From positions 1 through 63,531 of the forward strand of contig MQRK01216426.1 in assembly GCA_001938485.1 (NCBI GenBank): DNA of 63,531 nt, written 5' to 3'. This DNA is from Girardia tigrina. Taxonomy: Eukaryota. The notes beneath the pieces were generated by a model. The model worked only from the letters and a program-made list of their open reading frames with translations, was not told where the DNA came from and did not search any database. Position numbers and translations under genes: made by a program. This document shows positions 1-63,531 of the stretch, one piece after another. Numbering within the stretch: the first letter of the stretch is position 1; every line of letters begins with the position of its first letter.

Positions 1-270
1 AAACCCCTTATGACACTGTCAAAGCACTTAAAGATGCCAGAGATAACAACAAAAAGAAATATAAAAGCCTGCTAACTGAAGCAAAGGCGGCTCATAAAGG
101 ATGGACTGTAATATTAGGAACAATTGTTTCGGCTGTATAGGATCTTGGCCCGCCGATAATGACAACCTGCTTAAAAACAAATTACATCTTTCAGGTACAA
201 CTATAAAAAATTTAACCAAAATGTGCATAGTGTCGAATATCAAATATTCCAACTCGACATGGCATAAACA
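1..270 (+). mobile_element. C-terminal restriction-like endonuclease (REL) fragment of an R2/NeSL/R4-type non-LTR retrotransposon, frameshifted
   Basis: Joining frames 3 and 2 gives PYDTVKALKDARDNNKKKYKSLL...WTVILGTIV/GCIGSWPADNDNLLK, the AR..K..KY and G..GSW..N motifs of REL domains. Confidence 0.7.
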
Positions 271-444
271 CAATACCGGTCAATATAACCCACTGATGTC
301 AAATGCGGTGACGACAAATCTTACCGATACAGTCACGCCATATGCACCAGTAGCCGGTTGATAACAATAACAATAACACAAGTCAAAGATGCTCTATACA
401 GCGACCATAGCTTTGAGCATCTAATGTATATCCCAGGATATCTT

Positions 445-910
445 TACATATTTCAACTTGAAATTTTGTCACGATTTTCTTCAAACTTTGCACACTTACT
501 CATTCTCGATGACAATAAATGATTATGTAAAAATTTGATTGAAAATAACTTTTTAAGATCCCAAAATGGGAAAAAACGGAAAATTCGGAGTTCCCGAACA
601 ATATTATTTATAAATTATAAGTAGTTTATATTAATTTTTATTGTTTTTTTAATGAAAATTTTTTAAACTTTAATAACTTTGTTAGCGAAGTAGAGTTCTG
701 TCTGCATAAAGAATGGATGTAAAAATAATTAATTTTTTGATTTACTAGTTTAGGATTAAAGTATTCCTTTGAAGTTTTGAAAACTAATGTCGGTCATGAC
801 ATTAACTTATATTTAAAGTTTCAGCTATGCACTGTAAGCTAACAGGATTTATTCAGGGGTTAAAAACGTCAAGCAAGAAGACAAGACAGGAAGTATATTA
901 GAGAGCGCAG
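445..910. repeat. Dispersed non-autonomous repeat (HINE/Helentron-like), related copy at ~50700-51395
   Basis: Shared blocks ACTCA.T.TCGATGAC.ATAAATGATTA, TAAAGAATGGAT.T.AAAA..TTTTTGATTTACTAG and TTTAAAGTTTCAG occur at both loci; family assignment is a guess. Confidence 0.45.
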
Positions 911-1257
911 ATAATAATTATTATCTTAATGAAAAATCAATAGTGAAAAATAAATTGCTTTCCATTAGAAACTTGTTTCAATATTCCATCTACTCATTAA
1001 GTAGAAGTAGTTGATGCATTAAATTAATCTAACAAAAACTTATTATGTTTTAATAGTTTTTAATCACAATGAATTTTGAAGTGTTATAAAATATCATTGT
1101 GTCGACGTTTAATGTGAATCTGTTTTTATTCATCTGCAAATTGAAAGTAACACAACAAATAACTGCAGTTATTTAAACAAAAAAGTATTCTACTAATGTT
1201 ACTATCGTTTATAGTTTCTTAATTAACCAAGTGAAAACTATTGATTGCATTGTAACT

Positions 1258-25961
<24,704 letters not shown>

Positions 25962-26528
25962 ATAAAATCTTTTAATTTTGGAGATATTTTTGAAAAATTA
26001 ATTAGATTATAATAAATATTTTTGCACATTTTCATTGATCTTTCAAATTAGATGTGTAGATTATTATTAATTAAAAATTAATGTATAATCGAACAAACTC
26101 CATATTTTTTTATAAAATAAGAAAATTTTTATTGTCATTGTTGTATATATGTTAAGTACTATTTTAGGTTTTTTTCATATTTAAGTAGTTTTTATTTCAT
26201 CATTCTATCAATCCGTTACATCCATCAGTTGCAACTGAAAAATAGTTTTTCATATAAATTATATTTTTAGCAGAATCAGTGATAGATCATCAAGCAATTC
26301 TTGGTGTTTCAAAATTTCAAAAAGTTTACATTGACTAATTATTAGTATTCATATGAAAATTTTCATCTTCTCTTCCAAGATTGAAAGAAAGATCGTAATT
26401 TCAAATATTGAAACAATTAGCATTTATTTGATCAGAATCTTTCTGTTCCTTTTTCGAGACTCAGATTCGAATGATAATTCGTTGATTTTTTTACTTCGAT
26501 TGCCTGTTATAAATATTGTATATAATAT

Positions 26529-26536
<8 letters not shown>

Positions 26537-26567
<31 letters not shown>

Positions 26568-26617
26568 NNNNNNNNNNNNNNNNNNNNNNNNNNNNNNNNN
26601 NNNNNNNNNNNNNNNNN

Positions 26618-26667
<50 letters not shown>
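26537..26667. repeat. (TA)n microsatellite spanning a gap (another at ~49901-50019)
   Basis: Direct observation. Confidence 0.95.
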
Positions 26668-26670
<3 letters not shown>

Positions 26671-29036
26671 ATTTTATTAATAAAATAATTGCAGTTACGA
26701 AATTTTTGATAAATATTATTATTAATTGAGTCTGAATTGAAACCAGAACAAAGACTTCTGCGTATGTTGATATGCAGATTGATCATACATTTGATTTGAC
26801 TCGTCCTGATTAGCTAGCCAATTAGAGAGAGTTGTTGGTCTGTGATGGTTTTTTAAATGTCTTTAATTGTGAATTTTTGTTTCCTTTTTAAGTCGACGCT
26901 GCTCATTAAATTTTTTGAAAATTATTGTCTTTTGAAGGTTATGATTTTCCTGGTTTAAAAGTGTGATTATTTTGTCGACTATTTTTTGAGTGACAATAAA
27001 TCTTGAGAGGATAAAATTTTCTTTTTTGTGAAGTTTGCCTTTTGTTATGAAATTTCAAGAAAGACTATGTGATTAAAAAGACAATTTTGTGAATGATAAT
27101 TAAAAAGATTTGTTGAAAAGGAAATTTTAAACATATTGCAATGATTTTCTTTGTGCGGAACAATTTTTGAAAACGATATGAGAACAACACATAAAGTAAA
27201 ACTTTCAATCGAAGACTATGAAACTCGAATTTCTTATCGATTCAGGTTCTACCGTCTTCTTATTTTCCTTATTCCGAAAAACCCGAAAGTAGCATATATG
27301 ACTTAGATACCCTCCAAACAGTCAGCGGTAAGGGTTATTAAATTAATACTTATTAGATTTATATAAACTACTTAATAATTCATAAAACATGTGATAACTG
27401 ATTTCAATTCATATAAAACTAAATTTTATTCATATAACTACTTAATAAAACTGGGCGATTCAGGCAATGTTTTAACATAGTAACTGGACACCCACCTAGA
27501 ATATTCCAACGTGTAACTCCATCTTCCTCCACCTCCAGATGCAACTGGTTTATCGGAGAAATAAACTTAAGAGATAAAATATGTCCTCCTTTATCACTCA
27601 CTCACCTATTTCGACTCTTACTCTTTAAAGCACGGCAAATAGACTGACTCATAAACTCATTATTCTGATGATAATCACAATCCCATTTCTATAGATCAAG
27701 TTGTGACTGTGCACGTGTATAGTGGTGAACCAGAGTTATTCATTGAAGAGTATCAATACTAAAAGTTATGTCCCGTATGGTTTAAATATGTTACGTTCGA
27801 GGGGGGTTGACGATATTTTCAACCTCCGTAGAGCTATAACAAAAAGGGAGGGAAATTACAATCAAATTAGATTGAAACCTTCCGACAAACGAGATGATTT
27901 TATTAAAGTTTATTAAAATTTCTTTATGATATTAAAAAAGAATTGCCAATTAATAATAAATAGAATGATTAGTAACTAAATGACAAAACAGCAATTATAT
28001 AAATAAGATTTATTTAATATATACAATAATACAAATAAAGAATTTACAACAATTTAACAAGTTACTTCAATATGTAATGTAGGATTTTAGTAGTGGTCAC
28101 AGTTCTTCGACTGCAGACCACGATGATGAGATTTGGAAGTAATAAAAATTATTATTTTAGAAAAATATAATATAGATTATTGATTAAATGTTAATAGTAT
28201 CAATATCAAAAGTTATGATAATAAATAATGCCAATAATCGAAAGTTTGTCTCACTGAAATTAGATATAATTTTTCTCCTTGGTCGGTTAAATTACAATTT
28301 TCTCGTAACTTCTGAACTAATAAACCTTCTTCGACCGATGCAACAATTTAAACCTTCTTCAAAAGATACAATAATTTGAATCTTGAAATGTCAACAATAA
28401 TTCTTTTTCAACTAGTATAATCTTCTTCAAACAATTAACAAAATGTTAACAATAATTCTTTAAATCAATAGGTTAGTCTTCAACCGAGAATTCGAACGAT
28501 CGACTTGTCTTCACTTAGTATAATCTTCTTCAAACAATTAACACGTATCAATCTTCTTGATCAAATTCTTCTCGACTGATGAGCCTGAATTTTTTTAAAA
28601 ACTTCTTCGAGATTATGGTTTTTTTTGTGTATATTGAATATTATTTTTAAGTTGTGTTGATCGATGTAGGTCGATTTTTAAATTTACGTTGGCTGAAAAT
28701 TTTAAGAGAGTTTCTTATTTGACCTTAAAATCATATTTTCTTATATAATATTTTTATAAATATAATATTTAGCTAAGTTCTATTAAATTGTTTATAATAA
28801 GTGTAATACTTTTAATTTAAATTAAATATAATATTTATTCTTTGAGATAAAATGAATTCCAAATAAAATCGTCGTATTATTTGCTTATTGATAAATAACG
28901 TACACAAAAATATATTTGATTAAAATAAAATAAAAATAGATCGATTAAAACAAGCAAAATAAAAACACAATAATTACAATCCCCAACAAATAGATGCATT
29001 TCAGAAAAATAGGTTGCATTTGCACGACATTGTCAG

Positions 29037-29314
29037 TGTTAATTACTCCGTACGTTTCGGTATGTTTATCAAGAAAACAAGACTCTTCTTTTGAAAACAT
29101 TTATTCAAGAACAAGAATATACAATCACGTTTAATTTAAATATTCGCCGAAAATCTGAATATTAAAACAAATATATTAATTTTTCATATATTCATTTTAT
29201 CATTTAATAATTCAAATAAAGATCATCGTGTTAATAATTACATTGAATGGGAGAGAACAACATACTCAACAAATTTCAATCAACACACATTAATTAGCAG
29301 ACAAACCCCTCACA
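29037..29314 (-). mobile_element. Solo LTR (TGTGAG...AACA)
   Basis: GTCAG 5-bp TSD on both sides; polyA signal on minus strand. Confidence 0.7.
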
Positions 29315-29370
29315 GTCAGAAAGTGGGTGACCAGTAATAAACTGTTAAAATATGGCCTGGGCGATTTATA

Positions 29371-29931
29371 GAGTTTATCGATCAATATAATGATCTTTGC
29401 AAGCAATATAATAAAAATATAAAATAAGATGAAAATTCCAAACATTTATTTCATTCTTTCTTGTCTAAAATGACAAGCCTTTAAACGAAGTATCACTCCT
29501 GTTTTCAAATGTTTCGTAAAATGATGTTTACAGTTTGACATTTTACACCATATATCGATGCAATAGCCGAGGTAGAATGTCCTTCTAGAGACCTTTCATT
29601 TATTCTGTTTTTCATTATTTGAAACTACACATTTCTAAAGACTTGACGTGGCTGAATTTGTGGTTGTTTCTATGTTTTCTTGATTATTTTGTTTTAATTG
29701 ATTTTCTTGCATATCATTTTCATTAGAACAAGTCTCATTAGAATATTGCGCTGTCATTGAGATGGTCATTAAAAATAAAAAGTATAAATTAAATATTGCA
29801 TATTTATAATGTCATATTTTAATGCGTAATGTATAGCCATAAAATAATCCCAAAATAAAAATTTTATTTCCGTAGTTTTGAATTGTGTTTATTATATTTT
29901 TCGCAAAGATTATTATATTGATCGTAAAACT
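29371..29931 (-). mobile_element. IS630/Tc1-like deletion derivative
   Basis: ~50-bp imperfect TIRs (CGATCAATATAAT.ATCTTTGC); HTH remnant LEGHSTSAIASIYGVKCQTVNIIL. Confidence 0.65.
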
Positions 29932-29956
29932 TCATTACGCTTCATTACATCGGTTT

Positions 29957-30406
29957 TATTAACAGCATCACAATTTGAATGCAAACATTTATTGACAACA
30001 CAAACAGATTCTTCACAATAATTTTCATTGGTCATCTTTCTTTGATTGATATAGTTTTTTGTAAATATATTTAAATCTAAAAAAACAATGAATGGAAAAG
30101 TTTAATAATAAATTTTAATTTCTCATAATTTTTATTGGATAAAAGTCATTACATAATTTTTTAAATAAACATTAATTTTTAATATATATCTTATTTAATA
30201 ATTTAAAATCATTTACTGAAAATATTATTAAAATTCATAATTATCAAACTTTAATTAATTAGTACTTAAAATTAATATCATTGAATTAATTTCATTAGAT
30301 TCAAATAATCAATCAATAAACATATCAATCCCATCTGAGTAGGAGAGTCACAAATCTAAACAGCATACAAACAACAAACTTACAACATTCCAAATTATCC
30401 CTCACA
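29957..30406 (-). mobile_element. Solo LTR, 450 bp, TGTGAG...TTAATA family
   Basis: GGTTT 5-bp TSD; uninterrupted copy of the target site at 30951-31007. Confidence 0.85.
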
Positions 30407-31708
30407 GGTTTCATAAGCATAAAAATATTCTTTAGAATTCTATACTCATATATATTCATATATACAGCTGTTCTAGATTAAATATTCCGTGTAGGCATTT
30501 GGATATATTCCTGTATATAAAAATATATTTAAAATTTAAAAAAAATAAAGTTACCAATTAGAATCGACCTTGTATGTATTTATATAGATCATACACCATT
30601 TTTAAATGTCACAAAAATATAAAAATAAATTTCACACAAACAAAAAAGGCATGCATTGGTAATACATACATACAATGCAATGTCAAAAAATCATACACAC
30701 CAGCATACAAACATAATTTTGGAGCATTAAAATATATTCAAAAGCATTTGCTTATGACAGCTCCCACATTTTACAAAATAACTAGAAAAAGTAAATTTAA
30801 AAAAATAACGCAAAATAGCCAGATACGAGTAGCTTAAAGATTACTTCATCAAAAATGGATGTGGGAAATATTATCCCTAAGCTAGTGCCCATCTGTCACT
30901 AGGACTTGATGTGCACTTATGATAAGACGAAATGGAAATTTATTTGAAAACGCTTCATTACATCGGTTTCATAAGCATAAAAATATTCTTTAGAATTCTA
31001 TACTCATCCGCTACCTTTTGATTTATCTTTAAGTGTTTCAAGATCCATAGGATAAGTAGACAGTAAATCAAACATAATTTCCATAAACCAATTCTGATGG
31101 TCAAGGAATAATCCTTATAGTTTTTCTAAGATCATTAAATTCATGCATAAGATCTTTATATACAAAATAAGCAAAATCACACAATAAAAAGCAAATATTC
31201 CTTAAATTTTATTTAATAAAAACATAGATATGTTTCTTTGAAAAAAACTACAAAATGTGATCTTTTCCTTTACAAAATTGGTATTTTAAAATCTAAACAC
31301 GACTCGCCAATATCTGGCACCCCCAATACCAAACTCCAAAGTCTCTCTAGCGAGTCAAAGTGGATTTCGCGAGGAAATTCCGACATGATTCTGTAGTGAT
31401 TAATGAGGTGCGATTTCGATGCAGCTAAATCCGAGTTGATACTGCCTGACTTTTTTATGTAGCCAATGTTTTTGATGAATGTTTTTGTCATAAACATCGG
31501 AAATCTCGGCATATAAATTGCATTTGCAAGAGCGTCCCAGTTCGCATTTACGCATTATGCAGAGTGAGCAATCGAGAACGCTGTTGCTTCATTCTTTTGC
31601 CATATTTTCAATTTATATAATCACAGATTTAATTCGATATCGATAATTAATACATATTTTTGTCATATATAAATGCTTTTGTGGCATAAATAAATGAGAA
31701 TGAGTATA

Positions 31709-32275
31709 TCGTCGTGGCAATAATTCACCAGCCACCCCTAAAAACTTGTACGATCGAAAGCCTCCTTCAACCAGACGTCGACGAATGATTCGTGCACTAG
31801 GCAATTGTTAGCTGGAATATCAGCTTGTATTGCGCGGGAACCAGCAAATGGATATGTCTTGCAGGATCTCAAATGGCTCGATCTATCACCTTGCTTGTGA
31901 TACGCGGCCTTCCACCGCGTTTCGTACTGGCAAAGGTGCAGGTGGTTTGATGAAGACGAAGAGTGTCGACTACTGCAGCGCGGCTTATATTGAATCGCAC
32001 GGCAATTGCACGGTTCGACACTCCAGTGTCGTGTAAAGCGACGATTTTTGCCCTCAGAGTGGTTAAAGGTTGGTTGCCAGTCATGTCGGAATAGTCCCAA
32101 ACACTTGACACAAATACTTTTATCTATCATAATAACATAGTGGGTATGCTACTAAAGCTGTCTTCTTATTGAATGTTGGTTAAGAACATTATTTACATGC
32201 CCTTACACACACACGCACGTAGATATTAATTTTCTTTAAAATGCAGGGGTGGCCGGTGAATTATGGTCACGACTG
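31709..32275 (-). mobile_element. Tc1-like deletion derivative
   Basis: TIRs GTCGTG.CAATAATTCACC.GCCACCCCT; HTH peptide RAKIVALHDTGVSNRAIAVRFNISRAAV..GGRPRITS. Confidence 0.85.
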
Positions 32276-33784
32276 AATTTATATAAATAAGAAATCATTT
32301 AGTAATTTCAGATAGCAAATCAGAGAGCAGAACCAAACGTATTATCAAGAGTGACAGTACACAATTTTATGCTACTAGACGAATATTTTGCCATTATAAA
32401 TGTGTTTAAAAATCAGCATACGGTACTGTTTCCTATTATTTAATTATTTTAATATGTTAGGTATATATAAAAATAAAAGTATTAAAAATAAGTTTGTTTT
32501 AATTAACAAGATAAAATAAGAATTTATTGATCTTTTTATCAAATTAAATATAATTTATATACAAATTATTAAATTAAAAAGATAAATAAGTAGGTTGAAT
32601 TGGAAAAGTAATTTTTATGAAAAGATAATTAAAAATTTGAATAAATAAATAAAGAAATTTAAAATTAAAGGAAAACAGTATTAAAGGAACACAATTTACA
32701 ATTTATTTCAGACTTAAATTAAGACTTAATTAAGGATTTTAGACCTAATTATTTAATCTCGATTTGCTGGGAAAATAAACTCAAGTTATTTTTCCAGGTG
32801 TAAAAATCCATAATAAAAGTAGTCCTCAAGTGATTATATTGTGCAAATCAAACCCACCTGGATATTATTTCTCACGCTAGTATTTGTATAAAAGTTGAGT
32901 AAAAAAACAAGTAAGTTAGACTCCTATAATCTGGACCAAGAAGAGTAAAAGTCTAAGCAAAGAAAAAGTACGAAAGAAATATATAAATTATTTATCTTTA
33001 ATTAAATATTTGATATATATACTTTTTTTTAAAAAATTTCAGTTGGACAAAAGAATCTTCTTTTCCCATCTTACCCAAAATATAAAATAATAAATAAGCT
33101 AAGTCACTTAAATATCCTTGAATCCGTCAAAAATGACATATTATTAATTTAGATAGTAAATCTGTTTATTAATTCGCGTATTTCCCTCTGGATTTCTCAT
33201 ATGTGCAAAATTTCAGCTCAATCGGACAATATAAAGTGGGATAAATCCTTTTACAAGATTTGCATCTATCAAACTAACAAATAGTCGAAGTGAGCTAAAA
33301 CAAGCGTGGTCAATGTGATAAAAGCATTGATTCCAGTTGATTAATTTTATTAAGTATTTGAAAATAATTGTAATTAAATTTTTGAACAATTGCAAATATA
33401 CTAATTCATGCATGTGAATATATTTATACATAATCCTTAACAATAAAAATAAATCATTAAAAATTATCTAAAATTTATAGGCATTTTCCAATAATGAATG
33501 CCACCATTTCATCAATGTATCGAATCAAAATTATGGACACAAATTGCTATTGCATATACATTACTTATAATTGACGAGTGCGGTTGCAAATGAATTTTCT
33601 AGAAACGATAAAATTTCTATAAAAAATTCATTTGTTTATCTGTGTCAAATTACAAAGTCATTTAAACTACACAATTTGAATTTATTCTCAAATATTAAAT
33701 CACACTTGGTTATATTGGAATATTTATTTAAACACTTTCTGAATTTGACAATTTCACTTATCAAATAATAAAGAGAATTTTATA

Positions 33785-34549
33785 ATGTTCTTAACAATTT
33801 CATTGTTTATTTTTCATTTTGTTCAAATCGAAGCGATGTTTAATTGTTTTAAATGCGGTGGTTATGATGCTACGTTTTGTATAAATGAGCAGATCAAATC
33901 ATTTAATATTATAAATGCCAAATGCCTGATCCAAAAATCAAATAATAAGACTGGAACATGTATCATTTGTAAATTGGGTTGCTATTTTCAGGAGAACGGG
34001 ATGAATATCAACGATAAATATTACCAATTTCTCTCCAGCGAACCAACATTTGAACTAATTTTATATAATTTTAGTGTTATTCCTCACTTAATTCAAATTA
34101 AGTCAACAATTCCGGTTGATATTTCTAATATAAGATTTGTTGTTGAACTGGAAGGATTTATAAGTATAAACTGTGTGACGAAATTTGTCAATCATAACAC
34201 AATTTGGTGTGAAATTCCTCAACCCGAATCACATGAAGAAGCAAATCCGAATTTCAATGTGAGAATAAAATTTGGTGATTTGGATTGTCGAAAGAATATA
34301 TTTCTTAAGAGCATCAAATTGAACCTGAAAGTATTGGAAAGAAATGCTTTTACATACATATATCATGTGATATTATTCATGTTAACAGCGGGAATTATAG
34401 TAACAATTATATTTATAATGAAATTTCCGCAAATAAAACAACGAATTTCTGATATGAAAAGAAAAAAAGGAAGACGAAGTCAAATAAAAAAACTGACAGC
34501 GGTAAAAAGGAATGATGAGAATATTTATGATATTAATGATAATATTTAG
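33785..34549 (+). CDS. Orphan single-exon type-I membrane protein, 254 aa (signal peptide, Cys-rich ectodomain with possible IPT/TIG-like segment, one TM helix, basic tail)
   Basis: Long ATG-stop ORF in very AT-rich DNA; hydrophobic N-terminus; TM YIYHVILFMLTAGIIVTIIFIM followed by KRKKGRR. Confidence 0.75.
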   Translation: MFLTISLFIFHFVQIEAMFNCFKCGGYDATFCINEQIKSFNIINAKCLIQKSNNKTGTCIICKLGCYFQENGMNINDKYYQFLSSEPTFELILYNFSVIPHLIQIKSTIPVDISNIRFVVELEGFISINCVTKFVNHNTIWCEIPQPESHEEANPNFNVRIKFGDLDCRKNIFLKSIKLNLKVLERNAFTYIYHVILFMLTAGIIVTIIFIMKFPQIKQRISDMKRKKGRRSQIKKLTAVKRNDENIYDINDNI

Positions 34550-35757
34550 AATTACATATGGATTTAAAATAATTTTATTTATATACTTTTAATTATTGAT
34601 ATAAGTTACAAAATAATTGATTTTATATTTTTCTTTATTTATTTAATTATTATTAATTTAATGATAATATATAACATGAGTCATATTGCTACATTAACGC
34701 ATATTTTGTCGTTAAAAATCTAACGTTGTTTAAGTGGTAAAACTTACTGTTTTATTTCTTCCATTGATTTTTTTCTTAATTTTTTTAATGTATTTAGAAA
34801 TGTTGTTATGTATTTTGCATGCAAATAATTTTATGATAATGAGTAACCAAAAATAATTTATATTAAACAACGATAAAAGTATTAAAATAACAAATATAAA
34901 ATGTATATCATTTGTGGTTAGACCTAAAATATCATCAATTTATAATTATAATTTTAATTTTTCGTCAGTATTTAAAATGAAACATTTTTCAAAACTTTAG
35001 TATTTAACATATTTTGGTAATTATTTACTTTATCTTTATTATCGTCGTGATTCTAGTTCTTATCATTCCGTCACATTTCATGAAGAGGAAATTGTAAAAG
35101 AAAACCCAAAACAAATAAATAATAACAACTTATGTATAAAATGTGTATCAATCACCTAGAAATTACTATTTTTCCTCATGAAGTAAATAACACAATGTAG
35201 ACTTGGTTTGCAAATTTTATTGTCACGGATCCAACAATCTGTATACTGGAAAAACTAAATGATTTCTCCAAATTCACAGGCAGGCTAAATGTAAACATTC
35301 TAGGTGTAGAATATATAATTATTGTTTTTAAAAAGCTTTCCGTATGTCCGTAATAAAAATATTAAATATCTTAACTTTTCATGCTTAGATTTGAAAAACA
35401 TGCTACATTAACTTATATTCCATGACCTATCCGATTCGATAAATAAAAAAGTTTTAAAACGTGCTTTTAAATGTTTAGAATCGAATCAACAATAAAAAAT
35501 TAACATTTTTTTCAATTATTGAGTCTGGAAAAACCCAATAAATATGAATAATATTATCAATTTGACTGTTTATGAAATTTTTTCAAATATATTTTTTTCT
35601 AGATAAAGATCCTAGATAGACTGATCAAATAAGTCAGGTAATAATCTGGAATAATTTAAAATATAAATTTGAATTCTTCGTTGTGTAATATATCTTTAAC
35701 CTGTCAAGCACTTATGACGAATATATTCGCCACAGCAAATATATTAGATAGCGCTTA

Positions 35758-37482
35758 CCCTGTTTTATGGTTATATGGTGGCACCTTAGTAGATTTTAAA
35801 AGACAAAAATTTACCCCGAAAGCACCTTAGTAAACAGTGGAACCTTAGTTAAAAGTGGCACCTTTGTAAAACGCAACAAAAATTTTAAAAAAATTTCCAT
35901 CTTTTTCAATTATATTTTTTAATCATCATAATCTTCATCTTCGCTACCAAAATTATTTTCATCCAACAAAATACCAATGAGCTGCTCACGAATACCTTGA
36001 TCTTCATCTACCTCATCTTTAGATTCTTCAGATTCTTCATCGCTTTCCTCAATAACTACATCTTCAACGTCTTCGTGTTCATTCGGATAAAAATTGATTG
36101 TGGTCTTCTTGAAGCCATTTTTGATGGCAGAAACTGAAACTGAATCCCACGACTCTGATATCTATTGACAAATCTCTTCGCATGAAGCTCTCTTCAAATT
36201 TCCTGATTTCGTATATTACTTATAACCTTTAATCATCCAATTTTCCCAATGATGACGTAAATGAGCGTTAAATGATTTGTTGACAGTGATATCCAAAACT
36301 TGTAATTTTTTCGTTAATCCACCTGGAATCATGGACATTAAGGTTCCATTTGCAACAAATTTTGATTTGACTTCAGCAGTTCAATGTCCTGGAGAAGTGA
36401 TTTTGGATTAAAAATTGCCATTCTTCTTCTCAACCATACTTTTTCAAACCACAGAAGAGTTTCACTGGATGTCATGCAAGATTTTTCATTAGCTGATACG
36501 ATAACATTTTGTGGAAACGATCTTTTTGGTATTGTTTTGCGGTGGAAAATGACATATGCGGGCAATTTATACCCATCAGCAGTAACACATAAGACGACTG
36601 TAAATCGAGATTTTCCAGCACCAGTTGTTGCGACGCAAACATCAGAAGAACCTTTTTGGTCAACAGTAAATTTTGATGGCATATCAAACGTTACAGGAAC
36701 TTCGTCCATGTTACCAATGTGTTGAAGAGAATATGCTTTTCTGTTTTTTGAAACAAAATCCACAAAATTCATCATTTGCTGTTCCCAATCATCAGGAAAT
36801 TTCTGACTAACTGAACTTACTACACGCACAGTAAGTCTATTTCTCTTCATGAAGCTACTAATCAAAATGTAGAAATTTAAAATCTTTAATGTTCATTCGT
36901 ATAGCCATTCCTCTAGCTTCACTTAAAATGGATGTTCCGGAAACAGCATATCATTCTTTTCTTTGTTTCAGTACTCATTCTTTTAATTTTACTTCCAATT
37001 CAGGCCATTTAATTCATCGAATTCTCTTCACACTTTTTTCTTCCTTATTTCATTTGGCTTCCGTGAAATCCTTCTCGTTCTTCCATCGTTGAATTTGATT
37101 GCTATGAACTTTGAAATATTCAGCTGCCTTTGAATGTGAAGAATTTAGAGCGTAATTAACAGCATCCAGTTTAAATTGCAATGTTTAAGTCTTTCGCTTT
37201 GCACTTGACATTTTTAGAGTACCCCGTTTTATGGTAAATTAAAACTAATTTTCATTTAAAAATAAAATTTTTAAAAAAAAGCATAAAAACATTTTAAATA
37301 ATTTTTTTAAAAAAAGCATAAAAAAACATTATTAAAAAAAGATTATTAAAAAATTAAAAAAGTATAAAAATATATAATAAGATGGCACCTAAGAAGAAAA
37401 AACATAAAATTTCAGGGCCCAAAAAAAATTTCATAAGGTGGCACCTAAGTAAGCAGGGGTACCTTATAACCATAAAACAGGG
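35758..37482 (-). mobile_element. pogo-family DNA transposon (DDE_1), disrupted transposase ~35918-37211
   Basis: TIRs CCCTGTTTTATGGTTATA, TA TSD; IGNMDEVPVTFD, RFTVVLCVTADGYKLP, IPGGLT..LQVLD, acidic C-tail. Confidence 0.93.
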
Positions 37483-37577
37483 TAAAACGAATACATATTT
37501 TCATAAATACATAAACGAATTCGAATATTTTCGAATTATCAATAGAGTTAAACACGTTTTAATGTTTTGCGAATATA

Positions 37578-37977
37578 CAGGGGTGACCATAAGTCGCTTT
37601 ACCCAGTTTTAATAATAATAAACACAAAATTCTAAATGATTTATAAACAAAAACCAGATAATTTTTTTTGTTTTAATAATTATTTATTTAAAAATTTTTT
37701 AAATTATTTCATTTTGTTCATTGTTGTTGGCAATATTGGCATGGCATGACAATTAACACAACAGCAACAAATTTTTATAGTAAAGCAGTGGATAAAGCAT
37801 GATAGAAATTCAAGAGCTGTAGCTGCAGCATTTGCAAAAGAGTATCCTAATGACGCTCCTCCATCACGACAATCAATGATTTAATAAAAAAAGCGCTGAT
37901 TAAATAAAAGTTATATAATTTAGAATTTTGTGTTTATTATTATTAAAACTGGATAAAGTGACTTATGGCCACCCCTG
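37578..37977 (+). mobile_element. Tc1/mariner-superfamily MITE retaining the transposase N-terminus
   Basis: ~60-bp TIRs CAGGGGTG.CCATAAGTC.CTTTA, TA flanks; LTQQQQIFIVKQW..AVAAAFAKEYPNDAPPSRQS. Confidence 0.85.
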
Positions 37978-38180
37978 TATATTCGCAAAACATTAAAACG
38001 TGTTTAACTCTATGGATAATTCGAAAATATTCGCTTACTTGAAATAAATATGAATATATGTTGTCTTATATTGTTTCCGCGTATTGTTCTTGGTATCCAC
38101 TTCGTTCGACGAAATATGCCACTAGACAGGTTAAGAGTTCCTTTTCGAATCTTTTAAGTACCTTTTATAGTTCTCAAAAT

Positions 38181-38880
38181 TGTTAGTACGGTTCTTTCAT
38201 TACGCGATTTAGTTTTGCGGAATAATTATGTAAATATTAATGTATTTTAATGTGTGTGTGTTGTTTTAATAATCATTATTGTAAACTGTTAATTCAAATA
38301 TATTTTTTCATAGTTGGATATTCTCTTTCACAACAGTGGCGTCATGAGCAGGATGAAAGCCGATAGTGGAGATCACCAGTCGAAATTACTGGAAGTAATT
38401 TTAAATAGAATCCTGAAAAAGGACTCCGCAAAAACTCCGAAAACATTCGAAGAAGGGGACGATGCTGTCCAATTTTTGAAATGCATGGATGCATTTATGC
38501 GGCAACTTGAAATATCGGAGGAAACACAAGCTGACTTCTTCATGGAATACTTGGAGGAAGATGTTCAGTGTTTTCTGAAGTCGCAGTGGGGTTACACCCA
38601 AAACCAAAAGAGTTTCGAATGGCTCAAGGAAACTTTTTTGAAGCTATTCGGATGAAAGAAGTCAGATATTTCATCGTGGATGAAACTATTCAGCATCCGA
38701 CAGAAGGATGGCCAGTCAACGAAGGACTTTATGAAAGAAGTAAGAATTCGTTATTTTAAAGAATTACCGGAGTTGACCTCCGAAGAAAGAGACCCAAAAA
38801 CTCTCCAAGTTTTTATAAATGGCTTAATGATTGGCAGAGCTCAAAAAGCACTAAAGATTAAAGAGACTGAAGAAAGATTG
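38181..38880 (+). mobile_element. LTR + PBS + gag fragment of an LTR retrotransposon
   Basis: TG...CA segment 38181-38335 followed by TGGCGTCATGAGCAGGAT (PBS-like); gag-like PKTFEEGDD..FL, RQKDGQS..F, FINGL. Confidence 0.65.
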
Positions 38881-40171
38881 ACCAAACTAATGTTATTATA
38901 CAAATTAAACCCAGTTATACTGAAATATTTCTATCAATATTTTATCACATGATGATCAAACAATCCAATATATTCTTCATTTATTTTTATAATAAAATTA
39001 AAAACTGATGTATACATTCTAGTATTATATACTAAGACTTTAACTAACATATAAAATCATCTCTTTCTTTTGAGATTTGATATAATTAGTACAATAAGAC
39101 TGTCTTCTTCTTTTGTACCATTAGCCATTCGGCTGAAGGCAGACTCATTCAATCGTAATATTTTAAAGTGTTTGTTTTCTAATCTAATGGCCATAAAATT
39201 TCAGCTTATTTCTCTACATGATCTTCTATTAATACGGGTCGTTAATCTAGTATATCTTTCACTGTCTTTATGACAAAGTCGTTTTTTCTCTTTTCTTTCC
39301 ATTGGATCTTCATAATTATCATGTCTACTTCATTTAAAACACTTTTGGTTTATTCATGCTCTTCTTATTTAGTACCAAACCCTCTTATACATAGAGAAGT
39401 GATGCCAAGACCTATAAAATCAATGACCTTCATTTTGCTCTTATCATTGTTGAAAAACCCAAGTTACTTCTTCTCCCGTTCTTCCATTCTCAGTGACTAT
39501 AAGACGAACTTTGCTCATAGAAAGATCAGCATAATAAAATTATTGGATCCGCGTTTCGATTCCAATCACTGGTTTTAGTCTTTATGAGGACTGCTTCTCT
39601 TTCTCTTTCCTTGGCATTATTCGATTTATTATTATATTTTGTTTTCTTCTTTAAATACAATCTAACATTTTTGTACTCCTTATCGTGATTATTAATGTTA
39701 GGATAATTAAATTAATATCAATACATATTTATATTTAAATTCATATCTCTATTTATAAGTATATAAAGGATCCATTATATGATTATATAGACTCCTGAAA
39801 TTGTTTGAATCAATCAACGTAATTATAAATTACGCGCATAATTTAATTTTGATTGGAAATAAACATTTCTTTGAGTTCCGATTTTTAATGGGTAATTCTT
39901 ACAATTAAATTGCATCCTTTTACCGCATTTAACCACATTTTTTTCAATTAAATGTTTAAAGAGATTGTCTTTCGATTTACTGTACGGAAGGAGAATGAAT
40001 ATATAGAAACCGAGCGAAATTATCATAAACAGAGTCACCAGGATCCCAATAATAATATCTGCAGCCACATCTGTTATTATTGAATTTTGAATTGATAAAA
40101 TTCGGACGTTGAAAATAGAAAACAACACTCGAAATCGGAAAACTTTATTTTCACTTATTTTTATTTTCAAT

Positions 40172-40270
40172 TATCTGTTAGATGTTCTGTTGAGGTTTAG
40201 AAAGAATGCGATAGTGATGCTTACGGATTTTCAGGAAATGTATCTGCAGATAGCGGTGGCGGAAATGGAT
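40172..40270 (+). mobile_element. BEL/Pao reverse transcriptase fragment
   Basis: LLDVLLRFRKNAIVMLTDFQEMYLQIAVAEMD resembles the BEL LLRFR..ADI.KMFLQI motif. Confidence 0.65.
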
Positions 40271-42879
40271 ATATTAAAACAAAACATTAAAAATTAATAA
40301 TATATGCATACTCACACACATATATATATATACATATTTATATTTTCCCATCACAACGAATATATATTTTCCCGGAATTAATCATGCCAGAAAATTAAAT
40401 TTGATTTAACTTAGAATTTTTAATTTTACTAAATTTCTAAGTGTTATTTTATTTAATTTACTTTAACAAAGAAACCTTTTTTAATTTCTGCTCAAGAAGT
40501 AAATTATCTCGACCAATTATTAACAAATTACACCAGAAATTGAACTTCCAATTTAGGTTCGATCCAGAGGGATGGCTCATCTGAGCTGCATATAAGACTT
40601 ACAATGACATGCAAAAACCAGTTTTAAATTAATTTTTCTCATTAATTTGTGTGTCCTATCGTCCGAGAAATAATGGTAGTTCAAAATGTTTTTGATATTC
40701 AAATTATTTAAATAAAACCTGAATTTTAAATGCTGACAAAAAACAATTCGACAGTCCAATATAAAATTTACAGGCTTAAATAGCTTAGAAAAGCTATTAT
40801 GTTTCGTATAAATACCTAAATAAAATTCTCTGTTTGCCTTTTAAAGTTTATTATAAAACGAATAGAGGAATAAGGTGACAAGCATTAATCACGAATTCGG
40901 AAAAAAATTTCTTCTCTTTAATTTTTTTTCCAGGTAGAGTATAAGAAAATAAGAAAATTACTCAATTAAGCTACCCGCGGAAATTCATTTAAAAGAAAGA
41001 CATGAAGTTCATAAGTATTTTTGGACTGTGTCAATTTTTAACGCGTTTATTACAATTATGAACATCTTATTCATTTTTCACGAGAGAATGGAATGAATAC
41101 AGTTCATGAATAGCATTCAGTTGAGAAGAAAATGATTAGGTTCACACATGACATGCAAGATGATGTATAGCATTGTAATGAGTGCGTGTTACATGAAAGA
41201 ATTTAATTTAAATGCACCTCTCAGGTGATTTTAAATAAAAAGAGAGACATATGTCCAAAAATAAAAGAAGAGAGCTCTTGTCCGGCTATATAACCCTCGT
41301 GTCACCACTGTTGGTGGTTTGATACGTTTAATGCTGGGTATAAAAAATTGAATTGTCGTTTGAATAATTCTTTTCAAAGAAAATATATTTTCGTGATTTG
41401 AATCAACTTAATTAGAAGGATGCGTTGCTTGCTCGTAGCTCGAACCCAGCTCAATATTTGATACTGTAAATTTTATTTGCAATTGAGATCAAATAACAAA
41501 TACTATACAATTTTATATTTGATAATCACAATGATTGTACATGGCTCTTTGAGATGATGATTGAGGTTAAATAAAAATTTGTTTTAAACTTCTTTGAAGT
41601 TTTATATTATTGTGTTGAAATTTATTTTTCTTAATGTTTTTAAATTTTGAAGATTTCTCATTTTTTTTGTATAATTTTTGAGGGTATTTATACCCGATTT
41701 TTATTTTATTTAAAATAATAAATATATAAAATAAATATATTATTTAATTTAAAATTATTTAAAAGTTTTAATTATTATTTTTTTTAAATGTTCATAACAT
41801 TTGTTGCGAACAATCAAACAAATTATTTTTTAAAAATTGTCAAACGAGATTTTTTAAAATCCTTTTCCCCTGTTCACATCCCCGAGGAAACTATGCCCCT
41901 TTGACCGGCTGTTCAACTAATAGCCCTAATTATGTCACTTCTTTCGCCGGCGGCGCTGTCATAACTAATCTATCTGCCAGGTCTTCCTCTTTTATTTGTC
42001 AGAATACTTTTTCTGAATATTCACAACATTTGTTTTTCATTGAGGATTTTCATTTTTATGAATTATTTTATTTTAATTATTATGATTTTTTTAANNNNNN
42101 NNNNNNNNNNNNNNNNNNNNNNNNNNNNNNNNNNNNNNNNNNNNNNNNNNNNNNNNNNNNNNNNNNNNNNNNNNNNNNNNNNNNNNNNNNNNNNNNNNNN
42201 NNNNNNNNNNNNNNNNNNNNNNNNNNNNNTAACGTAAAAATAATAATAATAATAATAATGATATTAATTTTAATAATACAATTATAATAATATTTTATAA
42301 ATAACTAATTGTAATAATAATGATAATTATAATAATAATAATAGTAATAATATATAACTTTTTATTTATATTTAATTATTTATTTTTTTTTAAACATCAC
42401 AATCCTTTGGCGAACTTTTCCGCCCAAAGCAGGAGTACCCTCATAATGAATGGGTCCCTGCGGAGGAAGGAAAAACTCGCCGTAAAGGAACAATATAATA
42501 ATTTTAATTCAAATTATAATAGTAATAATAATAATAATGTACTAAAAAATAAATAAAGATAAAATTAATAATAATAATAAATAATAATTATTTAATAAGA
42601 TTTATATTCCTATATATTTCATTATTGCTATTATCCCAATTAACCGCCTCGTGTCCCTGAGCAACGTGCTCAAACAAATGGAAGGTTAAAATATGATTAT
42701 GCGTCCTGTTTATTAATTTATTTATTTGATTTATTTATTTATTTATTTTTAAATTTTTATTTTTATTTAGGAGAACGGAATACTAATTTTATATATTTTA
42801 TTATTTTCCTATTTAGAGAATCCCAACACCACTTAAGAGGAGTTGCATTATCTTACAGAATGTAACTACACCAAATTTT

Positions 42880-43680
42880 GACTGCGTTGATGTTATGCAG
42901 TGCGATCTTTCTTGATCTCTTCTTTGGATATGAAGAGTAAGTGATGACTGAAATGTTTTCCGTACATTTCGATATTTCATTTGGCTGCCCTTGTTGCATA
43001 TATATTGACTTCATCGTCATTACATCCAATGGCGTGATGAAGGAAGTCGTTGTCTATGTTCCATCTCCCTAAGCTGCAATGACAAAGGGGAAAATCATGA
43101 CTTCGTTTGTGTTGTGATGTTCGATAAAGTTCATTTGAAAGTCGAGGTAGAAGTCATAAGCTCTCTCGTAGGCATTGAAAAATTGCTTGTCTGCGACCTA
43201 TGGACTTTTGACTTCGATTATACATATGTTAGCTCCGAGTTCGACGTAAATGTCCATAACCTTCCAGGTTCCATCAGGGAAGTTGTGTCTTTTTCATTGT
43301 ATAACTACTCCTGGAACTACTGGGATTATTCAGTCACTAGATGTCTCTGTGTTCCGACCATGGAAAAATTTTGATAAAACAACTTCGGATCACATCATTT
43401 TGAACGATATAGATGTTGTATTGACCCAAAGGGATAGTATCATCAAGCCACAATCCATGGCTCACAACCAATTTTCAAGCCCCAGGTATAAACCAATGCT
43501 TCTTTACGCTGAAAACAAATGTGACTATTTGGAAGATCGATAACAATTTGAAACTACTACTCAATTTTGCTTTGATTTCGCGACCTAACCATGTTCTTTT
43601 TGTGGTCCAGAAAATTTTTATGAATACATAGTGGAGTAAAGTCTGTCTGTATTACGACCATTTTTAACAAGTTTACCATT
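42880..43680 (+). mobile_element. Degenerate DDE_1 (pogo/Tc5-like) transposase
   Basis: PGTTGIIQSLDVSVFRPWKNF motif; boundaries approximate. Confidence 0.6.
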
Positions 43681-44333
43681 TTTGTTCACACTTTGTAACG
43701 TAATTAATGTTTCTGATGTTAAAAATTTCACAAAATTAAAATTTATAAACCTTCTTATCTTTATTAATTGTACATTTCCACAGGTACCCCAATTGAAATT
43801 TTTTCTTGTTTTCTTATACCTTATCTGGAAAAAATTCGAAACAAAAGAAATGTTTTCCAAGTTCGTGACTTTTGCTTGTGAGAAAATGTAATATTTAATT
43901 TTCCATAACTATTTTTTTCGAAAATTTTTATATCATTATTTAAAGATTTTACAGAGTTTTTCTTTAGTATTTTTTATGTGCATCACAAATATAATCAAAA
44001 TTCTAGGGTTTCATTATTTTGTTTATTTTCTTAAAAATATAAAATTTGAAACCAATAATTATACAATTGCATAAAAAATCATTTTATCAATTCAATTTTT
44101 GAAAATTTCATTAATTTTAAAATTTTCAAAAATAATATTTTCCAAATATCGTTTTGATTTGTTTAAAGTAAGTTAATTAAATGACGATTTTAAAATTAGA
44201 AATTTGTATTAATTCAAATTTGATAAATTGTAAATTTTTATTTTAAAAAGCGTTTAATTGATGAAACTGTTTTTGGTGCTATTTTTTCCCGAATTGCGTT
44301 CTGCTCACAGGATTGTCGTGTCGAATTTCTTGA

Positions 44334-47300
44334 ATGATGGCGTTGCGAAACGAATCGCCTCCTCCCGGTGTCACAGATGACGAGTTGCGCCTGGAATTGA
44401 TCGGCGACTCGAGCTACAGCAAGCTTGGCTGCATCGAGCTCATCCAGAGCATCATGGGCCGCCTCGTTCGGTACTGCTCGAGCGAGGAGAGCGGCGAGGC
44501 CGTCCATGACGAGTTTGAGTTCGATGACGAGCTGTGCAAGTTCATGGACATGACGGTGGACGTGGACGTGCTCCACTTCGTCAGGGAGATCGCCTTCATC
44601 GAGCCGCTGTGTCACGCGATCAGCATCAATCGGTCCGATCGATTTAATGTGAGACAATCGCACCACTTTATTCCATTTACAATCAGGGTACGACTGTTAT
44701 ACTGCCCCCACATTATGTAATCTGTGAAGATTTATATATTCTTTAAGATTAATTATTTATTTAATTATCGTCAGAATATATTGTGATTAATTTCGACGGA
44801 CCAACCGTCATAATCAATTTGTGCCTGATTAATCATAATATATTCTGACGAAATTTTATTTAATAAATTTTTAATAATTAATTTAATTTATTTTAATTAA
44901 TTAAATTCATTGAATAAATAAATTTTAATTAATTATTTATTTTTTTAGTAATTTAACTTAATAATTAATTTATTCTTTAAGATTAATTATTTATTTAATT
45001 ACTTTATTTAATAAATTATTAATAATTAATTTAATTTATTTTAATTAATTAAATTCATTGAATAAATAAATTAGTGAATCAATAAATCAATTATTACATA
45101 AATGAATAAAAAGTAAATAAAGTAAAGAATAAATTATTTAATTTATTATTTATTTTATTAAATAAATTATTTAACAAATAAATTATTAAATTTGATTTGA
45201 TTGAATTTCAATTAATAATTAATTATTTCATTTTTTATTAATTAATTAACAATTTTATCCATCCATTCCACCAGTTATTCCTCTAATTCGAAACGAAATT
45301 ATATAATCTATACAGATTACATAATATATGGGCAGTATAACATTCGTTCCAAATCTCAATTTAAAGGGAAAATTTCATAATGTAGAATGAAAAAAAATCA
45401 AATTTAAAATAAGCTTCAATTTAAAATCACAAATTCTTAATGTACAATGAAAAATTCTCAATTAGAAATTAATAATTTTCAATTTAAAAGGAAAATTATC
45501 GATTCAAAATGGAAAAATATCAATTTAAAAAAATTAAAAATCTCAATTTAAAGCGAAAATTTCTTAATTTAGAATGAAAAAAAATCCAATTTTATAATAA
45601 GACTCAATTTAAAATAAAGAAAAAATCTCAATTTAAAATCAGAAAATTCTCAATATAAAATGAGTCTCAATTTGAATTTAGATTTTTATTTCTATTTGAT
45701 TTTGTTATTTTTATGAGCAATTTTCGATTAGGATTACGACTTTATTAATATGGAAAAATTCAAATTTTTACGCTATTTTTTTTTACAATTTTTACGCTAA
45801 ATGGAAATACAAAAAAAATCATTTATTGATTAAAAAAATTATAATATTTTGTATTAATTTTTCATTGCAAAAATATCAATTAAAAAAATTAAAAATCTCA
45901 ATTTAAAGCGAAAATTTCTTAATTTAGAATGAAAAAAAAAATCCAATTTTATAATAAGACTCAATTTAAAATAAAGAAAAAATCTCAATTTAAAATCAGA
46001 AAATTCTCAAATTAAAAGGAAAAAAATTCTCAATATAAAATGAGTCTCAATTTGAATTTAGATTTTTATTTCTATTTGATTTGGCTATTTTTATTAGCGA
46101 TTTTCGATTAGGATTACGACTTTATTAATTGGAAAAATTCAAATTTTTACGCTAAATGGAAATACAAAAAAATCATTTATTGATTAAAAAAATTATAATA
46201 TTTTGTATTAATTTTTCATTGCTTGTCTTGTTTTTCTATCAAAATATTTCCAATTCGTCGTCTTACGAATGATTTGAGGCCTTCCTTTTCGCCTTTTCGG
46301 TTATCGGTTCTGTGAGGAATATTTTAAATTTGGTATGTTGAAATTGGTTTGTTGAATTTTGTATGTTGAGTTTAATATTTGGAAATGTGTTTCTCCCACC
46401 CAGATGGAAAATTGATATTTTGGATGTTCACGATAAATAATTATTCGAGTATAATTTATATTTTAAGTACAGCATAAGATATTTAAAAACATTAAAAATA
46501 TTAAATCATTTCAAATTTTCATATTAAAATTTAAATAAAATAAATAGTTTTAACTAAGTTTTGAATTAATTAAATGTTCTTTCTTTACATAAAATAATTT
46601 TTAAATAAAATTAATACTAAAATTATCAAATTTGAACTGTAAAAATAAAATCTGAAAATAATGAAAAATTTTAATAACCAAAGTCATCCATTAAAAAATA
46701 TATTTATAGACTATATATTTCGACGGATCTACCGTCATCTTCAGGTCACTAATTAATAATCAATGCACCTGTATATAAATACAAAAATAATGATTGTGTA
46801 ATCGATTGCATGAAATACAATTGCATAACGGTTACTGCAATATTACTTTTAACATTGTTAAAAGCAACTAACAATGAATTAAATTTAAAAATTATATCAC
46901 GATCTCATAAAATTCAAAATATGTTCAGTAATAAATCTATTACACCTTTAACACTGTGTTCTGATATTGTTTATGAATATAAATGTAATGGGTGCGATGC
47001 CACATACATTGGAGAGACTGCCCGTCATCTCTGTAAACGAATTCAAGATCATGGTCGAAAAGAGAGTGAGAGTAATATTGCAGAACATAGGAAAAATGTA
47101 AATGTGATGTTAATTTTGATAATTTCAAAATTCTGTGTAAGCATTTTGACAGTTATTGGGAGATAGTGTCGTGTGAAGCATTGTTAATTATGTCACGTTG
47201 CCCTAAAATCAATGTTCAATCGGCAGTCTCAACCAGCTAATTGAGAATTTTTGATTAGCATGATTTCATGCAATCGATTACATAATCATCATTTTTGTAT

Positions 47301-49970
47301 TTATATACAGGTGAATTGATTATTAATTAGTGACCTGAAGATGACGGTTGATCCGTCGAAATATATTGTCTATAAATATATTTTTTAATGGATGACTTTG
47401 GTAATTAAAAGAATTTTTTCATCCGGACTTCGTTTTATCAATGAAAAATTTTTTCGAATAATTGTTTATTAACAAACATTAACAAAAAATTATCAATTTA
47501 GAACGATGTCGAATGACGAGAGTTTTGCTGAGAGTTGTCCAAAAGACAATTCTGATTGTATTGAAAATAAAAGTTCGAAAACCATGTTGGTGTTCTTAAT
47601 AGGTTCAAAAACAAAATTCAATTTCTGTTTCAAATACAACACGCACCAGACACGCTGACACTGTTTAAGCTGTGATATCTTTGATATTTTCAACAAATTG
47701 ATCTTTAGCCGCTTGAGTCATCGAATTTACATTCACGTCCATCTTCAAAATTATATTGTATTACAACTGAGACCGGATGGACTAATTTTTTCATCTTCCT
47801 CATTTTCTTGGTTCATTCAGCATTTGGTAACAATAAGTACATGTCGTCGTCACCTTGTGATATAGGGTTTTTCGATTTATTTTCCAATCTTGCAATCAAT
47901 TTTCCAATGATATAATTTTAATCAATAGAAATTAATTATTCATAAATTATTAAAAATTTTGAAAAAACCGATAAAACGGGTGGTGATCGAAGATCTAAAC
48001 TTGATGATAATCAAAAGCATCAGTTTAGAGCCTGGGTGGATGAAAATCGCCTTCTTACCCTAAAAGAATTGAGTGGTAAGGTTATTGATCTTTTTCGATC
48101 GAGTGTGTCTCAAAGCACCATTGACCGCTGTCTCAGGCGATTTCATTACACCTTAAAACAGATTACAATAACTCCTGCCCCACGAAACCATGGTAGTACC
48201 ATTGAAAAAAGATATCAGTATGCGCATAAGTGCAGGGAATATAAGGTGACTCAGTGTTGACAAATTAATTTTCTTAGATGAAGTTGGCAGTGCAGTGTCC
48301 CTTGCAGGCACTTCTGCATATGTAGATGTTGTGATGGGTATTTTAGAAAAATGCTTCGATATGCCATTAAAGCGGAAAAGAGAAACAATTCTTGAATAAA
48401 ATTTGTTTCTTTAATACATATATTATATATACTTTGTGTTGTTATTTCTGATGTTATTAATTTTTTTAATTTTATTGATGTTAGAGATGATATATTGATA
48501 TAATGGAAATTAATATTAATTTTGTAGTTACTTCTATTATTAAAAATATTATTATTATTTTTTCATGTATAAAAAATCCAAAAAAACATTTTTAAACAAT
48601 TTTGATTTTATGTAATTTTATTTATCTTATTAATTTTTATTGATTAAAATTATATCATTGTAAAAATGATTGCAAGAAAATTAAAAAAAGACGGTTACGC
48701 AATCTTCGTTGGAAAATAAATCGAAAAACCCTATATTTTTTATCTCTCTGCATCCATATTCGATTTTCATCATTATAACCAACTCCTTCAAATGATTTCC
48801 ATTGGTTTACCGTTCGTTTCTTAATTTCTTTCGTATTATTATTGTTATCCATTTATAGATAAATTTTAATCAATTTTTAATATTGGAAATAAATTTAAAA
48901 AATTAATTAATAAAAACAAAAAATCACCGATTTAAAATATATTATCTATAAATTTTTATTATTTTAAAAAATCTGAAAGAAAGTTAAATTATATTTAGCG
49001 TAAGGAATTGTTTAAAAATGTGCGTAAAATTGTAAAATTAGCGTATGTATTTTATTACACCCTTATTAATATTATAATTAAATAATAGACTTTTATATTG
49101 TCCCCAAATTGTGTAATCATTTTGTAACAATTTTAATTCAATCTATAACAATCTTCGAAAAAAATAACTCTAAGCGTGGTTTACTCAAAGGATGAAATAT
49201 TTTTTAATGATGTTAATGTGACTTGGGCATGGAAAAGCATGATTTTCTATCACTATTCATTTGGCTTAGCAAAGTTGATAAACATTCTTTATTAGGTTGA
49301 ACAAGCAAGAATCGTGATCTTGAAGAAGAAGCGGTTGAATTGAAATTGAAACTTAAAAATTGAAGTATAAAAGTCACTCCAATTCAATTTTAAGAGCCTA
49401 TGATAGAAATTTTATCCTTTGAGTAAACCATGCTTAGAGTCATTATTTTCCTAAGATTGTTATAGATTGAATTAAAATTGAAACAAATGATTACATAATT
49501 TCTGGGGCAATATAAAATCGTACCTTTCAAAACAATATTAAAGGATTACAATAAACAACAAATTTAAAAATTAAATATACGTAAAATAATAATTGTGATA
49601 AATATTTTTATTAAAATTTTAAAATTAGATATTATTTTGATTTGATTGCAATTTTAAATAAATGACAAATTATTGGAAAATAGAGATCGGCGGATTCATT
49701 ATTAACTTAGAAAATGTTTGGGACTTTGTTTGAAAATTGTTTATAATAAATGTATAAATTGAGTAAAAAATGATTTCTGAAATTTATGTTACACACACCT
49801 CACAATTTGTATAATTTTAATGATTTTAATTTTTTCAATTTTATTGTTTTTGTCTGTATTGGTGAATTCTATTTTGTATTCTTTTTATTAGCTTACTTTC
49901 TATATATATATATATATATANNNNNNNNNNNNNNNNNNNNNNNNNNNNNNNNNNNNNNNNNNNNNNNNNN

Positions 49971-50022
<52 letters not shown>

Positions 50023-53000
50023 CACTGTGCAGAAAAATCTGTATAAAATGGATAAAAATAAGACGACGCGTTTCGAGATAATAATCATCTCATCATCAGG
50101 TCACAAAATACACTTAGATAGTACACTATATGGAAACTTGCCAAAAATAAATAAATATTATCCAATAAATTATTGGATGAAAATAATTTTATTTCACTTT
50201 TCCTTAAAATTATGCAAAATGCATTACATGCAATTATTTCCATTCTCGCAAACCAACCATTGGCAGCTATCAATTGCCATTTAAGAAAACGATATGTTTT
50301 CTCTATTGTTCGTACTTTACAAGGTATCTGAGACATGATAAAGATGACAACTAACAGCACACGAAAAGCTAATCTTTGAGATGAAGCTTCTCACACTCAA
50401 TGCAATGAACTCAATTTTAGCCTTCCCATCAAACCCAAAACAATCTGAAATCTCATCGATGCAATTTGACTGAAATGTCTAATCAAATGGAATTGATTGC
50501 ATTTAGTGCATTTTGCTTTATTTTAAGGAAAAGTGAAATAAAATTATTTTTATCCAATAATTTATTGGATAAATTTTATTTATTTTTGAAAAGTTTCCAT
50601 ATAGTATCTTAGAGCATCTTGTGACCTGATGATGAGATTAATATTATCTTGAAACGCGTCGTCTTATTTTTATCCCTTATATTTTGAAGGCCTTTTATTC
50701 AATCAATTTTCTCCAATCTTTCCACATTTACTCACTTTCGATGACGATAAATGATTACAGTAGATACCGCTTAAAGAGAATATTTTTGGGACTTGAAAAA
50801 ATGTTCTCTATAACCGATATTTCTCTTTAACAGATACTTTTTTACAAGGATAATTTTTAAAAAAATATCAAAAAAAAACTGTACTAATCAACACATTTAT
50901 TTTTTAAAAAAAAGTTCCAAAAGTTAAAAAAAAACCAAAAAGTTCTCTAACCGATTTTATTCTCTTTAAGCAAGTTCTCTATAAGCGAAATCTACTGTAT
51001 GTGAAAATTTCATCAAACTAGTAAATCAAACAATTGTTTTTGCAAAAAAAACGTTTGACGATTATCCGCAAATGTTTAAACTGTATTAAATAGAAATGTT
51101 ATTATTAACTTTTTAATTGTAAAATGTAGTTACTAAAAATTTTTGGTATGAAATTTTCCATTTTACAAAAGATTTAAATAGTTACTTATAACGTAATTAA
51201 TTTTTTAAAAGAACGTAATAGTAATTTTCAATCTTCTATAAAAGATATAAAAAAATTCTGTTGGCCGAGTGGAATTCTGCCCGTATAAAGAATGGATATG
51301 AAAAATTTTTTTTGATTTACTAGCTTCGTCCTTAGACAGTTTTGGCCAATGATTTCCACATGTTAATTTCCCTGTCACTAATTTTAAAGTTTCAGTAATT
51401 TTTATTTATTTTACTTGTTGATTAATAGAATACTTACTACCGTGTTTCTCGAAGTATAAGACACTGTCTTATATTCATTTTGATGGAAAATTACTAGTAG
51501 GTCTTATACTAACATATTTAAGGGATGTCTTTTATTGTTGGGTATTTGAATTAACTCTGTTTTATCCTTGTTTATATTAAATTTCTAATCTGACTCCAAA
51601 AAGACCAAAATGTTTCTTCTAACATTAATATATGAAGAATGAACACAAATCCTTTTAATATACTTTATTTGTAAATGACAACTTGAGCATAAAATTAAAT
51701 CGAAACTTTAACAACAAATCAATATTTTGAAGCACACTCAACCAGCACAAACCAATATCAATTTAGAACGAGCAATATCTGAAATTTATGATTAAATTTT
51801 TCTGCTGTACAGGATACTAAATTTGTTAAGTAAACTAAAATTAAATAAAGAAAGATTACCATAAATCATAATCAAGTTTAAAAATTTAATAGGATCTGTA
51901 AGTATAATTTATCCGTAATTTTTGTTGTGAATATGACTGAAATAATTATTGTTTATATACTAGTTTTTCTAACCTTAAAAATTGAAAGGCTAAAACAAAT
52001 CTCAAAATATTTATAATTATTCTAAAAATTTTATTAAAATAATGTAAATCGAAAATTATTGATTTTTTAACAGAGAATTATTTTTAATTTTTTTACAAAA
52101 CTTTTTGATTAAAAATTTGAATTTATATTTTGAAACCCCAACAATATTAATATTCCCAAAAAAAGTCTATATTTTGGACTTGGGCGTTATTCCGGGGAAT
52201 GTCTTGTATTTGTAGAAACACGGTATAACGTTTATAACATTTTTTTCTAAAGATTTTTACACTTATATATTACAATTATACCATAATTAAAACCTATATT
52301 TTATCAACTGTACTGATCTAATTTGAGTATAATTAATTGGTATCGTATTGTAAACAATTGAAATTCCCAATGATTTCAGGAGCTGTTTATCGGGATATTA
52401 AGTAATTTTGCATCTGACGACGTATTGTGTCACAAAATCACTGGGAATTTGGAAATTGTGTTAGTGAGTTATTTGAAATATCTACTATCTATTGATTGTT
52501 TCTTTGATCTTCAGAGATTTATTTATATCATTTTGGTCATCTGATTATCCTTCGTTTTTATTAGAATGCTCCAGGTAACGAGTATCGGTTATAAGAATCG
52601 AATTATTGTTGTTTAGGTTAATAAAAATTGTCTTAAAGAATCCCAGTTGCTTCCCTGTCTGGTTGCAAGTAATTAAGTCCAATGAAAACTTTCTAAATCA
52701 CATTATTTTCATTTTGAATTCCTCGACAAATGGTTAAGAGTTTTTTTATTTGAATGGAAACAGAACTCAACGATTGGTATTCTTATTAGGTGAACTGTTA
52801 ATATCGACTCTACAAGTTGTCGGACAGTTGATGAAACTCGATGATGAGCTGTGCGAGAAATGGATCAGTCATGAGTTACTCTCGGCTGCGCTGGTCGCGA
52901 GAAAAGAGACCGAGTAAATTATTTGAATTCGATTAGATGTCATTGGTGTAGTGGTTGACACATAAGATCATTGGACACAAATAGGATTTAATTTACAAAA

Positions 53001-56000
53001 TTATAACATTTGTAAAGATTTTAAATAAGTTTAACTGAAAACATTTAACTTTCTCGTTCTTGATAAAACGAAGTCCGGATGAAAATCTTCTTTTAATAAC
53101 CAAAGTCATCCATTAAAAAATATATTTATAGACTATATATTTCGACGGATCAACCGTCATCTTCAGGTCACTAATTAATAATCAATTCACCTGTATATAA
53201 ATACAAAAATGACGATTATGTAATCGATTGCATGAAATCATGCTAATCAAAAATTCTCAATTAGCTGGTTGAGACTGCCGATTGAACATTGATTTTAGGG
53301 AAACGTGACATAATTAACAATGCTTCACACGACACTCTCTCCCAATAACTGTCAAAATGCTTACACAGAATTTTGAAATTATCAAAATTAACATCAGATT
53401 TATATTTTTTCCTGTGTTCTGCAATATTACTCTCACTCTCTTTTCGACGATGTTCTTGAATTCGTTTACAGAGATGACGGACAGTCTCTCCAATGTATGT
53501 GGCATCGCACCCATTACATTTATATTCATAAACAATATCAGAACACAGTGTTAAAGGTGTAATAGATTATTACTGAACATATTTTGAATTTTATGAGATC
53601 GTGATATAATTTTTAAATTTAATTCATTGTTAGTTGCTTTTAACAATGCATTTTTAAAGTTTTTAAATCCTTCAGAATAAGGTACAATTAAACAATATTT
53701 AGGCATATTATTCATATCTAATGATCCTTCGATTTCTTTCTTAGATCCATCAGGAGAAGCCAAACTCTGATTTTTCGAAAAAATTTTCAAAAGTATTTTA
53801 TCTACTGTTTCCTTTATTAATTTTTCTAGAAAGGATTTAGAATAACCATTCTGATTTAACAAAGAACTTAGTTTATTAACACTTTCTACAGATTTAACAA
53901 AAGTGGAAGACAAAGACCAGGAGCGATAAATTAAACCTTTAATCATGTTTCTTTTATACTCAAGTTCACAAAAACTATCTGGTGAAGTATATAAACCTGT
54001 ATCAGTTTGCTTCCTATAAATTCGTTCTTGAAAATTTCAGTAGAGAAATCTAATTTTTTTATTTCTAGGTTTATCATTTTAAATTGGACATTTTTATTTT
54101 AGATTGATTTTTTTAATTTTAAACTGAATTTTCATGTGTAACTTGTGAGGATGTGGCGCACTCTTAAAATTGGTGAATGTTTGAGATGGGCGGATGTCTG
54201 GGGTCGAAAGTTCTTGGGGGAAATTGTAATGGTATCACGACAGAACACCGCGAATGAAAACGTCGAATTTAATAATTAAATTAATATTAAAATTATTTAA
54301 TTTGGTAAAATTTTATTTAATTAATATTGATATTATTAAAATGAATATTATTATTTGAAAATTTTTCAAAAAGGGCTTAAATTAACCTCTAAAAATGAGT
54401 ACCCTGTTTTATGGTTATAAGGTACCACTGCTTATTTAGGTGCCACCTTATTAAATTTTTATCCGAATGAACACGAAGACGTTGAAGATGTAGTTATTGA
54501 GGAAAGCGATGAAAAATCTGAAGAATCTAAAGATGAGGTAGATGAAGATCAAGGTATTCGTGAGCAGCTCATTGATATATTGTTGGATGAAAATAATTTT
54601 GGTAGCGAAGATGAAGATTATGATGATTCAAAAATATAATTGAAAAAGATGGAATTTTTTTTAAATTTTTGTTTCGTTTTACTAAGGTTCCACTGTTTAC
54701 TAAGGTGCTTTCGGGGAAAAATTTTGTCTTTTAAAATCTACTAAGGTGCCACCATATAACCATAAAACAGGGCATGTTTTTTGATACCGTCCCATGTTTC
54801 CCTAGAGACTGACCTGTGCAGCAGAATCATTGCACTGGATTTGTTGCAACTCGTTCTGGGCCCATTTAAAATTCTTTAATTGTTTGTTCATTTTTAAATC
54901 GTTTTTAATCCTTAACAATATTCAAATCAAAAGACAAATAGAAAAATCGTATAAATTCGTCTCGAAAAATTCGTTAATACAGTTTTGTTTCAAAAATTCG
55001 AAATCGTAAAAAAAGTGATCAAAAGTCGTTCAATCAAAATATTAAATAGCTCAAATCGTCAAAATATTCGTTACAGTAAATAGCTCGAAATCGACAATCA
55101 TTAATTATGGTTCTTTGAAAAAAATTTGGATACTGAAATGTGTGAGAAATATTTGCCATGCATATTGAAGGAAAGTCAGCGAGGGAAATTTCAAAATTTT
55201 TAGATATAAGTAAATTGATGGTTTTCAAAAGCATTAAAAAAGCTAAATATCGTCAGAATTACTCATCGTCAGAGAAATCTGGACGACCAAAGTTGATAAC
55301 AGGTTTTGAAGAAGCTAATTCCTCAATATCGTCGTGCTGCTGTTCACATAATAAACAATAAATGGAGTATACAAACAGTCATTTGAACTTTTCCGTTCAT
55401 TTGTCTACGTCGAATACGTGTATATTTCATCCATAATTAAAGGATATGACGAAACACGATAGAAAGATCTTGCGGGCTAGTTGCTTGTTGACGACTGAGA
55501 TTTCAAATTCTGATGCCTTGTGTGATTCTATTTTTAGTGTAGTGTTCTTGGTTCTCGCTGTCTGTGATATTCCCTGGGAGTGGAGGAACTTCAGTAATTG
55601 TACTTTCATACTTGTAATCAGAGTTAAAAACATTATCATAAGAGTGATTATTTACAAAAGTTACATAATCACACCCGTAAATTAAATGATACAAGGGAAA
55701 TGTTTGGTGTGATGGAATTTAATATCAATAACACGATTATTAAACTATCAAAATCGGAAATTAATGTTTTAAAATTTGGAAAAATTGGAGGGTATGTGAT
55801 AATGATTTTTAGGGTTTGATTAGTAACTTAGATCACAATTATGAAACGACATTTACTGAAGTGCTGTTAATAAAGTTTTATAAACCGAGCTTAAACATGC
55901 AAAGTGATTTATCCTATCATATTAGAGTATTTTGAAGAAAGATATTGTGATGTCTTGCCCATCTTACTAGATTTACATAAAATTGATCACCGAAATAATT

Positions 56001-57200
56001 GCTCCTTGACGAATTGCTCGAGGTTGAATTTTAATAGAGAAAAAACTGCAAGTATACTATCGATGCATAAAATATAGTACATTTTTTACAATACAATCTC
56101 TTATGGTTAGGTTTAGCCCTAATCTTTAACTCCGTAACCCTTACCCTAACTCTTACCTTAACGCTAATCCGTAAGCCTAACCAAAATCCTAAACTCTAAC
56201 CTAGTAACCTAAATCTAACCCTTAACCTAAGCGCTAACATGAACCCTAATACAAATTCAGTTTTTCATGGAGCAATTTTCGTACGGGGAGAAATTTTATT
56301 AAGGAGCAATAATGAGAAGAGTAGTTTTCATCGGGAGGAATTTTTGGGGATCAATTGTCTGGATATCATCTTTTTTTTACTTAAATACGGGACTGAAGAT
56401 GCCACAAAAGTGGCGAAATATGTTTTCCAATAAAAATTTAAATTTGAAATTGTGTTATTTTAATTTACTTATCAATTTACCATTTGATTTAATTATTAAT
56501 GCCAAAATAAAAAGTTAAACAGACATGATTGAATCGATTTTTGGTTTCTTCTGTTTTAAATTCAAAAATCTTTTTAAAATCGATTTTGGATTTATCATTT
56601 ATCAAAAAAAGTAATGAGTAAAATTAAACTAAATCACGAAATATTTTACTTAATAATGAGACGAAAGTAATTTTTTGGAACATTTTGTTAAGAAGTGATT
56701 CTTTGTTTCTAAAATCGCGGCTGTACTGAATATTTGAATACATATATTTCAGATGGTTCCTCAATAATGATATTGATTATTTCCATTACTTGATCCATTT
56801 GTTTTCTACAAATGAGAATGGGATTGTTACTCTAAGTTCGTTTTTTTTAATGTCGATTATATAACCGGAGATGGCCGATTTAGTTAGTAATTTCCATGCG
56901 GTTTACGCGAGTTTCAACGAGTACCTCAATAAGATTTGTGATGAAGAGCCACACCTGATAATCATCGGACAATGCCACAATAGTCTCAGGTTGATTCTAC
57001 CCACCATCGATGTGGTGGTGGCCAATATGGCCACCGAGGAGGCGCTGAACCTACTCCAGTCTGAGCCAACCGTACTCGACAATCTCGTACGGCTTGTTTA
57101 CTCATGCAGCCTTCAATCAGAGAAGACAGCCGCCCAGGAGGTCTATCTCGAGATCAGCTCGTTTTTCAATACGATTATTGGTATCACTTACTCGAATTTG
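44334..57200 (+). CDS. SAAL1: SAAL1 orthologue; exons 44334-44648, 52380-52459, 52515-52574, 52617-52732, 52790-52913, 56753-~56825, 56871-57200; 3' exon(s) not resolved
   Basis: RNESPPP..IGDSSYSK..DDELCKFMDMTVDVDV, ELFIGILSNFA, SDYPSFLLECSRL, FILNSSTN, LMKLDDELCEKW parallel human SAAL1 motifs as recalled (RNPSPPP, IGSTVYSK, EICVGILGNMA, SDPPTLLETSRL, FIMSSSTN, LFDLDEKLMLEW); GT-AG phases consistent, exon 6 donor uncertain. Confidence 0.85.
44691..45346. mobile_element. AT-rich MITE
   Basis: ~50-bp imperfect TIRs CGA.TGTTATACTGCCC..A.ATTATGTAATCTGT. Confidence 0.7.
44785..44817 (-). ncRNA. Degenerate minimal hammerhead motif inside a 24-bp-arm hairpin (44768-44851)
   Basis: Minus strand TTGATTA-T-GACGG-TTGGT-CCGTC-GAAA-TTAA-TC; core CTGANGA has two substitutions. 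Confidence 0.55.
45513..46222. repeat. Tandem duplication of a ~355-bp unit built from CTCAATTTAAAA-like subrepeats
   Basis: 45513-45868 resembles 45869-46222; both end TTTGTATTAATTTTTCATTGC. Confidence 0.85.
46709..46749 (-). ncRNA. Minimal type-I hammerhead ribozyme
   Basis: GAC-CTGAAGA-T-GACGG-TAGAT-CCGTC-GAAA-TATA-TA-GTC. Confidence 0.85.
47330..47370 (+). ncRNA. Minimal type-I hammerhead ribozyme
   Basis: GAC-CTGAAGA-T-GACGG-TTGAT-CCGTC-GAAA-TATA-TT-GTC. Confidence 0.85.
47940..48330 (+). mobile_element. IS630/Tc1-like transposase fragment
   Basis: GGDRRSKL..WVDENRLLTLKEL..VSQSTIDRCL..YTLK..RN..IFLDEVG. Confidence 0.75.
49091..49517. mobile_element. Long-TIR MITE / foldback
   Basis: ~105-bp imperfect inverted repeats (TTTTAATTCAATCTATAACAATCTT..CTCTAAGC.TGGTTTACTCAAAGGAT). 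Confidence 0.8.
50062..50104 (-). ncRNA. Minimal type-I hammerhead ribozyme
   Basis: GAC-CTGATGA-T-GAGAT-GATTATT-ATCTC-GAAA-CGCG-TC-GTC. Confidence 0.88.
50621..50663 (+). ncRNA. Minimal type-I hammerhead ribozyme
   Basis: GAC-CTGATGA-T-GAGAT-TAATATT-ATCTT-GAAA-CGCG-TC-GTC. Confidence 0.85.
50758..50997. mobile_element. pogo/Tc1-type MITE inserted at TA within the repeat shared with 445-910
   Basis: TIRs CAGTAGAT..CGCTTA.AGAGAA; removing it restores ATGATTATGT as at ~519-528. Confidence 0.85.
51440..52223. mobile_element. pogo-type MITE
   Basis: TA|CCGTGTTTCT..A..TA.AAGACA ... TGTCTTGTATTTGTAGAAACACGG|TA. Confidence 0.75.
53061..54021 (-). mobile_element. 5'-truncated Penelope-like element (same family as 46671-47440): RT thumb + GIY-YIG + 3' UTR
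   Basis: IYRKQTDTGLY..MIKGLIYRSWSLSS..L.QNGYS; near-identical GIY-YIG and UTR; TSD TCGTTCT(TGA). Confidence 0.93.
53131..53171 (-). ncRNA. Minimal type-I hammerhead ribozyme
   Basis: GAC-CTGAAGA-T-GACGG-TTGAT-CCGTC-GAAA-TATA-TA-GTC. Confidence 0.88.
54402..54772 (+). mobile_element. Internal-deletion derivative of the pogo at 35758-37482
   Basis: Same TIRs CCCTGTTTTATGGTTATA and near-identical acidic C-terminal coding segment. Confidence 0.9.
55120..55420 (+). mobile_element. Tc1 transposase HTH fragment
   Basis: HIEGKSAREISKFLDISK..V..SIKK..KSGRPKLIT. Confidence 0.65.
55995..56365. mobile_element. MITE with degenerate (CCCTAA)n core
   Basis: Inverted ATTGCTCC/GGAGCAAT subterminal repeats flank CCTAAC-like repeats at 56115-56250. 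Confidence 0.6.
56389..56428 (+). ncRNA. Minimal type-I hammerhead ribozyme
   Basis: GGGA-CTGAAGA-T-GCCAC-AAAA-GTGGC-GAAA-TATG-TT-TTCC. Confidence 0.75.
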
Positions 57201-57775
57201 GTGAGTTTTTTGTGCTCACGATGAATTCATTATTGATTTTATTTACTTTATTAATCATTATGCTTACAAGAAATATCTGATTGTTAAAAGAAAAGAACAA
57301 CTAATTTATCTGTTTTCTAATAACAAAAATATTCCTTTAAATAGCAACGATCATTGTCAATAATCTTCTGCCAGTCTTCGGATCTGTCCCATGTACAGGT
57401 TTTAAGGTTTTCGGATTAAGACTAGATAAGTTTTTCAATTCAATCAAAATTGATAAATCTGAGGCCCATTAGGAATTGCTGCATTGACCGGAATCTGGTA
57501 TAGTTGGGTACAGGTCTTTTTGGCGCCGTTTTGGCACTCTTTATATATTTTATTATTAAATAATTTTTAAATAGATTTTTGTTTATGGTATGGGAGCTAT
57601 TCTTTCAATGGAATAATGTTTTCCAGGTGTTATAATTCAGGTTTGCTTTTTTCATTTAGCTCATAATGTGAAGAAACAAGTAAAACGGATTGGATTGCAG
57701 AGTGAATGGAATTCAAACCCTGAATTTTCATTGAAAGTTAAAATGGTGGTTGCATTATGTTTTGTACATATAGAT

Positions 57776-58910
57776 CAGTGCTTCCCAAACTTTTTGAATC
57801 GCGGACCCCTTGCATAATAAAGTTTTCCGTGAGGAAAACTTTAAGCTTATATCCATATCGTGTTACTTGTCAACATGAGTTGAAAGACACAGACTTTGAA
57901 AAACGACTCCAGTTTTGTCATTGGTTCAAGGAAAATCTGAATGAGGATGACATGCTCGACAAGACTTTTTTTCCTATGAAGCGTGGTTTCATTTGTCTGG
58001 ATATGTGAGTAGCCAAAATTCTCGAGTTTGGTCCAGTGAAAATCCGCATGAATTTGTTGAGAAGCCTCTGCATTCCTTGAAAGTNNNNNNNNNNNNNNNN
58101 NNNNNNNNNNNNNNNNNNNNNNNNNNNNNNNNNNNNNNNNNNNNNNNNNNNNNNNNNNNNNNNNNNNNNNNNNNNNNNNNNNNNNNNNNNNNNNNNNNNN
58201 NNNNNNNNNNNNNNNNNNNNNNNNNNNNNNNNNNNNNNNNNNNNNNNNNNNNNNNNNNNNNNNNNNNNNNNNNNNNNNNNNNNNNNNNNNNNNNNNNNNN
58301 NNNNNNNNNNNNNNNNNNNNNNNNNNNNNNNNNNNNNNNNNNNNNNNNNNNNNNNNNNNNNNNNNNNNNNNNNNNNNNNNNNNNNNNNNNNNNNNNNNNN
58401 NNNNNNNNNNNNNNNNNNNNNNNNNNNNNNNNNNNNNNNNNNNNNNNNNNNNNNNNNNNNNNNNNNNNNNNNNNNNNNNNNNNNNNNNNNNNNNNNNNNN
58501 NNNNNNCTTTTCTTGTTATTTTTAATAAATTAAGAGACGGTCATTGTTCTTCACATAAAATTGACTTTTCAAAATATTTTGTTATTGATTTTTAGAACAC
58601 AGGATATCGTTCTTGTTTTGAAATTTCAGGTGCACAGTTACTTTTTGAACGCACTGTACCTTGGTTTTAGAATTATAAATATTTTCTTATATTGGCGAAT
58701 CAAAAGGAAAACATCTTTTAATTATTAAAACAGAGAGTAGGATTTTAGCAAATAATATATTCAGCATAATAATAAATTCATATTACATTGTCGTTTTAAT
58801 AATATGGATTTTATTAATTTTTTATAAAATTTATTAGTTCATTTCGCAGACCCTTGAATATCATGTCACGAACCCCTAGGGGTCCGCGGACCACAGTTTG
58901 AGAAACACTG
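57776..58910. mobile_element. hAT (Charlie-like) element nested in the MULE
   Basis: TIRs CAGTG.TTC.CAAAC; 8-bp TSD ATATAGAT/TTATAGAT. Confidence 0.85.
57826..58657 (+). mobile_element. Tc1/mariner-superfamily transposase fragment nested in the hAT
   Basis: LYPYRV..HELK..D.EKRLQFC.W, EAWFHLSGYVSSQNSRVWSSENP; right end TTTGAACGCACTG|TA. Confidence 0.8.
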
Positions 58911-59932
58911 TTATAGATCATTTAGATAACTACATTAGTGCTCTGTCTGAAGATTTACCACAAGAACTAAGTTCCTTGTTTTATTGGTTTGAGGATAATT
59001 ATGTTGGATGACCAATGAGAAGAAGAAATGTCATCTCGGATGTGGAACCAATACGAAAGAACAATCGTAGAAATTGATATGACAAATAATTATGTAGAAG
59101 CAGCACACAGAAAAATATATGCAGAAATTGGTGTTTGTCATCCAATTTTATGGAAATTTATTGACTGTTTAAGAAAAATTCAAAGGAGTGAAAAATGACT
59201 GTATATATATTCTTTAAATTCTTTCAAAAAAATTAAAAAAGCGCCAAAATATACGGTCATTATAAATTTGGTTACCATAAACAAAAATATATTTCAAAAT
59301 TATTAAAAAAATATATGGGTAAAAGGTTCAAATAACTCAATTATGAAAATTATATCATAATTTTAAAAATGCCATTAAATCATTTTGAAAAATAATGAAA
59401 CACTATTTTTACTAAACTTTATTTCAAAACAAAGCCATGATCATCCAATTTTGTTTGTTTGGAAGCATTTTCTTTTTTCAATATGATTAAAATTTTACTA
59501 TTTTCTTCAAATAACTGAGAGTTTAAATAACTCAAAGAGTACTGTATATATAGAATGCCAAAAAACGGTGCCAAAAAGTCCTGCTCCGGGTATATTTAGA
59601 GGTCCGTGACAGAGAAATTTAATACAACATAATCTAATCGTGTGTACCAGGTTTGCCCATTTTTGCAATACTTAAGATCGAATTTAAACCCATCTATCGC
59701 GAGATAACCCCATGTACCGAGAATTTGGATATTTAGTATAACTTTAGTTCTGTCACTTTATTTATAAAATCGAGATCGCTTGGGTGGAGCAACTATGAAG
59801 ATTTACCACATATCATCTCGACACTTTTTATTGACTGACTTTGTGCCATTTCCCTTTTGTGTCACAATTTTCCATGCTGTGACAATTTTGATTTTATCTA
59901 CGATTTGTTGCTTATTATTACAAAATGATTAA

Positions 59933-60172
59933 CCCTCCGACCGCGTATATTTTCAAATTTGGTTTAGTGCATTCACATTTTATCAACTGGCACGTTCACA
60001 CCGCAACTCAGGATCAGCTTTGTTTACTACAGAAAGACAGCTTGAACGGGCAAATAGCTGGATAGTAACGTGAGAAAACATAAATAAATGCGAGCACGTC
60101 CAAATCGCGAGATGCGTATAATTATACCAATAGATGCTGCATACGTAAATCGCGGGATACCCGGTCAGAGGG
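59933..60172. mobile_element. piggyBac-like MITE
   Basis: TTAA|CCCTC.GACCG ... CGGTCAGAGGG|TTAA. Confidence 0.8.
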
Positions 60173-60405
60173 TTAATATACAAGCCACAAAACTATTTGT
60201 CTGTTTTCTATTAGGTGAGTCATAAATTTCTAATCAAAAGGTTATTTCGTTTTTTTTTCGAATTGTAAGTAGAATCACACATAACAACAAGTAATTAATT
60301 TATTTTTAAAATAATACAAAACAATTTGAATATTAAAATAACGTCCCAATATTTCTATTGATATTTCAGGAGAATTTGTAAATGATATTTACGATCCTTT
60401 ATGTG

Positions 60406-60457
<52 letters not shown>

Positions 60458-60499
60458 AGTCTTGTAAACGCAAGTTTAATATTTTGAAATATAATTTGA

Positions 60500-61050
60500 T
60501 TAAAGCTTTTTTATATAATTATTGGACATGTTTCGATGTTTATATACATCATCATCAGTAATTTTAATACAATTTTAATAGATACATTAACTTTAAAAGG
60601 TATATTAGGGATTGAATATTATTTATTAAAGTATTATTGAAAAAAAATTTAATTTTGAACTTTGGATGTGACAGAGACTACTTTAGCACTACTTATTGTT
60701 CTACAAATACTCTTCAAAAATGCTCTAAATCCTTCAGAATATGGAATTTTAATGATTTGTTTGTATTCTTCAGTATTTTCTTCTTTTAATTGTTTTTTAA
60801 CTCGTGCATCTGTACATAATTTGTCTAATGTTACCCTAATGTTGTGTTCTATTTGTTTATTTGTATACATATTGACCCTCAAGCGCCTTCTAAGAATATT
60901 TAAACCCTGATTTGCAATTTCAAAACTGGACGACAAATTCCGAACTCTGTGAACAAGCCCTTTGATCATACCCTCTCTGTATTTTTCCTCACAAAAACTC
61001 TGTGGTGTTGTGTAAAGACCTGTATCTGTTGCCTTTCTGAATAATTCAAT
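60500..61050 (-). mobile_element. Truncated Penelope-like element of a second family; GIY-YIG core deleted
   Basis: LFRKATDTGLYTTPQSFCEEKYREGMIKGLVHRVRNLSS..IPYSEGF. Confidence 0.85.
60521..60562 (-). ncRNA. Minimal type-I hammerhead ribozyme
   Basis: CTGATGA-T-GATGT-ATATAA-ACATC-GAAA-CATG-TC; stem I imperfect. Confidence 0.78.
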
Positions 61051-62208
61051 TCAGAGATAGTTTAATAAATAATTTTATCAAAAATTTCAATGAAATTAAT
61101 TTTATCAATAATTTTCTATAAATGATTTATGAATCTTTTTATTTCTTTGGATTTTTAGCTAGTTATTTTAAAAATATAATTAACTGTTAATATAACAGAA
61201 TTTGGGAAATATTGGAATTGTATATGGGTGTCATCATATCATTCAAAACACTCAATAATTTAATAATGATTATTGATAGTAATTTAATTATCTATACACA
61301 ATTGTCTTTCCGGAATTGTCTTGTCACAATTTTTTGATAGGTCTCGTTAATCTAATATTGACTAATATAGTAACTCAAGGTCGATTAAGTTCAAATGTCT
61401 AATTTTTGAAGTTTTATCCTCGGAAACTTGCATACAGTGATGGATCTTAGTTACAGATATAGGTCTACGGTAAGTCAAGGTCATCCAAGATCAAATGCTT
61501 AAAATTTGAATTAAAGCTTAGGCAATCGATTTTGAGTTGATTTTGAGTCATATAATCATGATATTTAGATTATTTAATATCCTTCGTTGCCATTCGGGAC
61601 CATATTCAATATCTAGAAATCCAAGTTTTATTTCACGTTGTTGAATAGTCAAAGAAAATATGATTTATTTTTTAAAAATGGTCACTGTAAAATATTGATG
61701 CTTTCATAACACTGAACACTATTATGGTTCGGGTCATAATAGGTAAATCTCAGCATAAATTTCTATTAGCAGTAAAAAAACTGATACATAAAAGAGAAAA
61801 TGCGTTGTTCGTCACTCACTGCAGTGGGTCTATATTTTTTTCTGAATAAAACCTAACAGAACACGAACATTGTAGTTGTGAAAGATGATTAAAAAAAGAT
61901 TTAGAAATAGCAAAAAAGAGATAATCAGTTACTATCAAATGAAAATCTAGATCTGGCAAACAGCAACAAATAACAAACGACAACTATCACCATAATTAAA
62001 GATCAAATTCTAGCTCAAATTCAGATAAAGTGATGTTATTTATGACTTATAGATTATCATTGCTTGTATTTTGGACTTGAGATTATTTGATTTTCTATAA
62101 TTATGAACCTCATCAAAATTTCTTGTAACAAATTTTAATCATTTTTAGTATTATTAAAATGCGACAATTTTTATGATAACCCAAATAGTTTGAAAAATAG
62201 GTGATCTA

Positions 62209-63422
62209 TTAGGTCTATTAATAATTAATGTAGTTCATTTGATCTTCGTTTAAATGCATCAATATAACCTACAAACCTGCGGTGAATACAAAAAGTGTAA
62301 AGCGTAATTAACAAGGTTTGTTGCAAATATTTTGTGCTTTAACTGTTGAATTTTTTTCGAAGTAGGTGGTAAAGGATGGTAGATGAAAAGCATATAAGGT
62401 ATTGCATGTTTTACGAGTTCCAGTTGGGAAGAAAAGCAAATGAGGTTGCTAAAAATATATACAGTCAGAAAATATCAGCGTTGGTTTAAGAAATTTCGCA
62501 ATGGAAATTTTTCGTTGACTGAGGAGAATGGTCGAGGCCGTGTGTCTGATTTTGACCAGGAATCCCTTGATGCTCTTGTGGTTACAAATCCTGAAATTAC
62601 ACAACAAGAGCTTGCGGCAGCTTTAAACTGTTCGCAAAAAACTATTTGCAATCAATTGCTGTCACTTGGTAAGGTTCACAAGTTTGGAGAGTGGGTTCCG
62701 CATGAGTTAACCGAAAACAACCGCAAGCAAAAAGTTACAATCTGCAGTTCGCTACTCTCTCGCCAAGACCGATTGCCATTTTTAGAAGAAATTGTTACCG
62801 GAGATGAAATATAGGTTAATCGGAAGAGACAGCCACAATGGTTGGACAAAAGCGAAGCGGTGAAACATACGCCAACGCCTGACTTGCATGCGAAAAAGGT
62901 GACGTTGTGTGTTTGCTGGAATTTTAAAGGTATTCTTCACTTTGAACTCTTACCAAACAACGAAACCATTACAAGTGGAGTGTATAGTGCACAATTGGAA
63001 ATGTTAGACCAAGCTTTGAGAAGAAAGAATCCGCGCTGATTAATCGGATGTGCGTAATTCTTCATCATGATAACGCACGACCGCATACCGCAAGAATCAC
63101 TGCGGATAAAATACGCCATTTGGATGGGAAGTTCTACTACAACCTGCACACTCTCCAGATATTGCACCATCCGATTATCATTTGTTGCGTTCATCGCAAC
63201 ATTTTCTTAGTGGAAAAAAATTCAAAAAATGAAGAGTGCTTCAAAAACGCCTTGACCGAATTTTTTGAATCTAAATCACAAGAATTTTATAACAGAGGTA
63301 TTAAGATGTTATCTGAACGTTGGGCACGAGTAGTTGAAGACAACGGCGACTATATTATTGATTAAATTCTTTTGTTTGTTTAAAAAAATTGTTTCAAATA
63401 TTTTTTTTATTACTAGACCTAA
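62209..63422 (+). mobile_element. Mariner (cecropia/Hsmar1-like), disrupted transposase 62376-63365
   Basis: TTAGGTCTA.TAATAA TIRs, TA TSD; KHIRYCMFYEFQLGRKA, WVPHEL, VTGDE, HHDNARPH, SPDIAPSDYHL. Confidence 0.92.
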
Positions 63423-63424
63423 TA

Positions 63425-63531
63425 TTAGGTTGGTCGAAAAATAATGGCGGTTTTGGGACACAAACTTCAAAGACGTGCAAATTCACAGAAACAAAAGTTT
63501 ATTAATCAAAGTATGAACCGTTGGCATCAAT
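63425..63531. mobile_element. End of another mariner abutting the previous one
   Basis: TTAGGTTGGTCGAAAAATAATGGCGGTTTT resembles the Hsmar1/MADE1 TIR. Confidence 0.7.

Follow-up and report, generated by a model that had tools for sequence, protein, structure and literature searches.

The SAAL1-like host gene and its transcripts

The analysed window, a 63,531-nt stretch of Girardia tigrina DNA, contains a SAAL1-like gene and, in and near its introns, eight hammerhead ribozyme motifs (Table 1). The host gene is identified as SAAL1-like from sequence similarity: a phmmer search with exon 1 alone gave seven proteins at E ≤ 0.001, with weak scores (E 1e-6 to 5e-4), and four of the five clusters looked up among these matches carry the SAAL1 name. 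In the Atlas, SAAL1_C was found on 21% of the rank-6 cluster, with catenin-beta-like clusters ranked above it. Pfam gave no domain match on two exons, and word-indexed protein searches returned zero or one relative, without a gene name.

The seven exons comprise 365 codons with no stop, and the transcript extends past exon 7. RNA reads were placed on exons 2-7 only, so that direct cover did not extend to the 60558 motif or to intron 1; exon 2 is linked to exon 1 by the loose end of one transcript contig, which agrees with 44611-44640 at 29 of 30 positions. A 3,839-nt intron is skipped by GT..AG joints in three of four RNA runs, and spliced mRNA was seen in three studies; run X7 had no exon cover and is uninformative. 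Sequence of one Penelope-like element (PLE) family, referred to below as family A, is abundant in the same RNA runs. At position 56419, inside the hammerhead of remnant C (Table 1), the transcript contigs read C, in support of a private palindrome change in the window copy.

Hammerhead motifs and the insertions that carry them

A descriptor for minimal hammerhead cores (CTGANGA-N-stem II-GAA-A....T-H) was run across the whole window and matched seven intact cores, compared with none in each of 20 local shuffles. The eighth motif, 44785-44817(-), was matched only at a relaxed setting, at which the shuffles gave 0-2 matches; judged by its sequence it is nevertheless a genuine remnant, because its stem II, palindrome and 3' flank agree with those of a family that is abundant in the genome. 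The eight motifs of the original prediction were thus recovered as seven intact and one decayed, with the stem II pairings and palindromes originally listed, and the one palindrome mismatch reported, in a motif then placed from 56389, is the ATATGT of 56393-56424 (family ACATGT). An Rfam scan of the window gave no hammerhead family match at E ≤ 5.

The core CUGANGA and GAAA with U16.1 and H17 is present in seven of the eight motifs, and all eight have a stem II of 5-7 pairs after one unpaired base, opening with G-C except at 50626, where the first pair is G-U. The helix III palindrome is perfect in all but the copy at 56393, which carries a single change. Stem I has 3-4 pairs in six motifs and is broken at 60558 and 44817; it is present in 12 of 12 family representatives. 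Hammerhead helix III was absent from all eight predicted monomer folds.

Table 1. Positions of exons, hammerhead motifs and PLE insertions in the window.
Feature	Position	Strand	Remarks
SAAL1-like exon 1, coding part	44334..44648	+	phmmer matches; transcript contig end
SAAL1-like exons 2-5	52380-52459, 52515-52574, 52617-52732, 52790-52913	+	GT..AG joints in three runs; open frame
SAAL1-like exons 6-7	56753-56835, 56884-57200	+	transcript contigs; open frame
Decayed hammerhead, family E	44785-44817	-	ATTAAT; two core changes, without stem I
Intact hammerhead	46712-46744	-	descriptor; ATATAT, antisense to SAAL1
Intact hammerhead	47335-47367	+	descriptor; SAAL1 sense
Intact hammerhead	50065-50099	-	descriptor; ACGCGT
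Intact hammerhead	50626-50660	+	descriptor; ACGCGT, SAAL1 sense; G-U at first stem II pair
Intact hammerhead	53134-53166	-	descriptor; ATATAT, antisense to SAAL1
Intact hammerhead	56393-56424	+	descriptor; SAAL1 sense; palindrome ATATGT
Intact hammerhead	60525-60558	-	descriptor; ACATGT, stem I broken
Insertion A1, inverted 5' arm	46669..46816	-	includes hammerhead 46712-46744 (ATATAT)
Insertion A1, body	46853..47441	+	5'-truncated PLE, GIY-YIG remnant, 3' repeat with hammerhead 47335-47367
Insertion B	50020..50682	.	one hammerhead in each inverted arm: 50065-50099(-), 50626-50660(+); adjoins (TA)n run
Insertion A2	53060..54036	-	5'-truncated PLE: RT C-terminal part, GIY-YIG, hammerhead 53134-53166 (ATATAT)
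Remnant C	56374..56507	+	sense hammerhead 56393-56424; ATATGT a private change from family ACATGT
Insertion D	60450..61050	-	PLE RT C-terminal remnant, hammerhead 60525-60558; ends in (TA)n

The motifs form the 3' ends of six truncated PLE insertions, two of which are inverted pairs that contribute two motifs each. The reported cluster of eight therefore stands as a count of motifs but corresponds to six insertions, since 46744/47335 and 50099/50626 are in each case the inverted arms of a single element. The Penelope-type assignment and the presence of several sequence families (A, B, C, D and E) were both borne out. In agreement with PLE anatomy, GIY-YIG lies just 5' of the hammerhead, with RVT_1 found in sister copies; for families A, D and E, RT followed by C-terminal GIY-YIG with the hammerhead directly downstream was seen. 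The GIY-YIG of A2 passes the Pfam cut-off (PF01541, E=1.5e-5) and the remnant in A1 falls under it (E=0.0019); A2 shares 34% identity with an RVT_1-bearing ORF of family D. Families B (2,675 motifs in the genome) and C had no intact GIY-YIG frame in the fetched loci and were assigned to PLE by motif and inverted-arm anatomy alone. A 5'-truncated copy with an adjacent inverted arm was observed for A1 and B, and also for 8 of the 38 other motifs whose flanks were long enough. Insertion D has lost its endonuclease part by internal deletion. A Naiad reading of this element was rejected, because other family-D copies run from RT into a C-terminal GIY-YIG.

Relation to known elements

The motifs belong to an established class, the minimal hammerheads of PLEs (Cervera and de la Peña 2014, PMC4209133), and share with it the type-I core, the extra base before stem II, a short stem I (in six of the eight motifs) and the palindromic helix III, as well as the occurrence of many families per genome, mostly as single truncated copies, and opposite-strand pairs 100-700 bp apart. 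They differ in number (~34,000 copies here versus roughly 2,000-9,000 there, with differing descriptors), in a stem I of 2-5 pairs and in having U at the cleavage position in many families. A very short stem III is shared with the dimer-cleaving PLE hammerheads of Lünse, Weinberg and Breaker (via PMC6765202); dimer dependence would be common to both, here as a prediction from sequence.

The order RT then GIY-YIG is that of the canonical C-terminal-endonuclease PLEs (Penelope/Poseidon, Neptune, Nematis and Hydra; Craig et al. 2021, PMC8557442), which, like the copies here, also show 5' truncation, an adjacent inverted copy and a 3' hammerhead; some of their families target (TA)n, as insertions B and D, next to (TA)n runs, may do. 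In contrast, Naiad and Chlamys have an N-terminal endonuclease and are without canonical hammerheads. Type-I hammerheads related to PLE ends, intronic ones included, are likewise found in non-LTR retrozymes (bioRxiv 10.64898/2026.07.22.740005); those are non-coding head-to-tail tandem units, whereas the motifs in the window sit at the ends of coding elements, next to coding remnants, and occur dispersed or in inverted orientation. According to PMC8557442, it is unclear what part hammerheads play in the transposition of PLEs. The present genome is one further case of the known PLE hammerhead pattern, and its number of motifs is unusually high.

Palindromes, stem I and pairing between families

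Published work and the anatomy of the elements suggest that the motif of an active element would cleave in the form of a double hammerhead, in which a pair of copies is joined via the 6-nt palindrome and each copy closes the stem I of the other. The original prediction had proposed that the palindromes act as family-specific pairing codes. One palindrome per family was rejected: five palindromes account for nearly all motifs in the genome, and 12 families (a count that omits upstream cluster F7, a chimera) use these five, three of them each occurring in three or four families, which leaves 24 of the 132 ordered pairs of families with the same palindrome. The family alignments in the supplements of PMC4209133 may already show palindromes common to several families.

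A weaker code would survive once stem I, also intermolecular in the dimer, is added, with 123 of the 132 ordered cross-family pairs predicted to be incompatible. Families A and B have the same stem I and different palindromes, families C, D and F the same palindrome and different stem I, and double changes that preserve a palindrome exceed expectation (ATCGAT found 50 times, versus at most ~6 expected from 377 single changes). These observations would fit a two-part address selected to prevent PLE families that share a genome from cleaving one another's RNA. We nevertheless consider such selection quite unlikely, as same-palindrome families showed no avoidance in stem I: 9 family pairs closed at least two stem I pairs, where shuffles averaged 5.1, and 3 closed at least three, where shuffles averaged 1.8, in a permutation test on 12 hand-picked representatives of related, non-independent families. 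Moreover, of the sixteen palindromes that are possible just five are common, compensatory drift inside the single families would look the same, and old copies and duplicate contigs could inflate the excess of double changes. As a set of a dozen families from one genome whose combinations of palindrome and stem I are known, they provide a matrix for testing discrimination between kin and non-kin; were the two-part address true, the genome would hold some twelve trans-acting hammerheads, for the most part orthogonal, as a natural library.

The sense copies and the SAAL1 pre-mRNA

Three copies with intact cores (47335, 50626 and 56393) lie within introns on the SAAL1 sense strand, as originally described, and had been suggested to cut the pre-mRNA. 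Cutting is judged unlikely, because these copies are incompatible as partners for one another, masking is predicted for two of them, the palindrome of the third is altered, and the introns are spliced out in transcript contigs. In cross pairs between sense copies, 2/6 to 5/6 of the palindrome pairs form and no combination has a full palindrome together with stem I, so no cutting pair is predicted at the locus. The copies at 47335 and 50626 would be held in long hairpins by the inverted arm that is transcribed before them in the same insertion (predicted probability of pairing to the distant partner 0.93 and 0.92, respectively), and the third carries the private palindrome change. Copy 56393 is itself predicted to be unmasked (0.17) and retains a 4-pair stem I, an observation that runs against complete inertness. 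Folding results are predictions, and transcript contigs cannot reveal cleavage ends or levels.

The abundance of family-A sequence in the RNA runs means that partners in trans could exist, and both 47335 and 50626 keep the palindrome and stem I of their own family. It is nonetheless highly improbable that the three intact cores, aided by same-family transcripts, tune SAAL1 output, considering the predicted masking by antisense arms, the altered palindrome of the third copy and the spliced mRNA in three studies; in addition, the copies are young, decaying and polymorphic, and even dimers show low in vitro activity in PMC4209133. That palindrome and stem I restrict dimer cleavage to kin, with the inverted 5' arms as antisense locks preserving intronic sense ribozymes, appears unlikely as well, and the two inverted-arm insertions offer a direct test of why such ribozymes are tolerated. 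The literature search found nothing relevant on a family code or pre-mRNA cutting, most subscription papers and all supplements being outside its reach. Very probably, six truncated PLE insertions in or near SAAL1 introns carry these minimal type-I hammerheads at their 3' ends, and at this locus the motifs are likely inert passengers.

Genome abundance and local density

The descriptor gave 33,758 matches genome-wide versus 115 in a reversed control. Background was 8 motifs in 278,729 unselected bases and, over ten long comparison contigs totalling 716,134 bases, 21 motifs, equal to 19-20 insertions, with one inverted pair left uncollapsed. Against this background the proposed local enrichment was confirmed as an about tenfold excess: 5 intact insertions in 13.4 kb versus 0.41 expected (P=7e-5, with the span chosen post hoc), a density that itself speaks against mere passengers, and none of the ten contigs exceeded 2 insertions per 14 kb. 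The first 44 kb of the window contain no intact motif by descriptor search, as noted originally by eye, an absence to be expected with P(0)=0.27 (1.3 insertions expected). Repeats cover 50% of the SAAL1 introns versus 18% of these 44 kb.

Of the 40 candidates that were scored out of 3,315, insertion A1 matches A2 best (741 bits versus 723 for the next), and in a comparison with 14 other copies the two have 9 minority states in common. Together with the tenfold excess, this could indicate a true PLE insertion hotspot or a site of local hopping, beyond the upper tail of ordinary clustering. We regard this as rather doubtful, since a uniform model alone gives ~6 such 14-kb tiles in the whole genome and ~780 stretches of the size of the window with at least 5 insertions, and DNA transposons also crowd into the same introns. 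The tree does not resolve A1 and A2 as sister copies despite the top BLAST match; they may represent one local re-copying event. For passenger insertions, the crowding would likely stem from repeat-tolerant introns, doubling by inverted arms and (TA)n targeting, possibly with this one re-copying in addition.

Hammerhead motifs and the insertions that carry them

In total, a structural descriptor identified exactly seven intact hammerhead motifs in the window, all confined to 46.7-60.6 kb, and none in each of 20 local shuffles; a loose core pattern gave 10 matches vs. a shuffle mean of 4.0. The descriptor confirmed the stems and palindromes (the 6-nt helix III) read in the original prediction. 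Seven of the eight motifs claimed there have an intact core; the eighth (44785-44817), which matches an abundant family of the genome, is decayed, with two core changes, and was matched only at a relaxed setting giving 0-2 shuffle matches. An Rfam search of the window gave no hammerhead match.

The motifs form the ends of six truncated Penelope-like (PLE) insertions, A1, A2, B, C, D and E, the letters also naming their families. Their layout is that of the Penelope-like elements in PMC8557442. C and E are short remnants, and families B and C are assigned to PLEs via motif and layout only, no intact domain having been found for either. A first look gave 24,100 candidates for insertion D in the genome; its sister copies contain RVT_1 and then continue into GIY-YIG, which is lost from the window copy.

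Coordinates of PLE insertions in the window
Insertion	Position	Strand	Features
A1, inverted arm	46669-46816		148 nt
A1, body	46853-47441		GIY-YIG remnant
B	about 50020-50682		Inverted layout as in A1; adjoins (TA)n run
A2	53060-54036	minus	RT frame end, GIY-YIG domain above Pfam cut-off, hammerhead motif
D	60450-61050	minus	RT remnant

The A1 body and 53060-53648 of A2, which lie 6 kb apart and mutually inverted, are identical at 578 of 591 bases. A1 was the best match to A2 among 40 scored of 3,315 candidates, and nine minority states are common to both; the tree does not settle their relation. A1 and A2 may be non-independent insertions, local re-insertion and gene conversion being possible origins of the pair. 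Both the A1 left arm and A2 also have A at the site of cleavage, where this base is rare.

Abundance and local clustering

Core matches numbered 33,758 in the 1.428-Gb assembly (about 24 per Mb) vs. 115 for a reversed control. Minimal hammerheads of several families, numbering in the thousands per genome, are already known from PMC4209133, which also describes the palindromic helix III with a dimer model (restated in PMC6765202) and opposite-strand motif pairs 100-700 bp apart.

Unselected stretches contained eight motifs in 278,729 bases, and ten long contigs (658,653 non-N bases) contained 21 motifs in about 20 insertions, eight of these contigs having been chosen via a family-D match and two motifs linked to that choice having been removed. 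Five intact insertions were found in the whole window vs. 1.9 expected (P=0.04), and the same number in the 13.4-kb cluster vs. 0.41 expected (P=7e-5; span picked post hoc). The comparison contigs contained a maximum of two insertions per 14 kb. Together, these figures bear out the local enrichment proposed earlier as a real excess. That the initial 44 kb lack intact motifs is within expectation (P=0.27), and a uniform model still expects about six tiles as dense as this cluster genome-wide. Repeats cover 50% of these introns vs. 18% upstream; remnants resembling Tc1/mariner and other DNA transposons are present in the same introns (47946-48330, 57742-59190 and 62398-63365).

Palindromes, stem I and pairing between families

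Genome counts for a single pattern form were 11,615 (ATATAT), 11,302 (ACATGT), 5,867 (ATTAAT) and 2,675 (ACGCGT), and 86 of the first 100 core matches listed bear one of these four palindromes of the window. The ACYRGT class numbered 992 (ACTAGT in 98 of the first 100), the ATSSAT class 83, and the purine-second class, mostly without stem II, 443 vs. 135 for its control. Clustering of upstream sequence (77 of 159 motifs) showed ATATAT or ATTAAT to be common to families merely 70-77% alike. Twelve representatives, one per family, give 132 ordered pairs, 24 of which have the same palindrome; there is thus not one palindrome per family, and the suggested family-specific code is not supported. Double changes to ATCGAT numbered 50, and a by-eye tally puts about 42 of them with a stem II belonging to a family; the 377 single changes would predict no more than about 6, although old copies may inflate the number of doubles. 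The palindrome looks maintained, in agreement with the published dimer model and adding nothing new. Small subfamilies with a switched palindrome (ATCGAT, ATGCAT) and an otherwise unchanged family backbone occur genome-wide, as does U at the cleavage position in many abundant families. In hammerheads, U is generally the weakest choice at this position.

Following the dimer model in PMC4209133, stem I would also be intermolecular in the double hammerhead. Same-palindrome pairs of the 12 representatives would form at least two stem I pairs in nine cases and at least three in three, vs. 5.1 and 1.8 with stems shuffled among families; this test therefore gave no sign of selected avoidance of cross-pairing. 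A two-part pairing address, combining palindrome and stem I with antisense masking, seems unlikely.

The host gene and the sense copies

A search with exon 1 identified seven proteins at E<=0.001, and four of the five clusters looked up were named saal1. Five GT..AG introns, including 52914-56752, home of the sense motif 56393, were joined in transcript contigs from three of four runs (three studies), which are labelled only as "probable RNA". The loose end of one contig at exon 2 matches the exon 1 end in 29 of 30 letters, and seven exons give 365 codons without a stop. The transcript extends beyond 57200 in two runs; the following exon was not located, so motif 60558, the hammerhead of D at 60525-60558(-), lies in a later intron or past the gene end, and is antisense in either case.

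Three copies (47335, 50626 and 56393) are indeed sense to SAAL1 with intact cores, but their proposed cutting of the pre-mRNA is disfavored by predicted incompatibility among the copies, predicted masking of two and a changed palindrome in the third. In predicted folds, helix III formed in no monomer, and no pair of the three combined a full palindrome with stem I. The predicted probability of pairing to the own upstream antisense arm, the inverted 5' arm of A1 or B transcribed before its sense hammerhead, was 0.93 for 47335 and 0.92 for 50626; this arrangement was found for eight of 38 other motifs. 56393 is predicted to be unmasked (0.17), but its palindrome change is private and the contigs show the family base. 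The runs that yielded the contigs are also rich in family-A sequence, and trans partners are therefore possible. An intronic cut need not prevent splicing, so spliced mRNA leaves some cleavage possible; transcript contigs reveal splice joints, not RNA ends or levels. According to PMC4209133, cleavage in vitro is poor even for dimers. A literature search covering few subscription papers turned up nothing on a pairing code between families, or on such hammerheads cutting pre-mRNA. The window motifs are real, of a kind already known, and probably inert at this locus.

Other features of the window

By eye, a leucine-rich-repeat gene with scattered exons and an EF-hand-like end spans 1177-26000, a broken LTR-retrotransposon-like remnant with gag-, protease-, RT- and integrase-like frames occupies 4052-7830 (minus strand), and a 480-bp tandem duplication at 19541-20850 has dihydrofolate reductase-like frames. 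A single 266-codon frame at 33749-34549 ends in a transmembrane-like segment. Degenerate telomere-like repeats of the CCCTAA type (56100-56250) lie within another repeat that splits remnant C.

Follow-up and report, generated by a model that had tools for sequence, protein, structure and literature searches.

A hammerhead-bearing foldback of Girardia tigrina is most probably a single, dead Penelope-like insertion with an inverted pLTR copy

Minimal hammerhead ribozymes are found in pairs in Schistosoma mansoni, in which dual motifs lie about 100-700 bp apart on opposite strands and dispersed motifs are tied to truncated Penelope-like retrotransposons (PLEs) (Cervera and de la Pena 2014, PMC4209133). 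Minimal hammerheads are reported to need a dimer and to cleave poorly (PMC4209133), and such hammerheads are also reported to need the PLE protein (PMC11167929). In Adineta vaga, the Penelope elements Pen2a_Av, Pen1_Av and Pen3a_Av have inverted pLTRs of 181-218 bp, one of which bears a 31-bp tail, and an 8-10-bp target-site duplication (TSD) surrounds the whole (Arkhipova et al. 2013, PMC3846280). The pLTRs of this species contain palindromes of 18 and 38 bp and include the beginning of the ORF, which amounts to 12 and 22 aa in Pen2a_Av; host DNA has been captured ahead of the 3' pLTR, and unrelated non-coding DNA has been found between solo pLTRs, of unstated orientation, with TSDs (PMC3846280). 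The general PLE pattern comprises an inverted 5'-truncated copy at the 5' end, a one-sided 30-40-bp tail and a bias for microsatellites (Craig et al. 2021, PMC8557442). The tail was traced to two reverse transcriptase (RT) start sites, and the ORF starts at stem II, 26 nt before the cut in the element PAc (Frangieh et al. 2024, PMC11167929). Elsewhere, pLTR inversion and short extensions have been described as peculiarities of individual copies (PMC8969392).

Here, we analyzed a stretch of 63,531 bp (contig MQRK01216426.1; hereafter, the window) from Girardia tigrina, an AT-rich eukaryote with many transposon relics, including several Penelope pieces. The unit of interest is a 656-base DNA foldback at 50022-50677 with one hammerhead motif per arm (Table 1). 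BLASTN aligned 50043-50244 with the reverse of 50486-50682 over 202 bp (87.6% identity, E 6e-67), and global alignment of 50050-50244 with 50486-50675 defined arms of 190 and 195 bp that differ by 18 substitutions over 190 aligned columns (9.5%) and by one 5-nt indel. These differences are clustered, as 6 of the 18 substitutions fall within the inner 35 nt, and 5 together with the indel within about 25 nt. Judging from the alignment, such clustering could reflect the use of two templates. A sequence-only reading of this locus had described diverged inverted arms of ~190 bp around a ~240-bp spacer, each arm with an internal near-palindrome, and our measurements bear this out. The spacer is 241 nt long, and the palindromes are 19 bp in the left arm and a perfect 25 bp in the right arm, the latter being the longest non-microsatellite palindrome among the 15 found in the window. 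The same reading had placed the foldback at 50050-50675. The foldback is real, but the unit is longer and asymmetric, with a tail of 26-28 nt at the left arm only and a right arm that abuts a direct repeat. It had also seen no recognizable ORF in the spacer, whereas a 101-codon open frame is present at 50085-50390 (-); this frame matched nothing in Pfam, PLE profile and ESM Atlas searches.

Table 1. Features of the foldback unit, of the second copy of its spacer and of the family B Penelope elements (window coordinates; a dot indicates no strand).
Feature	Position	Strand	Remark
50-N gap	49921-49970	.	Left of (TA)n
(TA)n microsatellite, likely target	49971-50019	.	Adjoins tailed end of the unit
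Left copy of candidate 7-bp TSD, TATATTT	50015-50021	+	Overlaps end of (TA)n
One-sided tail, 26-28 nt	50022-50049	-	Left arm only
Left arm, inferred native pLTR	50050-50244	-	3' end of insert, collinear with spacer
Left minimal type I hammerhead	50062-50102	-	Predicted cut between 50065 and 50064
19-bp palindrome in left arm	50160-50178	.
Inner 37 bp of left arm plus spacer	50208-50487	.	Repeated at 12161-12441 (81%); no protein match
Spacer, 241 bp	50245-50485	.
Inversion junction, 2-nt (AA) microhomology	50486-50487	.	Homology to the 12-kb copy ends exactly here
Right arm, inferred inverted tail-less pLTR copy	50486-50677	+	5' end of insert
25-bp perfect palindrome in right arm	50549-50573	.
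Second minimal hammerhead	50623-50663	+	Core intact, C11.1 to U (50650); predicted cut after 50660
Right copy of candidate 7-bp TSD	50678-50684	+
Second, older copy of spacer segment	12161-12441	+	Without hammerhead or arms
Family B foldback	46660-47452	+	13-bp TSD, inverted pLTR 46669-46816, Penelope GIY-YIG ORF end, pLTR
Family B foldback, junction palindrome	46846-46864
Family B foldback, tail, 29-31 nt	47411-47441		Native arm only
Linear 5'-truncated family B Penelope	53054-54031	-	RT end, GIY-YIG, pLTR with hammerhead, tail, 10-bp TSD

The direct repeat TATATTT encloses the whole 656-bp unit, and no separate direct repeat brackets either arm at its outer end. A 7-nt match within 3 nt of two random ends was obtained in 0.84% of 20,000 trials (chance of 0.006-0.008 given the ends), which we regard as moderate support for a TSD, since the repeat is short, AT-rich and overlaps (TA)n, and the ends were chosen partly by eye. 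An assembly artefact was ruled out, as the arms differ at the positions described above and both copies of the repeat lie on the gap-free side. Within the window, neither BLASTN nor nhmmer detected the outer arm a further time.

Both hammerheads point outward, with C3 at 50626 (+) and 50099 (-). Each arm contains CUGAUGA, an extra U after A9, stem II, GAAA, the palindrome ACGCGU, a GUC triplet and a 3-bp stem I. In the left hammerhead, stem II is 7 bp long, G10.1 faces C11.1 and stem III is formed by ACGCGT, while G10.1-U11.1 replaces the conserved G-C pair in the right one. Both cores, each with an ACGCGT palindrome and a GUC triplet, had been called intact from the sequence; the 13 core nucleotides are indeed intact in either arm, but C11.1 is lost from the right copy. 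With the exception of this G-U at 10.1-11.1, the motifs fit the consensus given for PLE minimal hammerheads, namely an extra nucleotide after A9, G10.1-C11.1, a long helix II, a short helix I and a palindromic 15.2-16.2 (PMC4209133).

A minimal-hammerhead descriptor, written post hoc once the motifs had been seen, found 5 sites in the window compared to a mean of 0.13 (maximum of 1) in 60 Markov-simulated windows. No Rfam hammerhead reached the gathering score in the window, nor E<=10 in 49900-50900. A covariance model built from six window hammerheads, for which E-values are rough and training sequences match by construction, added two weak sites at 56387 (+) and 44775 (-). The six hammerheads represent three families with three different 6-nt palindromes in stem III; pairing holds in 62 of 63 cells, and both sides vary in 6 of 11 pairs. 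Coming from only three independent families, this covariation is supportive, not strong. The hammerhead-like motif at 56387-56433 (+) is solo; its stem II is a perfect 5 bp, its stem III palindrome is broken, and it has no inverted partner in the window. Given this motif and the tiny numbers, we abandoned the notion that intronic hammerheads on the sense strand persist only within foldbacks. Another palindrome (909-926) resembles stem II and is not a hammerhead.

The sequence-only reading implied selection on both cores. However, as far as the two arms tell, the hammerheads are under no visible selection, as 3 of 41 hammerhead positions differ compared to 15 of 149 in the rest of the arms (Fisher p=0.43), and 13 identical core positions are expected with a probability of 0.27. 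Any transcript of the unit contains one sense hammerhead with its antisense upstream. The long hairpin that had been anticipated for such a transcript was recovered in the predicted fold of the + strand (-275.8 kcal/mol, z -23.8), which none of 20 shuffles equaled. Freeing the only sense hammerhead of either transcript is predicted to cost 65-68 kcal/mol, and in the predicted fold of the full-length transcript the core is unpaired with a probability of 0.0004-0.0008. Monomer folding of the six window hammerhead regions predicted none as a hammerhead alone, and only stem II of families B and C formed, which for the unit is in line with the dimer and protein dependence reported for such motifs (PMC4209133, PMC11167929).

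The hammerhead pair of the unit resembles the S. mansoni dual minimal hammerheads, with motifs of the same build on opposite strands and a C3-to-C3 distance of 527 bp; stem I has 3 bp here compared to 4-5 bp in S. mansoni, and stem III keeps a 6-nt palindrome like the Drosophila, rotifer and mosquito variants (PMC4209133). As in the A. vaga inserts, inverted arms of ~190 bp contain an internal palindrome and a tail is present on one side. Unlike them, the unit has a TSD of 7 bp, lacks a direct pLTR beside the inverted one, and carries its palindrome inside the arm and not at the junction (PMC3846280). The tail is slightly short of the 30-40 bp of PLEs (PMC8557442), family B having 29-31 nt, and, in contrast to PLE inserts in general, no ORF remnant lies between the arms. 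Stem II begins with an ATG located 29 nt ahead of the cut, compared to 26 nt in PAc (PMC11167929). The frame that it starts runs for 16 codons in the arm and for 25 with the tail, the latter being weak evidence as it arises by chance in 13% of cases; each arm has one stop, at different codons, and the corresponding family B frame extends for 15 codons only. Animal non-LTR retrozymes share with the unit a non-coding nature, a type I hammerhead, a PLE derivation and low GC (Cervera and de la Pena 2020, PMC7229834; Li et al. bioRxiv 10.64898/2026.07.22.740005). However, in retrozymes two hammerheads on the same strand, within direct tandem repeats, release circular RNA, an arrangement not found in the unit (PMC7229834; bioRxiv 10.64898/2026.07.22.740005). 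With one hammerhead on each strand, the unit cannot yield an excised monomer or circle.

A second Penelope family of the window, family B, serves as an internal control. It forms a foldback of the same shape, with outward hammerheads and arms that are 93.8% identical, the spacer of which is the GIY-YIG end of the ORF. The body of this foldback shares 97.5% identity over 590 bp with a linear copy at 53 kb (BLASTN). GIY-YIG was detected by Pfam in the 53-kb copy (E 1.5e-5) and, below the cut-off, in the foldback (E 0.002), and a GIY-YIG profile scored 130 and 89 bits, respectively. One family therefore gives rise to linear as well as foldback inserts in this genome. Counting the unit, two foldbacks and a linear copy lie within 8 kb. 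The family B junction also contains a 36-nt filler that includes a short antisense piece of the element. Collinearity of arms and spacer with one ordinary Penelope copy, which the sequence-only reading had held to speak against a distinct element, was found for this twin at 46660-47452, but not for the unit, which has no parent in the window and a spacer without a PLE ORF match.

The spacer has a second copy at 12 kb, which BLASTN aligned with the inner 37 bp of the left arm and the spacer (50208-50487). This copy continues through the left junction of the unit and departs exactly at the right junction. Therefore, the left arm and the spacer were collinear in a minus-strand parent, and the right arm is an inverted addition. 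A profile built from 140 GIY-YIG domains gave at best 4.7 bits near the unit, and one built from 90 full-length PLE proteins gave less than 1 bit; these profiles do detect the other relics of the window and are biased to relatives of family B, such that another clade could be missed. The spacer was rejected as a GIY-YIG end at that sensitivity (140-domain and C-terminal profiles), and as a PLE N-terminus, suggested by eye from a short + strand motif, at 0.2 bits. It was also rejected as coding sequence, as the changes that separate the two copies favor no codon position (5/5/6 and 12/10/5 in the two long segments) and synonymous changes are enriched in none of the frames. Pfam matched none of 12 frames of the spacer, none of 32 candidates was confirmed when the 84-codon minus-strand frame from the 12-kb copy was searched against a protein database, and ESM Atlas searches with two frames returned matches below 0.9 only, or none. 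Two readings apply to the spacer, namely a long 3' UTR from a family whose ORF is absent from the window, or captured DNA located upstream of a solo pLTR. The pLTR proper would then span 50050-50207, close to the 148-bp arm of family B. The absence of a pLTR from the 12-kb copy is unusual for a 3'-anchored insert and needs either a later deletion or the capture reading. No ORF-bearing element with the same pLTR as the unit was found in the 63.5-kb window.

We conclude that the unit is most probably a dead and old single insertion of a 5'-truncated PLE whose pLTR was duplicated in opposite directions. Four marks of such insertions are present: a pLTR with a minimal hammerhead, a 5'-truncated copy lying inverted at the 5' end, a tail on one side only and a short TSD at an AT-rich or microsatellite target. 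An RT and GIY-YIG ORF, or its 3' remnant, is absent upstream of the pLTR at the profile sensitivity used. As an ORF is required of an autonomous PLE and not of a truncated stub, we file the unit as a PLE-made insertion. It does not appear to be a retrozyme, a MITE or an autonomous PLE. The link to Penelope that the sequence-only reading had drawn is thereby upheld by the PLE-type hammerheads, the tail, the TSD and a twin with an identified parent. Between the two outcomes which it offered, the one-off inverted insertion agrees with arms that are single in the window, asymmetric ends and the family B precedent; the MITE-like hairpin element distinct from retrozymes does not, given these same arms and ends and cores without visible selection.

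The following series of events could have produced the unit. By analogy with described PLEs (PMC11167929, PMC3846280, PMC8557442), an RT/GIY-YIG protein encoded at another locus would have nicked the AT-rich target. Of two start sites that lie just within the beginning of the ORF, the outer one would have been used to prime cDNA from the minus-strand parent, which would yield the tail, and the pLTR and about 280 nt upstream would then have been copied. The inverted tail-less pLTR would be explained by a second priming at the inner start site, or by a template switch from there, with the joint formed at the 2-nt microhomology, and repair would have left the TSD. The hammerhead presumably served the parent and not this copy, with a predicted dimer through the ACGCGT palindrome that was likely assisted by protein. 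At present, the intronic unit is predicted to be transcribed as a 190-bp hairpin in which the sole sense hammerhead would be paired with its own antisense and silent.

Alternatively, the unit could belong to a multi-copy non-autonomous foldback family, the whole 656 bp being re-transcribed and re-inserted by a PLE acting in trans. The spacer is indeed a repeat without a PLE ORF match, the TSD surrounds the entire unit, PLE pLTRs suffice for mobilization in trans in A. vaga (PMC3846280), and only 63.5 kb were searched. We nevertheless consider such a family unlikely, because the arms have no other copy in the window, the second spacer copy has neither the inversion junction nor the two hammerheads, a full-length transcript would bury pLTR and hammerhead in the predicted fold, no selection is visible on the cores, and family B shows the same shape arising from an ordinary element. 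A more elaborate version, in which a captured 280-bp cargo between inverted hammerhead pLTRs would be multi-copy and re-transpose as a unit, with a transcript that hides the ribozyme and an intronic 190-bp dsRNA that silences the parent family, appears improbable as well.

The arms could also stem from two separate events, either head-to-head insertions of solo pLTRs or a later inverted duplication by replication or repair. Their divergence of 9.5%, with clustered changes, exceeds that between the family B arms and speaks for this possibility. However, the unit as a whole is enclosed by a single direct repeat, neither arm has one of its own at the outer ends, the inverted arm holds 37 bp of the spacer-family segment and was therefore copied from the same chimeric template, and it stops one tail-length short, as in family B; two events are thus very unlikely. 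Finally, the unit could be a genuine MITE or a DNA transposon of the foldback type (Mutator- or Galileo-like), cut by a transposase and with a PLE pLTR co-opted as long terminal inverted repeats. The long inverted arms, the 7-bp TSD and the (TA)n target are compatible with this. TSD lengths of the Mutator- and Galileo-like superfamilies accommodate 7 bp, a Mutator-like family reportedly targets TA, and several MITE-like units lie in the window. Conversely, 26-28 nt separate the left arm from the TSD, which the right arm abuts, meaning that the termini are not inverted repeats, and the element occurs once in 63.5 kb, so that we hold a DNA transposon to be extremely improbable.

There are published examples of opposite-strand hammerhead pairs 100-700 bp apart, of one-tailed inverted pLTRs and of non-coding DNA flanked by solo pLTRs (PMC4209133, PMC8557442, PMC3846280). 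As it stands, the unit is one more Penelope insertion scar and matters little, other than as a warning that such scars can resemble MITEs. Together, the two foldbacks and the linear copy provide a clean worked example of the unexplained inverted-pLTR step. Among the papers listed in literature searches, no title or abstract opening mentions a multi-copy PLE foldback family, and supplements may hold closer examples. If the unit were multi-copy with fixed junctions, it would be an RNA-mobilized hairpin element of a kind not described in those titles and openings, and a minimal substrate for studying how PLE proteins make inverted ends.

The window contains other Penelope relics. A third one (60440-61056, -) has its RT end joined near-directly to a pLTR with a hammerhead (ACATGT palindrome), is missing GIY-YIG and terminates at (TA)n. 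In a fourth (55586-55935, +), an N-terminal piece with 66% to an unnamed PLE protein is fused to the last 45 GIY-YIG codons, and a weak GIY-YIG-like fragment (13 bits) lies at 35176-35304 (+). A decayed inverted repeat at 44687-45350, possibly a third and older foldback, holds a degenerate family-B-like hammerhead (44775-44836, -) just inside a predicted intron.

That 7.7-kb intron (44649-52379), inferred from splice signals and phase only, also contains the unit and belongs to a plus-strand gene with predicted exons at 44334-44648, from 52380 onward, 52790-52914 and 56865-57224, the first splice being in phase; this gene may be SAAL1-like. Near the unit, a small element at 50760-50998 has inverted ends between TA dinucleotides, is presumably Tc1/mariner-like by its pattern, and sits inside an older repeat also found at 474-751. 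Further inverted-repeat units without hammerheads, MITE-like or Tc1-like, are located at 49091-49517, 37493-38061, 24652-24877, 22172-22564, 12854-13063 and 47860-48736. A pattern search of bacterial and archaeal genomes gave no matches, as expected for a eukaryotic element, and a bacterial promoter scan, not relevant here, remained at chance level. Elsewhere in the window, exons of a leucine-rich-repeat gene occur at 13400-13590 and 24996-25376 (+), the second with a Pfam LRR match, and a frame at 20278-20850 (+) may be dihydrofolate reductase-like.
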